From: a phage
Direction: 5' to 3' (one strand)
Length of the DNA stretch: 64,000 bases
Assembly (NCBI GenBank): GCA_017686895.1
Contig: GCA_017686895.1_4521.1
Part shown: in pieces, positions 1-64,000 of the stretch
How the letters are laid out: every line of letters begins with the position of its first letter
Numbering within the stretch: position 1 is the stretch's first letter
Made by a program: the position numbers and the translations under genes
Notes under the pieces: generated by a model
Database searches by the model: none
Seen by the model: the letters and a program-made list of their open reading frames with translations, nothing else
What the model was told of the DNA's origin: nothing

Positions 1-299
1 ACAAGATTGAAATTTATGGCATCCCTGAAGAAGTTGGACGTTGTCCAGGATGTTATACTGTTACAAAACTTTTAAAGGAGCTCAATGCTCCTTATACATT
101 TTATAAAGTCCTCACTAATAATGGTAAGATTGAATATGACCGTCCTTTAATCGTATCTCTTGCTAAACGTGCAGGATTCACTTCACTTAATATTCGTTAT
201 CCTGTCATATTTTTAAATGATAAGAAACAAAAGAATATTGCAGAGTTTAAAAAGTCCTTGATTTCATTAGGATACGACTCTGATATCATAGAAGATTGA
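1..299 (+). CDS. thioredoxin/glutaredoxin-fold protein (NrdC/NrdH-like), 5' end outside window
   Basis: Frame open from window edge (first full codon at 3); CPGC redox motif in IYGIPEEVGRCPGCY; stop at 297-299; absent from ORF track because no start in window. Confidence 0.5.
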   Translation, partial: KIEIYGIPEEVGRCPGCYTVTKLLKELNAPYTFYKVLTNNGKIEYDRPLIVSLAKRAGFTSLNIRYPVIFLNDKKQKNIAEFKKSLISLGYDSDIIED

Positions 300-371
300 C
301 CAGGTGCCGCCTGGTCTTCTTTATCCTATTTCTAATATAATCCATTAGAATCTTCACTTCACTATCTCCTT

Positions 372-647
372 GTGCCCCTCTCAAATCAAAAATATTTTCA
401 TAAACCAGTTTACATCCTCGATAGATATGTTAAGATTAAACCATCTGCTATAGAGGAAAACAAAATGACAATTGAAGATAAAGAAATTAAGGTTGACCAG
501 TATTATTCTGTCAATGGTAATGCAGTACGGATAACCAGAGTTTCAAGCCTGGATGTTTGGTACCGTTCAATCAAATATCCAGAAATTGGTGAAATGCTTT
601 GTGACCGTAGTATCTTCTGTTCAATTGCGAAGGAAATTAAGCCATGA
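372..647 (+). CDS. hypothetical protein (GTG start)
   Basis: 91-aa ORF in densely packed + strand block; no recognisable motif. Confidence 0.25.
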   Translation: MPLSNQKYFHKPVYILDRYVKIKPSAIEENKMTIEDKEIKVDQYYSVNGNAVRITRVSSLDVWYRSIKYPEIGEMLCDRSIFCSIAKEIKP

Positions 648-892
648 TTAGTTTAGATTCAAAGAAGGTTGTTCTAACCCTTAAAGTTAATGACGAGCAT
701 CCGGTATTCATTACCATTTCAGATTTGCATGTTGAAATTGCTAATGGCGTTCGTACTTATCAAGCAAATAAAACTCATTGGGATTATATCCCGATGTTGA
801 CGCTTACTCAGCGTTTAGAATCAATCGGTCTTAAAGACCTTTCAGTAAGTGAAGTGAATTTTATCAAACGTGTCGTATCAATCAACCTCTGA
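644..892 (+). CDS. hypothetical protein
   Basis: 82-aa ORF; ATGA start/stop overlap with upstream ORF. Confidence 0.3.
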   Translation: MISLDSKKVVLTLKVNDEHPVFITISDLHVEIANGVRTYQANKTHWDYIPMLTLTQRLESIGLKDLSVSEVNFIKRVVSINL

Positions 893-1193
893 GGTACTTA
901 TGGGTAAAACATATCGTCGTAAAGATTTGAAAGTTCGCGATTATGACTATTTTGGTAAGCGTAAAGCTCCTGACGGTGTTAGCCACAAAGACATGGTTGA
1001 AAACATTTTCCGCTCAGATAAATGGAAACGTATGAAAGGAGTTGATTCTGAAGTCAAGAATGAAATGAATCGACAACTCCGCAAAGAGGTTCGTAAGTTG
1101 AAAAAAGATGTTTACAGTAAAGAAGAGTATGATTATAATACTTCTCATACTGAAGCCAAACGTAAAGCTAACGAATGTTATCGTTACAGTTGA
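870..1193 (+). CDS. hypothetical basic protein
   Basis: 107-aa Lys/Arg-rich ORF; likely true start at internal ATG (MGKTYRRK). Confidence 0.35.
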   Translation: MSYQSTSEVLMGKTYRRKDLKVRDYDYFGKRKAPDGVSHKDMVENIFRSDKWKRMKGVDSEVKNEMNRQLRKEVRKLKKDVYSKEEYDYNTSHTEAKRKANECYRYS

Positions 1194-1200
1194 GGAAATT

Positions 1201-1335
1201 ATGAATATTAAACGAATGCTTTTTAAGCAAGGATTATATACTTTAAATGTTAATCCAAAGGGTGATACAACTAAATGGTCTGTAAATGACTGGATTAAGT
1301 TCATCGATGAAAATGGGGCGTGGAATACAAAATGA
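1201..1335 (+). CDS. hypothetical protein
   Basis: ATG at 1201 preceded by GAGGAAA Shine-Dalgarno; track ORF starts earlier at 1108. Confidence 0.35.
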   Translation: MNIKRMLFKQGLYTLNVNPKGDTTKWSVNDWIKFIDENGAWNTK

Positions 1336-1532
1336 ATCCTGAATCTATGTTATCGCAAAAGCTTCGTGAAGAACGTGCCGAATTCTTTGCCAATATGAAA
1401 CTCAACGGCGTTGAGGATGAAGACTTCTTACGCTGGTTCTGGATTTACAAATACAAAGAATGCCAGCACGCTGTACTATTGACTTGTGCAGCTATGTACG
1501 AAGGCTGGAAAGGCGCTAAAAAGTTCGGTTAA
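1332..1532 (+). CDS. hypothetical protein
   Basis: ATG overlaps upstream stop (ATGA coupling). Confidence 0.3.
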   Translation: MNPESMLSQKLREERAEFFANMKLNGVEDEDFLRWFWIYKYKECQHAVLLTCAAMYEGWKGAKKFG

Positions 1533-1535
1533 TAA

Positions 1536-1576
1536 TGTACAACGATAGGACGACATGTTATTATCTTCCTATCGTC
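1536..1576 (+). promoter_or_regulatory. early-promoter-like element with 9-bp inverted repeat flanking the -10
   Basis: TGTACA -35-like, TATTAT -10, arms acgatagga / tcctatcgt. Confidence 0.4.
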
Positions 1577-1595
1577 TTAAAATGAGGAAAATATC

Positions 1596-1835
1596 ATGGC
1601 CCAAGAATTAGATTTTATCAAATTCAAAAAACACCTCGACGTTAAAATTGGGGATTCAATTGTTAGGATTGAGTATGACATTTTAACAGATGCTATTACT
1701 GTTAGTTGTGATGGAAATAGTTTCAGCTTCGATACAACCGAAAACAAATACCCAATCTATAAAGGCATCTTTGATATGGGTGTTGATATTACTCCACGTG
1801 ATACAAATTACTTACTTTTCATGCTTAAAAAATAA
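1596..1835 (+). CDS. hypothetical protein
   Basis: 79-aa ORF preceded by promoter-like element and GAGGAAA SD. Confidence 0.4.
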   Translation: MAQELDFIKFKKHLDVKIGDSIVRIEYDILTDAITVSCDGNSFSFDTTENKYPIYKGIFDMGVDITPRDTNYLLFMLKK

Positions 1836-1873
1836 TATACAACTCTTGAGAGATGAGTATAATTCTCTCGTTG
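1834..1873 (+). promoter_or_regulatory. early-promoter/stem-loop cassette (PeSL-like), copy 1
   Basis: acaactcttgagagatgagTATAATtctctc; GAGAGA/TCTCTC arms flank -10; near-identical copy at 47384-47423. Confidence 0.45.
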
Positions 1874-1900
1874 GATAATAAAATAACCGAGGAAAATAAT

Positions 1901-2233
1901 ATGTCTACTAAAATCAAAAACGTAGTTAATTCTTTCGCTTTCGATAAAGTTGTTGCTCTTCTGGAATCCGGCAATATTGTTACTCCTCAAGTTCTTGACG
2001 CGTGGGAATTCCGTCTTTATGAAATCATGCAAAAACACGACCAGAAAATTGGACGTAATTCTATTCGCGAAATTCTAGTGCAATATATTCTTTCTGAATT
2101 TGACGTTGCTGCATTTGGTGTTGAATCTAAAGCTTATCAGAAACATGAAATCTCTGAAAAGACTATCCGTCGTATGAAAAATCAACGTAAGAAAAAATTC
2201 GTTGACCTTAAAATTGTTAAGGCGGTAAAATGA
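1901..2233 (+). CDS. hypothetical protein
   Basis: ATG at 1901 after GAGGAAA SD; downstream of promoter-like cassette at 1834-1873. Confidence 0.4.
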   Translation: MSTKIKNVVNSFAFDKVVALLESGNIVTPQVLDAWEFRLYEIMQKHDQKIGRNSIREILVQYILSEFDVAAFGVESKAYQKHEISEKTIRRMKNQRKKKFVDLKIVKAVK

Positions 2234-2457
2234 GCGTATTAACAGAAACTTTGATTAATGACCTGCGTCTAGCTGGTTACGAAGTTGGTACAAATAGCCT
2301 AGGTCTTCCTCAGATTGAAGGTCCTGGATTTATTCTAGAATACGAATTCAAACAATGGTGGTTATATGCTACGGTTGATGATGCATTGAATATTGATTTC
2401 GTCGACCAATTTGATTCATTGGATGCTGCTTTATTTGCCGCAAAGGAAATAGAATGA
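2230..2457 (+). CDS. hypothetical protein
   Basis: 75-aa ORF, ATGA overlap with upstream ORF. Confidence 0.35.
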   Translation: MSVLTETLINDLRLAGYEVGTNSLGLPQIEGPGFILEYEFKQWWLYATVDDALNIDFVDQFDSLDAALFAAKEIE

Positions 2458-2612
2458 AACTATCTCGAATCGCTATAACCGAAGAAAAGTATGGTGAATT
2501 TTAAGTCGACAACTTTATGAAAGTTACGTATCTTTGATAGTATCTCGTGCTTTAAGATAGGTCTCTAAATATTATGATATAATAGACCTATGAATTGAGC
2601 TAAGAGGTACTT

Positions 2613-3170
2613 ATGACTGAACAAAAACCTAAAAATAACTATGTGAATAATAAAGAGCTTCTCGCCGCTATAATCGAGTGGAAAAAGGAGCTCTTAAATA
2701 ATAAAGACCCAAACAAAATTATTCGTCAGAATGATACCATCGGTTTAGCAATTATGCTTATCGCCGAAGGCCTGTCCAAACGTTTCAACTTTTCAGGATA
2801 TACCCAGTCTTGGAAGCAGGAGATGATTGCAGATGGGATTGAAGCCTCTATTAAGGGACTTCATAATTTCGACGAAACTAAGTACAATAACCCACATGCA
2901 TACATAACTCGAGCTTGTTTTAATGCTTTTGTCCAACGTATCAAAAAAGAACGTAAGGAAGTTGCAAAGAAATATAGTTACTTCGTTCATAATGTCTACG
3001 ACAGTCATGACGATGATATGGTAGCGTTGGTAGATGAAACGTTTATTCAAGACATCTACGATAAAATGACGCATTATGAAGAATCCGCTTATAAAGCTCC
3101 TGGGGCTGAAAAGAAGGAAGTTGTTAGCGATTCGCCTAGTTTGGATTTTTTATATGAGGATGACAATTGA
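2613..3170 (+). CDS. 55: late-transcription sigma factor gp55
   Basis: N-terminus [27 protein letters not shown] closely matches T4 gp55 as recalled; 185 aa; synteny 55-47-46. Confidence 0.9.
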
Positions 3171-3369
3171 CATCTCTAACTACTTAGAAGAACCTTTTGA
3201 CGAAGCAATCCCTTATTTGGTAAAACTGTTGGGTCGTGAATTTAAAATTAATTTTGACATCGACCCTTTGAACCCACATGACGTGTCATTTTCAATAAAT
3301 GGGACTCCAGTTGAGTACGAGTTCTGTATTGAAGAGGATGGACGTTTTTATTTTAATTTAATGAGATAA
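3160..3369 (+). CDS. hypothetical protein
   Basis: ORF at the position where T4 has alpha-gt; start chosen at ATG after GAGG. Confidence 0.3.
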
Positions 3370-3370
3370 T

Positions 3371-3694
3371 ATGACTACCGATATTATTGAAAATAAAGAA
3401 GCAGAAGATGCAGTAGCTAAAATGCTACAAGAAATCCAAAAGAAAAATGAAGCTGAAGCACGTAAAAAATCCGAAAAGATTCTTAAAAAGAATCGTTTTG
3501 AACTAAACCGTCTTTATGCACATGCTCAAGAAGCAGCAATTCAAAACAACTTCGAAGCTTACGAATATGCTATTAAGAAATCTCGGGATATTCTACGACA
3601 ACCATATAATGACAAGTTAATTAAAATCCAGTGGATTACTACTCGTCAGGCTATTGAGGACATCATTAATGGCGCTAGTTCAAACAAAGTTTAA
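3371..3694 (+). CDS. hypothetical protein
   Basis: 107-aa ORF, charged helical-looking sequence. Confidence 0.4.
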   Translation: MTTDIIENKEAEDAVAKMLQEIQKKNEAEARKKSEKILKKNRFELNRLYAHAQEAAIQNNFEAYEYAIKKSRDILRQPYNDKLIKIQWITTRQAIEDIINGASSNKV

Positions 3695-3875
3695 ACGTCT
3701 GAAGCTGAACGCAGGGTTCACCCTTAAATTGGGAGGTCCTCTTTGTGTTAAAATTTCTGAAAAGGAATATCACGACGGTTCTATTACAGAAATTTGTCCG
3801 CCTATTGTAAAGGCGGACCCAAAACAACTCGTGTGGGTCGATTCATTTCAAGTTAAGAAATGGTGGAAACGATGA
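3669..3875 (+). CDS. hypothetical protein
   Basis: ATG at 3669 with GAGGA SD; overlaps end of upstream ORF. Confidence 0.3.
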   Translation: MALVQTKFKRLKLNAGFTLKLGGPLCVKISEKEYHDGSITEICPPIVKADPKQLVWVDSFQVKKWWKR

Positions 3876-3913
3876 GAGAAATCGATTTAGGTATTTTCTG
3901 AGAGGTGCTTATG

Positions 3914-4087
3914 CGTGACGAACATCCCGACTTCTGAAAATTTCGATAAAATCCGTAAAGGCAAAGCAGAAAGAACGAGACGTTTTAAAGAGTCTTATGA
4001 TAAAGCTAAAGCCGAAGGAACTATTACATACAAGCCCATTCGATTTAAAAGTTCAAATGAGCCTCTGTACGGTGTACTATGTGGATA
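3914..4087 (+). CDS. hypothetical small basic protein (GTG start)
   Basis: 57-aa ORF hand-translated; GAGG SD upstream; followed by terminator hairpin; below the track size cut-off. Confidence 0.2.
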
Positions 4088-4088
4088 G

Positions 4089-4112
4089 GAACTCTTCGGA
4101 GTTCCTTTTTTG
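4089..4112 (+). terminator. intrinsic terminator-like hairpin (UUCG loop) + T-run
   Basis: ggaactc-ttcg-gagttcc followed by tttttt. Confidence 0.55.
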
Positions 4113-4135
4113 CTTTATAAACGGATGATAGAATG
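4111..4135 (+). promoter_or_regulatory. middle-promoter-like element (MotA box + -10) upstream of gene 47
   Basis: TTGCTTTA then 11 nt then TAGAAT. Confidence 0.5.
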
Positions 4136-4157
4136 AATTAACTAATGAGGAAATAAT

Positions 4158-5177
4158 ATGAAAATTTTGCACTTAGGCGACTTCCATATCGGAGTCAAAC
4201 AAGACGACCCATGGGTTCAAGATATTCAACGTGATGGTATTCGACAAGCAATTGAATACTCTAAGAAACACGGGATTAAAACTTGGATTCAGTACGGTGA
4301 TTGGTTTGACGTCCGTAAAGCAATAACACATCGTACAATGGAATTCAATCGTGAAATCGTTGATATGATTTCTAAAGCAGGCATTCACGTTCATGTCACG
4401 ATAGGAAACCATGACATGGCGTTTAAGAATACAATAACACCTAACACTGTTTCTGAATTGTTAACTCAATTTGAAAACTTTACTATTTACGAGCATCCAA
4501 CTACTGTAGATTTTGACGGATGTCTGATTGATATCGTTCCATGGATGTGTGAAGAAAATACAGGTGAAATCTTAGAGCACATCAAGACTTCTTCTGCTGC
4601 GTATTGTGTTGGTCACTGGGAACTGAACGGCTTTTATTTCTATAAAGGAATGAAGTCCCATGGGCTTGAACCTGATTTCTTAAAGACTTATAAACAAGTC
4701 TGGTCCGGCCACTTCCACACAATCTCTGAAGCTGCTAACGTCAAATATATTGGGACACCATGGACCCTTACTGCAGGTGATGAGAATGATCCTCGCGGAT
4801 TCTGGGTATTTGACACTGACGTTGAACGTATGGAATTTATTCCTAATGAAACAACATGGCATCGACGAATCACTTATCCATTTAAAGGCAAAATCAATTA
4901 TTCTGATTATACTAATCTAGCCGTACGTGTTATAGTATCAGAAATTGATTCAGAGTTGACTAAGTTTGAATCTGAACTTGAAAAAGTAGTTCACTCTCTT
5001 CGTATGGTTTCTAAAGTTGATAACAGTGTTGAATCTGATGACGACCAGGAAATCGAGATTAAATCACTTCAAGATATCATTAAAGAATATATTGACGCGA
5101 TTCCAGATATCTCAGACGAAGACAGAGAAGCGCTGGTCAAATATTCCAACGAACTTTATATTGAGGCAACACAATGA
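4158..5177 (+). CDS. 47: recombination endonuclease subunit gp47 (Mre11-like)
   Basis: MKILHLGDFHIG phosphoesterase motif; high similarity to T4 gp47 along its length as recalled. Confidence 0.92.
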   Translation: MKILHLGDFHIGVKQDDPWVQDIQRDGIRQAIEYSKKHGIKTWIQYGDWFDVRKAITHRTMEFNREIVDMISKAGIHVHVTIGNHDMAFKNTITPNTVSELLTQFENFTIYEHPTTVDFDGCLIDIVPWMCEENTGEILEHIKTSSAAYCVGHWELNGFYFYKGMKSHGLEPDFLKTYKQVWSGHFHTISEAANVKYIGTPWTLTAGDENDPRGFWVFDTDVERMEFIPNETTWHRRITYPFKGKINYSDYTNLAVRVIVSEIDSELTKFESELEKVVHSLRMVSKVDNSVESDDDQEIEIKSLQDIIKEYIDAIPDISDEDREALVKYSNELYIEATQ

Positions 5178-5431
5178 CTTTAGATGAATTTAATAATGCT
5201 GGGCTCGGGCTTGAAGTTGAAATAGACGTTAAAGATGATGATGGATTCGAGAACACTATCAAGTATTGGATTGAGCCATTACGCGTTGAAGGCAATGAAG
5301 TTAAAGCAGTTCATGTCTGCACCGACTGGGCTATTGAATTTAGCTTTAATATAATGGACAACGATACTCCTGGCTCTATTCTTAAAATGGCTGAAGCGTG
5401 TATTGAGGATGCGTATAATGACGAAGACTGA
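5174..5431 (+). CDS. hypothetical protein
   Basis: 85-aa acidic ORF between 47 and 46. Confidence 0.4.
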   Translation: MTLDEFNNAGLGLEVEIDVKDDDGFENTIKYWIEPLRVEGNEVKAVHVCTDWAIEFSFNIMDNDTPGSILKMAEACIEDAYNDED

Positions 5432-5657
5432 CTATGAAATCCATCGTCACGAATTTAGTATTGGTGACGGTTATATTGGTATCGTTGAATGGACTGAGAA
5501 TTACGAGGAATCAACTCCTCGTTTCTTTGGAACAATGTATGTTACCTGTGAGTACGCACCAGGTGTTGTTATGTATGCAGAACTAGATGAATATTTTGCT
5601 GATAGGGATGACATGTTAAAATATGTAGAGGACTTCACTCGAAGAGAATACATATGA
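5403..5657 (+). CDS. hypothetical protein
   Basis: 84-aa ORF between 47 and 46. Confidence 0.4.
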   Translation: MRMRIMTKTDYEIHRHEFSIGDGYIGIVEWTENYEESTPRFFGTMYVTCEYAPGVVMYAELDEYFADRDDMLKYVEDFTRREYI

Positions 5658-7342
5658 AATCATTTAAATTAAATCGTGTTCGTTATCAAAACATCATGTC
5701 GGTAGGTGGGAATCCTATTGATATCCAATTAGATAAAGTCCAAAAGACATTAATCACTGGTAAAAATGGTGGTGGTAAATCTACGATGTTAGAAGCCATT
5801 ACTTTCGGACTTTTCGGTAAACCATTTCGTGATGTTAAGAAAGGACAAATCATTAATAGCACGAACAAGAAAGAGCTCTTAGTTGAGCTTTGGATGGAAT
5901 TCGATGATAAAAAATACTTCATTAAACGAGGCCAAAAGCCCAATATTTTCGAAATCTCCGTTGACGGTGTTCGTCTTGATGAATCTGCCAGCAGTCGTGA
6001 CTTCCAAGAAGAATTTGAACGTAGCATCGGAATGTCATACGCGTCTTTTAAACAGATCGTTGTGCTTGGGACGGCAGGGTATACCCCTTTCATGGCTCTT
6101 AGCACCCCTGCTCGCAGAAAGCTTGTTGAAGACTTATTAGAAGTTGGAACACTAGCTGAAATGGATAAAATCAATAAGTCTCAAGTTCGAGAACTTAATT
6201 CCCAGGGACAAGTTCTCGATGCCAAGAAAGATGGTATTATCCAACAAATTAAGATTTATAACGAGAATATCGAGCGTCAAAAGAAATTATCTGGCGATAA
6301 TGTAGCGCGTCTACAGAATATGTATGACGACCTAGCCAAAGAAGCTCGTTCATTAAAGGCTGAAATCGAAGAAGCTAATGAGCGTCTACTTAATATCGTT
6401 CTTGACGAAGACCCTACTGAGGCATTCAACAAGATCGGACAAGAAGCATTCTTGATTAAATCTAAAATTGACTCATATAACAAAGTTATTAAGATGTATC
6501 ATGATGGCGGTACATGTCCTACTTGTGCATCACAGTTGCACCAGGGTGATCCTATTGTCTCTAAGATTACCGATAAGCTTCATGAATGTAATCACTCATT
6601 CGAGCAACTTACCTGCCACAGAGATAATCTGAGTGTCCTAGTGGACGAATATAGAGCTAATGTTAAGACTAAGCAGGACCTTGCATCTGATATTCGTACC
6701 AAGAAACAAGCAATGATTGCCACTATTGATAAAGCTAAGAAAGTTAAAGCTGCAATAGAACAAGCCTCGGCGGAATTTATCGACCATGCCGATGAGATAG
6801 CTTTGCTTCAAAAAGAACTTGATAAAATCATTAAAACAAAATCGGATATCGTTCTTGAAAAATACCATCGTGGTATTATCACAGATATGTTAAAAGATTC
6901 TGGTATTAAAGGTGCTATCATTAAAAAATATGTGCCTCTGTTCAACAAGCAGATTAACCATTACCTTAAAATCATGGAAGCTGATTACGTGTTTTCTATT
7001 GACGAAGAATTCAATGAATCTATAAAATCACGTGGCCGTGAAGAGTTCAGTTATGCTTCATTTAGTCAAGGCGAAAAAGCGCGTATCGATATCGCATTGT
7101 TGTTTACATGGCGAGATATTGCTGAAAAGGTCTCTGGTGTTAGAATCAATACATTAATTATGGACGAAGTCATGGATTCCGCGACTGATTCTGAAGGTAT
7201 TAAAGCTATTTCAACAATTCTTAACTCTCTAACCGATGCAAACGTGTTTATAATTAGTCACAGAGACCATGACCCACAAGCTTATGGACAACATCTTCAA
7301 ATGAGCAAAGTTGGACGATTTACTGTAATGACTGTTTCATAA
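5654..7342 (+). CDS. 46: recombination endonuclease subunit gp46 (Rad50/SbcC-like ATPase)
   Basis: Walker A GKNGGGKST, coiled-coil middle, CPTC zinc hook; matches T4 gp46 as recalled. Confidence 0.92.
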   Translation: MKSFKLNRVRYQNIMSVGGNPIDIQLDKVQKTLITGKNGGGKSTMLEAITFGLFGKPFRDVKKGQIINSTNKKELLVELWMEFDDKKYFIKRGQKPNIFEISVDGVRLDESASSRDFQEEFERSIGMSYASFKQIVVLGTAGYTPFMALSTPARRKLVEDLLEVGTLAEMDKINKSQVRELNSQGQVLDAKKDGIIQQIKIYNENIERQKKLSGDNVARLQNMYDDLAKEARSLKAEIEEANERLLNIVLDEDPTEAFNKIGQEAFLIKSKIDSYNKVIKMYHDGGTCPTCASQLHQGDPIVSKITDKLHECNHSFEQLTCHRDNLSVLVDEYRANVKTKQDLASDIRTKKQAMIATIDKAKKVKAAIEQASAEFIDHADEIALLQKELDKIIKTKSDIVLEKYHRGIITDMLKDSGIKGAIIKKYVPLFNKQINHYLKIMEADYVFSIDEEFNESIKSRGREEFSYASFSQGEKARIDIALLFTWRDIAEKVSGVRINTLIMDEVMDSATDSEGIKAISTILNSLTDANVFIISHRDHDPQAYGQHLQMSKVGRFTVMTVS

Positions 7343-7384
7343 ACGCTTTAACATGATGTGGTTATAATGACCACATCAAATTAA

Positions 7385-7585
7385 ATGGAGAACAACATGG
7401 AGTATTCAACCGGACAACATCTTCTTGTTGTCCCTGAAATTAAAAAATATGTTTTGACCAATATGTTTTCAGGTGAAGAACATATTGTTACTGAACAAAT
7501 GCTCAAATCTGCTTTTAAAGATGAGTATAATAAAATAATGTCTAATCGCAATTCCGCATGGACAGTTACCGACTTCTACGAATAA
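7385..7585 (+). CDS. hypothetical protein
   Basis: 66-aa ORF. Confidence 0.35.
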   Translation: MENNMEYSTGQHLLVVPEIKKYVLTNMFSGEEHIVTEQMLKSAFKDEYNKIMSNRNSAWTVTDFYE

Positions 7586-7597
7586 GAGAGAAATAAT

Positions 7598-8014
7598 ATG
7601 TTTACTACTGCTAAAGGTTTTACCGCTGCTGATCTGAAAGTTACTTCTATCCGTACTGACGCTAACCCGCATAACCATAATCGTGTTCGTAAAGCATGGG
7701 TCCTGCATTGTGATGACGCAAGTGCTAAAAAGCTTCAATCTTTGCCACAAGAAACTCGTTTTATGATTTATGGTTTTATTGATAACGATGTATCTGATAT
7801 GTGGATTCATCTGATGCGTAAGCACTATAAAGATTCTATTGAAGCAGGTGGAAAAATCGTTCTTGATAAAGATGGTTCTGAGCGCCTGGAAGATTTCTAC
7901 TGTGTTGATGCCGACGAACAATTAATTGCAGCTGGCGAAATTGTTGCTTCTAAAATTCCAGAATATATTGAATCACTGCCTGAAGCTATTAAAAAGCAGA
8001 TGGTCGCTGCTTGA
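7598..8014 (+). CDS. hypothetical protein (possible RpbA by position only)
   Basis: 138-aa ORF upstream of gene 45 where T4 has rpbA; sequence identity not verified. Confidence 0.35.
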   Translation: MFTTAKGFTAADLKVTSIRTDANPHNHNRVRKAWVLHCDDASAKKLQSLPQETRFMIYGFIDNDVSDMWIHLMRKHYKDSIEAGGKIVLDKDGSERLEDFYCVDADEQLIAAGEIVASKIPEYIESLPEAIKKQMVAA

Positions 8015-8910
8015 TAATTATGAATTTAATATATCTTATAACCTTTTATAATCGTGAGATTAAAAATGAATACCCGTGTTATTATATAGGTTCTAAAGTT
8101 TCGTGTCATTTTAATGGAAAGGATATTATTGAAGATTCTACCGGTAAAATATATACCGGTAGTGTTAATTCCTCGTATTCTCCTTTATATAACAGATTAA
8201 TAGACCAAGGCGAATATTCTGTAAAAATTTTAGGCGAAACCACATTAGACCCTAGAAGAATAGAAAGACTATTCCAACTCAATGTTAAAGCCGTTTCAAA
8301 TGAAAAATATTTTAATAAGGCTTATGCTAACGAGAAGTCTAGAATATCAGCTAAAGGATATGCACCGTATAAAAATTTAAAAACAGGCAAAATAGTAAAA
8401 CTTTCTAAAAACGAAATAAACGAAGATTACGTCGGTGTTAGAAAAAATTGCAAATTGTCGGAGAATCATTTAAACGCAATTAGAGAATTTCAAAAAACAT
8501 ATTGGACCAAAGAACGAAGAGAGAAAGTTTCTATTCGTTCTAAAAAAATGTTTAACGATAGAGATTTTGCTTTAAAATTTAAAGATATAATGAATTCTCC
8601 TAATGTTAAAGATAAAATAAAAATATCTAAAACATTGTATTGGTCTAAACCTGAAAATAGAGCAAAGGCCTCTATCGCAGCTTCGAAAAGAAATGCAACC
8701 AAAGAATTTAAGGATAAATTCAGAAAATCTAAAGCTAGAGGTACATGGATATTTCATGAACAAAAATTAAAGGAATTGTGGATTGCTTTAGGAAAACCAA
8801 GTTATATTACATTTAGAAAACATGCAATTCAGCATGGTTTTAATGATGAATCATACCAAGGTGCTATCCGGTCTTGGACAAATTATTATGCTAATAGGAA
8901 ACCTAAATGA
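8011..8910 (+). CDS. homing-endonuclease-like protein (GIY-YIG-like N-terminus, NUMOD-like C-terminal repeats)
   Basis: N-term LIYLITFYNREIKNEYPCYYIGSK resembles GIY..YIG; Lys-rich C-terminal S-x-x-x-K/R repeats; markedly AT-rich relative to flanking genes. Confidence 0.5.
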   Translation: MIIMNLIYLITFYNREIKNEYPCYYIGSKVSCHFNGKDIIEDSTGKIYTGSVNSSYSPLYNRLIDQGEYSVKILGETTLDPRRIERLFQLNVKAVSNEKYFNKAYANEKSRISAKGYAPYKNLKTGKIVKLSKNEINEDYVGVRKNCKLSENHLNAIREFQKTYWTKERREKVSIRSKKMFNDRDFALKFKDIMNSPNVKDKIKISKTLYWSKPENRAKASIAASKRNATKEFKDKFRKSKARGTWIFHEQKLKELWIALGKPSYITFRKHAIQHGFNDESYQGAIRSWTNYYANRKPK

Positions 8911-9593
8911 AACTTAGCCGTGAAACCGTAAATATTCTGAAAAACTTCGCTTCTATTAACTCTGGCATTCTGCTGAGTCAAGGTAAATTTATTATGACTC
9001 GTGCAGTTAATGGCACCACTTATGCGGAAGCAAATATCTCTGATGAAATTGATTTTGACGTAGCACTTTATGATTTGAATAGCTTCTTAAGCATTTTGAG
9101 TCTAGTGTCTGACGATGCTGAAATTTCAATGCACACTGATGGTAATATTAAAATTGCAGACACACGTTCCACAGTTTATTGGCCTGCCGCTGACAAGAGC
9201 ACCATTGTTTTTCCTAATAAGCCAATTCAATTCCCAGTGGCTTCTGTGATTACTGAAATTAAAGCCGAAGACCTTCAACAATTGCTTCGAGTTTCACGTG
9301 GTCTTCAAATTGATACAATTGCTATTACAAATAAAGATGGTAAAATTGTTATCAATGGCTATAATAAAGTTGAAGATTCTGGACTAACTCGTCCTAAGTA
9401 TTCTTTGACTCTTACCGATTATGATGGTTCTAACAACTTTAACTTCGTAATCAATATGGCTAATATGAAAATCCAGCCAGGTAACTATAAAGTAATGTTG
9501 TGGGGAGCTGGTGATAAAGTTGCAGCCAAGTTTGAAAGCTCTCAAGTAAGTTATGTTATTGCAATGGAAGCCGATTCTACTCACGACTTCTAA
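8907..9593 (+). CDS. 45: sliding clamp gp45
   Basis: MKLSRETVNILKNFASINSGILL matches T4 gp45 as recalled; 228 aa. Confidence 0.93.
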   Translation: MKLSRETVNILKNFASINSGILLSQGKFIMTRAVNGTTYAEANISDEIDFDVALYDLNSFLSILSLVSDDAEISMHTDGNIKIADTRSTVYWPAADKSTIVFPNKPIQFPVASVITEIKAEDLQQLLRVSRGLQIDTIAITNKDGKIVINGYNKVEDSGLTRPKYSLTLTDYDGSNNFNFVINMANMKIQPGNYKVMLWGAGDKVAAKFESSQVSYVIAMEADSTHDF

Positions 9594-9625
9594 GTCAAAG
9601 CTTTACGTTTAATGTAGTACGATTA

Positions 9626-9643
9626 TGGAGGAGAAATCCTCCA
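9626..9643 (+). other. RNA hairpin with GAAA tetraloop between genes 45 and 44
   Basis: ggagga-gaaa-tcctcc; no T-run. Confidence 0.35.
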
Positions 9644-9668
9644 GATTAATGATAATGAGGAAAATTAC

Positions 9669-10631
9669 ATGATTACTATCAATTCCAAAGAACACATTCT
9701 AGAACAGAAATATCGTCCTTCTTCCATTGACGAATGTATTCTGCCTGCGTATGACCATGAAACATTCAAGTCTTTAGTATCTAAAGGAAAACTTCCTCAT
9801 ATTATTTTGCACTCTCCTTCTCCTGGTACCGGTAAAACAACCGTAGCAAAAGCATTATGTAATGATATCAATGCCGAAATGATGTTCGTCAACGGCTCTG
9901 ATTGTAAGATTGATTTTGTGCGTGGTCCGTTAACTGCATTCGCTCGTTCAGTCTCAATGGAAGGCAAGCCTAAAGTTATTGTTATTGATGAATTCGACCG
10001 TAGTGGTCTCGCCGAATCACAACGTCACCTTCGTACGTTTATGGAAGAATTCTCTAGTAACTGCTCTATTGTTATTACTGCTAACAACATCGATGGAATT
10101 ATTGAACCATTACGTAGTCGTTGTCGAGTTATCGAATTCGGACGTCCAACCGAAGAAGATAAAATCTCGATGATGAAGAAAATGATTCATCGTATGGTTG
10201 AAATCTGTAAGAACGAAAATATCGAAATCGCTGATATGAAAGTTGTTGCAGCTCTGGTTAAAAAGAACTTCCCGGACTTTCGTCGCACAATCGGCCAATT
10301 AGACCAGTACTCGTCTAAAGGTGTTCTTGATGCAGGTATTCTGTCTATCGTAACTAATGATCGTGGCACAGTCTCTGATGTTATTGAAGCAATGAAGAAC
10401 AAAGATATCAAACAACTTCGTGCATTAGCTCCAAAATATGCTGCAGATTATTCATGGTTCATCGATAAATTAGTTTCAGAATGTTACGACCAAGTTGCAC
10501 CTGGTAAAAGTATTATTTCGCTTTACGAAATTGCAGGCGAAAATAATAAGTTTCATGGACTAGCAAGTAATATTGAATTACATGTTATGTATATGCTTCT
10601 TCAACTGACCTGTGAACTGACTTGGAAATAA
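9669..10631 (+). CDS. 44: clamp loader large subunit gp44
   Basis: Walker [11 protein letters not shown]; matches T4 gp44 as recalled. Confidence 0.92.
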
Positions 10632-10632
10632 T

Positions 10633-11196
10633 ATGAACTTATTCGATGATGACGTCCAGCTTAACGAGCACCAAATTGCATGGAAGTCTAATGACGCTGA
10701 TGCGATTCAAAAATGTGCTGATATGTTTAAAGAAAAACCTGAGAATGAATTCTTTAAAATCATTAATGCTATTAATGAAAAGAAATCTATGTCAATTGCT
10801 CAGGTCGACTACTCAAAATTTATGGTTGAGAACTCATTATCCCAGTTTCCAGAATGTATGCCAGCTGTTTACATGATGAACTTAGTCGGTTCTGAATTAA
10901 GCGATGAAGCGCACTTCAACTATATGATGGCGGCAATTCCGCGTGGTCGTCGATTCTCTAAATGGGCTAAACTAGTCGAAGACACTTCAGAGTTACTAGT
11001 TATCAAACTGTTGATGAAACATTACACAATCAACATGAATGACGCCACTGAGTATAAGCGGCTCCTTGAAAAAAATAACAAGTTGCCAATAGTCCTTAAA
11101 GAACTGAAGGCCATGGTCACTGATGAATTTCTCAAAGAAGTTACCAAAAACGTGAAAGAACAAAAACAATTTAAAAAATTAGCATTGGAATGGTAA
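10633..11196 (+). CDS. 62: clamp loader small subunit gp62
   Basis: 187 aa; matches T4 gp62 as recalled; synteny 44-62-regA. Confidence 0.9.
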
Positions 11197-11198
11197 AA

Positions 11199-11567
11199 AT
11201 GATTGAAATTAAATTGAAGAACCCCGAAGATTTTCTGAAAGTCAAAGAGACTTTGACCCGTATGGGCATCGCTAATAACAAGGATAAAGTCCTTTACCAG
11301 TCTTGTCATATCCTCCAAAAGCAAGGTAAATATTACATCGTCCACTTTAAAGAAATGCTGCGTATGGACGGACGTCAGGTTGATATTGATGGTGAAGACT
11401 ATCAGCGACGTGATTCGATTGCTCAGTTGCTTGAAGACTGGGGCTTGATTGTTATTGAAGACTCTGCTCGTGAAGATCTATTTAGCCTGACTAATAACTT
11501 CCGAGTTATCTCTTTTAAACAGAAAGATGACTGGACTTTGAAAGCAAAATATACAATTGGTAATTAA
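11199..11567 (+). CDS. regA: translational repressor RegA
   Basis: MIEIKLKNPEDFLKVKETLTRMGIANNKDKVLYQSCHILQK matches T4 RegA as recalled. Confidence 0.88.
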   Translation: MIEIKLKNPEDFLKVKETLTRMGIANNKDKVLYQSCHILQKQGKYYIVHFKEMLRMDGRQVDIDGEDYQRRDSIAQLLEDWGLIVIEDSAREDLFSLTNNFRVISFKQKDDWTLKAKYTIGN

Positions 11568-11573
11568 AGCAAT

Positions 11574-11587
11574 GGGACTTCGGTCCC
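11574..11587 (+). other. RNA hairpin (UUCG loop) between regA and gene 43
   Basis: gggac-ttcg-gtccc; no T-run, abuts TATAAT at 11596. Confidence 0.35.
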
Positions 11588-11648
11588 ATTTGGAGTATAA
11601 TGAGTTCATCAACAAACAAAAGACAATAACTCGTCTAAAGGAAATTAA

Positions 11649-14360
11649 ATGAAAGAATTTTACTTAACGGTTGAACAGATTGGTGATTCAATTTTTGAAC
11701 GTTACATCGATTCTAATGGCCGTGAACGTACTCGTGAAGTAGAATATAAACCATCACTGTTTGCTCATTGTCCAGAAAGTCAGGCTACGAAATATTTCGA
11801 TATCTACGGTAAGCCGTGTACTCGTAAGTTGTTCGCTAATATGCGTGATGCCTCCCAATGGATTAAACGCATGGAAGATATCGGACTTGAAGCACTTGGC
11901 ATGGACGATTTCAAATTGGCGTATTTGTCTGACACTTATAACTATGAAATCAAATACGACCATACAAAAATTCGTGTGGCTAACTTCGACATCGAAGTAA
12001 CATCTCCGGATGGGTTCCCTGAGCCGTCACAAGCAAAACATCCAATTGATGCTATCACCCATTATGACTCAATTGATGACAGGTTCTACGTATTTGATCT
12101 ATTGAATTCTCCATATGGTAATGTAGAAGAATGGTCTATTGAAATCGCTGCTAAGCTTCAAGAACAAGGTGGTGATGAAGTTCCATCTGAAATTATCGAT
12201 AAAATCATTTATATGCCATTCGATAATGAAAAAGAATTGTTGATGGAATATCTCAACTTCTGGCAACAGAAAACTCCTGTCATTTTGACTGGATGGAACG
12301 TTGAGTCATTTGATATTCCATATGTGTATAACCGAATCAAGAATATTTTTGGCGAATCTACTGCGAAACGTTTATCACCACATCGTAAAACTCGTGTTAA
12401 AGTTATCGAAAACATGTATGGTTCTCGTGAAATCATTACATTGTTCGGTATCTCTGTTCTTGATTATATCGACCTTTACAAAAAATTCTCTTTCACAAAC
12501 CAACCGTCGTATTCTCTGGATTACATTTCAGAATTTGAATTGAATGTCGGTAAACTGAAATATGACGGTCCTATTTCTAAACTTCGTGAAAGTAATCACC
12601 AACGATATATTTCTTATAACATTATCGACGTGTATCGTGTATTGCAAATTGATGCTAAACGCCAGTTCATCAACTTGAGTTTGGACATGGGTTATTATGC
12701 TAAGATACAGATTCAATCTGTGTTTAGCCCAATTAAAACATGGGATGCTATTATTTTTAATAGCCTTAAAGAGCAGAACAAGGTGATTCCACAAGGTCGT
12801 TCTCACCCGGTTCAACCTTATCCTGGCGCTTTTGTTAAGGAACCTATTCCAAATCGATACAAATATGTAATGAGTTTCGACCTTACATCTCTGTATCCAA
12901 GTATTATTCGCCAAGTGAATATTAGCCCAGAAACAATAGCAGGAACGTTTAAAGTAGCTCCATTGCATGATTATATTAACGCAATCGCTGAACGTCCTTC
13001 AGATGTGTACAGTTGCTCTCCTAACGGCATGATGTATTATAAAGACCGTGACGGTGTAGTTCCAACCGAAATCACCAAGGTCTTTAATCAACGTAAAGAA
13101 CATAAAGGTTATATGCTTGCTGCTCAACGTAACGGTGAAATAATTAAAGAGGCATTGCATAATCCTAATCTTTCTGTTGATGAACCATTAGATGTTGATT
13201 ATCGTTTCGACTTCACTGACGAGATTAAAGAAAAGATTAAAAAGTTGTCTGCTAAATCTCTTAATGAAATGTTGTTTAGAGCTCAACGTACTGAAGTTGC
13301 AGGTATGACTGCCCAAATTAACCGTAAATTGCTCATCAACTCGCTTTATGGTGCACTTGGCAACGTTTGGTTCCGTTATTACGATTTGCGTAATGCTACT
13401 GCAATCACAACATTTGGTCAAATGGCTTTACAATGGATTGAACGTAAAGTTAATGAATATCTGAATGAAGTTTGTGGTACAGAAGGTGAAGCTTTCGTTC
13501 TTTATGGTGATACAGACTCTATTTACGTATCTGCTGATAAAATTATCGATAAGGTTGGTGAATCTAAATTCCGTGATACCAACCATTGGGTAGACTTCTT
13601 AGATAAGTTCGCACGTGAACGTATGGAACCAGCTATTGATAAAGGTTTCCGTGAAATGTGTGAATACATGAACAATAAACAACACTTAATGTTCATGGAC
13701 CGAGAAGCTATCGCTGGTCCTCCGCTTGGTTCTAAAGGTATTGGTGGATTCTGGACTGGTAAGAAACGTTATGCATTAAACGTGTGGGATATGGAAGGAA
13801 CTAGATACGCTGAGCCTAAACTCAAAATCATGGGTCTAGAGACTCAGAAATCTTCGACCCCTAAAGCAGTACAGAAAGCTCTTAAAGAATGTATTCGTCG
13901 TATGCTTCAAGAAGGTGAAGAATCATTACAAGAATATTTTAAAGAGTTTGAAAAAGAATTCCGTCAATTGAATTATATTAGCATCGCGTCGGTATCTTCT
14001 GCGAATAACATTGCTAAATATGATGTAGGTGGATTCCCTGGTCCTAAATGTCCGTTCCATATTCGTGGAATTCTGACATATAACCGAGCTATCAAAGGTA
14101 ATATTGATGCTCCACAAGTTGTAGAAGGTGAAAAAGTATATGTTCTGCCTTTACGTGAAGGAAACCCATTCGGTGATAAATGTATCGCATGGCCTTCTGG
14201 TACTGAAATCACAGATTTAATTAAAGACGACGTACTTCATTGGATGGACTACACTGTTCTCCTTGAGAAGACATTTATTAAACCACTTGAAGGATTCACA
14301 TCAGCAGCGAAACTCGATTACGAGAAGAAAGCATCTCTGTTCGATATGTTCGATTTTTGA
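11649..14360 (+). CDS. 43: DNA polymerase gp43 (family B)
   Basis: MKEFYLTVEQIGDSIFERYIDSNGRERTREVEY matches T4 gp43; exo motif FDIE and pol motif YGDTDS present; 903 aa, uninterrupted. Confidence 0.95.
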   Translation: MKEFYLTVEQIGDSIFERYIDSNGRERTREVEYKPSLFAHCPESQATKYFDIYGKPCTRKLFANMRDASQWIKRMEDIGLEALGMDDFKLAYLSDTYNYEIKYDHTKIRVANFDIEVTSPDGFPEPSQAKHPIDAITHYDSIDDRFYVFDLLNSPYGNVEEWSIEIAAKLQEQGGDEVPSEIIDKIIYMPFDNEKELLMEYLNFWQQKTPVILTGWNVESFDIPYVYNRIKNIFGESTAKRLSPHRKTRVKVIENMYGSREIITLFGISVLDYIDLYKKFSFTNQPSYSLDYISEFELNVGKLKYDGPISKLRESNHQRYISYNIIDVYRVLQIDAKRQFINLSLDMGYYAKIQIQSVFSPIKTWDAIIFNSLKEQNKVIPQGRSHPVQPYPGAFVKEPIPNRYKYVMSFDLTSLYPSIIRQVNISPETIAGTFKVAPLHDYINAIAERPSDVYSCSPNGMMYYKDRDGVVPTEITKVFNQRKEHKGYMLAAQRNGEIIKEALHNPNLSVDEPLDVDYRFDFTDEIKEKIKKLSAKSLNEMLFRAQRTEVAGMTAQINRKLLINSLYGALGNVWFRYYDLRNATAITTFGQMALQWIERKVNEYLNEVCGTEGEAFVLYGDTDSIYVSADKIIDKVGESKFRDTNHWVDFLDKFARERMEPAIDKGFREMCEYMNNKQHLMFMDREAIAGPPLGSKGIGGFWTGKKRYALNVWDMEGTRYAEPKLKIMGLETQKSSTPKAVQKALKECIRRMLQEGEESLQEYFKEFEKEFRQLNYISIASVSSANNIAKYDVGGFPGPKCPFHIRGILTYNRAIKGNIDAPQVVEGEKVYVLPLREGNPFGDKCIAWPSGTEITDLIKDDVLHWMDYTVLLEKTFIKPLEGFTSAAKLDYEKKASLFDMFDF

Positions 14361-14400
14361 TATAATACCATGGACGGTAAACTAATTAAATGAGAGAAAT

Positions 14401-15036
14401 ATGAAAACTACACCAATCACTATCGCTATTGACGCAATCGTAAAACAAGCTTCTTCTTTGGCTACTATGGCCAAAGTAATTAGTCAAAACCCTGCTCGTT
14501 ATAATGCTATTCTAGAAACTCTTCGACGCCCTGGACTGAGTAATTATGAAAGCCGAGTAATTATTACAGGTGTTGGTAAGAACGCTAATATCGCAACTAA
14601 AGCTTCCGAGACTTTTGCTTCACTAGGTATTCCTAGCATGTATTTGAACACCGGGCATTATTCTCATGGCGACGCAGGGTTTATTGCACCTAATGATGTA
14701 TTAGTTCACATCAGTCGTTCTGGTAAGACTGAAGAAATGATAGGTGTTGCTAAACATCTTCGTATGATTCGTCCTCAGGTTAAACAGATTCTGTTACATT
14801 GTAACCCTGACATTCCGCAAGAATACGAAGCTCTTTTTGATTATACGTTCTGTACAGGCATCGCGGTAGAGGTTGATGAGAATTCTCTGGCTCCGACCAT
14901 GTCCACTACATTGTTGTTAGCGCTTATCGATACGTTTGCTATCAACCTTTCGTCTGAACGTGGATTTACCTCTAATGACTTCCTTAAGTTCCACCCTGGT
15001 GGTGCACTAGGTGCCATGTTACGAGGCGAACAATGA
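14401..15036 (+). CDS. SIS-domain sugar-phosphate isomerase, arabinose-5-phosphate isomerase (KdsD/GutQ)-like
   Basis: Motifs ETFASLGIP, HGDAGF, ISRSGKT resemble KdsD SIS domain; no CBS domains. Confidence 0.7.
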   Translation: MKTTPITIAIDAIVKQASSLATMAKVISQNPARYNAILETLRRPGLSNYESRVIITGVGKNANIATKASETFASLGIPSMYLNTGHYSHGDAGFIAPNDVLVHISRSGKTEEMIGVAKHLRMIRPQVKQILLHCNPDIPQEYEALFDYTFCTGIAVEVDENSLAPTMSTTLLLALIDTFAINLSSERGFTSNDFLKFHPGGALGAMLRGEQ

Positions 15037-15176
15037 AAGCAATAACAATAGGACTTTTACTATTGATGCTTGTCATGACTATCTACTGGAGCTTAACGGC
15101 TCCAGTAATGATTCCGACTCTTATAATCGGATGGATTATGATTGGACTACAAACAAAGTATGAATGCTTTAACTAG
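15033..15176 (+). CDS. small hydrophobic membrane peptide
   Basis: 47-aa ORF hand-translated (MKAITIGLLLLMLVMTIYW...); ATGA overlap with upstream stop; below track cut-off. Confidence 0.25.
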   Translation: MKAITIGLLLLMLVMTIYWSLTAPVMIPTLIIGWIMIGLQTKYECFN

Positions 15177-15217
15177 AATAGTGTACAATACACCTACTTA
15201 CCAATGAGGACCACAAC

Positions 15218-16903
15218 ATGAAAAAAGCTGTTATTCTTGGTGCTGGACTGGCAACTCGTTTGTATCCAATAACGCACCATATTCCTAAGGTGCTTGTTAA
15301 CTATAAACAAGACACTATTCTGAGCAATTTGTATACAATTTATTCTGACCTTGGTGCAGATGAAATTATTGTAGTAGTTCATTCAAAATTTGTTGAAACT
15401 GTTCGAGCTTATTGTGAGCAAGAAGGGTTCAATGTGACTATTCGTACAGTTGATGAAGCGTATGGTTCTGCTTATGCTCTTGCTAAATTATACAAAGATT
15501 TAGATGGCCATAACGTAATTGTTAACTGGTGTGATATTATTCCTGATTTTGGTTCATGGTCTTGGAATGTTAACGCAATCTATGTTAAGGGTGATGAATG
15601 TCGATATAATTTCGATGGTGAAAATATCACTAACGTAGGTTCAACAGGCGGTAATGTTGTAGGAATTTATCAGTTCAAAGACTGGGAATTCTATATGGGT
15701 TCTACTGATGAGGAAATTCATGAATACTGCAAAGGGCGTGATTTCGTAGAATTCCTTTACGGCAGTGCATTCAATAAATCAGAGCTTATGAATCTAATTG
15801 ATTTAGGTGATATGCCTAAACTTGAAAAAGCTCATGAAGTTCGTGAACTTAATCGTAGTTTTAATGCAGTTGAAATTGGTGAAGAAACTGTAACTAAATT
15901 CGCATTAACCGAACAGGGACGAGCTCTTCAGAAAGATGAGATTTCGTGGTATCTTAAAGTGAAATCAGATTCAGTTCCTCAGTTAGTTTCTGTTAATGAA
16001 AATAACTTTGAAATGGAACGCATTAAAGGTAAGCCAGCATTTGAATATATTAAATCCAAATCAAGTCTTGCTCGTCCACAAATTGTTGATGCAATTTTAG
16101 ATGCACTGAAATTCAGCACAGACACTTATTTTGTAAGTCCTGAAACTGTTCGTCGTGATTTCACTAAAGAATTCTATACGAAAGTTATTGATCGTTGTGA
16201 AAGCATTCAACCATTGATTGATTCATTTGGTAAAATCACACATGTGAACTACACTAAGATTGGACGTCTGAAGCCAATGCTGAAACAAGCTTTAGAACAC
16301 CTTATTCGTTATCATAACCGTTCTCAGGGACAGTACTCTGTTATTCATGGTGACCCGAACTTCAGTAATACTATGATTACTGATAACGGCGAAGTCAAGT
16401 TTATCGACCCTCGTGGATATTTTGGCGAAACCAAGATTTACGGGCCAAAATTGTACGATGAAGCTAAAGTGCTTTATGCTGTTTCAGGTTATGATGAATT
16501 CAATGCTAATCCGACCTGGGGACAGTTTACTATTGATGAAACAACTTGTAATGTGACTATTAACATCAATCCATTAATTTACAAATATGGAAAGATGAGT
16601 TCGTTTAACGAGTATCATCATTTGGCGGTGGCAATTATCTGGATTGCATTAGGTGGTTATTTCAAGAATAATCCACTTAAAGCGGTAGCCGCATATTATA
16701 AAGGTATGGAACTTCTGACTAAGCAATTACGCAACATGGGCCGTGTACTTCAAGACGGCTCTATTAGTTATGACGTAGCAGAACCTGTAACGGCTACTCT
16801 GATTACAAAAAATCCTGGTAAATGGGTACTAACTGATAAAGAAACTGGTGTTTCCTATCGTCCAATCGGTGGCGATATCACTCATCAATGGGAACGAATC
16901 TAA
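15218..16903 (+). CDS. bifunctional sugar-1-phosphate nucleotidyltransferase / anomeric sugar kinase-like protein
   Basis: N-term AVILGAGLATRL...PK nucleotidyltransferase signature; C-term HGDPNFSN...IDPRG resembles APH/choline-kinase catalytic loop. Confidence 0.65.
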   Translation: MKKAVILGAGLATRLYPITHHIPKVLVNYKQDTILSNLYTIYSDLGADEIIVVVHSKFVETVRAYCEQEGFNVTIRTVDEAYGSAYALAKLYKDLDGHNVIVNWCDIIPDFGSWSWNVNAIYVKGDECRYNFDGENITNVGSTGGNVVGIYQFKDWEFYMGSTDEEIHEYCKGRDFVEFLYGSAFNKSELMNLIDLGDMPKLEKAHEVRELNRSFNAVEIGEETVTKFALTEQGRALQKDEISWYLKVKSDSVPQLVSVNENNFEMERIKGKPAFEYIKSKSSLARPQIVDAILDALKFSTDTYFVSPETVRRDFTKEFYTKVIDRCESIQPLIDSFGKITHVNYTKIGRLKPMLKQALEHLIRYHNRSQGQYSVIHGDPNFSNTMITDNGEVKFIDPRGYFGETKIYGPKLYDEAKVLYAVSGYDEFNANPTWGQFTIDETTCNVTININPLIYKYGKMSSFNEYHHLAVAIIWIALGGYFKNNPLKAVAAYYKGMELLTKQLRNMGRVLQDGSISYDVAEPVTATLITKNPGKWVLTDKETGVSYRPIGGDITHQWERI

Positions 16904-17289
16904 TGCACCGTGTAGAAAACATGCTTAATCTTTGTTTTGATGTCGATGATTGTATAACAGAGTGGAATAACAATCGTGATTACGTGAACTTCAAACCAGA
17001 CGTCGAAATGGTGTCTGCCATTAATGCCCTGTATGATGCAGGGCATACCATAACGCTTTACACTGCTCGTGGTATGAAGTCAGTAGGTCCTGGTCGTATA
17101 GCAATTGACATTCTCCCAAGTCTGATTCAGAACTTGGCAAACATTGGCTTGAAGTACCATAATTTGCTAACACATAAACCAGTATATGATTGGATTATCG
17201 ACGACAAAGCTATGCGTCCTGACGAATTCAAAGCTCTTATGAATAAAGGCGAATTCGAAACATTTAAATCATATAAACCGAATCTATAA
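16903..17289 (+). CDS. HAD-superfamily phosphatase-like protein
   Basis: FDVDDCIT (DxD motif I), LYTARG, WIIDDK; start taken at ATG overlapping upstream stop. Confidence 0.45.
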   Translation: MHRVENMLNLCFDVDDCITEWNNNRDYVNFKPDVEMVSAINALYDAGHTITLYTARGMKSVGPGRIAIDILPSLIQNLANIGLKYHNLLTHKPVYDWIIDDKAMRPDEFKALMNKGEFETFKSYKPNL

Positions 17290-17335
17290 TAATTTAAGTA
17301 AGACCTGCAAAAACCATCGCATCAATTAACGCGAG

Positions 17336-18505
17336 ATGCAAAAAATGAATACTTTTAAAATCGGAACGAATTTTGATTTAGCTCTTCTTGATAAAATCGT
17401 AGAGCTCAATAAAACCTATCCTAATAGCTTGATAAACGAAGTATATGGCTCTACAAGAGAAATGGCTTTTGTAGCAGCCAGACCTGATTTTAGGCTTCCT
17501 GACGTTGACAAAAAGATGTTAGAAGATTACGTTAAACGTTGTAACGAATTAGGTATTTGCTTTAACTATACACTCAACACGATAAATCCTGGTTCAAAAA
17601 GAGAACTAGTTGAGTGGAAGAAGAAAGCTATTCAGGATTATGTTCAGTATCTTTGGTCAATAGGCGTATGGCGTATTACTATCGCTAACCCTGTTGTTAT
17701 GGAAATTGTTCGTGAAGTCAATAAAGATATTGAGATTGAAGTTTCAACAATTCTACATGTCGATGCGGTAACTCAAATCAAATACTTACATGACCAATAT
17801 AACATCAAAAAGGTCTGTTGCGGAATTCATAAGAACCGTTCAGTTTCTTTCCTGAAGCGTGCAGCAGAGTTTTGCAATAAGAACAATATAATATTTGAAG
17901 TTCTTGTAAATGAGTTCTGTTCTAATGCTGGTAAAGGGTATACAACACATTGTAGTTATCGTGACTCTTGCTATATTTTCCATAGTACTGATGTTACAGC
18001 TGATGATGCTAAATCCTTAAATGGATATCCAATGCAACACTGCATTAAAGCTCGTGATACAGACCCATTTAACTGGTTGAGAACTCGTTTTGTTCGTCCT
18101 CAAGATTTGAAACTTTATAATGATATTGGTATCACTCAATTCAAAGTTTCAGGACGTACAGGTAGCACAGACTACATTTTGAAAGTTCTTGAAGCATACG
18201 CTTCTGAAAAGTTTGAAGGTAATTTGTTAGAACTGTGGAAGCCTTTAGAGACTATTTTCACTCTTGAAAATGAGACTGAGTTTTCACATACAGTAAATAT
18301 TGAAACCTCTTTGTTAGATGGCTTTTTAGAAAAAAGGTGGTTCAGACATCCAGATTTTGATTGTGCTAATGAAATCTGTGGGTCAACGTGTACATATTGT
18401 GAAAGGTATTATAAACGTCAATTATCTAAAAACGGGTTAGCAGAAAACTCCATATCTATTATTGATATAACTAACTCTGATGACGCTTTGAGGTACCCGG
18501 AATGA
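17336..18505 (+). CDS. peptidase-U32-family-like Fe-S protein
   Basis: N-terminal layout and Cys-rich EFCSNAGKGYTTHCSYRDSC segment resemble U32 family; C-terminal CxxxCxxC cluster. Confidence 0.5.
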   Translation: MQKMNTFKIGTNFDLALLDKIVELNKTYPNSLINEVYGSTREMAFVAARPDFRLPDVDKKMLEDYVKRCNELGICFNYTLNTINPGSKRELVEWKKKAIQDYVQYLWSIGVWRITIANPVVMEIVREVNKDIEIEVSTILHVDAVTQIKYLHDQYNIKKVCCGIHKNRSVSFLKRAAEFCNKNNIIFEVLVNEFCSNAGKGYTTHCSYRDSCYIFHSTDVTADDAKSLNGYPMQHCIKARDTDPFNWLRTRFVRPQDLKLYNDIGITQFKVSGRTGSTDYILKVLEAYASEKFEGNLLELWKPLETIFTLENETEFSHTVNIETSLLDGFLEKRWFRHPDFDCANEICGSTCTYCERYYKRQLSKNGLAENSISIIDITNSDDALRYPE

Positions 18506-18741
18506 TTTCTAGAAAAAGTTTTAATTATAAACTTAACGAAGAGATTTTGACTATGAAACTGAACACTAACGAACAAATTCTTAAAAAGGCCCTTATGGGC
18601 CTGTTTGAAACCAAAGCGGCTAAAGTGATTAAAGAACCTGTTCAATTGGAATACTACACTGATGCATTCCTTCATAGTGTTCTTGGAAGTATAGATTCTG
18701 AAGCTTTACGTTATATCAACATTGTCAAGAAATTCAAATAA
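18502..18741 (+). CDS. hypothetical protein
   Basis: 79-aa ORF, ATGA overlap. Confidence 0.3.
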   Translation: MISRKSFNYKLNEEILTMKLNTNEQILKKALMGLFETKAAKVIKEPVQLEYYTDAFLHSVLGSIDSEALRYINIVKKFK

Positions 18742-18764
18742 GCTTTATGAATTGAGTATATAAT
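18741..18764 (+). promoter_or_regulatory. middle-promoter-like element upstream of 42-like gene
   Basis: aGCTTTA box, 11-nt spacer, TATAAT. Confidence 0.35.
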
Positions 18765-18783
18765 AAATTGTATTGAGGTAAAT

Positions 18784-19500
18784 ATGGGAAAACATAACAC
18801 AATGAAATATATCAAAGCCGCAGATTTTCAAACCGCATTTAAAGCAGTCAATCGTGAAATTTTAGAAAACCCCGAATTCGTAACTGATTCTCGTATTGGA
18901 CGTTGTAATGAAATTGGGTCTATGACAGTAGTTGTTGACACTCCATCATCATTCAAAATGACCGACCCACGTATTAACCGCATCTCTTATGAATATGCCG
19001 AAGACTTCTGGAAGTTTATGATTTCTGGTGGTACCAACGCAGAAGAAGCGTTTAAGGCATATCCTAATGTCGCTAAATTTATTTCTAAACCAAAATCAGA
19101 TGTTTTGCCGGCGAACTTCAACACTTTCTATGGTCCTCGCATTGCGGCCCAATTACCAACTCTTCTAAAAGAACTTAAAGAAAAACCTAACTCTCGAAGA
19201 GTTGTGTTCCAAATTCTAGAAAGTTCTGATCAGGCTTTGCTTGATTCGGACGAAACACTTGAATATCCATGTACTGACTCAGTAACTTATTATATTCGTG
19301 ATGGTAAGCTTTATACCCACTGTCATATGCGTTCTCAGAACTGTGCTGTTGTTATGCAGTTGGATTTTTATCTCCAAGGAAAATTACTTCATTATATCGC
19401 TAACGAATGCGGTGTAGAAGTTGGTGATTATACTCATACCATGGTAAGTGCCCATGTGTTTGAACGTGATTTTGATTATGTTAAAGGATTCCTTGACTAA
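18784..19500 (+). CDS. thymidylate-synthase-family pyrimidine hydroxymethylase (gene 42-like dCMP hydroxymethylase)
   Basis: PCTDSV and HCHMRSQN resemble TS-family catalytic Cys and (Q/M)RS motifs; position and dCTPase at 29023 support hmC synthesis; divergent from T4 gp42. Confidence 0.65.
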   Translation: MGKHNTMKYIKAADFQTAFKAVNREILENPEFVTDSRIGRCNEIGSMTVVVDTPSSFKMTDPRINRISYEYAEDFWKFMISGGTNAEEAFKAYPNVAKFISKPKSDVLPANFNTFYGPRIAAQLPTLLKELKEKPNSRRVVFQILESSDQALLDSDETLEYPCTDSVTYYIRDGKLYTHCHMRSQNCAVVMQLDFYLQGKLLHYIANECGVEVGDYTHTMVSAHVFERDFDYVKGFLD

Positions 19501-20399
19501 TGGCTATTTTCCGCGTACCAATCTTGAGTATGCGGTCTTATGAAACTGGACAGTATGCTATCCTTAAGGATGGCAACTTCCAACTTCATTTGCACCGTGC
19601 TAATCCAGGTGATGTGATTACATATCCACGTAATGCATCTGATATTAAAGAATGCGAACGTCTTTTCCCAGAATTTAAGTTTGTTCCATTATGGTATAAA
19701 GATAACGCGTATAACACTCGTAAATATTTCTGGTCTGAAAATGAATTTGTGGTTGATTCATTAATTGCTTATTATGATTGTGATTTTCTAATCACAGATA
19801 TCACCGGATATGACGGCGCTTTTGATGTGGAATTCAATTTCAATATCACTGCAGACCCTAATAAACCACGTTTTTATATTGACGAATTCTTAAAAACTGA
19901 TATGTTGTCGGTTAATCGTTCACTTCAAACTACTGTGTTGAATGAACGTCAAAAAGAAGTGCTGGTTAACGCAGGTGCAGATGGTAATAAGATTATCGTA
20001 ACGCAGAAAGTTATACGTCCTTCCATCATGCAGCGTCTTGTAGGTGATTTGGCTCCTATTCATCTAGATGGTATTTTTCATCCATTTCGAATTAGTGACC
20101 CGTGCTATCGTTTTGAACAAGTGGTTGAATGTGCAATTCAATTAGGCCAACCGCTTTATATAACCGATCCAAATAATAGCTTCGACAGAAATAAGTATCC
20201 TGAAGAAGCATTGATTCGAATTTTTAAACCAACTAAAACTGAGTACTATCAAATTCTTAAAGGACGTCCGAAGATTCAATATTTCGAAAATCCTGAAGAA
20301 GTATTCCATCCAGGTCTTGGTGAGTTCATCTACTTTAATGCTTTAATTTCTTCGCCGTATAATATACCTAAATATGAAGATGTCGTAATCGAGGAATAA
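19500..20399 (+). CDS. hypothetical protein at the T4 beta-gt position
   Basis: 299-aa ORF between 42-like and uvsX; no recognisable motif. Confidence 0.45.
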   Translation: MAIFRVPILSMRSYETGQYAILKDGNFQLHLHRANPGDVITYPRNASDIKECERLFPEFKFVPLWYKDNAYNTRKYFWSENEFVVDSLIAYYDCDFLITDITGYDGAFDVEFNFNITADPNKPRFYIDEFLKTDMLSVNRSLQTTVLNERQKEVLVNAGADGNKIIVTQKVIRPSIMQRLVGDLAPIHLDGIFHPFRISDPCYRFEQVVECAIQLGQPLYITDPNNSFDRNKYPEEALIRIFKPTKTEYYQILKGRPKIQYFENPEEVFHPGLGEFIYFNALISSPYNIPKYEDVVIEE

Positions 20400-20400
20400 A

Positions 20401-20949
20401 ATGGCTAAAATTATTTTAGTAGATGGCCCGGATAATGCTGGTAAAACAACTTTCATTAATGACATAATGGAAATTAGTGAAAGATATGTAAAGATTGATT
20501 TCCCTAAACGAACAGTTGATGGACGTTTCGATGTTAAGTCTCGAAATGAAGTTGGCTGTTTCGAAACTATGTTGAATTATTTAGACCCTACTAAGATTTA
20601 TCTATTAGACCGTGGATATATTAGTAACTGGGTTTATGGACGTATTCGACAAGATGCGGACTCGGTTCTTGACGTTTATGAACAGGATTATGTTCGTCTT
20701 TGCCAAAACCATGATGTGTTCACAATTATTTTAACACGTAACGAAATGACTGAAAGTTTTGAAGACGACCTTATTACTTTGTCTTCATTCGGTTTTAATA
20801 CAGTAATTTCACATTTTGAAGAGTTTGCAATTCATAACGAAATCCAAACGTATCAATTACTTAATCATGATGGTGCTAACAAAGTTATAGGATTTAATGC
20901 AAGCGAACGTAATAATTTGATTACAGAAATCATCAAATGGGCTCGTTAA
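20401..20949 (+). CDS. P-loop nucleoside/nucleotide kinase-like protein
   Basis: Walker A GPDNAGKTT and LDRGY motif resemble thymidylate/dNMP kinase fold. Confidence 0.5.
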   Translation: MAKIILVDGPDNAGKTTFINDIMEISERYVKIDFPKRTVDGRFDVKSRNEVGCFETMLNYLDPTKIYLLDRGYISNWVYGRIRQDADSVLDVYEQDYVRLCQNHDVFTIILTRNEMTESFEDDLITLSSFGFNTVISHFEEFAIHNEIQTYQLLNHDGANKVIGFNASERNNLITEIIKWAR

Positions 20950-21047
20950 GAGCCATTTAAAGTTTTAAATGCTGTATAACCCTTAGTATATAATCATCTT
21001 ATCTTTTAAACATGAGTAAAATATAATGATGCCTATGGAAAAATACA

Positions 21048-22220
21048 ATGTCTGATTTAAAATCTCGTCTGATTAAAGCTTCTACTTCTAAAATGACTGC
21101 AGACTTGACTAAGTCTAAGCTGTTTAATAATCGTGATGAAGTCCCTACTCGTATTCCAATGTTGAATATTGCACTAGGTGGTGCACTGAATGCAGGGTTG
21201 CAATCAGGCTTAACTATTTTTGCTGCTCCTTCTAAACATTTTAAAACGTTGTTTGGGCTGACCATGGTTGCAGCATATATGAAGAAATATAAAGATGCAA
21301 TCTGTTTGTTTTATGACTCAGAATTCGGTGCTTCAGAATCTTACTTCCGTTCGATGGGTGTTGATTTAGACCGTGTAGTTCATACTCCGATTCAATCCGT
21401 CGAACAACTTAAAGTTGATATGACTAATCAGCTTGACGCGATTGAACGCGGCGATAAAGTTATTATCTTTATCGATTCAATCGGTAATACTGCATCTAAG
21501 AAAGAAACCGAAGATGCGTTGAACGAGAAAGTTGTAGGTGATATGTCTCGTGCTAAGGCACTTAAATCTCTTTTCCGTATTGTGACTCCTTATCTGACTA
21601 TTAAAGATATTCCGTGTGTTGCAATTAACCATACTGCAATGGAAATTGGCGGATTGTATCCTAAAGAGATTATGGGCGGTGGTACAGGTATTCTTTATTC
21701 CGCCAACACGGTATTTTTTATCTCTAAACGTCAGGTTAAAGAAGGTACAGAATTGACCGGTTATGACTTCACGTTGAAAGCAGAAAAATCTCGTACAGTT
21801 AAAGAGAAATCTACTTTCCCGATCACGGTTAATTTCGACGGTGGTATCGACCCATTCAGTGGCTTGTTAGAAATGGCAACTGAAATCGGTTTTGTGGTTA
21901 AGCCTAAAGCTGGTTGGTATGCTCGCGAATTCCTTGACGAAGAAACAGGTGAAATGATTCGTGAAGAAAAATCATGGCGTGCTAAAGCTACTGATTGTGT
22001 AGAATTCTGGGGACCTTTGTTTAAACATAAGCCTTTCCGTGACGCAATTGAAACTAAATATAAACTAGGTGCTATCTCTTCTATTAAAGAAGTTGATGAC
22101 GCTGTTAACGACCTTATTAATTGCAAAGCAACAACTAAAGTTCCGGTTAAAACTTCTAATGCTCCGTCTGCAGCAGATATAGAAAACGACCTTGACGAAA
22201 TGGAAGATTTCGATGAATAA
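21048..22220 (+). CDS. uvsX: recombinase UvsX (RecA-like)
   Basis: MSDLKSRLIKASTSKMTADL matches T4 UvsX as recalled; 390 aa. Confidence 0.93.
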   Translation: MSDLKSRLIKASTSKMTADLTKSKLFNNRDEVPTRIPMLNIALGGALNAGLQSGLTIFAAPSKHFKTLFGLTMVAAYMKKYKDAICLFYDSEFGASESYFRSMGVDLDRVVHTPIQSVEQLKVDMTNQLDAIERGDKVIIFIDSIGNTASKKETEDALNEKVVGDMSRAKALKSLFRIVTPYLTIKDIPCVAINHTAMEIGGLYPKEIMGGGTGILYSANTVFFISKRQVKEGTELTGYDFTLKAEKSRTVKEKSTFPITVNFDGGIDPFSGLLEMATEIGFVVKPKAGWYAREFLDEETGEMIREEKSWRAKATDCVEFWGPLFKHKPFRDAIETKYKLGAISSIKEVDDAVNDLINCKATTKVPVKTSNAPSAADIENDLDEMEDFDE

Positions 22221-22554
22221 TCTCGATGATTTAAATCTAGAAATCGTTGATGAATCCCCTTCTTCGGAAGGGGAGGACATTCGCAAAGAACGAGTGTTTA
22301 ATGAATCTCTTAAAATTATCCGTTCAGCAATGGAAAATGTCATTCAAGAGATTCTGATTACACTTGAAGACGGTTCCCATCATATAGTCTATATTACAAA
22401 ACTAGACTGGGTTGATGGTAAAATCGTAATGGACTTTGCAGTTCTTGACCAGGACAGAAAAGCAGAACTTGCACCACACGTTGAAAAATGTGTTACAATG
22501 CAAGTACAACAAGCTTTTAATGAACGAACCAAGAAAAAATTTAAATTCTTTTAA
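22213..22554 (+). CDS. gp40-like protein (by position)
   Basis: 113-aa ORF between uvsX and 41, as gene 40 in T4; identity not verified. Confidence 0.4.
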   Translation: MNNLDDLNLEIVDESPSSEGEDIRKERVFNESLKIIRSAMENVIQEILITLEDGSHHIVYITKLDWVDGKIVMDFAVLDQDRKAELAPHVEKCVTMQVQQAFNERTKKKFKFF

Positions 22555-22563
22555 GGAGTTATC

Positions 22564-24006
22564 GTGGTAGAAATTATTTTGTCTCATCTAGTATACGACC
22601 AGGCTTATTTTTCTAAGGTCTGGCCTTATATGGATTCTGACTATTTTGAGCGTGGACCGGCAAAAAATGTCTTTAAAATTATAAAGAGCCACGTTAACGA
22701 ATATAATGCAATGCCATCTATCAATGCGTTAAAGGTGGCTTTAGATAACAGTTCTTTAACTGAAGCCGAATATAAAGGAACTTCAGACCTAATTGAAAAA
22801 TTGGCTGATACTCCTGAAGACCATGAATGGTTGGTTAAAGAAACTGAGAAATATATCCAGCAAAAAGCGATGTATAATGCTACATCCAAAATCATTGAGA
22901 TTCAGTCTAATGCTGAACTACCTCCGGAACAACGTAACAAGAAAATGCCTGACGTAGGAGCTATTCCTGATATTATGCGTCAAGCACTTTCAATTTCGTT
23001 CGATAGTTATGTTGGGCATGACTGGATGGAAGACTATGAAGCACGTTGGCTTTCTTATCTAAATAAAGCACGTAAGGTCCCGTTCAAATTAAACATTTTG
23101 AATAAAATCACCAAAGGCGGCGCAGAAACAGGTACACTAAACGTTTTAATGGCTGGTGTTAACGTCGGTAAATCTTTAGGCCTTTGTTCACTTGCTGCAG
23201 ATTATCTTCAAACAGGTCATAATGTTCTTTATATTTCCATGGAAATGGCTGAAGAAGTTTGTGCTAAGCGTATAGATGCAAACATGCTTGACGTATCACT
23301 CGATGATATCGATGATGGTAACATATCTTATGCTGAATATAAAGCCAAGATGGAAAAATGGCGTTCAAAAACAACATTAGGACGTTTAGTAGTTAAACAG
23401 TATCCTACTGGCGGAGCTAATGCTAATACATTCCGTGCATTGCTTAATGAGTTAAAACTTAAGAAGAACTTTGTGCCATCTGTAATCATGGTTGATTACT
23501 TAGGTATTTGTGGGTCTTGTCGTATCAGAGTTTACACTGAAAATAGCTACACATTAGTTAAAGCTATCGCAGAAGAACTTCGTGCATTAGCAGTAGAATC
23601 TGAAACAGTTCTATGGACTGCAGCTCAAGTAGGACGTGCAGCATGGGATGCTTCAGACATGAACATGAGTGATATCGCAGAATCAGCAGGTTTACCAGCA
23701 ACGGCAGATTTCATGTTGGCTGTAATTGAAACCGAAGAACTTGCACAAGCTGAACAACAACTTATCAAACAAATCAAATCACGATACGGCGATAAGAATA
23801 AGTGGAATAAATTCCTGATGGGTGTACGTAAAGGCAATCAGAAATGGGTTGAGATTGAGCAAGAAGGCATGAACACACCTAACACAGTAAATGAAAACGC
23901 AGGTGCTCAGATGCGTCAGGCAGAGGTGAATCGTACGGAACGCGTAGGTAAAGCCAAAGCAACACGTGCTGACCTAGATAGCTTAGCCAATGAGTTAAAA
24001 TTTTAA
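22564..24006 (+). CDS. 41: replicative DNA helicase gp41 (DnaB-like)
   Basis: GTG start with AAGGAG SD; MVEIILSHLVYDQAYFSKVWPYMDS matches T4 gp41; Walker A GVNVGKS. Confidence 0.93.
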   Translation: MVEIILSHLVYDQAYFSKVWPYMDSDYFERGPAKNVFKIIKSHVNEYNAMPSINALKVALDNSSLTEAEYKGTSDLIEKLADTPEDHEWLVKETEKYIQQKAMYNATSKIIEIQSNAELPPEQRNKKMPDVGAIPDIMRQALSISFDSYVGHDWMEDYEARWLSYLNKARKVPFKLNILNKITKGGAETGTLNVLMAGVNVGKSLGLCSLAADYLQTGHNVLYISMEMAEEVCAKRIDANMLDVSLDDIDDGNISYAEYKAKMEKWRSKTTLGRLVVKQYPTGGANANTFRALLNELKLKKNFVPSVIMVDYLGICGSCRIRVYTENSYTLVKAIAEELRALAVESETVLWTAAQVGRAAWDASDMNMSDIAESAGLPATADFMLAVIETEELAQAEQQLIKQIKSRYGDKNKWNKFLMGVRKGNQKWVEIEQEGMNTPNTVNENAGAQMRQAEVNRTERVGKAKATRADLDSLANELKF

Positions 24007-24012
24007 TAAAAA

Positions 24013-24028
24013 GGAGACTTCGGTCTCC
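24013..24028 (+). terminator. hairpin (UUCG loop) after gene 41
   Basis: ggagac-ttcg-gtctcc then ttt. Confidence 0.4.
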
Positions 24029-24035
24029 TTTCGGG

Positions 24036-24065
24036 GTTTACATCTTCCTCTAGGCATGATATGAT
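24036..24065 (+). promoter_or_regulatory. early-promoter-like element
   Basis: GTTTAC -35, 18-nt spacer, TATGAT -10. Confidence 0.45.
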
Positions 24066-24094
24066 GTACTTACACAAACCAAGAGGAAAACATT

Positions 24095-24469
24095 ATGAAT
24101 ATGTCTCAAGCAATTTTTACTGCAATCACCGAAAACACAACTGTTGAAGTAGTTTCTCCGCTGGCAACCTACGTTATTCTTGCTCCTAAAACTATTGTAT
24201 CTCGTATGGAAAACACAGGCAAACGTATCGTACAAATAGTTGGAGCTGGAAATCAAAAACTTGATTATCTACGAACCATCAAAGCTTACGAACATTTCCA
24301 ACTCGAAAAAGGTTCTCCTATCCAGGTAGAACTCGTAAATGGTGATATCGTTCGAGCAATGTTCCATCATTTCTATGCATTGAATGACCCATCTAAAGCG
24401 GTTCGTTTAATTGCATATGACGCAAACCAAAACGAAATCAACGCAGATATATCTAAATTACATTTTTAA
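24095..24469 (+). CDS. hypothetical protein
   Basis: 124-aa ORF downstream of early-promoter-like element. Confidence 0.4.
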   Translation: MNMSQAIFTAITENTTVEVVSPLATYVILAPKTIVSRMENTGKRIVQIVGAGNQKLDYLRTIKAYEHFQLEKGSPIQVELVNGDIVRAMFHHFYALNDPSKAVRLIAYDANQNEINADISKLHF

Positions 24470-24518
24470 GTTTACTTCTCCAGTAGTTGTGTTATTATAG
24501 ACCTATCAACTACTGGAG
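24470..24518 (+). promoter_or_regulatory. early-promoter/stem-loop cassette (PeSL-like)
   Basis: GTTTAC -35, TATTAT -10, 12-bp arms ctccagtagttg / caactactggag flanking -10; right arm carries the SD. Confidence 0.5.
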
Positions 24519-24524
24519 AACAAA

Positions 24525-24842
24525 ATGAAAACCATCGATTGTAAAGCAGAATTTAAGATTTTTTATCACGGTTCAAGTAGTTCAGCTAACATCGAAAACA
24601 TGCTTTGTCCTCCTGAAGAAACAGGAGTTCTGTCTGAAACTGGACGTAAGAAAAACTTGGATCGTGTATTCTTTACTGAAGATATCGGTTTAGCAAAGAT
24701 TTATGCAGGACGAGCAGCACGCTCTTATGGAGGTGAACCACGTCTCTATCGAGTAATTTCTCCGGTAGATGTAGTTCAAATGAATGATACTAAAGGCGCT
24801 ACAGTTTATCACGCTGAATGGGCATTTTGCGAGGAAATATGA
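24525..24842 (+). CDS. hypothetical protein
   Basis: 105-aa ORF downstream of promoter/stem-loop cassette. Confidence 0.4.
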   Translation: MKTIDCKAEFKIFYHGSSSSANIENMLCPPEETGVLSETGRKKNLDRVFFTEDIGLAKIYAGRAARSYGGEPRLYRVISPVDVVQMNDTKGATVYHAEWAFCEEI

Positions 24843-25030
24843 GCAAATTAACTAAAGTTACTTTTATCGGTTGGTTTAAAAGCGGTGAGATGTTCACTAA
24901 AGATATCATGTTATCAGGTGATCGCGAAGAAATCGAGTGGGTTACGGTACAACTTGCTGAAGTGAACAATGCATTAGTTAAAGCATTTATTAATGACGAG
25001 AAAGTTTTTGAAGCTGATTTCAGAGGATAA
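24839..25030 (+). CDS. small protein, possible Dmd-like antitoxin (tentative)
   Basis: 63 aa; near gene 41 as dmd is in T4; identity rests on uncertain recall. Confidence 0.4.
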   Translation: MSKLTKVTFIGWFKSGEMFTKDIMLSGDREEIEWVTVQLAEVNNALVKAFINDEKVFEADFRG

Positions 25031-25031
25031 T

Positions 25032-25244
25032 ATGTATTCAACTGTGTTTAAACCATCAACATACGAATTTGCATCAACTACACAATGGAAAGCTCTTATT
25101 CTGGAAGGATGGGAACTAATGATGGACTGCGAAGCATCTGAAAAGTTTCCACACGGCAAAGTGGACTTCGTTAAATTTGCTGTACGTCCGACTAAACGAC
25201 AGATTCGTCAAGAAAAACGCAAATTTCGAAAAAGTTTAAAATAG
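25032..25244 (+). CDS. hypothetical basic protein
   Basis: 70-aa ORF with basic C-terminus. Confidence 0.35.
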   Translation: MYSTVFKPSTYEFASTTQWKALILEGWELMMDCEASEKFPHGKVDFVKFAVRPTKRQIRQEKRKFRKSLK

Positions 25245-25246
25245 CT

Positions 25247-25276
25247 GTTTACAAGCACCACATACTGTGTTACTAT
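25247..25276 (+). promoter_or_regulatory. early-promoter-like element
   Basis: GTTTAC -35, TACTAT -10 upstream of lipoprotein gene. Confidence 0.45.
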
Positions 25277-25304
25277 CTTTCTATCAACTACAGAGGAAAT
25301 TGAA

Positions 25305-25673
25305 ATGAAAAAATTAATCGCTTTAGCAATGGTATTTGGATTAACCGGATGTGGTGCCCATGGCTTTATCCCTAATAACGTCGGCCAATTGATTTACAAT
25401 CCGAATGTTAAACAGTACGACCAACCTAAAGTTGAAGTGGAAGACCCGGTTACTGTAGGTAATCGAATGATTCAAGCTGATGCCCATGCTCAACGTTATC
25501 GTGACTCTGATACCGTAGCATTGTCAAAAGAACAACGCGTTAAAGAACATTGTCTACAGGCTACTGAAATCGCATTCATTCGCTATGTTGAAACAACTGG
25601 TAAAGAGCCTACCCAGAAACAAATCGCGAATAACTACGTCCAGTGTATTGAACGTTTAAACAAATTTAATTAA
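25305..25673 (+). CDS. putative lipoprotein
   Basis: Signal peptide plus lipobox MKKLIALAMVFGLTGC. Confidence 0.5.
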   Translation: MKKLIALAMVFGLTGCGAHGFIPNNVGQLIYNPNVKQYDQPKVEVEDPVTVGNRMIQADAHAQRYRDSDTVALSKEQRVKEHCLQATEIAFIRYVETTGKEPTQKQIANNYVQCIERLNKFN

Positions 25674-25676
25674 TTG

Positions 25677-25706
25677 GTTTACACCAAAGTTAAAATAAGA
25701 TACTAT
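25677..25706 (+). promoter_or_regulatory. early-promoter-like element
   Basis: GTTTAC -35, TACTAT -10 upstream of imm-like gene. Confidence 0.45.
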
Positions 25707-25734
25707 AAACATAACAAATCAAGAGGAAATTAAC

Positions 25735-25983
25735 ATGGAATTATTCGTAGCTAGTTCAGTAGCAGTTTTAATCGCAGGTATTGGTTCAATCATCATTTAC
25801 ATGTTGCCTTGGGTAATCGCACTTATTCGTGGCACAAAAAGCACAACAGCAATCTTCTTTGTATCTTTACTCTTTAACTGGACGATGGTTGGTTGGATTG
25901 GAACTTTAATTTGGTCTATCGTTGCCGAAAAGAAATCTGCTCAGCAGCCTCAACAAGTAATTATTATTCGCGAAAAAGAATAA
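25735..25983 (+). CDS. imm: superinfection immunity protein Imm-like membrane protein
   Basis: 82 aa, two predicted TM helices; LPWVIALIRG...LLFNWTMVGWIGTLIWS resembles Imm family. Confidence 0.6.
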   Translation: MELFVASSVAVLIAGIGSIIIYMLPWVIALIRGTKSTTAIFFVSLLFNWTMVGWIGTLIWSIVAEKKSAQQPQQVIIIREKE

Positions 25984-25987
25984 ACTT

Positions 25988-26026
25988 GTTTACATTATAG
26001 ATGGACTATAGTATAGTAGTCCTATC
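25988..26026 (+). promoter_or_regulatory. early-promoter-like element
   Basis: GTTTAC -35, TATAGT -10, conserved agtcctatc start region. Confidence 0.45.
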
Positions 26027-26046
26027 AAATTAACTAAGGAGTTAAA

Positions 26047-26340
26047 ATGAAAAAGTTATCATTGGCAGCAATCTTACTTGCAGTATCATGTGCACCGGCT
26101 CCAGTTACGGCAGGTTATGATAAAGACCTCTGTGAGTGGTCAATGACTGCAAATCAAGAAGATGTTGAACAACAAATCTTCTCTGATATCATGAACATCA
26201 CTAAACGAGACCGTCCTAATATGGTTAATAAAGTTGTTGAACAACTTAAGTCTGGCGGTATCATGCAGTACAATTATGTTTTGTATTGTGACCCTAATTT
26301 CGATAACAAAGATATCGTAACCGAAATCACAGGTGAATAA
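26047..26340 (+). CDS. sp: periplasmic Spackle-like protein
   Basis: 97 aa with signal peptide; AGYDKDLCEWSMTA...QYNYVLYCD resembles T4 Sp as recalled; adjacent to gene 61. Confidence 0.5.
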   Translation: MKKLSLAAILLAVSCAPAPVTAGYDKDLCEWSMTANQEDVEQQIFSDIMNITKRDRPNMVNKVVEQLKSGGIMQYNYVLYCDPNFDNKDIVTEITGE

Positions 26341-26341
26341 T

Positions 26342-26992
26342 ATGATTTATTACATGCACAAAAACGCACCATTTAAATATGGTAAATTTCCTAATGCACA
26401 ATGTTATAATATAACGCCGAACGAAAATAATAACGGATATCATATTGGTGTAATTTTTGTAATTGTTAAAGATAACGAAATCGTTGCCTGGGCCGATTTT
26501 AAAGGTACAACATATGATGTTAATCCTGTGCCTTTCACATATTACAATATAATGGATTTGGCATATGATTATAATTGGTTTAATCATGACGCGTTGGCTC
26601 ATATTGAAGGTGTAGGATTTGACATCTCTTATTCTAGCTATTCATTATGTCCTATGAGCAGGGCTCATGGTAAAGATGCATCATATCTTTCATTTCGGAA
26701 ACGTGTAAACTTCAAACGTAGTACAGAGTATGTTGGCGGACTCTTTGTTAAAGATAATAAAATAACCCGTATTAGTTATCCTTTAAGTGTAGGTCAAAAA
26801 GATGTTGATGTTGATTTAGACTTAACTGAAAATAACATTAATCGTATTGCTTCTGTATATTTTGATATCGATGAAAAAATTGTAGTGTGTGGATACGAAT
26901 TACCACCTGAAGAAAAGGCTGAAGCAGTTGAAGTCGAATTAGAAATTTCTGTTGATGACCAAATATTTAATGCATTTATGAATCGAGGTTAA
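26342..26992 (+). CDS. hypothetical protein
   Basis: 217-aa AT-rich ORF. Confidence 0.4.
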   Translation: MIYYMHKNAPFKYGKFPNAQCYNITPNENNNGYHIGVIFVIVKDNEIVAWADFKGTTYDVNPVPFTYYNIMDLAYDYNWFNHDALAHIEGVGFDISYSSYSLCPMSRAHGKDASYLSFRKRVNFKRSTEYVGGLFVKDNKITRISYPLSVGQKDVDVDLDLTENNINRIASVYFDIDEKIVVCGYELPPEEKAEAVEVELEISVDDQIFNAFMNRG

Positions 26993-26993
26993 A

Positions 26994-27191
26994 ATGACTA
27001 CTGCAATTTGCACTGGTTCTAAAATTAGTGTTTTTACAAGTTTTGAAGATTATGAAGTTGTTTCAAAACACCAACGCCATATTAGCGTAAAAGCTAATGA
27101 CGGTGTAATTTGGAATATTCCACAGTATGAAGGCACTACATATGAAGTCACAGATATAAATGGTGACAAAGCAATCTTTGTAATTGATTAA
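26994..27191 (+). CDS. hypothetical protein
   Basis: 65-aa ORF. Confidence 0.3.
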   Translation: MTTAICTGSKISVFTSFEDYEVVSKHQRHISVKANDGVIWNIPQYEGTTYEVTDINGDKAIFVID

Positions 27192-27210
27192 ATATACTCA
27201 GGAGGTACCT

Positions 27211-27678
27211 ATGGGTATTATTAACACTGCAATAGATTCTGTTTACGCATATAAGTTTATTCGACTAATGCAAAAACCTTTTACTGAATGGAAAGCGTAT
27301 GAAGCCAAAATCATCGATGAACGTGGGAGTGTTCTTAAACGCCCTTCCACTCCTGAAGAGAAAGCGGCTTATACACCTTTTCATGCTTCAGTTCGTTCAA
27401 TGAAGCGAATGATGAGCACTGTTCCAGGTCTTAATGGAATGGCCTCAATGATGTCTGCCTGGAGTGCTGTAGCTTCACGCTATAACATTACGGAAGAACA
27501 ACAGAAAGAAATATTTAAAGAACTCCCTTTATTTGAGGATATGGTTGCTGGTGATTCAGGTGGCAGCCCTCAAGCTATTGCATCAGGAACAACTACAGGT
27601 GCAGTAGTAAATAAAGGTCCAGAACAAATTCCTTCCAAGAAAAGAAAGCGAATTAAAGTAAATATTAATAAGTTGTGA
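27211..27678 (+). CDS. hypothetical protein
   Basis: ATG after GGAGGT SD; basic KKRKRIKV C-terminus. Confidence 0.4.
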   Translation: MGIINTAIDSVYAYKFIRLMQKPFTEWKAYEAKIIDERGSVLKRPSTPEEKAAYTPFHASVRSMKRMMSTVPGLNGMASMMSAWSAVASRYNITEEQQKEIFKELPLFEDMVAGDSGGSPQAIASGTTTGAVVNKGPEQIPSKKRKRIKVNINKL

Positions 27679-27717
27679 TATGATGGCCTTATTAATTTAA
27701 GGCCTCTGGAGAATACT

Positions 27718-28740
27718 ATGGCTGAATGGATAGATAATGAATTTGCTTATCGTGCGTTTTCTCACCTACCTCGTTTTAGACAAATCAATAATTCAAGCAC
27801 ATTTAAATTAACATTTCGATGTCCAGTTTGTGGCGACTCCCAGACAGATGCAATGAAAGCTCGCGGATGGTATTATGGTGGAACTCCAGGTAATGTGCAT
27901 TGCTATAACTGTCAATATCATAATACAATTTCCGGATACTTAAAAGAGTATGATGAAGAGCTTTATCGCGAATATCTAATGGAAGTTCGTAAAGAAAAAG
28001 CTAGAATGGAACCAAAGATTGAAAAGGTTCCTGAAGCTAAGCCGGAACCAGAGAAAAAGACTATAAATTCTTTGCCGTCTTGTTCTCGTCTGGACAAGCT
28101 GCCCGAAGAGCATCCTATTGTGAAATATGTTAAGTCTCGGTGTATTCCTAAAGAATCATGGAACAGATTATGGTTCACATTAGAATGGCCTAAATTGGTC
28201 AACAAGATTCAACCTGGTACGTATAAGAAAGAGATTCCCGAACCACGTTTAGTGATTCCTATTTTTAATAAAGATGGGAAGGCCGAGTCATTCCAAGGAC
28301 GTGCACTTCGTAAAGATGCTCCTCAGAAATATATCACTATTAAAGCGTTTGAGTCTGCAACAAAAATTTATGGTGTTGAACGTGTTAAGGAAGGGGACGT
28401 CTGGGTAATGGAAGGCCCTATTGATAGTTTATTCATACCCAATGCAATCGCTATTACAGGCGGCTCGATAGATTTAGATGTGGTACCATTTAAAGAACGT
28501 CGGGTATGGGTAATGGATAATGAACCTAGGCATCCGGATACTATAGCTCGTATGAAGCGATTAGTTGATGCAGGCGAACGTGTCATGTTCTGGGACCGAG
28601 CTCCATGGAGATCAAAGGATGTGAATGATATGGTAATGAAAGAAAATGCAACACCACAAGAAATTTTAGAATATATGAAACAGAATATTTCAAGTGGGTT
28701 GCATGCTAAAATGAGATTATCTCGTTATTCGAAGATTTAA
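27718..28740 (+). CDS. 61: DNA primase gp61
   Basis: WIDNEFAYRAFSHLPRF and zinc motif FRCPVCGDSQTD match T4 gp61 as recalled. Confidence 0.9.
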   Translation: MAEWIDNEFAYRAFSHLPRFRQINNSSTFKLTFRCPVCGDSQTDAMKARGWYYGGTPGNVHCYNCQYHNTISGYLKEYDEELYREYLMEVRKEKARMEPKIEKVPEAKPEPEKKTINSLPSCSRLDKLPEEHPIVKYVKSRCIPKESWNRLWFTLEWPKLVNKIQPGTYKKEIPEPRLVIPIFNKDGKAESFQGRALRKDAPQKYITIKAFESATKIYGVERVKEGDVWVMEGPIDSLFIPNAIAITGGSIDLDVVPFKERRVWVMDNEPRHPDTIARMKRLVDAGERVMFWDRAPWRSKDVNDMVMKENATPQEILEYMKQNISSGLHAKMRLSRYSKI

Positions 28741-28934
28741 ACAAGCCCTATAATAGCAAAGGCCAAATCAACTACAGTATCCAATGGAACAGAAGGAACT
28801 ATAATACCATGGGCAACTAACAATGGTGCAATCCCGAAGTTCCATGAAATAATGCCACCTACAACTATTGCAGCGATGGCAGTTTTCTTTTTATTGCCTT
28901 TAATAGCGTTGATTAACGACGGAAGTTTAAACAT
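28737..28934 (-). CDS. small hydrophobic membrane protein
   Basis: 65 aa, two hydrophobic segments; GGAG SD 5 nt upstream on - strand; only - strand gene in this + strand block. Confidence 0.4.
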   Translation of the reverse strand: MFKLPSLINAIKGNKKKTAIAAIVVGGIISWNFGIAPLLVAHGIIVPSVPLDTVVDLAFAIIGLV

Positions 28935-29022
28935 AATATCTCCTTAGTTACCTATTATTTATTACGCTTTATAAAATTAATGTTAGAATTAACTCTCTTA
29001 TACTGAATTGAAAGGAAAAATA

Positions 29023-29544
29023 ATGGCGCACTTTAATGAATGTTCACAACTTATTTCTGGTGTTGATAAAGCAGAAGAAGTTTATTTTAATGCTCTGATT
29101 CACGAAGATAAAGACCCACTTCAGGTAATGCTTGATATGCAGAAATCTTTACAGGTTCGTCTGGCAAATGACAAGCCTGAACATAACAAACATCCTGATG
29201 AATTGGCTACTGCTGGTGATGTTGTTGATTGGCTGCGTAATCAGAAAGATTATATTGATGATGAATTCCGTGAACTGTTGACTTCACTTGGTGGTATGAG
29301 CAATGGTGAAAAAGCCGCCAGCAGTGTATGGAAGCCTTGGAAAGCACAACATGCTGAATATCGAAATCGTCGTATCGATGAACTGTCTCCTGAAGACCAG
29401 CTTGAAATTAAATTTGAGATGATTGATATTCTTCATTTCGTTCTGAATATGTTCCAAGGTCTGGGTCTTTCTGCTGAAGAAATCTTTAAACTTTACTACT
29501 TGAAAAACCAACACAACTTTGAACGTCAGGATAATGGTTACTAA
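29023..29544 (+). CDS. 56: dCTP pyrophosphatase gp56
   Basis: MAHFNECSQLISGVDKA...DPLQVMLDMQ matches T4 gp56 as recalled; start at ATG 29023 rather than track TTG. Confidence 0.9.
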   Translation: MAHFNECSQLISGVDKAEEVYFNALIHEDKDPLQVMLDMQKSLQVRLANDKPEHNKHPDELATAGDVVDWLRNQKDYIDDEFRELLTSLGGMSNGEKAASSVWKPWKAQHAEYRNRRIDELSPEDQLEIKFEMIDILHFVLNMFQGLGLSAEEIFKLYYLKNQHNFERQDNGY

Positions 29545-29550
29545 TTAAGT

Positions 29551-29558
29551 TATAAATA
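29551..29558 (+). promoter_or_regulatory. late promoter TATAAATA upstream of soc
   Basis: Exact T4 late promoter consensus about 30 nt upstream of soc start. Confidence 0.55.
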
Positions 29559-29589
29559 CACCTGTAATTAAACAACAAAGGAGTTAATT

Positions 29590-29826
29590 ATGGGTGGTTA
29601 TGTAAACATCAAAACCTTTACGCATCCTGCTGGTGAAGGCAAAGAAGTTAAAGGTATGGAAGTTTCTGTTCCGTTTGAGATTTATTCAAACGAACATCGG
29701 ATTGCAGATTCTCATTACCAAATCTTTCCATCAGAAAAGGCAGCTTATTCTACTGTAGTTTCTAATGCAGCTGACTGGAAAACTAAGAACGCTGAAATGT
29801 TTACCCCTACACCAGTAAGTGGTTAA
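29590..29826 (+). CDS. soc: small outer capsid protein Soc
   Basis: GYVNIKTF...HYQIFPSEKAAYSTV matches T4 Soc; TATAAATA late promoter upstream. Confidence 0.85.
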   Translation: MGGYVNIKTFTHPAGEGKEVKGMEVSVPFEIYSNEHRIADSHYQIFPSEKAAYSTVVSNAADWKTKNAEMFTPTPVSG

Positions 29827-29835
29827 ATAATTTAA

Positions 29836-29859
29836 GGAATCCTTCGGGATTCCTTTTTT
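29836..29859 (+). terminator. intrinsic terminator after soc
   Basis: ggaatcc-ttcg-ggattcc followed by tttttt. Confidence 0.6.
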
Positions 29860-29869
29860 CGTTTCTAGA

Positions 29870-29899
29870 GTTTACATCCACTAAAAACTATGTTAAGAT
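29870..29899 (+). promoter_or_regulatory. early-promoter-like element
   Basis: GTTTAC -35, TAAGAT -10. Confidence 0.4.
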
Positions 29900-29927
29900 A
29901 TTCTTACTTACTCAAGAGGAGAACATT

Positions 29928-30155
29928 ATGTTAAATCGTTGGATTAAACCTAATAACACATTAGGTGCTTTGATTGCTCAAGAAGTTTCGTTGAAATACG
30001 GCCTTGGATATTATGATGACGTAGTCGTACACTCATTCATGATGGATGGTGAAGACGTCAAATTTAATGCCGAAATCCGTTGGGATGATGGTGGTGTTCG
30101 TTTTGTTCGAGGAACAATTAATGCTTACGATGCTGAAGAAGTTATTTGTTGTTAA
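29928..30155 (+). CDS. hypothetical protein
   Basis: 75-aa ORF after early-promoter-like element. Confidence 0.35.
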   Translation: MLNRWIKPNNTLGALIAQEVSLKYGLGYYDDVVVHSFMMDGEDVKFNAEIRWDDGGVRFVRGTINAYDAEEVICC

Positions 30156-30168
30156 ACCAGGCGAAGGT

Positions 30169-30357
30169 ATGATGCCTATTCCTGATACACATGAAAAAAG
30201 TTGGGAATATATTGGTGACGGCATGATGGAAGAAGTTATTCGTCCTAAGTCTGCTTCAAGCTCTTCAAGTTATAATCATTCTTACGTATCATCCTGGTCT
30301 GGAGATTCTGGTTCAAGTTATTCTGATTGTAGTTCGGACTCAGGGAGCTGCGAATGA
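30169..30357 (+). CDS. hypothetical protein with Ser-rich low-complexity tail
   Basis: Start uncertain; C-terminal SASSSSSYNHSYVSSWSGDSGSSYSDCSSDSGSCE. Confidence 0.25.
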   Translation: MMPIPDTHEKSWEYIGDGMMEEVIRPKSASSSSSYNHSYVSSWSGDSGSSYSDCSSDSGSCE

Positions 30358-30533
30358 ACAGAATAGTAAAATGGTTTAAAAGCTGGAATGATGGAGTCGG
30401 ACCAGAAGATTGGTTAGATGCTCTTGAAGAGAATATGGCTAAAGAATTCCAGAAACATGAAGAAAAACTCGTCGAAGATGAAGGCGAACGTATTGTAAAA
30501 CTTTATATGGGTGAACCATCGAGGAAATTATAA
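30354..30533 (+). CDS. hypothetical protein
   Basis: 59-aa ORF hand-translated, ATGA overlap; below track cut-off. Confidence 0.25.
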   Translation: MNRIVKWFKSWNDGVGPEDWLDALEENMAKEFQKHEEKLVEDEGERIVKLYMGEPSRKL

Positions 30534-30997
30534 TGGATGCTATGTTATTTAAAATGTATTTGCTTGAAGCCAAGTCATTTAAACATATACCAGTAGAAGA
30601 TAAGACTCCACTAGAAATAGCTATTCTCATTAACAAAAGTCTAAATAATCCGCAATATATCGTAGAAGAATTCTGCAAATTGCAGATTCCTAAAGGTTAC
30701 AAAATTCGTGTAGAGCGAGTTGGAGCTATTACTCATTCTAAAAATTCTCCGTTTAGTCTTGAAGAAGGCATAAAGGACTTAGGGTATGAATCTACAGAAA
30801 ATGCTGTTTATGTGAATCCTGAAAAGCGTTTAGACCTGTTTGAAAAGCGAGACCATACGTATTTTGCCAAAAAATACTTTATTACATCATTAGCAGATTT
30901 AATCCATTTGCAACGAGCTATTTGGAAATTTTTTAAGACAAAAGGTGTAGCACTAGAAACATTCTCTGAACCTGCTAGTTTTTATTTAGGTGAATAA
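30533..30997 (+). CDS. hypothetical protein
   Basis: 154-aa ORF. Confidence 0.4.
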   Translation: MDAMLFKMYLLEAKSFKHIPVEDKTPLEIAILINKSLNNPQYIVEEFCKLQIPKGYKIRVERVGAITHSKNSPFSLEEGIKDLGYESTENAVYVNPEKRLDLFEKRDHTYFAKKYFITSLADLIHLQRAIWKFFKTKGVALETFSEPASFYLGE

Positions 30998-30998
30998 T

Positions 30999-31178
30999 AT
31001 GGACCTTATGAGTATGTTTGACGAGCCTGAAGTTGAGGCTCCTAAAGTGCATCGTAGTGAACTTGTTGATGAACTAGATAGTATTATACAACGACACGGC
31101 TTTAGTTTACCATTAGATGTCCTGAAAGACCTCGCCTCTTATTATGATGACCCTCCACCATGGAGTCCTTGGAAATGA
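30999..31178 (+). CDS. hypothetical acidic protein
   Basis: 59-aa ORF. Confidence 0.3.
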   Translation: MDLMSMFDEPEVEAPKVHRSELVDELDSIIQRHGFSLPLDVLKDLASYYDDPPPWSPWK

Positions 31179-31339
31179 AAGAGAAATTGAAAGAGAAATT
31201 CTTACTAGAAATCAAGGAAAAAGACTTTGAGACATGGTATCGAATGGTGAAAGGGTTGACATTGCTTTTTAAAGCATCGTTATTCGTGTTAGAACAACCT
31301 GGCCCTGATGGACCTTTAGTAGGAAAGCTTAAAAAGTAG
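31175..31339 (+). CDS. hypothetical protein
   Basis: 54-aa ORF hand-translated; contains 12-bp tandem duplication gaaagagaaatt. Confidence 0.2.
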   Translation: MKEKLKEKFLLEIKEKDFETWYRMVKGLTLLFKASLFVLEQPGPDGPLVGKLKK

Positions 31340-31367
31340 TTTACATTCCCTCCTCTCGTGTTATGAT
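31339..31367 (+). promoter_or_regulatory. early-promoter-like element
   Basis: GTTTAC -35, TATGAT -10 upstream of modB-like gene. Confidence 0.45.
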
Positions 31368-31394
31368 AGGCTTATCTTTAAATGGAGGTCTATC

Positions 31395-31976
31395 ATGACA
31401 TGTCAATCTGAACTTCAAGAACGCGAATATCTCGCAGCACTAATTGATGATAAATTCACTAAACAAGAACAAAACATTCTCTGGGCTTGCACTGATTATA
31501 AGGAAGACCCGGATTTCCACTATGAATTAGACCATCTTGTTCGTAAGCATATGACTTCTACAGTACCAGTAGAACTCTACCGTGGTGTAACTCCAGAAGA
31601 AGTAGAACGTCTTTCCCTTCTTTCTGTTGGATGTCATTGGTCTCCCGGACGAGTAACATCGTTTACAACAGACTTTGGTACGGCCAGACAGTTCTCTGGG
31701 AGTTGGGAATATCAAACGTACACTATTCTTAGTCTCAGGAATGCTCCGTTCATTTTCGATTACTACCAAAACATGGTTAACATTGTACTCGCCGGAAAGA
31801 ACCCTAAGCATGTTATGGAAGAAAAACGTGTTGACGTCCTAGATATGATTGAATCTGAACAAGAATACATGGTCTCAGGTATCTCTAGATTTGAGATTGT
31901 AGAAATTGAAGACTTAGAATATGACCCTTTATCTCGGTTATACAAAATCATTCATTTGAAAATGTTGAATTTTTAG
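31395..31976 (+). CDS. ADP-ribosyltransferase-like protein (ModB position)
   Basis: Arg (YRG), S-x-T (SFTTDFG) and acidic EQEY motifs in R-S-E order; paralog of next ORF. Confidence 0.5.
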   Translation: MTCQSELQEREYLAALIDDKFTKQEQNILWACTDYKEDPDFHYELDHLVRKHMTSTVPVELYRGVTPEEVERLSLLSVGCHWSPGRVTSFTTDFGTARQFSGSWEYQTYTILSLRNAPFIFDYYQNMVNIVLAGKNPKHVMEEKRVDVLDMIESEQEYMVSGISRFEIVEIEDLEYDPLSRLYKIIHLKMLNF

Positions 31977-32033
31977 TGTACAAACTCTTCCGATGATGAT
32001 ACTATACCTTTATCAACCACAGGAGAAACCTAA

Positions 32034-32642
32034 ATGTTTATGCCGTATAACGAGTGTGAAATTGAAGAAATGGTTCGTCGTGCTCAAAACCCCGAATATC
32101 AAGATGTATTGCAGTACGAAATTGATAGTCAATTCAGCGACATTGAACAAAGTGTACTGTGGCAGTGTATGGAAAACAAGCCAGTCTGTATTCAACAGGA
32201 GTTAAGTTCAATCGTTCGTAGAAATTGGACGTCTTCTGTTCCTGAGACAATGTATCGTGGAATCTCTAAGAAAACTATGGCCGCACTCGATGATAAAGGC
32301 ATTGGTAGTATTATTAAATTTGACAGAGTAATGAGCTTCAGCCCAGTGTTCGGTGTAGCACGTAACTTTGCTTCGTATAATTTTTACGGAACATTTAATA
32401 TGTTCTGCATCAAAGATGCACCGTTTGCTTTCAACTTCCGTGAACATATGCTTAACATGATTCTGGCTGCGCCATCTTGTGAGTTCAATGGAGCTTTCCC
32501 TGAAGCGACAAGACGGTCTAATGCTAGACTTATATCTGACGAATGTGAATTTATGCTCCCTATAGGGACTACACTGCGTGTAGATTCTATTATTCAAGAT
32601 GGACGTTATACAATCTGGAATCTGTCTATTGTCAGTTACTGA
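32034..32642 (+). CDS. ADP-ribosyltransferase-like protein (ModA position)
   Basis: YRG, SFSPVFG, DECEF motifs; paralogous to 31395-31976. Confidence 0.5.
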   Translation: MFMPYNECEIEEMVRRAQNPEYQDVLQYEIDSQFSDIEQSVLWQCMENKPVCIQQELSSIVRRNWTSSVPETMYRGISKKTMAALDDKGIGSIIKFDRVMSFSPVFGVARNFASYNFYGTFNMFCIKDAPFAFNFREHMLNMILAAPSCEFNGAFPEATRRSNARLISDECEFMLPIGTTLRVDSIIQDGRYTIWNLSIVSY

Positions 32643-32794
32643 CTGAATTGGAATAACCGGATGGAACTCAGAACCATTATAACACATAAAAAATTAAAGC
32701 ATTTTATGAAAAAAGAGTGTACACTACCTGAGGGCATGATATTATAAGCTTATCAGCTAAATGACCTAACGTCCGTAAGACAGAGGAAAATATT

Positions 32795-33541
32795 ATGTTA
32801 TCAAATAATAAAATTAACAAAATCAATCGTCGTCTTGACCACACCAGAGCTTCTGCGAAGAGACACTCTAAGGATTTTAACTTGGACTTTAATTACCTTA
32901 AAAACATTCTTGATCAAAAGGTCTGCGCTTACTCAGGTGAATCTTTTAATAACTCTGTTGAAGGTGAGAAATTATCCTTAGAACGTTTTAATAATGATAT
33001 AGGCTACATTAAAGGTAATGTTATCCCGGTTAAGAAAAAATATAACACGGCTCGTTCTGATTTAACATTAGAAGAACTTATTGAGAAACGTGATGCCATT
33101 GCAAGACGTATCGCTAATCCTTCTGCCCGTAAAGTAGAGAAACTTAATCTCGACGAGAAGAAATGGGCCCAAATTAAAAAGGTTTATGGTGCTATTTTAA
33201 AAATCCGAGCAAAACGTGAAAATCGTGTTAAGCATATGGCGAACATGATGAAAAATCAACCTTTATCTAACGAATCTAAACTTAGAATTGTTGCTTTAAA
33301 AGCACGCATTAATGGCTCACATCAAGCAGAAGGCCATGAACTTACTAAACTCAACGTTCTTCTTAAAGGCTCTGACTGGAAAACTAAAACTAAATTAACT
33401 GACGCTGAATCGCTTTTCGATACATATGATAAAGTTATCCAAGGTCTGCAACGTTTTGAAAAGATTGGTTTCATTGGTAAATTAAAATTGAAACGTGGCT
33501 TACCACTTAACGCATCATTATTCCAACTGATTAAAGGTTAA
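32795..33541 (+). CDS. basic protein with degenerate HNH-like motif (Srd position)
   Basis: VCAYSGESF...LSLERFNNDIGYIKGNVIPV resembles HNH core but lacks the catalytic His. Confidence 0.35.
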   Translation: MLSNNKINKINRRLDHTRASAKRHSKDFNLDFNYLKNILDQKVCAYSGESFNNSVEGEKLSLERFNNDIGYIKGNVIPVKKKYNTARSDLTLEELIEKRDAIARRIANPSARKVEKLNLDEKKWAQIKKVYGAILKIRAKRENRVKHMANMMKNQPLSNESKLRIVALKARINGSHQAEGHELTKLNVLLKGSDWKTKTKLTDAESLFDTYDKVIQGLQRFEKIGFIGKLKLKRGLPLNASLFQLIKG

Positions 33542-33543
33542 TT

Positions 33544-33855
33544 ATGGTTTATGTATATGCAATAGTTTATCGAGATATGGAAGGATTTACTGTCCCGGTC
33601 CCACTTGATGAGCATCGTCCTGCAGTATTTTTTAGAAAGGATATTGCAGATAAAGTTTTCGATACTTTGAAAACACAGTATAAAACAGATTTAAAAACGG
33701 GAGTTCTAAGAATGGTCGAAACTCCGCGTAAGTTCTGGTTTAATAAGCTTGAAATGAAACACGTTAAACTAGATGCGGAGACGCAAAGATTGTATCAACG
33801 AATCCTGGACACAGGCCGTATTGTTAGTATTCCAATTGCAGGGACTTTACGATGA
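33544..33855 (+). CDS. hypothetical protein (dda.1 position)
   Basis: 103-aa ORF immediately upstream of dda. Confidence 0.4.
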   Translation: MVYVYAIVYRDMEGFTVPVPLDEHRPAVFFRKDIADKVFDTLKTQYKTDLKTGVLRMVETPRKFWFNKLEMKHVKLDAETQRLYQRILDTGRIVSIPIAGTLR

Positions 33856-35165
33856 CATTTGATGATTTGACTGAAGGCCAGAAAAACGCCTTCAACGTTG
33901 TTATGAAAGCTATTAAAGAAAAGAAACATCACGTAACTATTAATGGGCCTGCCGGTACAGGTAAAACAACCCTTACTAGATTCATCGTTGAAGCCCTTAT
34001 TTCTTCTGGAGAATCAGGTATTATTTTAGCAGCCCCTACACACGCTGCTAAAAAGGTTCTAAGCAAACTTGCAGGTCAAGAAGCATCGACTATTCATAGC
34101 ATTCTTAAAATCAACCCAACTACATACGAAGAAAACGTATTGTTTGAGCAGAAAAAGGTTCCCGACTTAGCCTTGTGTCGTGTACTGTTATTTGATGAAG
34201 CGTCAATGTGCGACCGTCCTCTGTTTAAAATAATGTTAGCTAGTATCCCTAAATGGTGTACAGTAATTGGAATTGGTGACAGATGCCAGATTCGACCGGT
34301 AGACCCAGGCGAATCCACTGCGTATCTAAGTCCTTTCTTCACTCACAAAGACTTCGTGCAATGCAACCTTACAGAAGTTAAACGTAGCAATGCGCCAATT
34401 ATTGATGTTGCGACTGATATTCGTAATGGCAAATGGATTTACGATAAAGTAGTTGATGGGCATGGTGTTCATGGATATACAGACCTTAAATCGTATATGA
34501 TGAACTATTTTAACGTCGTTAAAACTCCTGAAGACCTTTTCGAAAATCGAATGATGGCATTCACAAATAAGTCGGTGGACAAGTTAAATTCAATTATTCG
34601 CCGAAAACTTCTTGAAACAGAAAAACCATTTATTAAAGACGAAGTCATTGTTCTACAAGAGCCATTTACTAAGACATATAAGCTAGACGGTAAAAATATG
34701 ACCGAAATGCTTTTCAATAATGGGCAATTCGTTCGTATTCGAGATGCTGTAGAAACGTCTACATTCGTTAAAGCACGTGGTGTTTCAGGCGAATATATGA
34801 TACGATACTGGAATCTTACAGTAGAAACATATGGTGATGATGAAGAATACATCCGCGAAGATATAAAGGTTATTTCTTCTGAAGAAGAGCTTTATAAATT
34901 CAATTTGTTTTTGGCTAAGACCGCAGAAACATACAAATTTTGGAATAAAGGTGGTAAAGCTCCATGGAGCGAATTCTGGGATGCTAAACGTATGTTCACT
35001 AAGGTGAAGGCGCTACCAGTATCAACCTTCCATAAGGCCCAGGGTATGTCTGTTGACACAGCCTTTGTTTATACACCGTGTATCCATTATGCTGATTCAG
35101 AATTAGCTAAACAGTTGTTGTATGTCGGCACAACTCGTGGTCGTTTTGACGTCCATTTTATTTGA
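33852..35165 (+). CDS. dda: DNA helicase Dda (SF1B)
   Basis: MTFDDLTEGQKNAFNVVMKAIKEKKHHVTINGPAGTGKTT matches T4 Dda as recalled. Confidence 0.93.
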   Translation: MTFDDLTEGQKNAFNVVMKAIKEKKHHVTINGPAGTGKTTLTRFIVEALISSGESGIILAAPTHAAKKVLSKLAGQEASTIHSILKINPTTYEENVLFEQKKVPDLALCRVLLFDEASMCDRPLFKIMLASIPKWCTVIGIGDRCQIRPVDPGESTAYLSPFFTHKDFVQCNLTEVKRSNAPIIDVATDIRNGKWIYDKVVDGHGVHGYTDLKSYMMNYFNVVKTPEDLFENRMMAFTNKSVDKLNSIIRRKLLETEKPFIKDEVIVLQEPFTKTYKLDGKNMTEMLFNNGQFVRIRDAVETSTFVKARGVSGEYMIRYWNLTVETYGDDEEYIREDIKVISSEEELYKFNLFLAKTAETYKFWNKGGKAPWSEFWDAKRMFTKVKALPVSTFHKAQGMSVDTAFVYTPCIHYADSELAKQLLYVGTTRGRFDVHFI

Positions 35166-35174
35166 GAGAAAATT

Positions 35175-35852
35175 ATGAGCACTGATGTTATTATAGATTT
35201 TGAAACATTCGGCAATACATCAAAAGCGGCTGTTATTGACCTTGCGGTTATTGCATATAATTCAGACCCTGAAGTTGTTGAATCATTTGAAGAACTTGTT
35301 CAACGAGGTAAGCGAATTAAATTTAATTTAGCTTCTCAAAAAGGGAAGCGAGTTTTCGCTAAATCCACTATGAAATGGTGGAAAGAACAATCAGCAGAAG
35401 CACGTAAAAACCTGGCCCCATCTGAAGACGATGTCACTACGCTTGAAGGCATTAAAATCTTTTTAGATTATTGTCGAGCTAATAAAGTTGACCAATGGAA
35501 ATCACAGATGTGGTGCCGTGGTATGAGCTTTGACTTCCCGATATTGGTCGATTTGATTCGTGACCTCTATCGTGATGAAGGTGTTCTTGAACCAGATATT
35601 GATACCGATAAATTAGAACCTGTTAAATTCTGGGCTCAACGCGATATTCGTACGGCAATCGAAGCTTACTCGTTGACACGAGGATTAAGTATGTGTCCAT
35701 TACCGATGGGTACTCTAAAAGGATTCGTTGCCCATGATAGTATTCATGATTGTGCTAAAGATATTTTGATGTTAAAATATGCTCAGCGTTATGCGCTTGG
35801 TCTTGAAGATGTACCTGAGAATCCTGACCCGTTAAGTGTAAAACAGCGATAA
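35175..35852 (+). CDS. dexA: exonuclease A (DexA)-like protein
   Basis: 225 aa immediately downstream of dda as in T4; DFETFG N-terminal acidic motif. Confidence 0.6.
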   Translation: MSTDVIIDFETFGNTSKAAVIDLAVIAYNSDPEVVESFEELVQRGKRIKFNLASQKGKRVFAKSTMKWWKEQSAEARKNLAPSEDDVTTLEGIKIFLDYCRANKVDQWKSQMWCRGMSFDFPILVDLIRDLYRDEGVLEPDIDTDKLEPVKFWAQRDIRTAIEAYSLTRGLSMCPLPMGTLKGFVAHDSIHDCAKDILMLKYAQRYALGLEDVPENPDPLSVKQR

Positions 35853-35857
35853 AACCA

Positions 35858-35888
35858 GTTTACAACCAAGGATGGTTGGAGTATAATC
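35858..35888 (+). promoter_or_regulatory. early-promoter-like element
   Basis: GTTTAC -35, TATAAT -10. Confidence 0.45.
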
Positions 35889-35917
35889 TTTCTATCTTAA
35901 CCAAACAGGAAAACATT

Positions 35918-36412
35918 ATGAATATCAATACTACGGCTACTTACATCCTGAAAGATGAAAAACAAATCAACTGGTACGGTGCTTCAGTGCGAGCTTATGA
36001 AAAGTTTTGTGAAATTTTAGGTGCCACTCAAGGTAATAGTTTCACTATTGTTAACTTCATCAAACAAGTTGAAGGCCCTTGGTTATTCTTAGAAATTAAA
36101 AATTCATATGGTACAATTTCTACCACCGCCCTTCCAAGCACCGACTTTGAACTGTTGATTGAAGAAGTAGAACCCGTTAAAGATATCTGTATTGATATGG
36201 ATATCGCTTGTATGTACGGTACTCTGATTAAGCCTATTGAGCCTACTGATTTGTTGTGTAAATATGTTTCAATTCGACGCCCATTCGCTGGTCCAGTAAA
36301 TGGATGGGTGACTGATCAGTGGATTGAAGACGGTGTTGAACTTCTGAACGTTGTTCATGCAGGTGATTTTAGTGTAGTTCCACGTAGTGCTGTGGTTAAT
36401 ATCCTTAATTAA
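35918..36412 (+). CDS. hypothetical protein, paralog family member 1
   Basis: C-terminal GWVTDQWIEDGVELLNVVHAGDFSVVP shared with next two ORFs. Confidence 0.45.
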   Translation: MNINTTATYILKDEKQINWYGASVRAYEKFCEILGATQGNSFTIVNFIKQVEGPWLFLEIKNSYGTISTTALPSTDFELLIEEVEPVKDICIDMDIACMYGTLIKPIEPTDLLCKYVSIRRPFAGPVNGWVTDQWIEDGVELLNVVHAGDFSVVPRSAVVNILN

Positions 36413-36473
36413 TGTTGTACATCCAAGGACGGGTGGAGTATAATGAATTCAACTTAAACAAAGAGAGAAAATT

Positions 36474-36959
36474 ATGAATCTTGGTATTATTGGTGAAATC
36501 GTTCGCGTATCTAACAAATCTCGTTCTAAAGCAGCAGGAAAATTGGTCGAAGTTGTAAGTATTCAACTTAAAGAAGGCGTTAAAGATGAAGATTCTGAGG
36601 TAAAAGTTCGTATTATTCCTAGTCTTGGGTCGAGGGAAACTCAGTTCGCTTATGTTCGTGCAAAGTTCTTGGAAACTCCTGCGAGTAGTGCTTTTGCTTC
36701 AAGAGAAAAAGTTGAATCCACAGAGCCTAATGTACAGTTCAAATGGGCCTTGTGTAAAGGTGTTGAATTCCAGACTGATAAAGAATTTGACTTCATCGAT
36801 GAATATGGTTATCCAAGCACAACTGATACCATGTGTGGCTTCATTAGTGACCAATGGGTAGAAGATGGTGAAAAGTTATACAATATCGTATTCTTAGGTG
36901 ACTTCCGAGTTGTTAAAGAATCCGAAATCACTCGCTATGTGTCTCCTCGTAAAGCTTAA
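36474..36959 (+). CDS. hypothetical protein, paralog family member 2
   Basis: SRSKAAGKLVEVVS and GFISDQWVEDGEKLYNIVFLGDFRVV shared with neighbours. Confidence 0.5.
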   Translation: MNLGIIGEIVRVSNKSRSKAAGKLVEVVSIQLKEGVKDEDSEVKVRIIPSLGSRETQFAYVRAKFLETPASSAFASREKVESTEPNVQFKWALCKGVEFQTDKEFDFIDEYGYPSTTDTMCGFISDQWVEDGEKLYNIVFLGDFRVVKESEITRYVSPRKA

Positions 36960-36968
36960 GGAATTATT

Positions 36969-37388
36969 ATGAATATTGTAAATCTCTCTACAGGTGATTA
37001 CGTATATGTATCTGTTGCTTCTCGCTCTAAAGTTGCCGGGAAGTTGGTTGAAGTTCTTTCTGTGAGTGATCCGGTTTTTGGTCGTAACCAAGTTAAAGTT
37101 CGTGATGCTAATGGTAATATTGGCTACGTCTCAAGCCAGTTCATTGAGCCAGAAGAAAAAGCGTTCAAATGGGGACTATGCAGATCAGTTTCTGTTGAAA
37201 AAGACCATGAATTCACTATTGCTGCGGCAACTGATGGAACGCCATGGAAAACTAAGCAAATCGCCGGATTTATTAGCGACCGTTGGGTAGAAGATGGTGT
37301 TAAGCTTTATAACATCGTTTTCGCTGGTCAGTTCATGGTAGTTCCTGAATTCCAAATTAAAAAATATAGCCCAGCTGCTTTCGCATAA
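36969..37388 (+). CDS. hypothetical protein, paralog family member 3
   Basis: SRSKVAGKLVEVLS and GFISDRWVEDGVKLYNIVFAGQFMVV shared with neighbours. Confidence 0.5.
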   Translation: MNIVNLSTGDYVYVSVASRSKVAGKLVEVLSVSDPVFGRNQVKVRDANGNIGYVSSQFIEPEEKAFKWGLCRSVSVEKDHEFTIAAATDGTPWKTKQIAGFISDRWVEDGVKLYNIVFAGQFMVVPEFQIKKYSPAAFA

Positions 37389-37392
37389 AGTT

Positions 37393-37442
37393 GTTTACTT
37401 CTCCTCTGGTTTTGATATTATAACCATATCAACCAGAGGAGA
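37393..37442 (+). promoter_or_regulatory. early-promoter/stem-loop cassette (PeSL-like)
   Basis: gtttacttctcctctggtt..TATTAT..aaccagaggagaa; 11-12-bp arms flank -10; related to cassette at 24470. Confidence 0.5.
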
Positions 37443-37447
37443 ATAAT

Positions 37448-37972
37448 ATGTTAGTTTACCGCGTAGAACGTAGTTTTTGCACTCAACGTGAATCATTACC
37501 AGGAATTGCTATCGAAGACGGTAAAGCCGTCAGAATTTGGGAAACCTCTTGGAATAAAGAACCTCGTTCGCCATACGGTTGGTCGGGCACCGACAACTCT
37601 GAAGAAACATGGGAGTTCCTTGATAAGCATGGAATACTCTCAGGTAACTTCTACCATCACGGCGACAACTATAATGTCCCTAATCGTCCTACAGTAAATG
37701 AAGACAAACTTCTTGAACAAAATATCTTAAGATACCATAGAATTGAGTACACATTTGAATTGAGTGAAGATTGGGCTCAAGGGTTCTATTTTGGATTTGA
37801 AAGCGTTGACGCGGTTTATGCATGGTTTGATGACCAGGTGGATGTTGAACTCTTGAAAGCTAAAGGATACTACATCGCGGTCTATGAAGCACCTGATTTC
37901 ATCCTCGGAAGTTGTCAATTAATGTTTAGACGTTCATTGGCAGAACAAGTTGATTTTATTTTGCTAAAATGA
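37448..37972 (+). CDS. hypothetical protein
   Basis: 174-aa ORF after promoter/stem-loop cassette. Confidence 0.45.
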   Translation: MLVYRVERSFCTQRESLPGIAIEDGKAVRIWETSWNKEPRSPYGWSGTDNSEETWEFLDKHGILSGNFYHHGDNYNVPNRPTVNEDKLLEQNILRYHRIEYTFELSEDWAQGFYFGFESVDAVYAWFDDQVDVELLKAKGYYIAVYEAPDFILGSCQLMFRRSLAEQVDFILLK

Positions 37973-38029
37973 TGTACAACAACTATGGTCTATGATACTA
38001 TAGACCTATCAAAACAAGAGGAGAATATT

Positions 38030-38257
38030 ATGAAACGTCAAATCATTAAAAACGTAACTACTGATTCAAACATCGATGAGTTTGAAGATGTTCTGTTTAA
38101 TCCTGATTTAGTTGTTGTACAGAAAAACTGGACCAGATTTTTATGCTACACCGAAGTGGTTTACGTTTACGAAAAACTCGGCGATGAAATGCCTATCTAC
38201 GGTATCTTCCGTGAAATCACTGAAAACGGTACAACTTATTGGAAGGAAACTTACTAA
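38030..38257 (+). CDS. hypothetical protein
   Basis: ATG at 38030 after GAGGAG SD. Confidence 0.35.
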
Positions 38258-38667
38258 TGGCTAATAAATTCCGCGTTAACTCGTGGTACCAATTTAAAGA
38301 TAAACGTGCCCAAGAAGAGTTTATTAAAAACCACACTGATAATGGGATTTATGCACGACGTCTTGGCATGGAACCATTTAAAGTATTAGATGTTGACCAT
38401 CTTGGTCGTCCTACTAAAATTGTGACATCTACTGGCACGGTTGGATACGCAACAGGCGGTGATATCCTTGATGAAAACTTTATCTGGCTCTCCACGAATG
38501 AAGCAGAATTCTTTGACGAAGTTGGAAATCCGTATCAAGCGTCCGAAGAGCAAGATTCTGGTGAACTTGACGAATTGTCTGAATTTCCGGTGATGACAAT
38601 TACTATCGAAAATAACGACCAGGCATGGTCTTTGTATCAAATGTTGAAAGCACATTTTAAGGAATAA
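38257..38667 (+). CDS. hypothetical acidic protein
   Basis: 137-aa ORF, ATGA-type overlap. Confidence 0.4.
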
Positions 38668-38669
38668 TA

Positions 38670-38849
38670 ATGCCGTTATACGACTATAAATGCCAATCTG
38701 AAGATTGCGGACATGAATATGAAAAAATTAAAAGGATTTCTGAACGAGAAAACGATGTTTGCCCTGAATGTCATCGTCTGTCTACTCGTCGGGTTTCTGC
38801 TCCTAAACATGTGAACGGTGGTTTTTACGACTTACTTAAGAAGGGTTAA
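38670..38849 (+). CDS. zinc-ribbon small protein
   Basis: 59 aa hand-translated: MPLYDYKCQSEDCGH...CPECH, two CxxC pairs; below track cut-off. Confidence 0.4.
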   Translation: MPLYDYKCQSEDCGHEYEKIKRISERENDVCPECHRLSTRRVSAPKHVNGGFYDLLKKG

Positions 38850-38851
38850 TT

Positions 38852-39277
38852 ATGGCTTTTAAAGGTTTTGAAGTTGGTAAGAAATATCGTATTATCAAAG
38901 GTCAAGAAGATAATTTCTTGAGAATTCTTAATACGACCGGTAAACGTCTTAATACTAATCTGCATACTACTTTATTGTCCAAAGATTTTATTGTGGAAGA
39001 GATGATTGGTTACGGTGTTTCGGTTATTGCTGTAGAAGCCGTAGGCGATTATGGTCGAACTATTCATAGTATGCAAGGTGATATTCTGCTTTATGGTGCA
39101 GAATTTAAATTCTTTGAAGAAGTTCCGGAACCAGATACATCTGTCGATTTCAAAAAAGGCTCTATAGAATTTGTTGATGGATCGGTGATCGTATCAGGCG
39201 ATGTGGTCATTACAGTTAAAAGTGAACAAGGGCGTTTGGCTGTAATTGATGCACTTCAGAAAATTAAATTTAAATAA
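38852..39277 (+). CDS. hypothetical protein
   Basis: 141-aa ORF ending at terminator hairpin. Confidence 0.45.
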   Translation: MAFKGFEVGKKYRIIKGQEDNFLRILNTTGKRLNTNLHTTLLSKDFIVEEMIGYGVSVIAVEAVGDYGRTIHSMQGDILLYGAEFKFFEEVPEPDTSVDFKKGSIEFVDGSVIVSGDVVITVKSEQGRLAVIDALQKIKFK

Positions 39278-39294
39278 GGGCTTCGGCCCTTTTT
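39278..39294 (+). terminator. intrinsic terminator upstream of gene 39 promoter
   Basis: gggc-ttcg-gccc followed by ttttt. Confidence 0.6.
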
Positions 39295-39318
39295 GCTTTA
39301 GATTTCGGATGATAGAAT
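39293..39318 (+). promoter_or_regulatory. middle-promoter-like element (MotA box + -10) upstream of gene 39
   Basis: TTGCTTTA then 12 nt then TAGAAT; near-copy of the element upstream of gene 47. Confidence 0.5.
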
Positions 39319-39340
39319 ACCTTCATAACGAGGAGACAAC

Positions 39341-41158
39341 ATGATTAAAAACGAAATTAAGGTATTGTCAGATGTAGAACATATTAAGAAACGTAGTGGT
39401 ATGTATATTGGTTCTTCGGCTAAAGAAGCACATGAGCGTTTTTTGTTTGGTAAATATCAACAAGTTGAATATGTTCCTGGTCTGGTTAAATTAATCGATG
39501 AGATTATTGACAACTCGGTTGATGAAGCTATTCGTACATCATTTAAGTTTGCAAATAAAATTGATGTGCAAATTAAAAATAATCAAGTTTCGGTGGAAGA
39601 TAACGGACGTGGTATTCCTCAAGGTTTAGTTACTGACCAAACAGGTGAACAAATTCCTGGGCCTGTAGCAGCCTGGACTATTCCAAAGGCCGGTGGTAAC
39701 TTTGGTGATGATTCTGAACGCAAGACTGGTGGTATGAACGGCGTCGGGAGTAGTTTAACTAATATCTTCTCTACGTTGTTTACAGGCATCACGTCAGATG
39801 GCGAAAATGAAATCACTGTTAACTGTTCAAACGGAATGGAAAACAAATCATGGTCTTCTAAGAAATCTAAAGGTAAAGGCACTAAAGTAATCTTCACTCC
39901 TGATTTCACTTCATTTGAAGAGAATAATTTATCTCAAATTTATTTAGATATTACTTTAGACCGACTTCAAACATTGGCAGTTGTTTATCCTGATATCAAG
40001 TTCACATTTAATGGTAAAAAGGTTGATGGTAATTTTAAACGATTTGCTAAACAATTTGGTGAAGATAACATCATTCAAGAAAATGATAAAGTCTCTATAG
40101 CATTCACAACATCACCAGATGGCTTCCGTCATTTAACTTATGTGAATAACATCCATACTAAAAATGGTGGTCATCATGTTGAATGTGTAATGGATGATAT
40201 TTGCGAACATCTTTTACCGGGTATTAAAAAGAAATATAAGGGTATTGAAGTCACTAAAGCTCGTGTTAAAGAATGCCTCACAATGTTGATGTTTATTAGA
40301 GACATGAGCAATATGCGTTTTGATTCTCAGACTAAAGAACGTTTAACGTCAACGTATGGTGATATTCGTAATCATATCCAATTAGATGCTAAGAAAATTG
40401 CTCAGGCACTTCTTAAAAACGAAGCCTTGATTATGCCTATTGTTGAAGCAGCATTAGCTCGTAAATTGGCAGCAGAAAAGGCTGCAGAAACTAAAGCAGC
40501 TAAAAAGGCAACTAAAGCTAAGGTTCATAAGCATATTAAAGCTAACCGATGTGGTAAAGATGCAGATACGACATTGTTTTTAACAGAAGGTGATTCGGCA
40601 ATTGGTTATCTCATTGATGTTCGTGACCGTGAACTACACGGTGGATTCCCATTACGTGGTAAGGTGATGAATAGCTGGGGTATGTCATATGCTGATATGA
40701 TGAAGAACAAAGAGCTCTTTGATATCTGTGCTATCACAGGTCTTATTCTTGGTGAAAAGGCAGAGAATACGAACTATCGTAATATTGCAATTATGACTGA
40801 TGCAGATCACGACGGTCTTGGAAGTATCTATCCGGCTTTGCTTGCTTTCTTTAGTAATTGGCCTGAATTGTTTGAACAAGGACGTATTCGCTTTGTTAAA
40901 ACGCCTGTAATTATTGCACAAATTGGCAAAACTCAAAAATGGTTTTATACTGTAGCTGAGTATGAAGAAGTTAAAGATACACTGCCTAAGCATAGTATTC
41001 GATACATCAAGGGATTAGGCTCCCTTGAAAAGTCAGAATATCGTGAAATGATTCAGAACCCTGTGTACGACGTAGTTAAACTTCCTGAAAATTGGAAAGA
41101 ACTCTTTGAAATGTTGATGGGTGATGATTCAGAACTTCGTAAAGAATGGATGTCCTAA
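39341..41158 (+). CDS. 39: DNA topoisomerase II large subunit gp39 (GyrB-like ATPase), continuous 39+60 equivalent
   Basis: 605 aa; MIKNEIKVLSDVEHIKKRSGMYIGS; Toprim region present; single uninterrupted ORF. Confidence 0.92.
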   Translation: MIKNEIKVLSDVEHIKKRSGMYIGSSAKEAHERFLFGKYQQVEYVPGLVKLIDEIIDNSVDEAIRTSFKFANKIDVQIKNNQVSVEDNGRGIPQGLVTDQTGEQIPGPVAAWTIPKAGGNFGDDSERKTGGMNGVGSSLTNIFSTLFTGITSDGENEITVNCSNGMENKSWSSKKSKGKGTKVIFTPDFTSFEENNLSQIYLDITLDRLQTLAVVYPDIKFTFNGKKVDGNFKRFAKQFGEDNIIQENDKVSIAFTTSPDGFRHLTYVNNIHTKNGGHHVECVMDDICEHLLPGIKKKYKGIEVTKARVKECLTMLMFIRDMSNMRFDSQTKERLTSTYGDIRNHIQLDAKKIAQALLKNEALIMPIVEAALARKLAAEKAAETKAAKKATKAKVHKHIKANRCGKDADTTLFLTEGDSAIGYLIDVRDRELHGGFPLRGKVMNSWGMSYADMMKNKELFDICAITGLILGEKAENTNYRNIAIMTDADHDGLGSIYPALLAFFSNWPELFEQGRIRFVKTPVIIAQIGKTQKWFYTVAEYEEVKDTLPKHSIRYIKGLGSLEKSEYREMIQNPVYDVVKLPENWKELFEMLMGDDSELRKEWMS

Positions 41159-41186
41159 GCTCCTTCGGGAGCTTCATTTTAATTTT
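41159..41186 (+). terminator. terminator-like hairpin after gene 39
   Basis: gctcc-ttcg-ggagc then T-rich tract. Confidence 0.5.
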
Positions 41187-41200
41187 AATAAGGCTTAATT

Positions 41201-42301
41201 ATGAAAGTTATGTTTATCCCATCTCGTGCAGTCCCATTTAATCCTGACCGTGTACAAGGTGGTCTTGAAGCAGTACATTTAAATGTGTTGAAATATCTTG
41301 TGTCCATCGGTGCTGATATTGATTATATCGGCTTTGATAATGACGTGTTTGGTGATTGGAAAGTTACACACCATCCTGTCGGCCATCTGACTAAATTCAG
41401 TCTAGGTATGAGTTATACTATGGCTCGTAAGATTGTTGAACTAGCCGGCATCCATGAATACGATTTTGTTGTTACTATGGAACCGACTAAACTAACCGTT
41501 CAGGCAATTAAAGACGCAGGTCTCTCTAAAGTTCATAAGAATTTTATGGCAACACCATTTGAACCGGTATCTCGTGGCATTGTTCAAATTTGGGACCAGA
41601 CTATTCAAATTCATAAGAATGGTGGTAAGAGTTATGCTCCTACTAAAGCCTTCCGTGAATTTGAACGCAAATATTGTTATATGACTTCAGGTCTGACTGA
41701 CAAAATTGATTATGATTATTGGCGAGCAAATCCGTTGTTTGAAGCCGAAGATTATCCGGTTATTTGTTTGAATGAGAAACCTGAAGTTCTTCCGGCGACT
41801 GATCTGATTATTAGTGCACAACGTTATGACACTAAAATGCGTCGTACTGATGTTGCTCTTGAAGCGATTAAAGCACTAGGCGAAAATGGTGTAGGATACT
41901 GTCCTAGTAAATGGGCGCCACCGGCTAAGTATCCTGTTATTATTGATGCTCCACATAGTGAAATCATGGAACGTCTTAAAACAGCTAAAGCACTTATCAA
42001 TACGTGTCCTGACACAGGTACGGTAGAGAATAGTTCTATTGAAGCCATCTCTAAAGGTGTCCCTGTAATCCAGTTAGTTTTTAAGGATTATCCTCATGCG
42101 ACATTTGAATACGACCCAGATACTGTGCGTGTAGAAATTGATTCCTCTACTCCTAAGAAAGAAGTAGTTGCGCTTTACACAAAAGCTGTATTAGAATTCA
42201 CTGACACATACGAAGCTCGAGTTAAACGTGCTGAAGCCGTATGGAAGAAGTATAACCGAGATGCAGTTGTTGCGATGTGGGATAAAATCTTCACAGCGTA
42301 A
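41201..42301 (+). CDS. GT-B fold glycosyltransferase (GT4-like), candidate DNA sugar transferase
   Basis: N-term MKVMFIPS...QGGLEAVHLNVLKYL and C-term TGTVENSSIEAISKGVPVI (E-x7-E motif). Confidence 0.55.
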   Translation: MKVMFIPSRAVPFNPDRVQGGLEAVHLNVLKYLVSIGADIDYIGFDNDVFGDWKVTHHPVGHLTKFSLGMSYTMARKIVELAGIHEYDFVVTMEPTKLTVQAIKDAGLSKVHKNFMATPFEPVSRGIVQIWDQTIQIHKNGGKSYAPTKAFREFERKYCYMTSGLTDKIDYDYWRANPLFEAEDYPVICLNEKPEVLPATDLIISAQRYDTKMRRTDVALEAIKALGENGVGYCPSKWAPPAKYPVIIDAPHSEIMERLKTAKALINTCPDTGTVENSSIEAISKGVPVIQLVFKDYPHATFEYDPDTVRVEIDSSTPKKEVVALYTKAVLEFTDTYEARVKRAEAVWKKYNRDAVVAMWDKIFTA

Positions 42302-42393
42302 ATCCTGAATAGCCTGAGGCACTATTACACATAAGATGATAGATTATATGGTCTTTAGTAATAGTGCCCTAGGAATCTACTGAAGAGAATATT

Positions 42394-42594
42394 ATGAGAA
42401 CATATAACGTGGACTTGGAACTTTTTGATAAAGCAGTGCTCCGGGAATTCCGGCTTATCCAAAGATTTTTTGATATTGAGTCAGCAGAGTCCTTTAAAGA
42501 ACGCTTTAAAGAAATTCGATATAAAATACAAACCGATACAGCTACTAAAGAAGAACTTCTTGAAGTAGCAGAAATTTTTAAACGTAACTTGTGA
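42394..42594 (+). CDS. hypothetical protein
   Basis: 66-aa ORF upstream of rIIA. Confidence 0.35.
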   Translation: MRTYNVDLELFDKAVLREFRLIQRFFDIESAESFKERFKEIRYKIQTDTATKEELLEVAEIFKRNL

Positions 42595-42606
42595 TGAGAG
42601 AAAAAT

Positions 42607-44820
42607 ATGATTATTGAAACGGCTAAAGAAACGATTATTGGTTCAGGCGGTAAGAGCACAGCATTTACTATTCAAGGCAATAGCAAAGTTTATAAGATTT
42701 TGTCTAATGACCTTTATACAAACAAAGAATTGGCTTGTGTACGTGAATTAATTACAAACTGTATCGATGGACAAATTCTTAACGGTTGCACTGATAAGTT
42801 TATTATTCAGGCTCCAGGTCGGTTAGACCCGCGCTTTGTAGTTCGAGACTTTGGTCCTGGTATGAGCGATTTCACCATTAGAGGTAATGACGAAGAGCCA
42901 GGAATTTATAACTCATATTTTGCTTCAACTAAAACATCGAGTAACGATTTCATCGGTGGATTCGGACTCGGCTCTAAAGCTCCGCTAGCATATACCGATA
43001 CGTTTAACCTTACGTCTTATCACAACGGCGAAGTTCGTGGTTACGTAATCTACCAAGATGACACGGGTCCACAAATTAAGCCGACCTTTGTAGATAAGAT
43101 GGGTCCTGATGACCGTACTGGTGTAGAAGTAGTTGTACCGGTTAACCCGGAAGATTTTGAAAAGTTCGCATCCGAAATTGCATATGTTATGCGTCCTCTA
43201 GGTGATATTGCAGAAGTTCGTGGTGTTAAAGATATTAAATACTTCCCTGAATTTGACGATGTATATTTGGCCAAGGAAGCTCCATGGGGTGAACGCGGTA
43301 ATATCATGGCTGTTTATGGCGGTATTGTATATCCAATCGGAAGTGTTATTAAAGAACAAACATGGATGATGACTCGATGCACTACAGCTTATATTAAATT
43401 CCCTATGGGTGAACTAGACGTAGCTCCGTCTCGTGAAGCATTGTCATTTGATAAACGTACAGTAGCAAATATCCATAAACGCGTTGCAGAAATCGATGCT
43501 AAATTGTTCGCTGAAGATTCTAAGAAATGGATTGATTGTAAATACCCGCGTCATGTGTTCCGTGAAATTGATTCTCTTGGCTATACCGCTCGTAAATACA
43601 TGGAAAAGGCCGGGTCTAATATTGAATCGCTGAAATACTCCAAAGAACAACTAACTTATTCTGAGTTGTACAAACGTTTTAAAATGGGGCCTGAGTGGTG
43701 TAATCTTGGCGTAGTATACGATATCGTTGAATCCCCTCGTCTTCGTCGTATTCGTGAAAGTGGTAGCTCAACGGCAACCATTTCAATTAACAGTCTGATT
43801 GGCATTAACATTAAAAATGTTGAAATTGTTATTGACGACGTTAAGGGACGCGTTCCATTAATGCGAGCTCTTAATTCAATTGAAATGTCTAAAGACGAGG
43901 TTAAATTAACTGGTAAAGTTCCACGCGGTTTTGGTAAAAGTGTACTATTCGTTGACCCTACAGACGAAGATGCAATGAAACTTCTGGAACGCCTTAAAGT
44001 TATCTTTGATGGCGACAATATTAACATGTACAAGACTTCAGAGCTTTTACAAATCGTTAAGCCATGGATTGAAGTCAGGAAACGGACTAATGAGCCTCGT
44101 CCTAAATCGCCAAGTGCTCATCGATTCTTTAAGAATGAAAATGATGTTTGGGTATCAGAAGACCTCTTTATTCCGGCAAGTGAAGCAGATGAAATCCAAG
44201 GTTATGCTATAGTTCGTAATCGTTCTAATGCTGAATGTCTTGACGCAGATAAAGGTTGGTTGAACTATGACTCCAATTTCTTGACCCGTATTGCTGATTT
44301 GTCAGGTATTAAAGAGTTCACTGTAGTTCGTCCGCAGATTGCTAAGAAAGTTCGTAAACTTGGTGAAGTAGAATGCTTGTTCGAAAAATCAATTAATGAC
44401 TATATTACGCTAATCGATAAAGTGGATTATGATGAGTATGTATCACCAAGTCGTAGAGCACAGCCTTATTTGAATCATATTACTCGTAATGAAGAGCTTA
44501 ACTTCCTTAGTAAGTATTTTAGCTCTAAGAACAAAGAAATCAGTAAAGACTTTGCAAAACTCTCAACAGTAAATAATCGTTGGGGATGGAATCGATTCGC
44601 AGGTGCTACTAATACAGACCTGAATAAGAAGTTAGAATTGTGTGCTAAAATTTTCGATAAGCTTAAAGATAATGCTTACGATAATGATGATAAAATGGTT
44701 ATTGAATTCGAAACCAATTATCATATTGTGTCAGACTACATGGGACGACGTGGTACTCTTTCTAAAGAACAAGTCGCTCAAATCGTTAAATTCATGAAGG
44801 CTGTGGAAGCAGCCAAATAA
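42607..44820 (+). CDS. rIIA: rIIA protein
   Basis: MIIETAKETIIGSGGKSTAFTIQGNSKVYKILSNDLYTNK matches T4 rIIA as recalled; 737 aa. Confidence 0.93.
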   Translation: MIIETAKETIIGSGGKSTAFTIQGNSKVYKILSNDLYTNKELACVRELITNCIDGQILNGCTDKFIIQAPGRLDPRFVVRDFGPGMSDFTIRGNDEEPGIYNSYFASTKTSSNDFIGGFGLGSKAPLAYTDTFNLTSYHNGEVRGYVIYQDDTGPQIKPTFVDKMGPDDRTGVEVVVPVNPEDFEKFASEIAYVMRPLGDIAEVRGVKDIKYFPEFDDVYLAKEAPWGERGNIMAVYGGIVYPIGSVIKEQTWMMTRCTTAYIKFPMGELDVAPSREALSFDKRTVANIHKRVAEIDAKLFAEDSKKWIDCKYPRHVFREIDSLGYTARKYMEKAGSNIESLKYSKEQLTYSELYKRFKMGPEWCNLGVVYDIVESPRLRRIRESGSSTATISINSLIGINIKNVEIVIDDVKGRVPLMRALNSIEMSKDEVKLTGKVPRGFGKSVLFVDPTDEDAMKLLERLKVIFDGDNINMYKTSELLQIVKPWIEVRKRTNEPRPKSPSAHRFFKNENDVWVSEDLFIPASEADEIQGYAIVRNRSNAECLDADKGWLNYDSNFLTRIADLSGIKEFTVVRPQIAKKVRKLGEVECLFEKSINDYITLIDKVDYDEYVSPSRRAQPYLNHITRNEELNFLSKYFSSKNKEISKDFAKLSTVNNRWGWNRFAGATNTDLNKKLELCAKIFDKLKDNAYDNDDKMVIEFETNYHIVSDYMGRRGTLSKEQVAQIVKFMKAVEAAK

Positions 44821-44829
44821 GGAAACATT

Positions 44830-45777
44830 ATGTACAATATTAAATGCTTGTCTCAAGAAGAACAGTTAGAAGCTTACGGCCTGGTTGAATCAGGCAAATG
44901 GACTCGTAAAGAAATTGCCGATTACTTCGACATTTCAACAGATACTCTTCGTAAGATTGTTAAGAATTTTAAAGCAGAAGGCGTTGTCCCTGAAGCAAAC
45001 GATGCCTCTTATGTAATCGAAGAAGTTCCAGAAAATGATGAACCTATTATCGGCGGACATCGTCCAGAAATCGTATGGAACGCATCATCTAAATTTATTT
45101 CAATCATTGAAGGACGCGTAGCATACAATGCGACCCCATCAAGTCATGCAAATTTTGAAGAAATTAAAGCTAATCTGGTCGCAGGAAACCTTAGTAAAGC
45201 TGTCGAACTTATTAACATCAAGAAAGCTATTACTAAGTTTGTTGATGGTAATGTTACTATTGAAGGTGGTAGTTTATTTTATCAAGGTATAGAGATTCGT
45301 TCAGGGCTGGTTAACCGTATTATTGATTCCATGGAAAAAGGTGAAGACTTTAAATTCTATCTGCCATTCCTTGAAAACCTGTTAGAAAACCCAAGCGAAA
45401 AAGCTGTACAACGTTTATTCGACTTCTTGGTTGCAAATGATATTGAAATCACTGAAGATGGGTATTTCTATGCGTGGAAAGTAGTTCGTAAAGACTATTT
45501 AGATTGTTATAGCGGTACATTTGATAACTCACCAGGTAAAGTTGTTTCAATGCCTCGTACTCGTGTTAACGATGATGATACACAAACCTGCTCCCGCGGT
45601 CTACATGTTTGCGCTAAATCATATATTCGTTACTTTGGTTCAAGCTCAGATAAAGTTGTTAAGGTTAAAGTTCATCCACGTGATGTTGTATCCATCCCAG
45701 TTGACTATGGTGATGCTAAGATGCGTACTTGTCGTTATGAAGTAATTTCAGACGTTACTGAATTATTTGCAGAATAA
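44830..45777 (+). CDS. rIIB: rIIB protein
   Basis: MYNIKCLSQEEQ...; C-terminal half nearly identical to T4 rIIB as recalled. Confidence 0.93.
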   Translation: MYNIKCLSQEEQLEAYGLVESGKWTRKEIADYFDISTDTLRKIVKNFKAEGVVPEANDASYVIEEVPENDEPIIGGHRPEIVWNASSKFISIIEGRVAYNATPSSHANFEEIKANLVAGNLSKAVELINIKKAITKFVDGNVTIEGGSLFYQGIEIRSGLVNRIIDSMEKGEDFKFYLPFLENLLENPSEKAVQRLFDFLVANDIEITEDGYFYAWKVVRKDYLDCYSGTFDNSPGKVVSMPRTRVNDDDTQTCSRGLHVCAKSYIRYFGSSSDKVVKVKVHPRDVVSIPVDYGDAKMRTCRYEVISDVTELFAE

Positions 45778-45782
45778 TAATT

Positions 45783-45806
45783 GGGGACTTCGGTCCCCTT
45801 TTTCTT
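45783..45806 (+). terminator. intrinsic terminator after rIIB
   Basis: ggggac-ttcg-gtcccc followed by tttttcttt. Confidence 0.6.
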
Positions 45807-45817
45807 TAGGGGTAATT

Positions 45818-46105
45818 ATGATTCATCCATTTGACGTATCAGAATCCAAAATTGCTAATCTTCGTGGTCATCATAAGTGTAAATCAGTTTATTGTGCTAA
45901 ATTGGTAAAACATCCTGGTGATGCACACTACGGCTGGTTAGAATGCGACGAAGTTGTTATTGAAATCCCACCGGTAGATGCTAACTATCTTGAAGAAGGA
46001 GACCGCATTTATTTTGGCGAACTACACATCAGAGGTATCTATGGTAAAGACGAACTTGGGACTGTTGAGACTGAAGAATCTTCCGACATTTATCCTGTCG
46101 AATGA
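45818..46105 (+). CDS. hypothetical protein
   Basis: ATG at 45818 after terminator hairpin and SD. Confidence 0.35.
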   Translation: MIHPFDVSESKIANLRGHHKCKSVYCAKLVKHPGDAHYGWLECDEVVIEIPPVDANYLEEGDRIYFGELHIRGIYGKDELGTVETEESSDIYPVE

Positions 46106-46121
46106 GTTTTTGACTAGTGAA

Positions 46122-46598
46122 ATGAAAGTGAAGATTGCTGACACTGCTCGGTATTCACTAAGCCAAAATCCAGACCAAAACAAAGAAGATGTAGTTCGAC
46201 GTTGTAAGGTTGCAGTCTTTGCAGAGTATGTAGTAGCAAATTGGCTAGACGGATATGTTAATAAAGGTATTGAAGATGTAGAAGACCCGTACACGTATGC
46301 ATGGGACGTGTTAGCCCATCCCAAATATTGTGGAATTCGTGTAGAAGTCAAGACACATCAGATGGATTCTAAATGGATTTCTGTTACCACAGGATACAGT
46401 GGTGATTATCCGGGTGGCAACGGAATCAACATAGGGCCCTTCCTTAATCATCGAGTCGCTGACTGTATTATTATATTGAATGTCAAAGAAACCTCACCTG
46501 ACGTCTTCTCTTATTCTATAAAGTTCGTTGGAGACCATGAAGACCTAAAGAAAATCGTCCGCAAGAGCAACTACAACGGGTGGTATCTTCATCTTTAA
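46122..46598 (+). CDS. hypothetical protein (denB position)
   Basis: 158-aa ORF between rIIB and ndd, where T4 has denB; identity unverified. Confidence 0.35.
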   Translation: MKVKIADTARYSLSQNPDQNKEDVVRRCKVAVFAEYVVANWLDGYVNKGIEDVEDPYTYAWDVLAHPKYCGIRVEVKTHQMDSKWISVTTGYSGDYPGGNGINIGPFLNHRVADCIIILNVKETSPDVFSYSIKFVGDHEDLKKIVRKSNYNGWYLHL

Positions 46599-46610
46599 TT
46601 TCATAAAAGT

Positions 46611-46649
46611 GTTTACAACTAAGTAGGACTATGATATAGTAGTCCTATC
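46611..46649 (+). promoter_or_regulatory. early-promoter-like element
   Basis: GTTTAC -35, TATAGT -10, agtcctatc start region. Confidence 0.45.
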
Positions 46650-46666
46650 TAAAAGAGGATAACATC

Positions 46667-46930
46667 ATGAAATTTAAATTTTTCTACGCAAAACATAAAG
46701 TGACTGGTGAGTTTGTTTCAATGTACAACACTGCAGATGACGAAGGGATGATTTATACTCATTTAGGTCTATCTCATTGGGACTCAGACGTGCCTTATAT
46801 GTCATCCGAAGCCGAAATAACTCGTTTAGTTAATGGACATATGAATGACCATTTTGGTGTTATTCTTTCTAAAGACCTTAAAGAGGTTATCAACAAAGGA
46901 TATATGGAACTCGCGGAAGTTGAGATATGA
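46667..46930 (+). CDS. hypothetical protein
   Basis: 87-aa ORF after early-promoter-like element. Confidence 0.4.
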   Translation: MKFKFFYAKHKVTGEFVSMYNTADDEGMIYTHLGLSHWDSDVPYMSSEAEITRLVNGHMNDHFGVILSKDLKEVINKGYMELAEVEI

Positions 46931-47122
46931 GCTCTAAAATGTGGATTGGAATATGGTTGCTTAGTATCCCAATGATTTGTATAATATTTTCAATTGTGTT
47001 GAGGTACTTATGAAAAATGCACTTCTTATTGTACTAAAAACAATTTGTGATACTGGTTTTTACATTGCATGTTCGTTCACTGGAACATGGCTGGCTTTAA
47101 CATATTTTAATGTAATTTAATT

Positions 47123-47160
47123 GTTTACATCATGGTAGGATTATGGTATAGTAGTCCTAT
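47123..47160 (+). promoter_or_regulatory. early-promoter-like element
   Basis: GTTTAC -35, TATAGT -10, agtcctatc start region. Confidence 0.45.
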
Positions 47161-47180
47161 CAAAACACGAGGAATACAAA

Positions 47181-47381
47181 ATGGCTAAGCTTTTTAAAGA
47201 TGTTGAAATTGGTGAAAAATTTGTCCTGAATAATGGTCAGCAGCTTATTCGTGTAGCTTCTATAGCCGGACAAACTCATAACTGCATCGCCCCAACGTGT
47301 TGGACCCGATTCTTTATTGAGGATGACACCGAATGTTTAACCGTTGAAGAGCTTTTTGAACGTTCTGATATGACCGAATAA
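47181..47381 (+). CDS. hypothetical protein
   Basis: 66-aa ORF after early-promoter-like element. Confidence 0.4.
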   Translation: MAKLFKDVEIGEKFVLNNGQQLIRVASIAGQTHNCIAPTCWTRFFIEDDTECLTVEELFERSDMTE

Positions 47382-47383
47382 AA

Positions 47384-47423
47384 TTGTACAAACTCTTGAG
47401 AGCAGAGTATAATGCTCTCATGG
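47384..47423 (+). promoter_or_regulatory. early-promoter/stem-loop cassette (PeSL-like), copy 2
   Basis: acaaactcttgagagcagagTATAATgctctc; near-identical to 1834-1873. Confidence 0.45.
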
Positions 47424-47457
47424 ATTACAAAAACATTAATCAATTGAGGAAATTAGC

Positions 47458-47904
47458 ATGTCCAAATATTTAACTCGTAAAGACCTTCTGGCCGTTGGCG
47501 GTGAAGTTGTTGCAGTAGTTCGTAATGGTGAATACGGTTCCGAAGTTTCTAAAGAGTTTCGTTCTCGTGAAGGTTTTTACTTCTTTGTTAAAGGTTCATC
47601 TGACTGGCGACAAGTAGCAGCACGATTCTTTGTAGGACGTCAACGTTCTAAACAAGGGTTAGATGCAATTCTTTCTCACATTCGTCAAGGCCGTTCACAA
47701 CTAGCTCGTACCATGGGTACTAATAATATTGAATATGACGTAATTTTTGTTTCAGCCAAGAACATGAAACCTCTGACCACTGGTTATGGTAAAGGTCAAT
47801 TGGCTCTGGCATTCACTCGCAATCATTCATCAGAATATCAAACACTCACTGAAATGAACCGTCTCCTGGCTGATAATTTCAAATTCATTCTGCAGAGTTA
47901 CTAA
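47458..47904 (+). CDS. ndd: nucleoid disruption protein Ndd
   Basis: QRSKQG...[14 protein letters not shown]...[22 protein letters not shown]...LADNFKF matches T4 Ndd as recalled. Confidence 0.85.
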
Positions 47905-47911
47905 TTTATAT

Positions 47912-47945
47912 AGGCCTATTAAGTTAGGCCTTTAATTTATTTTTG
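47912..47945 (+). terminator. terminator-like hairpin after ndd
   Basis: aggcct-attaagtt-aggcct then T-rich tract. Confidence 0.35.
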
Positions 47946-47956
47946 AGGTAATTAAA

Positions 47957-48103
47957 ATGGTAGCATGGATTATTGCATTGCTGTGTTGGTCGTTTTTATT
48001 CGTTAGCACTTTAGTTACAGGCGAAACAACAGTATTTCAACAGGCCGTATCACAAGGTACCTTAGCGGTCTTAGCTCTTATTAACGTGTTAAAAGGCGAG
48101 TAA
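47957..48103 (+). CDS. small membrane peptide
   Basis: 48 aa hand-translated (MVAWIIALLCWSFLFVSTLV...); below track cut-off. Confidence 0.3.
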   Translation: MVAWIIALLCWSFLFVSTLVTGETTVFQQAVSQGTLAVLALINVLKGE

Positions 48104-48243
48104 TGATTAAGAAAATCTTAGCAGGAGCCTTCGGGCTCTTGTTGTTGCTTACGGTTCTGTATTATGGTGTGATGTTTGGACTAATCCAAGTGGTGCTTTT
48201 CATTTCAGATGTTATAATGGTTATTCGTTCATTAATATGGTGA
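48103..48243 (+). CDS. small membrane peptide
   Basis: 46 aa hand-translated (MIKKILAGAFGLLLLLTVLYYGVMFGL...); position of ac/stp-type genes. Confidence 0.3.
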   Translation: MIKKILAGAFGLLLLLTVLYYGVMFGLIQVVLFISDVIMVIRSLIW

Positions 48244-48247
48244 AAAT

Positions 48248-49573
48248 ATGCAATTGAATTCTCGTAATCTAAAAAGTATTATTGATAACGAAGCCTTAGC
48301 ATATGCGATGTACACCGTTGAAAACCGTGCAATCCCAAACATGATTGATGGATTTAAGCCGGTTCAACGTTTTGTTGTTCATCGGGCATTAGATTTGGCT
48401 CGTGGTAATAAAGAAAAATTTCATAAACTTGCGTCAATTGCAGGAGGTGTTGCAGATTTAGGTTATCATCATGGCGAATCTTCTGCACAAGATGCAGGTG
48501 CATTGATGGCTAATACGTGGAATAACAACTATCCACTGTTAGACGGCCAGGGCAACTTTGGTTCTAGAACAGTCCAAAAAGCTGCAGCATCTCGTTATAT
48601 TTTTGCTCGTGTAAGTAAAAATTTCTATAATGTCTATAAAGATACTGAATATGCTCCAGCACATGAAGATAAAGAACACGTTCCACCAAAATTCTATCTT
48701 CCTATTATTCCGACAGTTCTTTTGAATGGCGTCTCTGGTATTGCAACCGGTTACGCAACAAATATTCTGCCTCATAGTTTTAAATCAGTTAAAAAGGCTG
48801 TATTACAAGCTCTTCAAGGTAAAAATGTCACTAAGCCAAAAGTTGAATTCCCAGAATTCCGTGGTGAAGTACATGAAGTTGATGGGCGTTATGAGATTCA
48901 CGGAACATATAAGTTCACATCTCGCACTCAAATGCAGATAACTGAAATCCCATATAAATTCGACCGTGAAACGTATGTGAGTAAGGTTCTTGACCCGTTG
49001 GAAGACAAAGGTCTAATCTCATGGGAAGATGATTGTGGTGAACACGGCTTTGGGTTTAAGGTGAAGTTCCGTAAAGAGTACTCGCTTCCAGATGACGAAG
49101 AGCTACGTCATGAAAAAATCATGAAAGATTTTAGTCTCATCGAACGTCGTTCACAAAACATCACAGTGATTAATGAAAAGGGTAAATTGGCGGTCTACGA
49201 TAACGTAGTGGACTTAATCAAAGATTTTGTTGAAGTCCGTAAGACTTACGTTCAGAAACGTATTGATAACAAAATCCTTGAATCTGAAAAAGCATTTAAA
49301 CTTGCTTTTGCTAAGGCACACTTCATCAAAAAAGTTATCAGTGGCGAAATTGTGATTCAGGGCAAGACTCGTAAAGCTTTGACTGAAGAGCTAGCACAAA
49401 TCGAAATGTATAAAGAACATGTCGATAAACTGGTAGGTCTTAACATCTTCCATATCACTTCCGACGAAGCACGGAAACTAGCAGAAGAAGCTAAAGCTAA
49501 GAAAGAAGAAAATGAGTATTGGAAGTCTACTGATGTTGTGACAGAGTACACTAAAGACTTGGAGGCACTTTGA
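48248..49573 (+). CDS. 52: DNA topoisomerase II medium subunit gp52 (GyrA-like)
   Basis: AYAMYTVENRAIPNMIDGFKPVQRF motif; 441 aa. Confidence 0.92.
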   Translation: MQLNSRNLKSIIDNEALAYAMYTVENRAIPNMIDGFKPVQRFVVHRALDLARGNKEKFHKLASIAGGVADLGYHHGESSAQDAGALMANTWNNNYPLLDGQGNFGSRTVQKAAASRYIFARVSKNFYNVYKDTEYAPAHEDKEHVPPKFYLPIIPTVLLNGVSGIATGYATNILPHSFKSVKKAVLQALQGKNVTKPKVEFPEFRGEVHEVDGRYEIHGTYKFTSRTQMQITEIPYKFDRETYVSKVLDPLEDKGLISWEDDCGEHGFGFKVKFRKEYSLPDDEELRHEKIMKDFSLIERRSQNITVINEKGKLAVYDNVVDLIKDFVEVRKTYVQKRIDNKILESEKAFKLAFAKAHFIKKVISGEIVIQGKTRKALTEELAQIEMYKEHVDKLVGLNIFHITSDEARKLAEEAKAKKEENEYWKSTDVVTEYTKDLEAL

Positions 49574-49648
49574 GTGCCCTAGCCTTAGGATTTCTCAGTG
49601 CAATAGCTGCACTAGTGATTTGGCTGTATTGGTTGGACAATCATGATT

Positions 49649-49680
49649 AGGGAGCTTCGGCTCCCTTTTGTGCATTTTTT
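49649..49680 (+). terminator. intrinsic terminator after gene 52
   Basis: gggagc-ttcg-gctccc followed by ttttgtgcattttttc. Confidence 0.55.
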
Positions 49681-49691
49681 CTCACAAAACA

Positions 49692-49730
49692 GTTTACATG
49701 TGCTTCAAACGTGATATTATAGACCTATCA
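49692..49730 (+). promoter_or_regulatory. early-promoter-like element
   Basis: GTTTAC -35, TATTAT -10, agacctatc; near-duplicate of 50013-50050. Confidence 0.45.
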
Positions 49731-49759
49731 AAACAAAACAACCAAATTGGAGAAATAAA

Positions 49760-49975
49760 ATGTCTAAAATGAAATTAACCCAAAACACAACTACTCGTTT
49801 CGGTAAAGTCAAACCCGGTATGAATGCTCTCCGTAAAGCACTTGTTGAAGAATTAAATTTCTTAGAAGTTGAAATCAATTCTTTAGTGGTTCGCGGTTCA
49901 AATGGACATCATTTAGAAAAGCTTCGTTCTAAAAAGGCAAAACTTATTAGCCTTATTAAAGAAATGAGTTTGTAA
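49760..49975 (+). CDS. hypothetical protein
   Basis: 71-aa ORF after promoter cassette duplicated upstream of motA. Confidence 0.4.
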   Translation: MSKMKLTQNTTTRFGKVKPGMNALRKALVEELNFLEVEINSLVVRGSNGHHLEKLRSKKAKLISLIKEMSL

Positions 49976-50012
49976 ATTTTACCAGGGCTTTTGAAAAAGA
50001 GCCCAAAATAAA

Positions 50013-50050
50013 GTTTACTTTTGCTTCAAACATGATATTATAGACCTATC
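50013..50050 (+). promoter_or_regulatory. early-promoter-like element upstream of motA
   Basis: GTTTAC -35, TATTAT -10, agacctatc. Confidence 0.45.
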
Positions 50051-50077
50051 AAACAAATACTAATTTGGAGAAATAAA

Positions 50078-50710
50078 ATGTCTAAAGTTACTTACATCAT
50101 CAAAGCTTCTGAAAACGCTCTGAATGAAAAAACTGCTGCAATAATGGTTTATATCATTAAGAACAACTTCACCACTGCTGCCAATGTCCGTGAAGCTCTG
50201 AAAGCGGAATACAATGCATCGGTTGTTAACTCTAACATTGGTGTATTGATTAAAAAAGGTTTAGTCGAAAAATCCGGTGATGGACTTGTGGCAACCGGCG
50301 AAGCAATGGATATTATCCAAAAAGCTGCAGACCTATTTGCTCAAGAAAATGCTCCAGAACTTCTCCAGAAACGTAACACCAGAAAAGCACGTGGAGTTAC
50401 TCCTGAAATGCATGAACTAGCGAACTTTGTTTTTGAAAATATTAAAGATAAAGTTGAAGTTAAAGAAATTGGTGAAAACCGTAGTAACTTAGAAGTTCGA
50501 TTCGCTAAACGAGTTCTAGGCATTCGCCAAATTGAAATTCGACGAGATGGCGCTCTTAGAATCTTTGCATACAACATGTCAGAAACTGAATCAAAGCTGT
50601 TTACTTCTCTTGAAAATGATGTTAAGATTAAAATCGGTGGTAAATATACTTACATTGACTTCCCTAATGTGTCCAAAGAAATCATTACCCTTGTAACTAA
50701 CGTACTGTGA
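50078..50710 (+). CDS. motA: middle-transcription activator MotA
   Basis: MSKVTYIIKASENALNEKTAAIMVYI...NSNIGVLIKKGLVEKSGDGL matches T4 MotA as recalled; 210 aa. Confidence 0.9.
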   Translation: MSKVTYIIKASENALNEKTAAIMVYIIKNNFTTAANVREALKAEYNASVVNSNIGVLIKKGLVEKSGDGLVATGEAMDIIQKAADLFAQENAPELLQKRNTRKARGVTPEMHELANFVFENIKDKVEVKEIGENRSNLEVRFAKRVLGIRQIEIRRDGALRIFAYNMSETESKLFTSLENDVKIKIGGKYTYIDFPNVSKEIITLVTNVL

Positions 50711-50720
50711 GGAATACATA

Positions 50721-51050
50721 ATGAATAAGCTGAATATTATTAACGAACTTCGTAAATGTGCAGAACCTACTCAGGAAGGATGGGATATTTGGTACCACGG
50801 GGCTTATTTAGGGACAATTGTAAAGATTAAAGCAGGCCAATATACGGTTATTCGTGAAAATAATGACGCGCCATTTGGCCTTCGTAAAAACTACATGGCA
50901 GCGATCAGTTCATTTGTTGATGCAGCTTACGAAATCTATAAAGAAGATTATAAAGAATATCAGCAGTCACAACCGGTTATTCGTTCGATTGGTGTAAATA
51001 AACAAGCACAAAAATCTATTTGGCAACGTATTAAGGAATGGTTTAAATGA
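50721..51050 (+). CDS. hypothetical protein
   Basis: 109-aa ORF. Confidence 0.4.
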
Positions 51051-51508
51051 AATCATTTAAAGAACGTTTAGAGCTATTAGATTTAGCCTTGTCTCGTGAG
51101 ACTCCTGAAAGTCTAGCAGAAAAATTCCAGTCCTACGGTTATAATTATTCTGCTGATGATATAATGAATGAAGTTCCTGAAATCTGTTGGCAAACGTGCT
51201 ATTGGAATAATGACCAAAAAGTTCAACGTGTTATAGTATGTGCAGCTAATAGGTTTAAATTGAAGAGTGGTGGAACTCTGGTTATTCCTGGAGTTCGTCA
51301 TTACTCTAAAGATATGGCTGAAGTACTTGACATAGTTGGTCCTCAATTAGTCTCGCAACAAGTTTGTGGTGACGACCAAGGCTTTATTGACCAATACTCT
51401 AATTACTGGACACGTGAAGAAGCAATGATTATTGCAACGTATGCTGGACAGGTACGTATTGAACGTGGCGGAAGTGAGAAAGAACTTTATTCAGAGGACC
51501 TTTATTAA
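51047..51508 (+). CDS. hypothetical protein
   Basis: 153-aa ORF. Confidence 0.4.
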
Positions 51509-51789
51509 TGAATATTAAACAACTCCAGAAAGATGCTATTGAATCACGTATCCAAGATATCAAACGTCTTAATCATATGATGGAAGAAAACTATGGTATG
51601 TATGCTAATCAGCCTGGTTGGGACGCTTTAGATCATCCTTATTTGGTTAATTTATGTAAAGGTGATACGTTAGCAATTATTCGTGATGGGTTAAAACCTT
51701 TCTTGCGTGACATGTATATTAAAATGAACGAAGAAATTATTAGCTCGTTGCAATATCAATTAAGGAAATTAGATGATGAGAATAATTGA
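51508..51789 (+). CDS. hypothetical protein
   Basis: 93-aa ORF. Confidence 0.4.
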   Translation: MNIKQLQKDAIESRIQDIKRLNHMMEENYGMYANQPGWDALDHPYLVNLCKGDTLAIIRDGLKPFLRDMYIKMNEEIISSLQYQLRKLDDENN

Positions 51790-51991
51790 TTCTAAAGCAG
51801 ATTATTTTAATTCTGTTAATGATAAGAATAAAGCTTTAATTCGCCACTTTATTACTGAGATGGGTTATACTGACTCTAAAGATTTGAAAGAGCACATTAT
51901 CGAATGTTCTGTGGCTAAAAAGTTTTCTTTCACAGACAAATGTTTAAACGAGGTTATAAATCATTATGAACAATCTTGTAGCAAAACATGA
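51773..51991 (+). CDS. hypothetical protein
   Basis: 72-aa ORF. Confidence 0.35.
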   Translation: MMRIIDSKADYFNSVNDKNKALIRHFITEMGYTDSKDLKEHIIECSVAKKFSFTDKCLNEVINHYEQSCSKT

Positions 51992-52074
51992 TTTCAATAA
52001 GGCTTCTGTCCATAAGGACAAGAAGAAATCAGAACTTCAATCTAAGCGTAAACAAAAACATAAGGGTAAAGACT

Positions 52075-52362
52075 ATGTTTACTAAAATCAAAGAAAATCC
52101 TGCCACTGAACTTGTTATTCGTTGTGAAGAACTTGCAGAGCTTTATCAGGTTAACCGAGAAGTGTGTCGTAGTGTTATCGTAGATATGGCAGACGAAGTA
52201 TGTTCTCGTATTCCTTTTAGCGTTGATTTCAATCATATGAAGCCTGGTGAAATCACTATCGTCTTTGGTTCTGACTATACTGAAGAACGGGCTCTTAATG
52301 TCCTAGAATATGAAATGTCGTTCTTTGACATACAGGACTACATTGATAGTTATAAGGAATGA
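52075..52362 (+). CDS. acidic small protein, possible Arn-like DNA mimic (tentative)
   Basis: 95 aa, Asp/Glu-rich; lies between motA and asiA where T4 has arn; identity unverified. Confidence 0.3.
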   Translation: MFTKIKENPATELVIRCEELAELYQVNREVCRSVIVDMADEVCSRIPFSVDFNHMKPGEITIVFGSDYTEERALNVLEYEMSFFDIQDYIDSYKE

Positions 52363-52363
52363 T

Positions 52364-52525
52364 ATGAGCCATAATCTTCAGAACGTAGTAGAGGCAGAAC
52401 GTGAGCGTGAGGCTTTAGTCTATAATGAACTATTAGTCACGTTCTTGGCCTTACACTCGTACGAACAGGAAGACTACACTGATTACGTTAAAAGTGTAGA
52501 AAAAGCCGTTTACAATCAACACTGA
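52364..52525 (+). CDS. hypothetical protein
   Basis: 53-aa ORF. Confidence 0.25.
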   Translation: MSHNLQNVVEAEREREALVYNELLVTFLALHSYEQEDYTDYVKSVEKAVYNQH

Positions 52526-52571
52526 TAATGGTACTATACTCATATCAACCAAATGGAATGAATAAAACGTT

Positions 52572-52844
52572 ATGAATAAAGACATTGAAATCGTACGTGA
52601 AATTATTACTATTGCTTCTATTTTGATTAAATTCTCTAGGGAAGATATTGTTGAAGACCGAGCAAATTTCATCGGATTCTTGAATGAGATTGGAATTAAA
52701 AAAGATGGTCGGCAGCTAAATCAGAATTCGTTCAGAAAACTAATTACAAATTTAACTGCCGAAGAAAAGAAAACACTGATTAGTGAATTCAATGAAGGTT
52801 TTGAAAATATTTATCGCCATTTGACGATGTATTCTAACAACTAA
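52572..52844 (+). CDS. asiA: anti-sigma-70 factor AsiA
   Basis: MNKDIEIVREIITIASILIKFSREDIVEDRANFIGFLNEIG matches T4 AsiA as recalled; 90 aa. Confidence 0.92.
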   Translation: MNKDIEIVREIITIASILIKFSREDIVEDRANFIGFLNEIGIKKDGRQLNQNSFRKLITNLTAEEKKTLISEFNEGFENIYRHLTMYSNN

Positions 52845-53504
52845 TTATTTAGCCCGCCCTAATATCCTTGCTGCTTGGTTGCATATTGCAGCCAAGCGTT
52901 CTTCATTTAGCACATCCGATCCCTTATACCAATACATAGAAACAGTTCCCGCATATATGTTATCCAAATTGAAGTAAGGACAACTATACATATACGCCAG
53001 TTCCGGAGTTTTTGATTTGGTAGGTAAGAAAGCAAAATCTGTTTTAGAAGTAAAGTGAAGTCCACTTAAATGGACCGAATATTCTGCTGTCGTTTTATCA
53101 ACAGGAAATCCTCCCATAGATTTTTCAGTTACTGTGCTAGGTAACTTACCTTCATACGCAATAAGGTCGACGAAATAATTTAGATTTTTAGGTCTGAAAG
53201 AATACACCGAACTAAAATCCGCCCTTGATGTGACGTGGACTATTTGTAGTTGTTCTAAAGCCGCAGATTCAAATCGTGTATTTCTTTCTTTTTGAATTAC
53301 TTCTGTGTAAGTATCATATTTCGACCTCACGTAATAATCCATAAAAATATTCCCTTTGTACCATATTAGTGCCATTAGGAACAAAAGAACTACAACAGCA
53401 ACTCTTGAAATAAGAATATTTCCAGAGGCGTTATCTTTGAAAATGCGGTCTAGCAACCCAAATAAAATATCACTAGGCGAAAATGATACTTTTGGTGCTG
53501 CCAT
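52845..53504 (-). CDS. t: holin T
   Basis: MAAPKVSFSPSDILFGLLDRIFKDNA matches T4 holin; start at second ATG, since the track's extra MGGN codons form the GGAGG SD. Confidence 0.9.
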   Translation of the reverse strand: MAAPKVSFSPSDILFGLLDRIFKDNASGNILISRVAVVVLLFLMALIWYKGNIFMDYYVRSKYDTYTEVIQKERNTRFESAALEQLQIVHVTSRADFSSVYSFRPKNLNYFVDLIAYEGKLPSTVTEKSMGGFPVDKTTAEYSVHLSGLHFTSKTDFAFLPTKSKTPELAYMYSCPYFNLDNIYAGTVSMYWYKGSDVLNEERLAAICNQAARILGRAK

Positions 53505-53523
53505 ATTACCTCCCATTTATCAA

Positions 53524-53531
53524 TATTTATA
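53524..53531 (-). promoter_or_regulatory. late promoter TATAAATA upstream of holin t
   Basis: TATAAATA on - strand, followed by GGAGG SD and ATG at 53504. Confidence 0.5.
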
Positions 53532-53549
53532 ATTGAGAGGTATTATCGT

Positions 53550-54329
53550 TTAAATCCAGGAGCCGTAGATTGTGCCTGTAGCACCCCATGACGGTGAACT
53601 TCCGAATACTGCTCTGCCAGGAGCACCACCGCCAGATCTAGATAAGTGATTACCCCATCCATCTCCGCCACGACCTCCAGCATCACCGCCATTGCCTCCG
53701 CCGAATTGGGAAGTGTAACCGGCCCCGCCCGGGGCGTCATAACTAGCATTACCACCCGGCCAATTAACGCCACCTCCGCCGATGCCAAATGGTCTACCAC
53801 CACCGCCACCTGCTGTAGCATTTGGCGCCCAGCTATTCTGTAATGACACTGCACCACCTCCGCCACCGCCTGATGCAATAACACCATAGTTCCAAATACG
53901 AAGTCTTCCGCCGATATCATTTTGGATTACATCGCCACCATTAGTGCCTGGGTTTCCGTTTACAGTACCGTTACCACCTCGTCCCCACATATGAACTCCA
54001 CCATGAATATTCAAAGTAACATATTCATTTGGCGTATCGCCATACATAAAGAATAATGGAACATCTTTACTATATGATACTAAATTTCCAGTGATATTAA
54101 ACACTATAGGTGCACTACCTGCCTCAAAACATCTATCTCGGAACCATTGACCATTGAAGTTATGGTCTGCTCCAAGTGTGTGAATAATCTCACGAGACCG
54201 ACCAGCAAATTGCGACATTGATACCGGTAGTCCCAATCTTAACTGTCCAGCCGCTGCAGACATCAATCGCTGGCCTGTTTCAGCCACTGCTGATGTTCCA
54301 ATCCAACCAGGAATTCCTACTACTGCCAT
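53550..54329 (-). CDS. 38: tail fibre adhesin gp38 (T2-type, glycine-rich motifs)
   Basis: Several poly-Gly motifs ([38 protein letters not shown]) separated by variable segments; directly downstream of gene 37. Confidence 0.75.
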
Positions 54330-54341
54330 AAAAACCTCCAG

Positions 54342-54355
54342 GGCCCGAAGGCCCT
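54342..54355 (-). other. GC hairpin between genes 37 and 38
   Basis: gggcc-ttcg-ggccc on - strand just upstream of gene 38 SD. Confidence 0.35.
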
Positions 54356-54358
54356 TTA

Positions 54359-57300
54359 TTATAATAATGATTTAATTAATGCTTTCAATTCAGCAATTTC
54401 AGATTTCAATTCCTTGATTTCGTCAGTATGCTCGTTGATAGTAGCAGTATTTAAACCGATAATACCGTTATAGTTTAAACGAAGTAAGCCGGTCTCTTTA
54501 TCTTCAGAAACAAGTTCAGGTAATACTTCTTGAACTTCCTGAGCAATTAAACCTGCGGACGGTTTAACTTCGTCTGTAACAGAGTTTTTAAGCAGATAAG
54601 TATAACCGCCCAATAGTTTAGATTTCTCTTGGGCATTCTCTATAAGCTTAATTTCTGACTTACAACGAATATCAGAACGAATATAAACGTCGTTAACATC
54701 GATGTTATCACGAACATACATACCTGCATTACAGTGGAAGTTAACATCACCGAATGTCTGAGCTAAACCAGGTCTAAAACTAAACACACCTTGGCCGTTT
54801 GCATATGCGTTGAAAATACCATCGTTTTCCCAAAGCAAACCGGTATCGTTATCTCCCAGTACAATACACGGCCCGGCCCATGCAGGGTCACCGCCGCCTG
54901 CTGATACTCTGCCGCTCTTAAGTAAGCTAGGGGCATAAAAAACACCATTATGATGGAATTCATAGATGGCTTGGGGGTCAGAACCGTTTTCCTGGTTACC
55001 TACACGAATAATACCTTGTGCCCAGGTATTAGTAATGCGTTGCATACCAAAATCTACGCCGGATACGTATCCTTCGTTAGTAATACCGGATTTTCCTTTA
55101 ATAATAGGATAATAACTATCATTACCGACATTACCAAAATCTACAAATATAGGAGCTTCTTGGCGCCATTGGTTAGCCCAGTCACCGCCCTGGTGTGCGG
55201 TCCATTGTGTACCGTTTATATGGAGGCGGTCTCTATTAAAATTAAATGTTCCTTGGCCTTGAGGAGAAAGCGATATTTCACCGTTAGTTGTTATGTATAC
55301 ACCGCCTTGTGTAATGTAACTGTAAAAACCTAGACCATTGTCGGCACCGCCTTTACCAATATACCAATTATTGGCCCCGGCCGTATCAGAACGAATAAAT
55401 GATGAATCACTGGCCAAAGGAGGATTAAGAACTATTCCAGCAGCATCTTTATTAATCCAAAGAGTGCCGGTCATCGTATCACCTTCTTTGGCAACACGAG
55501 TAGCTATTGCGTCGCGAATATTAGTTACGTCGCCTGCAGAAGTAAACGTTTTCCAAATATCCGAGAAAATATTACCATTACGAGCAATAGCAGCTTCACC
55601 ACCACCGACCAGAACGTTATCTGGGAAGTTAACAGTACCGTCTTGATTAAAACGAGATGTATGTCCTTGAGTTCCGTCTTCTTTTAAATGATGAATAACA
55701 AATGTGCCTGAATTAATTTCAGTGCCTAAAGACCAAACGGCTTTACCATTTAAAAACTTCTGTTTAACAATAGGATAATATTTGCTTACAGCATCGTCAT
55801 CGATTTCCTGGAAAATAGGAGCCGCTTGAGCATATTGAATATCATAACCGCCGGCACCCGCTCCATGGCCAACAAATTTAATATAGCCGTTCGCAGTGAT
55901 CGTATTGTATTTTGATTGTAAATCTGGAATAGTAACTTTACCAGTATCTAAAGCCATACTAAACGGGCGAAGTGGACCGATATCGCCGTGTTTACCTTCA
56001 CCGTAAGCAGTTGGAATAATATGAAGACTATCTTCTGAACGTCTAAAAATAGCTCCATAATCTGCGTTCCAAATACGAAGAGCATTCACTTCTCCAGATG
56101 AAATTTCACCTGTTGTGTGAACTCCTCTATCTCCAGCAGTAACACCAGATGATTCAAATGAGCCATTAACGTTCATTTCTACTTCGCCAGTAGTAAGTCT
56201 TTGAATATAGCTCATCCAGCTAGTTGCATCAGAAATTTCCATAATGTTTTTACGGATACCTCCGCTTGGATCAACAAACGTATTACCCCAAACTTTAATA
56301 TCCATATTATCAACCGAGCTGTATCCTGTTGTGTTGCCTCTAAACATTAGTGTAGAAGAATTATTTCTACCATCTATATTAACAGAACCGCCAATAACAT
56401 CAATATTACCAGGAGTAACCAACAAACCGCCATGAGTATTAATGTTTGTGGTACCCTTACCACGGAAATAGTGATGATAGTTACCGCCTTGATAATATCC
56501 CAAAAGAGTCTGACCATCTCCAAACGCGTTATTATCGTGATATGTCACAACAGTAGCAAGAGCATAGTTTTCAGTTGGAGGAGTAGTTAAATCGGCTCCA
56601 TTAGTAGAATATCCAGCTACAAATTTTCTTAGGCTAGTTGTTTCGCTAGGATTAAATAAAAACGTTTTTGTTCCATTATTAACGCTGAAATAATATCCGT
56701 CTTGATGCCATTTAAATCCAGTATCATTATCCCCAAGAACAATAGAACCTTTACCTAAGGTTGAATATGTCATAGGCCCTGATTCCATACCTACTGCAAT
56801 CGAATGGCCTGCTTGAAAACCGCCGGAATAAGCAAAAGATAACATATAATCAGTAGGGGTTGAACCAGAATACCAACTGATGCCGTTGTTTTCACAAATT
56901 TCATGGAGCATTGCGGCCGCTGGGTCGGTACGTACAACACGTAAATTATTTTTATCTGTATTAGAATTATTATTTGCTAATGAATAGATGTCATAATCAC
57001 CTGCCTTCTTCCCGTCTGTAATGACTTTGTCAGTCAAAATCTGAGGAGTTGACATAGATTTCCATGCCGATACTTCAGGTGAAATAAATTGTCCACTGCC
57101 TGAAAATGCATAGGTGCTTTCGCTACCAGCTGCGTAGTCTTGAACTCTAATATTAATTACTTGTGTAGTTAATCCATCATTAGCAGGAGAAAAAATGATT
57201 CCACGTTCACGGTCAGCTGAATCATGAAAACGAACATGTGATGTACCTGAACTTTTTGTAATAAGTTCTCCGCCTTCAGTCATAATCTGCCCAGCGGCAA

Positions 57301-57595
57301 TAATATCGCGAGTTACTCGAGCAATACCAGTTAAATTAAAATTACCAGTCTGAGTGAAGACGCCATTTAAAGTATAATCACCAGTTTGATTATAGTTTCC
57401 TATATGAATAACATTCCCGTCAATACTACCACCCTTAGCAAAACCAAGATCAATGATATTTCCTTGGTCGTCTTTAGTAAAAAGTACGCGGTCTTTTAAG
57501 TTTATAGCCAATTCACCTTCGGCTAATACTGAAGCGGCAGGACGTGCTCCTGCAGTTTTGCTTCTTTTAAATTGTATTTGTTTTAAAGTAGCCAT
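54359..57595 (-). CDS. 37: long tail fibre distal subunit gp37 with C-terminal intramolecular chaperone domain
   Basis: 1078 aa; C-terminus [15 protein letters not shown]...[15 protein letters not shown] resembles self-cleaving S74 chaperone domain; synteny 34-35-36-37-38. Confidence 0.88.
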
Positions 57596-57603
57596 AAGTC
57601 CTC

Positions 57604-58260
57604 TTAATAATAGCCGAAATCTTGAACAGAATCCTTAATAACAATTTGATCAAATCGTGGAACATGTGAGGGTTGAGATGCAGGATTCTGTGAGAAAAAG
57701 TTTGGGGCGGTTAGCGCGCCGGTCATCGTATCTCCTGAACGGAGTACACGACTGTTTGCATTAGCATTAACTGTATTTATTTGACTATCAACATAATCTT
57801 TGCGAGTAAGGTCGTAATTATTTAAAGGTGCTAACGTTGTGGCTCTGAATTGAGATGCTTCAATAACGCCTTTAGAACTTATATTACCGGTGCGAGTATC
57901 AATTACAGCAGTTCTTTCACCTGTACCTTGAGATGATTTAAACCCAATACCATACCACGAAACAATATCCATGTTTGTTTGGTCGAATGTCGCAGCGTCA
58001 CCACCACCAGAAAAAATACCATTCGTTTGGTCATCTGCTGTTTTGACTGCAATACCTTCGTTAAAGATTACCTTTTTGAGATATGTCCCACCATTTGCTT
58101 TAGATACGAAATCGTTATCAGCCGCTTTTGGCTTGTTATATTCGGTGTATAATTTAAATGTTTTATATAGGATGTCATCGCCAGCTGGCATTAAAGGAAA
58201 ATTGCCTTGATGCCATATGACGGAACCACCAACTGTACTTCCGGCTTTTAAATCGGCCAT
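57604..58260 (-). CDS. 36: long tail fibre distal connector gp36
   Basis: MADLKAGSTVGGSVIWHQGNFPL and C-terminal PRFDQIVIKDSVQDFGYY match T4 gp36 as recalled. Confidence 0.85.
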   Translation of the reverse strand: MADLKAGSTVGGSVIWHQGNFPLMPAGDDILYKTFKLYTEYNKPKAADNDFVSKANGGTYLKKVIFNEGIAVKTADDQTNGIFSGGGDAATFDQTNMDIVSWYGIGFKSSQGTGERTAVIDTRTGNISSKGVIEASQFRATTLAPLNNYDLTRKDYVDSQINTVNANANSRVLRSGDTMTGALTAPNFFSQNPASQPSHVPRFDQIVIKDSVQDFGYY

Positions 58261-58286
58261 TTCGTGTCTCCTTATTAATATTAAAG

Positions 58287-58294
58287 TATTTATA
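58287..58294 (-). promoter_or_regulatory. late promoter TATAAATA upstream of gene 36
   Basis: TATAAATA on - strand between hairpin after gene 35 and gene 36 SD. Confidence 0.5.
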
Positions 58295-58302
58295 CGCGAA
58301 AA

Positions 58303-58318
58303 GGAGACCGAAGTCTCC
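58303..58318 (-). terminator. hairpin (UUCG loop on - strand) between genes 35 and 36
   Basis: ggagac-ttcg-gtctcc on - strand, then late promoter. Confidence 0.4.
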
Positions 58319-58319
58319 T

Positions 58320-59444
58320 TTATTCTGTGTACTCTTTAAATTCCTGCCCAAATACCTTACCTGTGTCGTTAGATAACTGAGTAGGCAAGTCCATTATATC
58401 ATTACCGGTTAATGATTCATCGATGTAATTAGCACGAATACCATTTAGGCCAAACTCGGCAGGTTTTGCTATACTTCCGTTACATGATACTTCAGTGAAA
58501 ATAACATTTCTTAGTCCACCTTGACCGACTGGGACCGTACGGTAACAATATACTGTAAAGCCATCGGCTTCAGCTGGTATTTCAACGTATTCTTCATATA
58601 GCTTCCACACTCCAGCAGTTCCGTCAAAGTTTATATCTTTAGATGATATAGGAGAGCTAGATGGAGACTTAAAGAAACGAATTGAAAGTCTTGTGGTTCC
58701 TTCCTCTAATAATTCTTCATCAGCCATTAATTGAAATTTCAAATAAAGAAAATCTGTAGGCTTTAATCCATAGTTTGCGATAGGAGTAACAAGGGATGAT
58801 GTAGGCATCCTTTTTATTTCATTGTTAGTTCCTCCAACAGGAGATAAAAACGTTTCTAGAGCTTCATATGTACGTCTAGGATAGCCGGTAGCACCTATAT
58901 CAGCAATAGAGTCATATACAATATCTAATGGAGTTGAGTAATCAGAAATTGTTTTCTTATTACTGTATTTTATGTGTTCTAATGCAATAGTATTTTTACC
59001 TGAAACATAAAACGCCGAATATGAAATATCAACAAGACTAGCAACTTCAATTGACGGTATAACTGAACTCCCAGCAGCTTTAAACCATTCAATTATTTCT
59101 GGCGGCAAATTAAATTTGTTATTAGAAATAAATGCGAAAATGAAATTATCTGCGTATGTATTAACAAACGAAATAAATGCAGCTGAAGTTGCATTATTTG
59201 TAGGCGCAAAATTGTATAATTTACTATCAACTATAGTTCCATTTTCCGGATTTATTACCCTAACATTTAGTCCAATACCAAAAGACTGCAACCCTAAAGG
59301 CTCATTTTGGAACAAAATATACGGATTAGTTGTTGAAAGCGGGCATGAACCCGCTATACTTAGTTTAAATCTAACTGAATTGCTTTCCGATAAAAACGGC
59401 GTTTGGACGTATCCCTGTCCAAACCTTGCCATAAATTTTTCCAT
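58320..59444 (-). CDS. 35: long tail fibre hinge protein gp35
   Basis: 374 aa between 34 and 36; size and position as T4 gp35. Confidence 0.8.
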   Translation of the reverse strand: MEKFMARFGQGYVQTPFLSESNSVRFKLSIAGSCPLSTTNPYILFQNEPLGLQSFGIGLNVRVINPENGTIVDSKLYNFAPTNNATSAAFISFVNTYADNFIFAFISNNKFNLPPEIIEWFKAAGSSVIPSIEVASLVDISYSAFYVSGKNTIALEHIKYSNKKTISDYSTPLDIVYDSIADIGATGYPRRTYEALETFLSPVGGTNNEIKRMPTSSLVTPIANYGLKPTDFLYLKFQLMADEELLEEGTTRLSIRFFKSPSSSPISSKDINFDGTAGVWKLYEEYVEIPAEADGFTVYCYRTVPVGQGGLRNVIFTEVSCNGSIAKPAEFGLNGIRANYIDESLTGNDIMDLPTQLSNDTGKVFGQEFKEYTE

Positions 59445-59452
59445 ATAACCTC

Positions 59453-62400
59453 TTATTCAACCCATATAAATTTAACTGTTTTGTTAACCGGGTCTGGAAC
59501 AATTCTCACATTTCCTAATTGTAAGAAGTCTCGAACAGTAAGGTTTCCAATAACAGCATTATCAGATGGGATAGCACCGACATCGCTAGGTGAAGGTGGG
59601 TTGCCACTATCAAATACCATTGCAAATGAAGTCCAAGCATCTTTATTTTTCTGCCAGGTACGAGTATATCGAATACTACCACCATTTGCACCTGTAGGAT
59701 AACAAATCCAATCCTGATAAAGCGAATCTAAGCTATTGCCGAATTGAGTCAAAGTACCAGGATATTTAATTTCTTGGTCACGGTTACCTTTGTTATCACG
59801 CGTCCAGTATCCAGGGAATTGGCTATATACGGCAGAATCGTTAATGTCAATAGACCAAAAACCTACAGTAGAAGCTGTTGGTTTATCGGTATAAACCGTG
59901 GCAGTTTTAACGCCGTTAGAAATAATCCTGTTATTTACAGTTAACCCACCGGTAGTTATTGTTGCACCACTTGTGATTTGAACACCGTTGTCAAGACGAA
60001 CTAGGCCTGTGGCATTGTTAATCGTGATCGGGCGTAAGTTATTAAACGTCCCGGTCTGGTCACCTGAGTTAGTTAATGCAATATAAGAACTGTCACCAGC
60101 ATTATAAAGCATAACACCATAGTTACCGTTAATAGCTCTGAATGCAATAGGAGAACTAGAAACAATTTCGCCTGTAGCACTAATAGGCCCGGTAAATGTA
60201 GAAACACCTGTAACATTTAATCCATTTGTAGAAACAATACCTGTTGAATAAAGTGTTCCATTAATATTAAATGATACTTTATTATCAGAAGCGCGCTGAG
60301 AATAGAAATGGTATCCGGTTTCGTCACCCGCTTCAAATACTGTATCACGGGCACCATCTGTAGCGCTATTACCCCATGCTCTAACAACGAAATTCTCTTT
60401 ATTACTAAGAGATTGGGTTCCTTTAGTGAAAACTATTTCGGAACCGCTAGAGTCATTAAGAGTTAATCTACGAGTAACAGATGCTTCGGAACCAAAAGAA
60501 GCAGTGCTTGTAGATACTAAAGGAGCACTCAGGTTGGTCTGTTTAGTAAGACTTAAAGAACCATTAACCGTCTGGTCGATGTCTCTACGGATGAACTGAA
60601 GAGAATCTAGACCATCTAACAGATTACTATCTACGGCTTTAGCTTTCAATGGTAAGTAGTTAGCAAGTACACGGTTTAATTCATATGGAGAAATAGCATA
60701 ACTATTTTTCTCATAAAGATTCAGGTCCTGGGTACTACCTTGAGTATCGTCACCAACGAATGTAATAGAACCGGATGAAGTTTTAACGAATCCGCGAATT
60801 GCTGTAGTAGCAGCCCATGTTGGTTCATCCTGGACAATCCATTTTAAATTCTTAGGCGATACAGCAGTATTAGCAGAAGTTCCTGTTACAGTTTCAGCCT
60901 GAGTAGCAACCTTAATTACACCTTCAGATGTTTCAGTGGACTTAGTCCCTAAAAGCTTTTTAGGAGTAATAAGAACATCATCTAAAGTTCCTGCATTAGA
61001 TTCTGCCTGGGTCGCTACACGAAGTGTACCACGTTGTGTTTCATTTGCTTTAGAAATATCAAGAGTATAATGGTTCCACAAGGTTCCTTCTTCAATAAGT
61101 CCGGAATCAGAATTAACACTGGTACGGTCAGAAGAATCAAAATGAGTTTTAATTTTCAGTGGAGACGAGATACGAGTATCGTCAGTTCCAGTATCAAATT
61201 CAACTTGCGTAGCAATTTCGGCTATGCCGGATAATCCTTCCGTAGCTTTCCTATCATTTAACGTCTTAGGCGTTACTGCTCTAGTATAATCAGTTCCAGT
61301 GTTAGTTTCTGCTTGCGTAGCAATTTCAATTAAACCAATACGTCCATCAGTAGAAGTTTTCTTATGCAGAGTTTCAGGAGTCACTACAGCATTAGCCCAA
61401 CCGGTTTGTGATTCACCAGCGATAACTTCACTTTCAATAGCAAGAATTACTGCGCCCTGTTGAGTAGGGGTAGCTTTATACTGGTCAAGAGCCTTTGGAG
61501 AAATAGTTAAATTATCTACGGCTTTGTTATAAACGTTAGTCCCAGCATTACCACGAACAGTAGCCGCTGTAGTACCAGTCGTAGATGTGTATTTTACAAT
61601 ACCAGATAAAACTTCAGAACCTTGACGGGCATCCAATTTCTTAGGAGTAATAATAGTGGTATCATCTATGCCAGCATTAGTTTCATCCTGAGTTGCAACT
61701 TCAGCAACACCTCTACGGGTTTCAGTTGCTGTACGTTCGTTCAATTTCTTAGGAGAAATAATCAAGTCGTCTTGGAATGCAAAATCGGTATTCTGGTTAA
61801 CTTGTGCAGTTGTTGCAATTCGAGCAATACCACGACGAGTTTCAGTTGCTGTACGATTTGCTAATGTTTCCGGAGTAATAGCCAGTTCTTTACCAGGAGC
61901 ATTTTCTAAATCAACATTTGCTTGCGCTTGAGAAGCAAGAGCAATAACACCTAAACGAGCTCGAGTGGTATTGCTCGATGCATCGACTCGTTCGACGGTT
62001 ACGGTGTTTTGTTGAACTACCCAATATTTTGTTTCAGATGAATAATCTTCTATATAAGCTAACTCAAGTACAGGTACATACGAAGTATCACCATTAAATT
62101 CCAGCTCACTAACAGAAACCCATTGTGCATCAGGTGGATACTCTGAACGTTTTGGGAACTGTAATAAAGAAATACTGCTAGCAATTGTATCGCCTTCAGC
62201 AGCTTTAATTTTTACAGTTTGCCCTTTACGCATATAATTCAACGATATTTTAACAGTATCACCAGACAAAATATCTGTAGGCAAAGTAAGATTTACCGTC
62301 GAGATTGTATCATTATTAGTTCCAAAAACAAGAACTTCTTCATTAGGGCGTAAATCAGTATCATTACGAACTATACGTAAACGAGATTTCTGGTCACCTT

Positions 62401-63286
62401 CCCAAACACGCCATAAGCTATTAGCAGAATCATAAACAAAGAATGCTTCTGCAGTATTACGTCCTTCTGCTACATGAACACCGGCTTCTCGTATAGAAGT
62501 TGTATCATCGTAAGTTTTGACAATTGTGTGATATAACGGGTTTAATTTGTCTAAATCAACTAAATTAATAATATCGCCATTATTAGCATTGCGAGGCAAT
62601 GTAATATTAATAGGAGCGGCTGATGTAAAACGTCGAATGATAAAATCGTTAGGTTGCGCCTGATATGGCTTAGCAGGAGTTACTGTGACTGCATTACGTT
62701 CGTAATCAGAAACATACATTTGCCATAGGCGGTTGCTAAAAATGAAGACCATTTTAGATTTTGGGTGCGTCATTAAAACTGAACGAACCTGTTGTCCTCT
62801 AAAGTTTACAATACTTTGAGCCTCTGCAGTAATTTGAACTTTTACATAGCCTACTCTACCGCCAATATCAGACAAAATAACTGTATCGCCATTTAAAGGA
62901 TTTTTAGGCAAAGTGAAATTAATATCAGTGCCAGCTGAAGTATCAACCGCAATAGAGTTACCTACTGATAATTGGAAATCTCCGCCTTGAACTGTAATCC
63001 ATTCTGCATCTGTACGAGTTGCCTTCCATTTAGCCAAAGAGAAAGGGCCCGCCGGAGCTGGAATATCACTTAAAGCTTGATAAAAACGATTATCATAAAG
63101 AACAATAAAATCTTTTGTATACGCGCGCGTATCGTCATAATTCTGTACGGTGTTTTCTTGCACCAAAAAGTCAACGTTCACGCCATCGGTGCCAACTGTG
63201 CGGTCAGCAAGCGCAACGTTAACTATCTTATCACCGCCTGCGTCAAGACCATCTTCGGCCCTGAACTTACGTTTGATGTCAACCAT
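59453..63286 (-). CDS. 34: long tail fibre proximal subunit gp34
   Basis: 1277 aa; internal repeats of ATQAETN(T/A)GTD...TPK(K/T)L type; late promoter upstream. Confidence 0.92.
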   Translation of the reverse strand: MVDIKRKFRAEDGLDAGGDKIVNVALADRTVGTDGVNVDFLVQENTVQNYDDTRAYTKDFIVLYDNRFYQALSDIPAPAGPFSLAKWKATRTDAEWITVQGGDFQLSVGNSIAVDTSAGTDINFTLPKNPLNGDTVILSDIGGRVGYVKVQITAEAQSIVNFRGQQVRSVLMTHPKSKMVFIFSNRLWQMYVSDYERNAVTVTPAKPYQAQPNDFIIRRFTSAAPINITLPRNANNGDIINLVDLDKLNPLYHTIVKTYDDTTSIREAGVHVAEGRNTAEAFFVYDSANSLWRVWEGDQKSRLRIVRNDTDLRPNEEVLVFGTNNDTISTVNLTLPTDILSGDTVKISLNYMRKGQTVKIKAAEGDTIASSISLLQFPKRSEYPPDAQWVSVSELEFNGDTSYVPVLELAYIEDYSSETKYWVVQQNTVTVERVDASSNTTRARLGVIALASQAQANVDLENAPGKELAITPETLANRTATETRRGIARIATTAQVNQNTDFAFQDDLIISPKKLNERTATETRRGVAEVATQDETNAGIDDTTIITPKKLDARQGSEVLSGIVKYTSTTGTTAATVRGNAGTNVYNKAVDNLTISPKALDQYKATPTQQGAVILAIESEVIAGESQTGWANAVVTPETLHKKTSTDGRIGLIEIATQAETNTGTDYTRAVTPKTLNDRKATEGLSGIAEIATQVEFDTGTDDTRISSPLKIKTHFDSSDRTSVNSDSGLIEEGTLWNHYTLDISKANETQRGTLRVATQAESNAGTLDDVLITPKKLLGTKSTETSEGVIKVATQAETVTGTSANTAVSPKNLKWIVQDEPTWAATTAIRGFVKTSSGSITFVGDDTQGSTQDLNLYEKNSYAISPYELNRVLANYLPLKAKAVDSNLLDGLDSLQFIRRDIDQTVNGSLSLTKQTNLSAPLVSTSTASFGSEASVTRRLTLNDSSGSEIVFTKGTQSLSNKENFVVRAWGNSATDGARDTVFEAGDETGYHFYSQRASDNKVSFNINGTLYSTGIVSTNGLNVTGVSTFTGPISATGEIVSSSPIAFRAINGNYGVMLYNAGDSSYIALTNSGDQTGTFNNLRPITINNATGLVRLDNGVQITSGATITTGGLTVNNRIISNGVKTATVYTDKPTASTVGFWSIDINDSAVYSQFPGYWTRDNKGNRDQEIKYPGTLTQFGNSLDSLYQDWICYPTGANGGSIRYTRTWQKNKDAWTSFAMVFDSGNPPSPSDVGAIPSDNAVIGNLTVRDFLQLGNVRIVPDPVNKTVKFIWVE

Positions 63287-63320
63287 GGTAGTCCTCTTAT
63301 CATTATGTGTTCTATTTTAC

Positions 63321-63328
63321 TATTTATA
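63321..63328 (-). promoter_or_regulatory. late promoter TATAAATA upstream of gene 34
   Basis: TATAAATA on - strand about 35 nt upstream of gene 34 start; AAGAGGA SD. Confidence 0.55.
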
Positions 63329-63342
63329 AATGAGTAAAAGAC

Positions 63343-63373
63343 TATTTACGCTTTCGAACTAGTATGTTACTAT
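63343..63373 (+). promoter_or_regulatory. early-promoter-like element upstream of rnh
   Basis: TTTACG -35-like, TACTAT -10. Confidence 0.35.
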
Positions 63374-63406
63374 AGTCCAAGTTGACTAACTGAACAAGAG
63401 GTTCAT

Positions 63407-64000
63407 ATGGATTTAGAAATGATGTTGAATGAAGATTACAAAGAAGGTATTGCACTTGCCGACTTTAGTAACATTGCATTGGCAGCTGCATTAAACAACT
63501 TTGAAGACGGTGATAAAATTACTGTTCCGATGGTTCGCCATGTAGTCTTGAATTCAATTCGTAAAAACGTAGTGATGTTCCGTAAGCAAGGTTATACAAA
63601 ATTTGTATTGTGCATGGATAACGCTACTTCTGGATATTGGCGTCGTGACTTTGCTTACTATTATAAGAAAAATCGTAAAACCGATCGTGAAGCTTCAAAG
63701 TGGGATTGGGAAGGATATTTTACTGCACTTCATCAAGTTGTTGATGAGATTAAGAAATATATGCCATACGTTGTAATGGATATTGACAAATACGAAGCGG
63801 ATGACCATATCGGTGTATTAACTAAATATTTGTCATTAGCTGGTCATAAGGTGTGTATTGTTGCATCAGATGGTGACTTTACACAATTACACAAGTACCC
63901 TAACGTTAAACAGTGGTCGCCACCGCAGAAAAAATGGGTTAAAATTAAGAATGGTTCTGCTGAAATTGATTGCATGACTAAAATTCTTAAAGGCGACCGT
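63407..64000 (+). CDS. rnh: RNase H (Rnh), 3' end outside window
   Basis: MDLEMMLNEDYKEGIALADFS...GYWRRDFAYYYKKNR...YEADDHIGVL matches T4 RNase H as recalled; no stop in window so absent from track. Confidence 0.88.
   Translation, partial: MDLEMMLNEDYKEGIALADFSNIALAAALNNFEDGDKITVPMVRHVVLNSIRKNVVMFRKQGYTKFVLCMDNATSGYWRRDFAYYYKKNRKTDREASKWDWEGYFTALHQVVDEIKKYMPYVVMDIDKYEADDHIGVLTKYLSLAGHKVCIVASDGDFTQLHKYPNVKQWSPPQKKWVKIKNGSAEIDCMTKILKGDR

Follow-up and report, generated by a model that had tools for sequence, protein, structure and literature searches.

A single-polypeptide nucleotidyltransferase/kinase of a Mosigvirus as the probable bifunctional enzyme of a phage UDP-D-arabinofuranose pathway

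Introduction

Which reactions are combined in a phage protein that joins a nucleotidyltransferase domain to a kinase domain, and on which sugar do they act? The question is raised by an ORF in a phage contig (GCA_017686895.1_4521.1, assembly GCA_017686895.1), analysed as a window of 64,000 nucleotides that is, as judged from its sequence, that of a Mosigvirus, an RB69-like phage of the T4 type. To our knowledge, UDP-D-arabinofuranose does not belong to the normal metabolism of Enterobacteriaceae, so that a phage must supply the pathway itself if arabinose is to be attached to 5-hydroxycytosine. DNA modified in this way withstands restriction enzymes and CRISPR nucleases, and its sensitivity to type IV systems is altered.

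The nucleotidyltransferase-kinase ORF is already known and has been in discussion since 2018, and the value of the present result is mainly curatorial, with no new question opened. The gene occurs in about 370 phage records, where it is mostly annotated as a 'hypothetical protein' or misnamed GlmU, mannose-1-P guanylyltransferase or UDP-glucose dehydrogenase. Likewise, PHROGs annotates phrog_4098, which the protein matches over residues 1-561 (E 5.5e-294), as of unknown function.

The gene and its product

The features of the locus are collected in Table 1. The target ORF runs from an ATG to a TAA, with GAGGA 7 nt 5' of the start, and encodes a product of 63.9 kDa. Its position and those of the motifs given in the original prediction were confirmed in the translation, with AVILGAGLATRL at aa 4-15 (15227..15262), PK at aa 23-24, HGDPNFSN at aa 377-384 (16346..16369) and IDPRG at aa 396-400 (16403..16417). 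On the opposite strand there is no ORF of at least 80 aa, the longest (62 aa) lying at the 5' edge. An Rfam search of the ORF gave no match, a repeat search within it returned short chance repeats only, and a scan for promoters and terminators found sites no more numerous than in shuffled sequence. Among NCBIfam models, none attains its cut-off for the protein.

Table 1. Coordinates of the target ORF, its domains and the neighbouring genes of the arabinose cluster
Feature	Coordinates	Strand	Basis
SIS-domain D-arabinose-5-phosphate isomerase (predicted), RB69 gp55 counterpart	14401..15036	+	SIS 8.2e-10; 3etn 9.6e-25; KdsD 2xhz 2e-18; KpsF/GutQ 8.8e-32
Target ORF, bifunctional nucleotidyltransferase/kinase	15218..16903	+	561 aa; RB69 ORF53_52c (gp52:53) ortholog
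Sugar-1-phosphate nucleotidyltransferase domain, proposed Araf-1-P uridylyltransferase, aa 1-205	15218..15832	+	PF00483, invariant residues, Foldseek, profile search
APH/choline-kinase-fold kinase domain, proposed D-arabinose-5-P 1-kinase, aa 206-505	15833..16732	+	K227, E241, H377-G-D379-x4-N384, D397-P-R-G400
Conserved C-terminal extension, ~55 aa, aa 506-561 (...TKNPGKWVLTDKETGVSYRPIGGDITHQWERI)	16733..16900	+	alignment presence/absence
HAD-type phosphatase, RB69 gp51/AfhF counterpart	16903..17289	+	9iqw_A; 1xpj 5e-10; TIGR01689 3.8e-13
U32-family protein inside the cluster, RB69 gp50 counterpart	17336..18505	+	Peptidase_U32 7.4e-11; weak UbiU match 9e-4
Thymidylate-synthase homolog, predicted 5-hydroxy-dCMP synthase, RB69 gp48 counterpart	18784..19500	+	PF00303 1.9e-15
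Putative first DNA arabinosyltransferase, RB69 gp46:47 counterpart	19500..20399	+	phrog_3891 3.4e-156; Lee et al. assignment; position matches bas46_0141
P-loop nucleotide-kinase-like protein, RB69 gp45 counterpart, cluster end, before uvsX	20401..20949	+	weak P-loop and dTMP-kinase matches

Domain architecture

The motifs and Foldseek agree on a single polypeptide in which a sugar-1-phosphate nucleotidyltransferase is followed by a kinase of the APH/choline-kinase type, as originally predicted. The domain sizes, put at about 150 and 250 aa, are to be revised, the nucleotidyltransferase spanning about 205 aa and the kinase about 300 aa, with a conserved tail of about 55 aa in addition.

The N-terminal domain exceeds the cut-off of Pfam NTP_transferase (PF00483; E 3.7e-9, 37 bits against 21.2), a family also matched by 31 of 40 homologs, and through this domain the family profile retrieves HddC (6.3e-14) and LicC (1.1e-11) from the PDB. 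It has the G-x-G-x-x-x-R loop, the Lys and the Asp residues of sugar-1-phosphate nucleotidyltransferases: the loop (G8-x-G10-x-x-x-R14) is invariant, and G10, R14, K24, D106, D195 and D198 are retained in all 40 sequences, down to 29% identity. Individually, they may act as the catalytic Lys and as metal-binding or sugar-phosphate-binding Asp. Foldseek found the Rossmann-like GT-A fold of these enzymes in the domain, with RmlA 4ecm (9.6e-9), LicC 1jyl, MurU 4y7t/u and HddC 5xhw among the PDB matches; E-values range from 1e-8 to 1e-7, and target TM-scores from 0.62 to 0.72 for 4ecm, 1jyl, 4y7t and 2xme.

A bilobal kinase fold was found in the C-terminal domain (aa 206-505), with structural matches of the APH/choline-kinase type, so that the check by fold proposed with the original prediction came out in its favour. 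Among these fold matches there are C1-specific sugar kinases, namely maltokinase, 5-methylthioribose kinase and NahK. The domain holds an H-x-D-x4-N catalytic loop, a downstream metal-binding Asp and a beta3 Lys/alphaC Glu pair; K227, E241, G378, D379, N384 and D397 are invariant across the aligned homologs, and H377 is kept in at least 90% of them. Basic residues are also invariant at R213, K322, R326, R399, K417, K483 and K488.

At the level of sequence profiles, APH (PF01636) is matched by 10 of the 40 homologs (best E 6.1e-10), and the target's own kinase domain stays below threshold for Fructosamin_kin (16.9; cut-off 22.4) and EcKL (16.1; cut-off 22). The family-profile search of the PDB detected the nucleotidyltransferase domain and no kinase. 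These shortfalls, in Pfam and in the PDB profile search, point against the explanation preferred below.

Of the 40 aligned homologs, 25 have the C-terminal extension, which the shorter relatives (519-558 aa) lack. It is modelled as short beta-strands (pLDDT 75-92), and the literature found on the RB69-type enzyme makes no mention of it.

Orthologs and genomic context

The target protein shares 558 of 561 residues with corrected RB69 ORF53_52c, a comparison made after removal of the documented extra C from the RB69 record, and none of the three substitutions (V59A, Q233H and I454V) falls at a conserved position. Since 25 nucleotide differences from RB69 translate into just three amino-acid changes, the gene appears to be under purifying selection. 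In the GenBank and UniProt records of RB69, the spurious C, at codon 218, splits the gene into two 'uncharacterized' ORFs. For the present locus, a two-gene reading of this kind is ruled out, both by the uninterrupted frame and by the fact that the split in RB69 stems from a documented single-base error. RB69 ORF53_52c has been described as a single product of 561 aa and 63.9 kDa (Thomas et al. 2018, PMC6024577). It has the same architecture as the target (N-terminal nucleotidyltransferase, C-terminal kinase), the same locus and the same neighbours, and BFVD models of RB69 ORF052c and ORF053c superpose on the target with a TM-score of 0.95-0.96.

Five residues distinguish the target protein from that of Bas46, a phage in which arabinosylated 5-hydroxy-C has been shown experimentally (PMC13326640). 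More divergent full-length orthologs, 54-57% identical, are found in phages with hosts outside Enterobacteriaceae, namely gp82 of Acinetobacter phage DLP3 and TH1_060 of Shewanella phage Thanatos (the latter 54% identical). Both are T4-like arabinosylating phages, DLP3 making tri-arabinosyl and Thanatos mono-arabinosyl chains (PMC13326640), and TH1_060 is essential for the propagation of Thanatos (PMC12838424).

The affiliation with Mosigvirus follows from the 4.1-kb cluster, which recurs at 95-99% identity in 153 phage records. It lies between DNA polymerase gp43 and uvsX, in a gene order common to RB69, Bas46 and CAU_ECP01. The SIS, nucleotidyltransferase-kinase and HAD genes are contiguous, and the ATG of the phosphatase overlaps the stop codon of the target ORF (TAATG), with an alternative in-frame ATG at 16888. 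Elsewhere, proteins of 890-955 aa combine these four activities in one chain (HAD-SIS-NTase-kinase), and in distant phages the nucleotidyltransferase-kinase adjoins a phosphatase, a ThyA homolog and glycosyltransferases. The HAD phosphatase is 100% identical to PDB 9iqw_A over 128 aa, and the ThyA homolog about 97% identical to 9iqc/9ir2/9iqu (E 2.9e-160); we take 9iqw and 9iqc to be the HY126 structures of He et al. No AfhE chain was found in a PDB sequence search. The U32-family protein has no sequence relative in the PDB; its RB69 counterpart, gp50, is entered as a 'sugar or heterocycle reductase' in Table 1 of Lee et al., who also describe a thymidylate-kinase-like structure for RB69 gp45 (PMC13326640).

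The proposed pathway

The ORF itself, both folds, the conservation of the motifs, orthology, synteny and the gene-fusion links were established in this analysis, while substrates, step order and UDP use are taken from the literature. On this combined basis, the target ORF very probably encodes a bifunctional enzyme of a UDP-D-arabinofuranose pathway that belongs to the phage itself, as the Mosigvirus ortholog of RB69 ORF53_52c. The latter (gp52:53) has been equated with AfhE of phage HY126 by Lee et al. 2026 (PMC13326640), and from the neighbouring genes we infer that the target ORF is likewise an AfhE counterpart. According to the account that Lee et al. give of He et al. 2026 (PMC13326640), AfhE is both a D-arabinose-5-P kinase and a UDP-D-arabinose pyrophosphorylase. 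In the same account, the kinase converts D-arabinofuranose-5-phosphate, supplied from ribulose-5-P by the adjacent SIS isomerase, to the 1,5-bisphosphate, from which AfhF, the HAD phosphatase encoded by the next gene, strips the 5-phosphate; UDP-arabinofuranose is then formed by the N-terminal domain. By this reported biochemistry, the pathway would be a de novo one of four steps, of which the second and the fourth fall to the two domains.

The original prediction had envisaged anomeric phosphorylation followed by nucleotidylation. Both reactions are in keeping with the AfhE account, but their implied back-to-back order is not, since the phosphatase is reported to act between them. The prediction had also implied salvage, with a free sugar or alcohol as the starting compound; this is not supported, the kinase substrate reported for AfhE being arabinose-5-phosphate. 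Arabinose, the sugar proposed first for assays, is the correct one by the literature, RB69 DNA carrying D-Araf on 5-hydroxy-dC (PMC13326640).

Applied to the present phage, step 1 would be the conversion of host ribulose-5-P to D-arabinose-5-P by the adjacent SIS isomerase, the predicted source of Ara5P. In step 2, the C-terminal APH-fold domain would use ATP to phosphorylate C1, yielding arabinofuranose-1,5-bisphosphate, with D379 as the likely catalytic base, N384 and D397 as Mg ligands and K227/E241 as the ATP-binding pair. Because Ara5P cyclises as a furanose only, phosphorylation of C1 before the loss of the 5-phosphate would lock in the furanose that is found in DNA. Step 3, the removal of the 5-phosphate from Araf-1,5-P2, is proposed for the downstream HAD phosphatase, and in step 4 the N-terminal RmlA/MurU/HddC-like domain (G-x-G-x-x-x-R, K24, D106, D195/D198) would form UDP-Araf from Araf-1-P and UTP. 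Lastly (step 5), GT-B arabinosyltransferases, including the putative enzyme of the cluster, which would consume NDP-arabinose, would transfer arabinose to 5-hydroxycytosine of replicated phage DNA, an acceptor base predicted to be made by the 5-hydroxy-dCMP synthase. DNA arabinosylated in this manner would be protected from restriction and CRISPR nucleases.

Two published observations point against this explanation. When purified TH1_060 was supplied with xylose-1-P and each of five NTPs, no NDP-xylose was formed, and the Thanatos authors ascribed UDP-xylose pyrophosphorylase activity to TH1_063, a GT homolog, rather than to TH1_060 (PMC12838424). Table 1 of Lee et al., moreover, has another step order, in which the phosphatase releases free arabinose and the kinase then forms Ara-1-P (PMC13326640).

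The C-terminal extension could conceivably be a third functional element, for example one that docks the AfhF phosphatase or mediates oligomerisation, and thereby hands the bisphosphate and Araf-1-P between the kinase, phosphatase and nucleotidyltransferase sites; we hold this to be rather unlikely. If true, the fusion would be a channelling device, which would account for the joining of steps 2 and 4 rather than of consecutive steps.

Alternative explanations

The order given in Table 1 of Lee et al. ('dephosphorylates Araf5p to Ara', 'phosphorylates Ara to Araf1p'; PMC13326640) corresponds, like the original prediction, to a route through the free sugar, in which the HAD phosphatase makes free D-arabinose, or the phage scavenges it, and the kinase and then the N-terminal domain act consecutively, as in AmgK/MurU. 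Such a route would offer the simpler rationale for a fusion, that of two consecutive activities, and the fold relatives do include free-sugar anomeric kinases (maltokinase, NahK), MurU and the LicC/LicA pairs. The text of the same paper, however, where it deals with AfhE, has this enzyme making the 1,5-bisphosphate from Araf5P and AfhF dephosphorylating it, and the constant linkage or fusion with the SIS isomerase and the phosphatase favours de novo supply from ribulose-5-P over scavenging. The sugar in the DNA is a furanose (PMC13326640), whereas free arabinose is mostly a pyranose, an argument drawn in part from general carbohydrate chemistry; the many invariant basic residues of the kinase domain fit an anionic substrate, although they are only suggestive. 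A free-sugar route is thus considered improbable. The chance is slimmer that a different product is made, either with CTP, GTP or dTTP as the nucleotide or from another pentose or phospho-alcohol (xylose, ribose, a deoxypentose, or a choline-like compound as in LicA/LicC). By sequence, the N-terminal domain is closest to HddC, which uses GTP, and LicC, which uses CTP; Lee et al. word the product as 'NDP-arabinose, potentially UDP-arabinose' (PMC13326640), and the Thanatos sugar was read as a deoxypentose by its authors (PMC12838424). Against this, the arabinose in RB69 DNA was identified chemically and assigned as D-Araf by NMR (PMC6024577, PMC13326640), the adjacent isomerase resembles the Ara5P-specific KdsD/GutQ, AfhE is a UDP-D-arabinose pyrophosphorylase in the account of Lee et al., and the glycosyltransferases of the cluster resemble UDP-sugar enzymes (PMC13326640).

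The idea that the GT-A-like N-terminal domain is itself the DNA glycosyltransferase, with the kinase domain as an accessory, goes back to a CDD match to 'glycosyltransferase family A' reported for RB69 ORF053c (PMC6024577), and TH1_060 was kept as a GT candidate in the Thanatos paper, in which it nevertheless did not glycosylate DNA in vitro (PMC12838424). The domain carries the invariant pyrophosphorylase signature (G-x-G-x-x-x-R with K24) and passes the Pfam NTP_transferase threshold. Of the best 50 Foldseek matches in the PDB, 49 are nucleotidyltransferases, the remaining one (APH(2'')-IIa, 3ham, rank 37) matching the kinase domain, and separate GT-B arabinosyltransferase genes exist, such as that at 19500..20399. 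Motifs and fold thus lead us to reject a glycosyltransferase role for the N-terminal domain, the probability of which is next to nil.

Comparison with known sugar-activation systems

The two folds of the target, an APH/choline-kinase-type kinase and a minimal RmlA-like nucleotidyltransferase, are those of AmgK/MurU and LicA/LicC, and MurU, LicC and LicA, named in the original prediction, are real structural relatives by fold. This structural comparison is direct for these three proteins; AmgK had no PDB entry among the matches. The arrangement itself, to which the protein had been likened, is a different one: in AmgK/MurU and LicA/LicC, separate proteins take an unphosphorylated substrate (MurNAc or choline) through two consecutive steps, and neither a phosphatase nor an isomerase is involved. 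The target is not an ortholog, scoring 23.4 bits against a cut-off of 250 with the MurU equivalog model NF045761 and 17.5 against 370 with NF045697, and it showed neither a close sequence relationship to LicA/LicC nor their choline substrate.

A sugar-1-kinase and an NDP-sugar pyrophosphorylase are also joined in one polypeptide in Fkp, the L-fucokinase/GDP-fucose pyrophosphorylase of Bacteroides, and in the arabino/fucokinase-pyrophosphorylases of Leishmania. In Fkp the pyrophosphorylase is N-terminal, as in the target. These enzymes differ from it in their GHMP kinase, in serving true free-sugar salvage, in their GDP-sugar products and in handling arabinose as a pyranose.

In the heptose pathways, a SIS isomerase (GmhA), a C1 kinase of a sugar phosphate (HldE or HddA), a HAD phosphatase (GmhB) and a nucleotidyltransferase (the C-terminal domain of HldE, or HddC) act in turn. 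The ADP- and GDP-heptose pathways thus follow the same four-step logic as that proposed here, of isomerase, anomeric kinase on a terminally phosphorylated sugar, bisphosphate phosphatase and nucleotidyltransferase, a likeness that explains why neighbouring genes have been labelled 'phosphoheptose isomerase' and 'capsule biosynthesis'. HldE, like the target protein, carries steps 2 and 4 in one polypeptide, and in the profile search of the PDB the target's N-terminal domain matched HddC best. The kinase folds are nonetheless unrelated, being PfkB in HldE and GHMP in HddA as against APH/ELK in the target, and the HldE nucleotidyltransferase has the HIGH-motif fold of the cytidylyltransferase type instead of an RmlA-like one, with the domain order reversed; a PfkB kinase domain and a cytidylyltransferase-type domain of the HldE kind were not found in the target protein. 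The pathway proposed for the phage is further set apart by its sugar, a pentofuranose, and by its acceptor, which is DNA.

Domain organization and gene context

The ORF at 15218..16903 forms a single frame of 561 codons, from ATG to TAA, with a GAGGA Shine-Dalgarno sequence 7 nt 5' of the ATG and a predicted product of 63.9 kDa. It lies directly downstream of genes for a T4-family DNA polymerase and a SIS-domain protein; on the opposite strand across it, the longest ORF has 62 codons, and searches of the ORF for Rfam families and repeats gave, respectively, zero matches and nothing meaningful. The original prediction of one polypeptide with nucleotidyltransferase (NTase) and kinase domains is borne out by Pfam, profile, conservation and fold matches. 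The quoted motifs are all present exactly where described and the domain order holds, although the boundaries differ from those estimated.

Coordinates of the NTase-kinase ORF, its domains and motifs, and its neighbours
Feature	Window (nt)	Protein (aa)	Matches
T4-family DNA polymerase gene	11649..14360
KdsD/GutQ-like Ara5P isomerase (SIS domain)	14401..15036		3etn 9.6e-25; KpsF/GutQ 8.8e-32
Hydrophobic ORF	15033..15176 (+)
NTase-kinase ORF	15218..16903 (+)	1-561
NTase domain		~1-205
NTase motif AVILGAGLATRL		4-15
PK		23-24
Kinase domain		~206-505
HGDPNFSN		377-384
IDPRG		396-400
C-terminal tail	16733..16900 (+)	506-561
TAATG overlap	16901-16905
HAD phosphatase	16903..17289
U32-family gene	17336..18505 (+)
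5-hydroxy-dCMP synthase	18784..19500
Putative arabinosyltransferase	19500..20399

With E 3.7e-9 and 37 bits (cut-off 21.2), the N-terminal domain passes Pfam NTP_transferase, and a profile of 40 homologs retrieves HddC (6.3e-14), LicC (1.1e-11) and GDP-mannose pyrophosphorylases from the PDB. In the C-terminal domain of this protein, neither Fructosamin_kin (E 0.004) nor EcKL (E 0.007) reaches its Pfam cut-off, but APH is matched by 10 of the 40 homologs (best E 6.1e-10). The kinase-only phage family phrog_21938 matches residues 211-517. The check on whether this fold is kinase-like at all came out in favour of the kinase assignment, because it matches glucosamine kinase (6hwj, 14.6), choline kinases (3dxq, 6yxs and 3mes, 14.1-14.4), maltokinase (5jy7, 14.3), 5-methylthioribose kinase (2pyw, 13.6), LicA (4r77, 13.2), APH(2'') (4dbx, 13.2) and NahK (4ocj, 11.6). 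In an alignment extending down to 29% identity, G10, R14, K24, D106, D195 and D198 of the NTase and K227, E241, G378, D379, N384, D397, P398, R399 and G400 of the kinase are invariant, and H377 is kept in at least 90%.

Beyond the kinase domain lies a conserved tail of ~55 residues (TKNPGKWVLTDKETG...QWERI), found in 25 of 40 aligned homologs, absent from shorter relatives (519-558 aa) and predicted to form short beta-strands with somewhat lower confidence. No function was found for it and the literature covered does not mention it; it may outweigh the main finding in value.

Annotations put the phosphatase start at 16888 in Bas46 but at 16903 in RB69 and CAU_ECP01. MHRVENM, the N-terminus of the crystallised construct 9iqw, corresponds to the ATG at 16903, and the resulting overlap with the TAA suggests translational coupling of the two genes. 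Between isomerase and NTase-kinase, a very hydrophobic 47-codon ORF (MKAITIGLLLLMLVMTIYW...), whose ATG overlaps the isomerase stop, is called hypothetical in Bas46 and, in a shorter version, ORF054c in RB69; it may encode a small membrane protein. Over the window, GC skew turns from positive to negative at ~52000, probably marking a switch in the transcription direction of gene blocks, and is near zero again beyond 60 kb.

Identity with a described protein

The 153 phage records that match the 4.1-kb cluster at 95-99% identity are all RB69-like Mosigvirus. In the RB69 GenBank record, codon 218 (equivalent to 15871) holds one extra C; its removal leaves 3 of the 561 residues different from ORF053c+ORF052c of RB69, these being the only non-synonymous changes among 25 nucleotide differences. 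This C, which persists in reference NC_004928 and splits the gene, coincides exactly with a sequencing error documented by Thomas et al. 2018, whose re-sequencing gave one product, ORF53_52c (561 residues, 63.9 kDa), proposed as a candidate for UDP-arabinose synthesis (PMC6024577). Lee et al. 2026 model this RB69 protein, gp52:53, as a MurU-like NTase followed by an APH-like kinase, treat it as the counterpart of AfhE in coliphage HY126, and report RB69 cytosines replaced by beta-D-Araf-(1,3)-alpha-D-Araf-5-hydroxy-dC, a 5-hydroxycytosine rather than the hydroxymethylcytosine earlier assumed (PMC13326640). The HAD protein of the window is 100% identical to 9iqw over 128 residues and its ThyA homolog ~97% identical to 9iqc, 9ir2 and 9iqu, consecutive depositions that fit the study of He et al. 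2026. From these identities, the phage would in effect belong to the characterised lineage, with neighbouring proteins providing the link to AfhE. Shewanella phage Thanatos cannot propagate without its ortholog TH1_060, 54% identical to this protein (PMC12838424). The protein is already known: its description dates from 2018 and its modelling as bifunctional from 2025-2026, and it has reportedly been assayed in a near-identical phage.

Databases lag behind this description. The family phrog_4098 is listed as 'unknown function', and UniProt and BFVD hold the two RB69 halves as separate uncharacterised proteins. Public annotations of the gene (phage records H36, H43, H59, P0032 and P0047) are inconsistent and often wrong, including 'bifunctional protein GlmU', 'mannose-1-phosphate guanyltransferase', 'UDP-glucose dehydrogenase', 'dCMP deaminase | homing endonuclease' and, most commonly, 'hypothetical protein'; many records also give the phosphatase next to it the wrong name 'phosphoheptose isomerase'.

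The proposed route and its distribution

Most likely, the neighbouring genes complete a four-step route, reported for AfhE by Lee et al., citing He et al., as ribulose-5-P to Araf-5-P, Araf-1,5-P2, Araf-1-P and UDP-Araf (PMC13326640). The isomerase would perform the first step, the kinase domain the second, the phosphatase the third and the NTase domain the last; the use of UTP is taken from the literature rather than from the sequence. Gene fusions lend independent support: in relatives of 890-955 aa, a single polypeptide combines HAD, SIS, NTase and kinase. Ara5P closes only as a furanose, so phosphorylation of C1 prior to removal of the 5-phosphate would, we infer, fix the ring form later found on DNA.

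These fusions (8001-10781 of L003, P0084; 5545-8283 of L009, P0108; also P0088, P0089, P0092 and P0091) merge the three phage genes, and one copy derives from a eukaryote transcriptome. Their contigs encode MutS+HNH, RNA polymerase Rpb2, RNA_pol_N, Autophagy_act_C, SNF2, a C48 Ulp1-type peptidase and asparagine synthase, gene content by which they look like giant viruses (Nucleocytoviricota). Together with a 635-aa relative from Indivirus ILV1 in BFVD, they indicate that giant viruses may make an NDP-arabinofuranose-like sugar, which may exceed the main finding in value. In the distant, non-T4-like Tenacibaculum phage PTm1 (L007, 6001-8939) and Enterococcus phage Planchet (L008, 4412-10421), NTase-kinase homologs 25-27% identical adjoin a ThyA-like gene and glycosyltransferases, with no SIS gene annotated nearby; the phosphatase next to the PTm1 homolog bears a histidine-phosphatase annotation, perhaps a case of non-orthologous replacement of HAD.

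The cluster also holds a U32 'peptidase'-family gene, whose product matches UbiU weakly (E 9e-4) and carries a C-terminal C-x4-C-x3-C-x2-C motif (Cys343/348/352/355). Several O2-independent hydroxylases, RlhA (5-hydroxycytidine in rRNA), TrhP and UbiU/V, belong to the U32 family, so this gene could by analogy provide an anaerobic route to 5-hydroxycytosine beside the O2-/flavin-dependent ThyA homolog. Its sole label in Lee et al. is 'sugar or heterocycle reductase', with no hydroxylase link drawn (PMC13326640); this gene, too, may prove worth more than the main finding.

Comparison with known systems

The original prediction envisaged salvage of a free sugar, as in AmgK/MurU or LicA/LicC, with the two domains acting back to back. 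Instead, the reported kinase substrate is Araf-5-P, and a phosphatase step is reported to intervene between kinase and NTase. An order in which the phosphatase acts first and the kinase then takes free arabinose is retained as a minor alternative to the four-step route, because Table 1 of Lee et al. lists it (PMC13326640). Purified TH1_060 yielded zero NDP-xylose from xylose-1-P (PMC12838424), which may reflect sugar specificity. Orthology to MurU was rejected, as the protein misses the MurU equivalog models (23.4 versus 250 bits). ADP- and GDP-heptose are synthesised by GmhA, HldE or HddA, GmhB, and HldE or HddC. The phage UDP-Araf route shares this step logic, and the N-terminal domain's top profile match in the PDB is HddC, of the GDP-heptose pathway.

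Follow-up and report, generated by a model that had tools for sequence, protein, structure and literature searches.

A 64,000-nucleotide stretch of phage DNA, referred to below as the window, carries an island of genes for DNA modification (Table 1), and one member of this island belongs to the peptidase U32 family, which raises the question of what such a protein does there. The gene is labelled "peptidase", after its family, in PHROGs and RefSeq and "putative enzyme involved in UDP-arabinose biosynthesis" in GenBank MZ501056 (BASEL), and it appears, undiscussed, as a "sugar or heterocycle reductase" in Table 1 of Lee et al. 2026 (PMC13326640), the sole printed functional label that we found. 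It goes unmentioned both in the Thanatos paper and in the RB69 paper of 2018, and essentiality data for Bas46 are absent from a phage Tn-seq preprint. The analysis presented here points to a prephenate-dependent, O2-independent dCMP C5-hydroxylase, a reading that we regard as reasonably probable.

Table 1. Features of the modification island, with positions in the window.
Feature	Position	Strand	Basis and remarks
UDP-arabinose supply block (functions after PMC13326640)	14401..17289	+	
SIS arabinose-5-P isomerase	14401-15036	+	Pfam/NCBIfam; UDP-arabinose supply
AfhE-like nucleotidyltransferase/kinase	15218-16903	+	Pfam/NCBIfam; UDP-arabinose supply
AfhF-like HAD phosphatase	16888-17289	+	Pfam/NCBIfam; UDP-arabinose supply
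U32-family Fe-S protein (putative), 389 aa	17336..18505	+	Intact ORF; RB69 ORF050c ortholog
Central Cys motif C195-x10-C206-x5-C212-x23-C236, presumed [4Fe-4S] site	17918..18043	+	Alignment
C-terminal cluster C343-x4-C348-x3-C352-x2-C355, presumed second metal/Fe-S site	18362..18400	+	Alignment
79-aa ORF, RB69 ORF049c	18502..18741	+	ATG overlaps U32 stop (ATGA); phrog_8601
TS homolog, O2/flavin-dependent 5-hydroxy-dCMP synthase	18784..19500	+	Pfam Thymidylat_synt; RB69 gp48 ortholog, 98.7% identity
DNA arabinosyltransferase 1, RB69 gp46:47 ortholog	19500..20399	+	Table 1 of PMC13326640
Thymidylate-kinase-like nucleotide kinase, RB69 gp45 ortholog	20401..20949	+	phrog_761

The U32-family ORF described in the initial annotation was confirmed by Pfam, by an AF2 model, by a fold search and by profile comparison. 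It is 99.2% identical to RB69 ORF050c, and its true start is likely the ATG at 17345. The PF01136 match (E=7.4e-11, 42.2 bits against a curated cut-off of 22.4 bits) covers residues 97-289 and is the sole domain that Pfam finds, with no match to Peptidase_U32_C (PF16325) at E<=0.1, to DUF3656 or to Thymidylat_synt. Comparison of structure and profile with U32 proteins had been chosen beforehand as a check on the assignment, and the fold that it returned is that of U32 rather than an unrelated one: the model (pLDDT 94) has the TIM-barrel fold of the PF01136 superfamily (Mk0906, 5D88), and its top fold match is 5D88, the solved structure of the U32 protein Mk0906. A PDB sequence search with the ORF gave zero matches. 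When a 121-sequence family profile was compared by hhalign with the E. coli paralogs, RlhA scored best (97.6%, E=2.9e-12), followed by TrhP (97.5%, E=5e-12, covering the catalytic domain only), UbiU (92.5%) and UbiV (5.5%), and the UbiU NCBIfam model NF047963 gave 18.4 bits with the ORF against a cut-off of 440. By profile comparison, RlhA and TrhP, both RNA pyrimidine C5 hydroxylases, are the nearest relatives of the phage family; judged by its sequence, the phage protein is not an RlhA ortholog, even though RlhA is its nearest E. coli paralog.

Nine Cys residues are invariant in the phage U32 protein. C195, C206, C212 and C236 are invariant across the 107 sequences of the family alignment, as are C343, C348, C352 and C355, whose four-Cys motif is found in 105 of the 121 broader-family sequences. 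The C-terminal CxxxCxxC cluster that had been noted earlier is therefore present, with C343 as a fourth Cys (Cx4Cx3Cx2C). U32 hydroxylases canonically hold their [4Fe-4S] cluster with four Cys in the arrangement CX6CX15CX3/4C. In an alignment with E. coli UbiU, UbiV, TrhP and RlhA, C195 and C212 correspond to the CX6C cysteines that are essential in RlhA and UbiU, and the 16 residues that separate them are due to a 10-aa insertion carrying the invariant C206; the canonical Cys3 (CX15C) is absent. The number of central Cys residues agrees with a cluster; their spacing is non-canonical. E188, C195 and C212, which are conserved, correspond to the essential residues E161, C169 and C176 of RlhA (PMC5727448). 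C236 is preceded by a GYP motif that is shared with UbiU, where it lies near C232, and UbiU C169, C176, C193 and C232 are essential residues or cluster ligands (10.1101/587956). The C-terminal cluster is absent from UbiU, UbiV and TrhP, and MAFFT sets it against the C-terminal Cys region of RlhA. Fe-S binding by the phage protein is presumed, and the earlier view of it as a relative of RlhA, TrhP and UbiU and a probable Fe-S protein holds.

A radical SAM reading of the CxxxCxxC motif was rejected, as there is no PF04055 match, the motif is C-terminal and outside the barrel, and the fourth Cys, C343, is conserved; radical SAM enzymes have an N-terminal CX3CX2C within a partial TIM barrel, along with a SAM-binding motif. 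The collagenase-type peptidase suggested by the name "peptidase U32", and by the annotation in PHROGs and RefSeq, is hardly credible: the name stems from old collagenase reports, whereas the genetics of RlhA, TrhP and UbiU/V indicate hydroxylation, and neither the invariant Cys clusters nor the nucleotide-metabolism context befits a protease. Gene context and family genetics led us to reject the protease reading.

With regard to the neighbouring genes, the initial annotation had taken the TS homolog for a hydroxymethylase, and this point had to be revised. The TS homolog is an O2-dependent hydroxylase, and the DNA of RB69-type phages contains arabinosyl-5-hydroxycytosine, not hmC; the need for O2 is documented by 18O2 labelling and by the bound flavin, and 5hodC was obtained in E. 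coli from the TS homolog and the kinase alone (PMC13326640). With this correction, the reading of the U32 protein as an anaerobic backup becomes sharper. We propose the U32 ORF as a functional analog, not a homolog, of TS-type 5hodCMP synthases. The modification island holds neither a second U32 gene nor an SCP2 gene, and a promoter and terminator scan gave 21 sites against 25.8 expected from shuffles, which is no better than shuffles.

Prephenate, the product of chorismate mutase, is required by RlhA and TrhP and is the oxygen donor for UbiU/V. In 13 of 15 T4-like IMG/VR loci, the ORF directly 3' of U32 encodes an AroQ chorismate mutase, with Pfam CM_2 scores of 38-55 bits (cut-off 27), and tblastn found the same chorismate mutase in 51 phage records, lying between U32 and the TS homolog wherever annotation resolves the neighbours. 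The gene after U32 in uncultured non-T4 phages encodes a chorismate mutase, a fusion of DAHP synthase and chorismate mutase (88.7 + 71.8 bits) or a stand-alone DAHP synthase, and such genes stand directly beside U32 in 11 of 39 uncultured loci and additionally in L094. PHROGs lists the phage chorismate mutase and DAHP synthase genes as "unknown function". No chorismate mutase was found in the U32-less clusters examined (Dhakavirus and Acinetobacter). Two observations count against a prephenate reading. The T4-like chorismate mutases have lost the equivalent of Arg51, and the 64-kb window contains no chorismate mutase, its lineage, Mosigvirus, carrying an unrelated 79-aa ORF in the slot that chorismate mutase holds in related phages. 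This ORF has no Pfam match and was ruled out as a diverged chorismate mutase, hhalign against that family giving 0.1%. The gene neighbourhoods nevertheless suggest that the phage U32 protein may use prephenate.

The non-T4-like set comprised 39 loci with U32 homologs of 44-58% identity, most of them seen in a view of +/-10 kb. An AraT1-like glycosyltransferase (GT) occurs in 26 of these loci (phmmer and HMM) and a thymidylate-kinase-like kinase in 28, and a TS-family gene is absent from at least 37, the single case being a canonical ThyA. The cassette recurs in the order MazG/dUTPase-kinase-GT-U32-polymerase, and a near-complete viral contig of 43.97 kb holds U32 and GT with no TS-family gene. 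Among 17 loci anchored on the GT, which were collected with a narrow GT alignment, the broader one being too diverse, 16 contain U32 and none a TS-like hydroxylase, one locus being cut by the contig end. The composition of these kinase-GT-U32 cassettes suggests that U32 takes the slot of the TS-type hydroxylase.

The same loci bear on whether the U32 protein could be an electron-transfer partner, that is, a flavin reductase that keeps the flavin-dependent hydroxylase of TS type supplied with reduced FMN. Two conserved Cys clusters would suit electron transfer, the U32 gene adjoins that of the flavoenzyme, and "reductase" is the word used by Lee et al. (PMC13326640). Such a role appears very unlikely, however, given that the flavoenzyme occurs without U32 in Acinetobacter, Rhizobium and Dhakavirus phages, that U32 occurs without a TS-family gene in these 37 non-T4 loci, that 5hodC formation in E. 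coli took just the TS homolog and the kinase, and that the chorismate mutase link would be left unexplained.

With regard to distribution, U32 was found in 222 phage records, whose hosts are all Enterobacterales or Shewanella. With tblastn, the TS-type hydroxylase was also detected in phages of Acinetobacter (57 records) and Rhizobium (20 records), two genera that are missing from the U32 matches; among the records searched, only phages of facultative anaerobes carry U32. Enteric phages can do without it, since the TS hydroxylase occurs in the absence of U32 in some 40 records with Escherichia names, the Dhakavirus cluster L006 among them. Arabinosyl-5hoC is made without U32 by phage DLP3 and also by the Acinetobacter cluster L007.

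These U32-less phages weigh on the possibility that the protein is a sugar-pathway enzyme acting on arabinose-5-P, UDP-arabinose or another activated sugar. Its location between the HAD phosphatase and the TS homolog, within a sugar/base island, would be consistent with this, as would the presence of an AfhE-like gene near U32 in 16 and of a SIS isomerase in 9 of the 39 non-T4 loci, and both the "reductase" label (PMC13326640) and the UDP-arabinose label (MZ501056) match it. Nonetheless, we consider a sugar substrate improbable. The same sugar-supply genes are found without U32 in DLP3 and other Acinetobacter phages, as well as in the Dhakavirus cluster that was examined, DLP3 making the modified base all the same. 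When the formation of UDP-arabinofuranose was reconstituted, AfhE and AfhF were sufficient, as summarised in PMC13326640. Moreover, at least 10 non-T4 loci combine U32, GT and kinase with no arabinose-supply genes, some of them with GLF or a TAGT-like GT, and an enzyme of sugar metabolism offers no rationale for the adjacency of chorismate mutase and DAHP synthase. Of the two functions considered in the initial annotation, an extra oxidative step on the sugar is thus disfavoured, the same arabinosyl-5hoC being made by phages that have no U32 gene, and an anaerobic route to a modified nucleotide is favoured because of the fused or adjacent chorismate mutase and DAHP synthase genes, the restriction to phages of facultative anaerobes and the TS-free kinase-GT-U32 cassettes.

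In the hydroxylase reading that we prefer, the U32 enzyme would hydroxylate deoxycytidylate at C5 without O2, and prephenate would donate the oxygen atom, in line with what has been proposed for UbiU/V, RlhA and TrhP. The substrate would be dCMP, not another nucleotide form or DNA. The product, 5-hydroxy-dCMP, would join the route taken by the product of the TS homolog, to be phosphorylated, incorporated by the phage polymerase and arabinosylated on the DNA. The phage would then possess an aerobic/anaerobic pair of hydroxylases, like the TrhO/TrhP or UbiIHF/UbiUV pairs of its host, and cytosine replacement would be kept working in the anoxic gut.

A prephenate-dependent hydroxylase might also act on another substrate, be it cytosine in phage DNA, dCTP or dUMP, or phage or host tRNA or rRNA. 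The nearest characterised relatives act on polymer RNA, the dCMP deaminase gene found beside U32 in several uncultured phages would fit dUMP there, and sequence alone does not reveal a substrate. We nevertheless judge this unlikely, as PF01136 stands without the RNA-binding or accessory domains Peptidase_U32_C (of TrhP) and DUF3656 (of RlhA), and RB69 DNA has no modified bases beyond 5hoC derivatives (PMC13326640). Furthermore, U32 is constantly accompanied by genes for a nucleotide kinase, a dNTP pyrophosphatase and a DNA glycosyltransferase, a set that follows the logic of a pre-replicative mononucleotide pathway.

Compared with known systems, the proposed dCMP hydroxylase has several features in common with RlhA (YdcP), the E. 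coli 23S rRNA 5-hydroxycytidine C2501 synthase: the U32 domain, the E161/C169/C176 equivalents, a further set of conserved Cys residues close to the C-terminus and, as proposed, cytosine C5-hydroxylation as the chemistry. RlhA needs prephenate and Fe-S, and the phage U32 genes are linked to prephenate-making genes. The phage protein differs in its length (389 aa against 653 aa), in lacking DUF3656, whose co-occurrence with U32 is unique to RlhA (PMC5727448), in its Cys spacing (C-x10-C-x5-C-x23-C against CX6CX15CX3C), and in being virus-encoded with a presumed deoxynucleotide substrate in place of rRNA. For tRNA ho5U34, the prephenate-dependent U32 enzyme TrhP and the unrelated O2-dependent TrhO make the same 5-hydroxypyrimidine, a duality that has been described as helpful to organisms whose habitats are oxic as well as anoxic; the phage likewise pairs a U32 gene with an O2/flavin TS homolog, although its U32 protein lacks Peptidase_U32_C, its O2 partner is a TS-fold flavoenzyme and not a rhodanese, and its presumed target is a precursor of DNA. 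The O2-independent hydroxylases of ubiquinone synthesis, UbiU-UbiV (with UbiT), are U32 Fe-S proteins with a small-molecule substrate, and UbiU also has a distal fourth Cys after a GYP-like motif, but the phage protein has two Cys clusters on one chain and neither a heterodimer partner nor an SCP2 protein.

If this assignment is right, phages that fully replace cytosine by arabinosyl-5-hydroxycytosine could replicate in the anoxic intestine despite the O2 dependence of the pathway's only characterised hydroxylase. This would also matter for phage therapy and for the engineering of phages under conditions like those of the gut. Prephenate-dependent hydroxylation would no longer be confined to RNA and quinones but would include DNA precursors and viruses, and the phage-encoded chorismate mutase and DAHP synthase genes would have a reason. 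In vitro reconstitution has so far succeeded with no U32 hydroxylase, one reason being the nature of the substrates (ribosome precursors, tRNAs or very hydrophobic polyprenyl quinones). With a single chain of 389 aa and commercial dCMP as its substrate, the phage enzyme would make the U32 mechanism directly testable, down to what the oxidant is and what the clusters do. A wider claim, on which our confidence is evenly balanced, is that this large, mostly viral U32 subfamily would constitute the first known prephenate-dependent, O2-independent hydroxylase on DNA precursors, with a phage-borne prephenate supply (chorismate mutase, DAHP synthase), acting as the sole 5-hydroxypyrimidine source for DNA glycosylation in many uncultured phages, jumbo phages included, and, in enteric T4-like phages, as an anaerobic counterpart to the TS-type hydroxylase that uses flavin and O2.

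The TS-homolog 5-hydroxy-dCMP synthases of RB69 (gp48), DLP3 (gp80) and HY126 would share with the U32 enzyme the proposed product (5hodCMP), the gene cluster and the subsequent steps by kinase, polymerase and arabinosyltransferase, and they differ in their thymidylate synthase fold with FMN, unrelated to U32, and their strict need for O2. Finally, each step of the T4 pathway gp56-gp42-gp1-gp43-glucosyltransferase is mirrored in the cassettes of uncultured phages, where the base-modifying slot of gp42, a folate-dependent TS homolog in T4, is occupied by the putative Fe-S U32 protein.

In related and uncultured phages, the genes adjoining the peptidase U32-family gene link it to prephenate, a connection that is newly recognised here. 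When the neighbouring ORFs of U32 homologs from 54 loci were clustered, three kinds came together: small ORFs immediately 3' of U32 in T4-like phages, a DAHP synthase (DAHPS) family gene and proteins of 340-351 aa from uncultured phages. The small ORFs are type II chorismate mutases (CM; Pfam CM_2, 38-55 bits, cut-off 27) and the larger proteins are DAHPS-CM fusions (Pfam, 88.7 and 71.8 bits). Prephenate is the product of chorismate mutase, and carbon enters the pathway towards it at the committing step, DAHP synthase. Aligned with the CM domains of E. coli PheA and TyrA, the viral enzymes keep R11, R28, K39 and S84, and nearly always Q88, with R51 lost from the short T4-like forms; those encoded between U32 and the thymidylate synthase (TS) homolog retain E52 of EcCM and have no H2-H3 loop. 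The order U32-(79-aa ORF)-CM-TS homolog-glycosyltransferase (GT)-kinase is found in 13 of 15 T4-like IMG/VR loci. By tblastn, CM is present in 51 cultured-phage records, among which are phages of Klebsiella, Serratia (LC53 and 92A1, for example), Yersinia, Enterobacter, Edwardsiella, Erwinia, Pectobacterium, Providencia, Morganella and Shewanella, and lies between U32 and the TS homolog wherever the annotation resolves the neighbours. It was not found in the U32-less clusters examined, from one Dhakavirus and one Acinetobacter phage. Genetic evidence shows that RlhA and TrhP depend on prephenate, which isotope labelling identified as the oxygen donor for UbiU/V. Since these relatives use prephenate and CM or DAHPS adjoins U32, the linkage is the strongest single argument that phage U32 proteins may perform prephenate-dependent hydroxylation. 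The AroQ CMs are labelled unknown or hypothetical in PHROGs (phrog_10027) and in most GenBank records; the phages with U32-adjacent DAHPS(-CM), which are viral shikimate-pathway genes, include jumbo phages. As no CM occurs anywhere in the 64-kb window, Mosigviruses would have to obtain prephenate through host PheA and TyrA. In these phages, the CM place is taken by an unrelated 79-aa ORF, translationally coupled to U32 and devoid of Cys and of Pfam matches, which is present in 5 of the 15 T4-like loci, in some of them between U32 and CM.

With regard to its placement, the phage protein has the U32 fold; its sole NCBIfam match, UbiU, is far below threshold. In an hhalign comparison with the E. 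coli paralogs, a profile built on 121 diverse members of the family ranked RlhA first (97.6% probability, E=2.9e-12), followed by TrhP (97.5%, E=5.1e-12), UbiU (92.5%, E=4.7e-7) and UbiV (5.5%, E=6.9e-3). Because of this ranking, and because DUF3656 (which defines RlhA) and Peptidase_U32_C (which defines TrhP) were not found in the phage protein, profile comparison places it in a separate subfamily, nearest to these two pyrimidine-C5 hydroxylases. Scanned in full with HMMER, a set of 1.84 billion representatives yielded 111 clusters (50% identity) at E<=1e-30. Translation probably does not begin at the annotated ATG (17336), as homologs open at MNTFK (ATG 17345), 9-11 nt upstream of which a GAG is found.

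Nine cysteines (C161, C195, C206, C212, C236, C343, C348, C352 and C355) are invariant in 107 family members of 46-87% identity. In an alignment with the four E. coli paralogs, the CX6C pair of the latter corresponds to C195 and C212; this pair is essential in RlhA (C169 and C176; PMC5727448) and ligates the cluster in UbiU (10.1101/587956). E188 aligns with RlhA E161. In the phage clade the canonical third Cys is missing, and a 10-residue insertion between C195 and C212 brings in C206, while C236 follows a GYP motif that in UbiU lies just ahead of the fourth ligand, C232. Given the number of central cysteines, a [4Fe-4S] site with the non-canonical spacing C-x10-C-x5-C-x23-C would fit. All of the phage clade keeps the C-terminal Cx4Cx3Cx2C cluster, as do 105 of 121 sequences of the broader family; UbiU, UbiV and TrhP do not have it, and RlhA, too, has C-terminal cysteines, which in that enzyme are essential (PMC5727448). 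A radical-SAM assignment of CxxxCxxC was ruled out by its C-terminal position, the presence of a fourth Cys and the lack of such a domain.

The TS-family neighbour, which spans 18784-19500 of the window and was initially annotated as a hydroxymethylase, instead makes 5-hydroxy-dCMP from O2 (18O2 labelling) with flavin, and RB69 DNA contains mono- and di-arabosylated 5-hydroxycytosine (5hoC), not arabinosyl-hmC (Lee et al., NAR 2026, PMC13326640); for in vitro confirmation, Lee et al. cite He et al. 2026. The sugar genes of the island lead to UDP-arabinofuranose (PMC13326640). The only mention of the U32 gene, RB69p050, in that paper is the Table 1 entry 'sugar or heterocycle reductase'; the paper uses none of the terms U32, peptidase, prephenate or Fe-S, and the discussion mentions two RNA pyrimidine-hydroxylation pathways without tying them to this gene, which the HY126 GenBank record labels 'hypothetical'. 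Literature searches found no paper joining U32, bacteriophage and hydroxycytosine, and no relevant one joining chorismate mutase with phage cytosine arabinosylation. This is a genuine and conserved gene, catalogued before, for which no supported function was found in the accessible literature, outside which lie He et al. 2026 and Mahler et al. 2025. Of note, the AfhE-like bifunctional gene and the arabinosyltransferase gene are intact in the window and split into two ORFs each in the RB69 reference, the splitting being ascribed by Lee et al. to sequencing errors (PMC13326640). GC skew is positive before ~52000 and negative at 52-60 kb, consistent with a switch in transcription direction between gene blocks.

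The 222 phage records with U32, none below 80% identity, are named mostly after Escherichia (137), Klebsiella (26), Shigella (14), Serratia (7), Proteus (7) and Yersinia (6), with smaller counts for Enterobacter, Providencia, Edwardsiella, Shewanella and a few others. The TS-type hydroxylase occurs in 374 records, including Acinetobacter (57), Rhizobium (20) and Agrobacterium, none of which is among the 222. Acinetobacter and rhizobia are aerobes, whereas the hosts of U32-positive phages are facultative anaerobes. The main exception to the enteric link comes from about 40 Escherichia-named records with the TS homolog and without U32, such as the Dhakavirus UGJNEcP4 cluster, which has the same genes in another order (AfhE-phosphatase-kinase-TS-GT) and no U32, 79-aa ORF or CM. 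In the Acinetobacter phage Mokit (isomerase-AfhE-phosphatase-TS-GT-kinase-GT-GT), the phosphatase directly abuts the TS homolog; the DLP3 cluster has the same layout, and DLP3 makes tri-arabinosyl-5hoC (PMC13326640). Those Escherichia-named records make U32 accessory and, since U32-less phages make the same product, it is not needed for any unique sugar or base step under laboratory (oxic) conditions, which speaks against a dedicated function in the sugar pathway and in favour of a conditional or redundant one.

U32 homologs of 44-58% identity also occur on uncultured, non-T4-like viral contigs of 40-466 kb. In 39 such loci (+/-10 kb or up to the contig end), iterated HMMs detected the arabinosyltransferase-1 homolog in 26, the thymidylate-kinase-like kinase in 28, AfhE in 16 and the SIS isomerase in 9. 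A TS-family HMM built from seven sequences, which recovers 15/15 T4-like TS homologs, gave no more there than a single canonical ThyA (L029) and a weak, truncated match (L057). Contig UViG_3300045988_074298, rebuilt to 43.79 of 43.97 kb, contains U32 and GT; switching off every HMMER filter still revealed no TS-family gene. Among 17 GT-anchored loci, U32 is present in 16, the other being cut by the contig end, and the TS-like hydroxylase in none; a newly found 199-kb contig again presents GT-isomerase-AfhE-(DAHPS-CM)-U32. A compact cassette, MazG/dUTPase-kinase-GT-U32-Pol III alpha, is recurrent (L012 type), and the L011/L035 type resembles Rhizobium phage RL38J1 (glycosylated 5hoC) in its sugar genes but has U32 where the latter has the TS homolog. 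These cassettes follow T4 logic (pyrophosphatase, base-modifying enzyme, kinase, polymerase, glycosyltransferase), U32 taking the position of gp42.

The U32 protein would bind one or two Fe-S clusters and oxidise the pyrimidine ring of dCMP, with prephenate as hydroxyl donor and release of phenylpyruvate and CO2, as proposed for UbiU/V; the resulting 5-hydroxy-dCMP would be phosphorylated, incorporated and arabinosylated. Because a kinase and a pyrophosphatase are its constant neighbours and RNA-binding domains are missing, the substrate is taken to be the mononucleotide, with DNA, dUMP or RNA as conceivable alternatives. Where a dCMP deaminase directly adjoins U32, dUMP rather than dCMP could be the substrate; such neighbours were seen on megaphage-size contigs (466 kb) and beside one distant, 35%-identical U32 homolog. 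That U32 is a prephenate-linked hydroxylase of some substrate seems highly probable, and O2-independent, prephenate-donated hydroxylation of dCMP itself somewhat favoured. Together with the O2- and flavin-dependent TS homolog, it would constitute a dual aerobic/anaerobic system analogous to TrhO/TrhP. Of the roles first suggested, the anaerobic route is the best-supported reading, owing to the CM/DAHPS linkage, the host distribution and the TS-free cassettes, and a step in the sugar pathway is disfavoured by the U32-less phages. The family may be viewed as a viral hydroxylase subfamily directed at DNA precursors, with a distinct Cys architecture and a prephenate supply of its own, the mechanism being moderately probable.

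Coordinates of features in the window and in loci (L-numbers) around U32 homologs or, for L006, without U32
Feature	Location	Strand	Remarks
AfhE-like gene	window 15218-16903		561 aa
79-aa ORF (RB69 ORF049c, phrog_8601)	window 18502-18741	+	start overlaps U32 stop (ATGA)
Arabinosyltransferase gene	window 19500-20399		299 aa
AroQ CM	L016:11170-11406		U32/TS-homolog interval; AroQ CMs 79-132 aa
AroQ CM	L015:11325-11564		as above
AroQ CM	L020:11167-11508		as above
AroQ CM	L025:11387-11782		as above
DAHPS-CM fusion or DAHPS alone	L039:8411-9430		beside U32, uncultured phage
DAHPS-CM fusion or DAHPS alone	L041:7302-8354		as above
DAHPS-CM fusion or DAHPS alone	L094:13907-14968		as above
DAHPS-CM fusion or DAHPS alone	L005:11145-11891		as above
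DAHPS-CM fusion or DAHPS alone	L027:9384-10127		as above
L011/L035 module	L011:7777-16179		kinase-GT-U32-TAGT-like GT-dUTPase/DCD ... UDP-galactopyranose mutase
dCMP deaminase	L001:9447-10004		beside, sometimes overlapping, U32
dCMP deaminase	L002:8279-8704		as above
dCMP deaminase	L080:2750-3193		as above
Dhakavirus UGJNEcP4 (E. coli) cluster	L006:3878-8589		U32-less

Follow-up and report, generated by a model that had tools for sequence, protein, structure and literature searches.

A thymidylate synthase-fold protein at the gene 42 position of an RB69-like phage is a probable flavin-dependent dCMP 5-hydroxylase

Organization of the locus

The window, the whole stretch of 64,000 nucleotides of phage DNA analysed here, is a segment of a Mosigvirus (RB69-like) genome in which most of the arabosyl-5-hydroxycytosine pathway, as published, is encoded. 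The open reading frame (ORF) of interest, 18784-19500 on the + strand, has an ATG start with a GAGGT ribosome-binding site 4 nt upstream, encodes 238 amino acids and is judged a genuine gene. The gene order in the window is gp43, a sugar-activation block, ORF 18784-19500, a glycosyltransferase, a kinase, UvsX, gp40 and gp41. In T4 it is 43, imm, 42, beta-gt, uvsX, 40, 41. The order between gp43 and UvsX agrees with the initial annotation, which placed the ORF at the T4 gene 42 position. The genes that concern us are the following.

11649-14360, + strand: gp43 DNA polymerase, which would incorporate the modified dCTP analogue; 62% identity to T4 gp43 and 99.7% to RB69 gp43.
14401-15036, + strand: arabinose-5-phosphate isomerase (RB69 gp55, 97% identity); KpsF/GutQ/KdsD NCBIfam match with E about 1e-30, Pfam SIS.
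15218-16903, + strand: bifunctional sugar kinase/nucleotidyltransferase for UDP-arabinose (AfhE-like); RB69 gp52 and gp53 fused, 99% identity, role from PMC13326640; Pfam NTP_transferase in the N-terminal part, weak kinase matches in the C-terminal part.
16888-17289, + strand: HAD-type sugar phosphatase (RB69 gp51, 99% identity; AfhF-like); NCBIfam capsule-biosynthesis phosphatase match with E=4e-13, role from PMC13326640.
17336-18505, + strand: U32-family protein (RB69 gp50); Pfam Peptidase_U32 match with E=7e-11.
18502-18741, + strand: 79-residue ORF (RB69 ORF049c), its start overlapping the stop of the U32 gene.
18784-19500, + strand: probable dCMP 5-hydroxylase/5hodCMP synthase (RB69 gp48, HY126 AfhB); Pfam PF00303, 235 of 238 residues identical to RB69 gp48.
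19500-20399, + strand: first DNA arabinosyltransferase acting on 5-hydroxycytosine; RB69 gp46 and gp47 fused, 99-100% identity, role from PMC13326640 Table 1.
20401-20949, + strand: thymidylate-kinase-like nucleotide kinase (RB69 gp45, 99% identity); weak dTMP-kinase P-loop match, label from PMC13326640 Table 1.
29008-29544, + strand: gp56 dCTPase/dUTPase, removing dCTP and supplying dCMP; 72% identity to T4 gp56 and 96% to RB69 gp56.
41201-42301, + strand: second DNA arabinosyltransferase (RB69 ORF003c); 362 of 366 residues identical to RB69p003, role from PMC13326640 Table 1.

Most RB69 pathway genes have a counterpart here, with identities of 89-100%; one for the dNMP kinase (RB69 gp159) was not located in the window. 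The glycosyltransferase and kinase/nucleotidyltransferase genes that are split in the RB69 reference are intact here. The arabinosyltransferase at 19500-20399 fills the T4 beta-gt position and is homologous to the RL38J1 gp215-family genes of other phages. The gp56 homologue bears out the earlier suggestion that dC is replaced in this phage, a conclusion that follows from the presence of the dCTPase.

A scan of 14300-21100 for sigma-70 promoters and terminators gave a site count not above that of shuffled sequence. By eye, a putative T4-type middle promoter (GCTTTA, 11 nt, TATAAT, at approximately 18743-18765) lies 5' of ORF 18784-19500.

Relationship to the thymidylate synthase family

The ORF matches the Pfam thymidylate synthase (TS) profile Thymidylat_synt (PF00303) with an E-value of 1.9e-15 and scores 57 bits where the cut-off is 24. 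The assignment to the TS family, as first proposed, is therefore not due to chance. The two motifs on which that proposal leaned were both located, PCTDSVTYY at residues 162-170 (nt 19267-19293) and MRSQN at residues 182-186 (nt 19327-19341).

The protein shares 25% identity with T4 gp42 over 218 residues. In comparison, gp41, 43, 44, 45, 46, 47, 62, 61, 56, 40, RegA and UvsX reach 62-85% identity with the T4 proteins, and RpbA, a non-replication protein, 44%. In the initial annotation the distance of the ORF from gp42 looked much greater than that of the neighbouring proteins from their T4 equivalents, a view that an identity of ~80 percent to gp42 would contradict; the values above uphold it. 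Describing the protein as diverged from gp42 is right as to the low identity and needs refining as to descent. Members of the gp42 clade are 54-69% identical among themselves and 19-25% identical to the clade of ORF 18784-19500. The latter is a separate branch of the TS superfamily with different chemistry, and the protein is not an orthologue of gp42. A diverged gp42 orthologue is ruled out by the identity values taken with residue differences that run through the whole clade. We refer to this branch, which includes RB69 gp48, DLP3 gp80 and HY126 AfhB, as the 5hodCMP synthase clade.

The active site

Residues were mapped by alignment to Escherichia coli ThyA. The alignment recovers the numbering of T4 gp42 correctly at E60, C148 and D179, which validates the register. 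Cys163 (nt 19270-19272) corresponds to the nucleophile Cys146 of ThyA and to Cys148 of gp42. Asp194 (nt 19363-19365) occupies the ThyA Asn177 position, Asp179 in gp42, and is associated with cytosine specificity. Glu160 provides an acidic residue at the ThyA Leu143 position. Asn186 (nt 19339-19341), within MRSQN, occupies the position of ThyA Asp169 and gp42 Asp171. The alignment to gp42 and ThyA, proposed earlier as a means to identify specificity residues, thus yields a cytosine-type Asp194 and a diagnostic Asn186.

In ThyA, Glu58, Trp80, Asp169 and Gly173 serve in folate contact or methylene transfer. The three folate-contact positions Glu58, Trp80 and Gly173 (Glu60, Trp82 and Gly175 in gp42) are Phe75, Ala97 and Val190 in the ORF. 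The hydroxymethylases of T4, STP4-a and avDM2 retain Glu, Trp, Asp and Gly where the ORF has Phe75, Ala97, Asn186 and Val190, and these four replacements are invariant across the clade. In a census of 121 homologues (53-100% identity) Cys163, Glu160, Asn186 and Asp194 are also invariant. All 121 have Asn at the ThyA Asp169 position, where ThyA and the T4-type hydroxymethylases have Asp. This D169N substitution has been proposed as the diagnostic residue of 5hodCMP synthases (PMC13326640).

Identity as a dCMP 5-hydroxylase

The ORF product is identical to RB69 gp48 (ORF048c, NP_861738) at 235 of 238 positions. The two proteins are of equal length, have the same flanking genes and the same signature residues, and differ by N85D, V107A and T126A, all outside the mapped active-site positions. 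It is also about 97% identical, over the full length, to AfhB of phage HY126 (PDB codes 9IQC, 9IR2 and 9IQU; He et al.), from which it differs by T17S, E31Q, N85D, E87K, V107A and T126A, none at a mapped catalytic position. The PDB titles read 'Monooxygenase dependent on riboflavin with dCMP and FAD' for 9IQC and 'phage HY126 dCMP hydroxylase-AfhB' for 9IQU. An AF2 model of the ORF product (pLDDT 88.7) superposes on 9IQC with a TM-score of 0.94 and an rmsd of 1.7 Å, and a Foldseek search with this model matched TS-family structures.

RB69 gp48 has been characterised (Lee et al., NAR 2026), and published experiments on it and on AfhB, among them crystal structures containing dCMP and flavin, show flavin- and O2-dependent dCMP 5-hydroxylases. 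Expressed in E. coli with the dNMP kinase it gives rise to 5hodC in DNA, the product is labelled by 18O2, FMN co-purifies with the protein, and RB69 DNA carries arabinosyl-5-hydroxycytosine (PMC13326640). PMC13326640 also reports an in vitro reconstitution by He et al. (Nat Chem Biol 2026), in which protein, dCMP, reduced flavin and O2 alone yield 5hodCMP.

On the strength of the near-identity to RB69 gp48 and HY126 AfhB, the signature residues of the active site and the accompanying pathway genes, we consider, with a probability of about 93%, that ORF 18784-19500 encodes a TS-fold dCMP 5-hydroxylase (5hodCMP synthase) that would employ flavin and O2, not methylene-tetrahydrofolate. The enzyme type is already known from RB69 gp48 and HY126 AfhB, and it catalyses the first step towards arabinose-decorated cytosine in phage DNA. 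The initial annotation allowed that the base might be other than hmC, which fits the 5-hydroxycytosine type indicated by the Asn signature and the likeness to RB69 gp48. It also held that the exact base cannot be read from sequence; here the base can be read, from the Asn in MRSQN together with 99% identity to a characterised protein.

Might the protein instead be a functional analogue of T4 gp42, a folate-dependent dCMP hydroxymethylase whose product, hmdCMP, is then arabinosylated? The two proteins have much in common: the fold, the slot between gp43 and UvsX, the catalytic Cys, the acidic residue at the Leu143 position, and dCMP, delivered by gp56, as a substrate selected through Asp at the ThyA Asn177 position. 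'dCMP hydroxymethylase' is a common annotation in GenBank records, and in 2018 an hmC base was assumed for RB69 DNA (PMC6024577). We regard this reading as very improbable. Identity to gp42 is low, and gp42 Asp171, Glu60, Trp82 and Gly175 are replaced clade-wide by Asn, Phe, Ala and Val. Measurements on the RB69 protein, 99% identical to this one, gave 5hodC as the product and O2 as the source of its oxygen (PMC13326640). Published LC-MS, NMR and 18O2 data contradict a hydroxymethylase, and the PDB titles name a flavin monooxygenase or dCMP hydroxylase. The chemistry is distinct in that gp42 uses methylene-THF and the 5hodCMP synthase flavin and O2; the product of the former carries 5-CH2OH and that of the latter 5-OH, so that in the latter case an ether bond joins the sugar straight to the ring.

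Outside the clade, the structure that matches best is likewise that of a hydroxymethylase, the CMP 5-hydroxymethylase MilA (PDB codes 5B6D and 5JNH; Foldseek E about 1e-18, TM-score 0.84, 23% identity). MilA is also cytosine-specific but acts on a ribonucleotide, is folate-dependent, yields a hydroxymethylated nucleotide and exceeds the ORF product in length by about 80 residues.

Less probable again is a dCMP enzyme whose physiological product is another or an additional compound, or whose real activity during infection depends on a cluster member, for instance the U32 protein or the 79-residue ORF. Both genes lie immediately 5' and are highly conserved, and the flavin, which is loosely bound, varies in identity between reports (FAD or riboflavin in the PDB title, FMN in PMC13326640). 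However, RB69 gp48 alone suffices for 5hodC in E. coli (PMC13326640), relatives in Acinetobacter, Pseudomonas and Dhakavirus phages have the enzyme without a U32 gene, and the reconstitution of He et al., so far as it is retold in PMC13326640, argues against any such need.

An ordinary thymidylate synthase converting dUMP to dTMP, the 'thyA' of many records, can be dismissed, for although the best profile matches are the Pfam and NCBIfam thymidylate synthase models, the NCBIfam scores all fall far under their curated cut-offs (69 against 175 bits, for example), and the protein, which shares with E. coli ThyA the fold, the Cys146 nucleophile, the phosphate-binding Arg126/127/166 and Ser167, Tyr94 and His207, is only 21% identical to it, lacks its C-terminal folate-closing tail and carries the substitutions N177D (Asn177 confers uracil specificity), L143E, D169N, E58F, W80A and G173V.

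A route to arabinosylated DNA

In the pathway that we propose gp56 would convert dCTP and dCDP to dCMP. Asp194 would select dCMP and Cys163 attack C6, and the activated C5 might then accept an oxygen atom from a reduced-flavin/O2 species; elimination of the Cys would release 5-hydroxy-dCMP. A phage dNMP kinase and the host NDP kinase would carry this to the triphosphate, for incorporation by gp43 as 5-hydroxycytosine instead of C. The two arabinosyltransferases (19500-20399 and 41201-42301) would attach arabinose, one unit or two, by forming an ether bond, with UDP-arabinose supplied by the genes at 14401-17289.

The dCTPase, DNA glycosyltransferases and sugar-nucleotide synthesis genes all accompany the ORF in the window, and the same arrangement of enzyme, dCTPase, glycosyltransferase and sugar-nucleotide genes recurs in RB69, Acinetobacter phage Apostate, Pseudomonas phage PspYZU05 and JS10. 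The window shows no evident flavin reductase; in two T4-like contigs of 351-383 kb a Flavodoxin_2/FMN-reductase gene lies directly 5' of the homologue. Together with the replaced folate contacts, this neighbour gives indirect support to the use of flavin.

The enzyme is frequently mis-annotated as "thymidylate synthase" or "dCMP hydroxymethylase", in several hundred Straboviridae genomes, and the signature of Cys163, Glu160, Asn186 and Asp194 together with the neighbouring genes offers a route to its correct annotation as a dCMP 5-hydroxylase. It is a clear, and already published (2025-2026), example of a folate-dependent fold turned to flavin/O2 chemistry. Arabinosyl-5-hydroxycytosine in DNA bears on restriction and CRISPR evasion and on sensitivity to type IV restriction enzymes, as well as on nanopore sequencing and on how therapeutic phages are handled.

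The adjacent U32-family gene

Pairs of O2-dependent and O2-independent enzymes have parallels in E. coli, namely UbiI/H/F with UbiU/V and TrhO with TrhP. The known roles of the U32 family are O2-independent hydroxylations only, and include hydroxylation at C5 of cytidine and uridine; for the prephenate-dependent chemistry there was no direct demonstration with any family member as of 2024 (PMC10990095).

The U32 protein at 17336-18505 is the best-conserved protein of the cluster. It has two four-Cys groups (Cys195, 206, 212 and 236; Cys343, 348, 352 and 355), and all eight residues are invariant among homologues of 49-81% identity, with a spacing that differs from the UbiU/TrhP motif. The U32 hydroxylases UbiU/UbiV, TrhP and RlhA are typified by a conserved Cys set for an Fe-S cluster. 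Pairwise comparison with E. coli UbiU, UbiV, TrhP and RlhA gave no significant match, leaving the Pfam profile as the sole link, and a PDB sequence search returned no match.

The U32 gene was found in 222 records, only in phages of facultative anaerobes, and is absent from the cluster in the inspected Acinetobacter, Pseudomonas and Rhizobium phages. Its presence in every phage of a facultative anaerobe is ruled out by the Dhakavirus JS10, an E. coli phage with the pathway and no U32 gene. Relatives about 50% identical occur at eight loci in unrelated, DnaE-type metagenomic phages, where they adjoin genes for dCMP deaminase, dUTPase and thymidylate-kinase-like proteins. At four of the eight a homologue of the glycosyltransferase that adds the first sugar to 5-hydroxycytosine lies just 5' of the U32 gene, abutting or overlapping it in three. 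No TS-family gene was found within 8-9 kb of these relatives.

We tentatively suggest, at somewhat less than even odds, that the U32 protein may be an O2-independent, prephenate-dependent pyrimidine C5 hydroxylase, in a two-enzyme system whose aerobic member would be the TS-like enzyme. Some other phage lineages could rely on the U32 protein as their sole hydroxylase. The suggestion draws on the known U32 roles, the host range, the gene neighbours in metagenomic phages, the invariant Cys, the strong conservation and the chorismate mutase genes described below. A literature search, whose coverage stops short of He et al. 2026 and Mahler et al. 2025, found nothing linking U32 proteins, prephenate or chorismate mutase to phage 5-hydroxycytosine. 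If true, the proposal would make 5-hydroxycytosine DNA possible for enterobacterial phages in an anoxic gut, a setting closed to flavin/O2 catalysis, and would account for an O2-requiring modification pathway operating in hosts that live anaerobically. A U32 hydroxylase would then have a substrate at the DNA level, and U32/prephenate chemistry would become open to study in a tractable system.

Chorismate mutase and the 79-residue ORF

A chorismate mutase gene is absent from the window and has been lost in Mosigviruses. The product of chorismate mutase would be prephenate, on which the proposed U32 hydroxylase would depend. In sister phage genera a chorismate mutase gene follows the U32 gene.

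The 79-residue ORF at 18502-18741 has no Pfam match. Yersinia phage phiR1-RT and Serratia phage 92A1 each have its homologue beside a true chorismate mutase gene, so the ORF and the mutase are different genes; with no match to the Pfam chorismate mutase profile CM_2 and both genes side by side in these phages, a decayed chorismate mutase is ruled out. In at least two inspected genomes, those of PWKp16 and Virsaitis27, a CM_2 chorismate mutase lies between the U32 and TS-like genes, and homologues of this mutase, matched in 51 phage records, have TS-like or U32 annotations as neighbours in every one.

Function and origin

The enzyme encoded in the gene 42 slot is already known and characterised, its function settled by the literature on near-identical proteins. 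About 150 Escherichia/Shigella phage genomes match the 6-kb stretch around the open reading frame (ORF) at 98-99% identity, the closest being phage TH12 (99.2%), and the gene content of the window is colinear with that of RB69, the type Mosigvirus. The ORF product matches RB69 ORF048c at 235 of 238 residues and the remaining cluster genes share 89-100% identity with those of RB69. RB69 gp48 produced in E. coli, either by itself or together with the phage dNMP kinase, leads to 5-hydroxy-2′-deoxycytidine in DNA; the 5-hydroxyl oxygen is derived from 18O2 and FMN co-purifies with the protein (Lee et al., NAR 2026, PMC13326640). The 5-hydroxycytosine of RB69 DNA is mono- and di-arabosylated through an ether bond at C5, a finding with which Lee et al. 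correct the 2018 assignment of arabinosyl-hydroxymethylcytosine (PMC13326640). The homologue from coliphage HY126 has been reconstituted in vitro and its crystal structure solved with bound flavin (He et al., Nat Chem Biol 2026, as cited in PMC13326640).

PDB entries 9IQC, 9IR2 and 9IQU share about 97% identity with the window hydroxylase. An AlphaFold model calculated with 50 homologues as input (mean pLDDT 88.7) superposes on 9IQC, entitled "Monooxygenase dependent on riboflavin with dCMP and FAD", with a TM score of 0.94 and also matches 9IQU, "phage HY126 dCMP hydroxylase-AfhB with substrate dCMP". Next among the structural matches is the CMP hydroxymethylase MilA (23% identity), with ordinary thymidylate synthases (TS) behind it. 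GenBank labels for the gene vary between thymidylate synthase, thyA, dCMP hydroxymethylase and hypothetical protein. The practical value of the assignment is that all four are wrong or uninformative.

The ORFs at 15218-16903 and 19500-20399 are single and intact where the RB69 reference has the pairs 52/53 and 46/47, and so back the suspicion, already published, that sequencing errors produced these splits (PMC13326640). Shigella phage JK45 (NC_054940) is assigned to Tequatrovirus in its taxonomy line, yet carries the full Mosigvirus-type arabinosyl-5-hydroxycytosine cluster with a hydroxylase 99.6% identical to that of the window, so the genus label looks inconsistent with gene content.

Genomic context

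Features of the cluster in the window
14401-15036, A5P isomerase, assigned to UDP-arabinose supply
15218-16903, bifunctional kinase/nucleotidyltransferase, assigned to UDP-arabinose supply
16888-17289, HAD phosphatase, assigned to UDP-arabinose supply
17336-18505, + strand, U32-family protein of 389 residues (RB69 gp50; Pfam E=7e-11), immediately upstream of the hydroxylase
18502-18741, + strand, 79-residue ORF starting in the U32 stop codon region (ATGA overlap)
18784-19500, + strand, hydroxylase of 238 residues, ATG start

The initial annotation placed the hydroxylase ORF exactly, and regarded it as a divergent TS-family enzyme at the gene 42 position. Both points are borne out. Pfam Thymidylat_synt matches with E=1.9e-15, far over the gathering score, and the motifs PCTDSVTYY and MRSQN occupy residues 162-170 and 182-186. 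The gene order (gp43, sugar-activation block, hydroxylase, a 299-residue protein, a 182-residue kinase-like protein, UvsX, gp40, gp41) mirrors that of T4 (43, imm, 42, beta-gt, uvsX, 40, 41). The claim that this protein has diverged more than its neighbours also holds: identity to T4 gp42 is 25% over 218 residues, not an ordinary ~80 percent, against 62-85% for gp41, 43, 44, 45, 46, 47, 62, 61, 56, 40, RegA and UvsX. A homologue of the gp56 dCTPase is present as stated, at 29008-29544, and the cautious interpretation as a whole is supported.

A Shine-Dalgarno sequence, GAGGT, lies 4 nt 5′ of the start. Between 18743 and 18783 this ribosome-binding site is preceded by GCTTTA, 11 nt and TATAAT, an arrangement which, judged by eye, resembles a T4 MotA-dependent middle promoter and is putative. 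A generic sigma-70 scan of the region gave no more sites than shuffled sequence.

Active site and clade structure

The window hydroxylase was aligned with E. coli ThyA, three gp42-type hydroxymethylases (T4, STP4-a and avDM2) and five members of its own clade (RB69, Pseudomonas phage PspYZU05, Acinetobacter phage Apostate, Rhizobium phage RL38J1 and Agrobacterium phage Atu_ph04). The register of this alignment, a comparison of specificity residues for which the initial annotation had called, is validated by T4 Glu60, Cys148 and Asp179 aligning with ThyA E58, C146 and N177. The nucleophile (C163), phosphate-binding R138, R139 and R183, together with S184, Y116 and H224, are ThyA-like. ThyA N177 is replaced by Asp194, which confers cytosine specificity, and L143 by Glu160. 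Three ThyA residues that, by established TS enzymology, contact folate or act in methylene transfer, E58, W80 and G173, are kept in gp42-type enzymes whereas here they are Phe75, Ala97 and Val190. Missing too is the C-terminal stretch with which ThyA closes over folate; in gp42 that stretch is likewise short. ThyA D169 corresponds to Asn186, the last residue of the MRSQN motif, and asparagine at this position has been proposed as diagnostic of 5hodCMP synthases (PMC13326640). Across 121 database homologues (53-100% identity), seven residues show no variation: C163, E160, N186, D194, F75, V190 and L193.

A fast-diverging gp42 can be dismissed, since the enzymes of the window, RB69, PspYZU05 and Apostate share 68-99% identity among themselves and only ~24% with gp42-type proteins; values against the Pootjesviridae enzymes and ThyA are ~31% and ~21%. 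The TS-like family thus splits by identity into separate clades, and on these comparisons the hydroxylase is a non-orthologous replacement within the superfamily.

Proposed pathway and flavin supply

Given 72% identity to T4 gp56, the window dCTPase would convert dCTP and dCDP to dCMP. The conserved TS machinery suggests that the hydroxylase binds dCMP and that Cys163 adds to C6, after which C5 would be oxygenated by a reduced-flavin/O2 species, the nature of the intermediate being conjectural. O2 as the oxygen source and bound flavin are documented for the RB69 protein (PMC13326640) and, through citation there, for that of HY126. The product, 5hodCMP, would be phosphorylated by a phage dNMP kinase, as shown for RB69 gp159 (PMC13326640), the gene for which was not located in the window. 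The polymerase gp43 would then insert the 5-hydroxycytosine analogue and the transferases encoded at 19500-20399 and 41201-42301, the latter 99% identical to RB69 ORF003c, would attach arabinose from UDP-arabinose. The isomerase, bifunctional enzyme and phosphatase would provide that donor, roles assigned in PMC13326640 and, by way of it, in He et al.

A thymidylate-kinase-like protein (20401-20949, + strand; RB69 gp45) is found alongside the hydroxylase and transferase genes in all lineages examined, jumbo contigs and RL38J1 included. Phosphorylation of 5hodCMP is already credited to the canonical gp1-type dNMP kinase, which leaves this second kinase without an obvious substrate.

In two T4-like contigs of 351-383 kb a Flavodoxin_2/FMN-reductase-type gene (8162-8668 in one locus, 8492-8992 in the other) lies directly upstream of the hydroxylase homologue, with transferase-like and kinase-like genes downstream as in the window. 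The arrangement resembles an operon for a two-component flavin monooxygenase and provides further genomic evidence for flavin use by the hydroxylase. No such reductase gene was evident in the window.

The U32 protein

RB69 gp50 is given only as a "sugar or heterocycle reductase", without discussion (PMC13326640). U32 proteins are known biochemically only for O2-independent, prephenate-dependent hydroxylations: UbiU/UbiV in the anaerobic synthesis of ubiquinone, TrhP for tRNA 5-hydroxyuridine and RlhA for 23S rRNA 5-hydroxycytidine, although direct hydroxylase activity had not been demonstrated for any of the family as of 2024 (PMC10990095). The window protein is a candidate O2-independent, prephenate-dependent pyrimidine C5 hydroxylase. 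The gene is present in 222 phage records, the hosts all Enterobacterales or Shewanella and only facultative anaerobes. It is missing from otherwise equivalent clusters of one Acinetobacter, one Pseudomonas and one Rhizobium phage inspected and also from Dhakavirus JS10, marking it as accessory. Across genera it is the most conserved cluster protein (82-86% identity against 42-80% for the others).

Metagenomic phage contigs that encode DnaE-type polymerases, among them a 466-kb one, carry a large set of relatives 48-58% identical, and eight cysteines (195, 206, 212, 236, 343, 348, 352 and 355) are invariant throughout. Just upstream in four of eight such loci is a homologue of the glycosyltransferase for the first sugar on 5-hydroxycytosine (reference: window 19500-20399 / RL38J1 gp215), which abuts or overlaps the U32 gene in three. 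One locus also has A5P isomerase and kinase/nucleotidyltransferase homologues; dCMP deaminase, dUTPase or DCD, thymidylate-kinase-like, TAGT-like and GLF genes are neighbours in various loci. None of the eight has a TS-family gene within the 8-9 kb examined on each side. On our reading, the candidate U32 hydroxylase would serve enterobacterial phages as a backup to the O2-dependent TS-like enzyme when oxygen is lacking, and would replace that enzyme in some other phages.

This reading carries substantial caveats. A role in sugar chemistry would also fit, one metagenomic locus having a KdsA-like gene and an epimerase. Pairwise comparison of the phage protein with the four E. coli U32 paralogues gave nothing significant, and its cysteine spacing differs from theirs. 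The papers that could be searched, two key ones not among them, contain no connection between phage DNA hydroxylation and U32 proteins, prephenate or chorismate mutase.

Gene neighbours point to hydroxylation. Chorismate mutase forms prephenate, the oxygen donor of U32-dependent hydroxylations, and in both genomes inspected, Klebsiella phage PWKp16 (5161-5406 of the locus) and Erwinia phage Virsaitis27 (5158-5502), a genuine gene for this enzyme (Pfam CM_2, E about 1e-10 to 1e-11) lies between the U32 and TS-like genes, a placement that favours the U32 hydroxylase reading. Homologues occur in 51 phage records, with hosts in Klebsiella, Serratia, Yersinia, Enterobacter, Edwardsiella, Erwinia, Pectobacterium, Providencia, Morganella, Kosakonia, Shewanella and Escherichia; among the matches listed they adjoin genes annotated thymidylate synthase or peptidase. 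The mutase gene is missing from the window, where the equivalent slot is 18502-18783, and from other Mosigviruses, which have lost it and kept the 79-residue ORF. A family search with this ORF, conserved in 163 phage records, gave no match. It is not itself the mutase, as Yersinia phage phiR1-RT and Serratia phage 92A1 carry both genes, and is thus a separate, further partner of the U32 gene.
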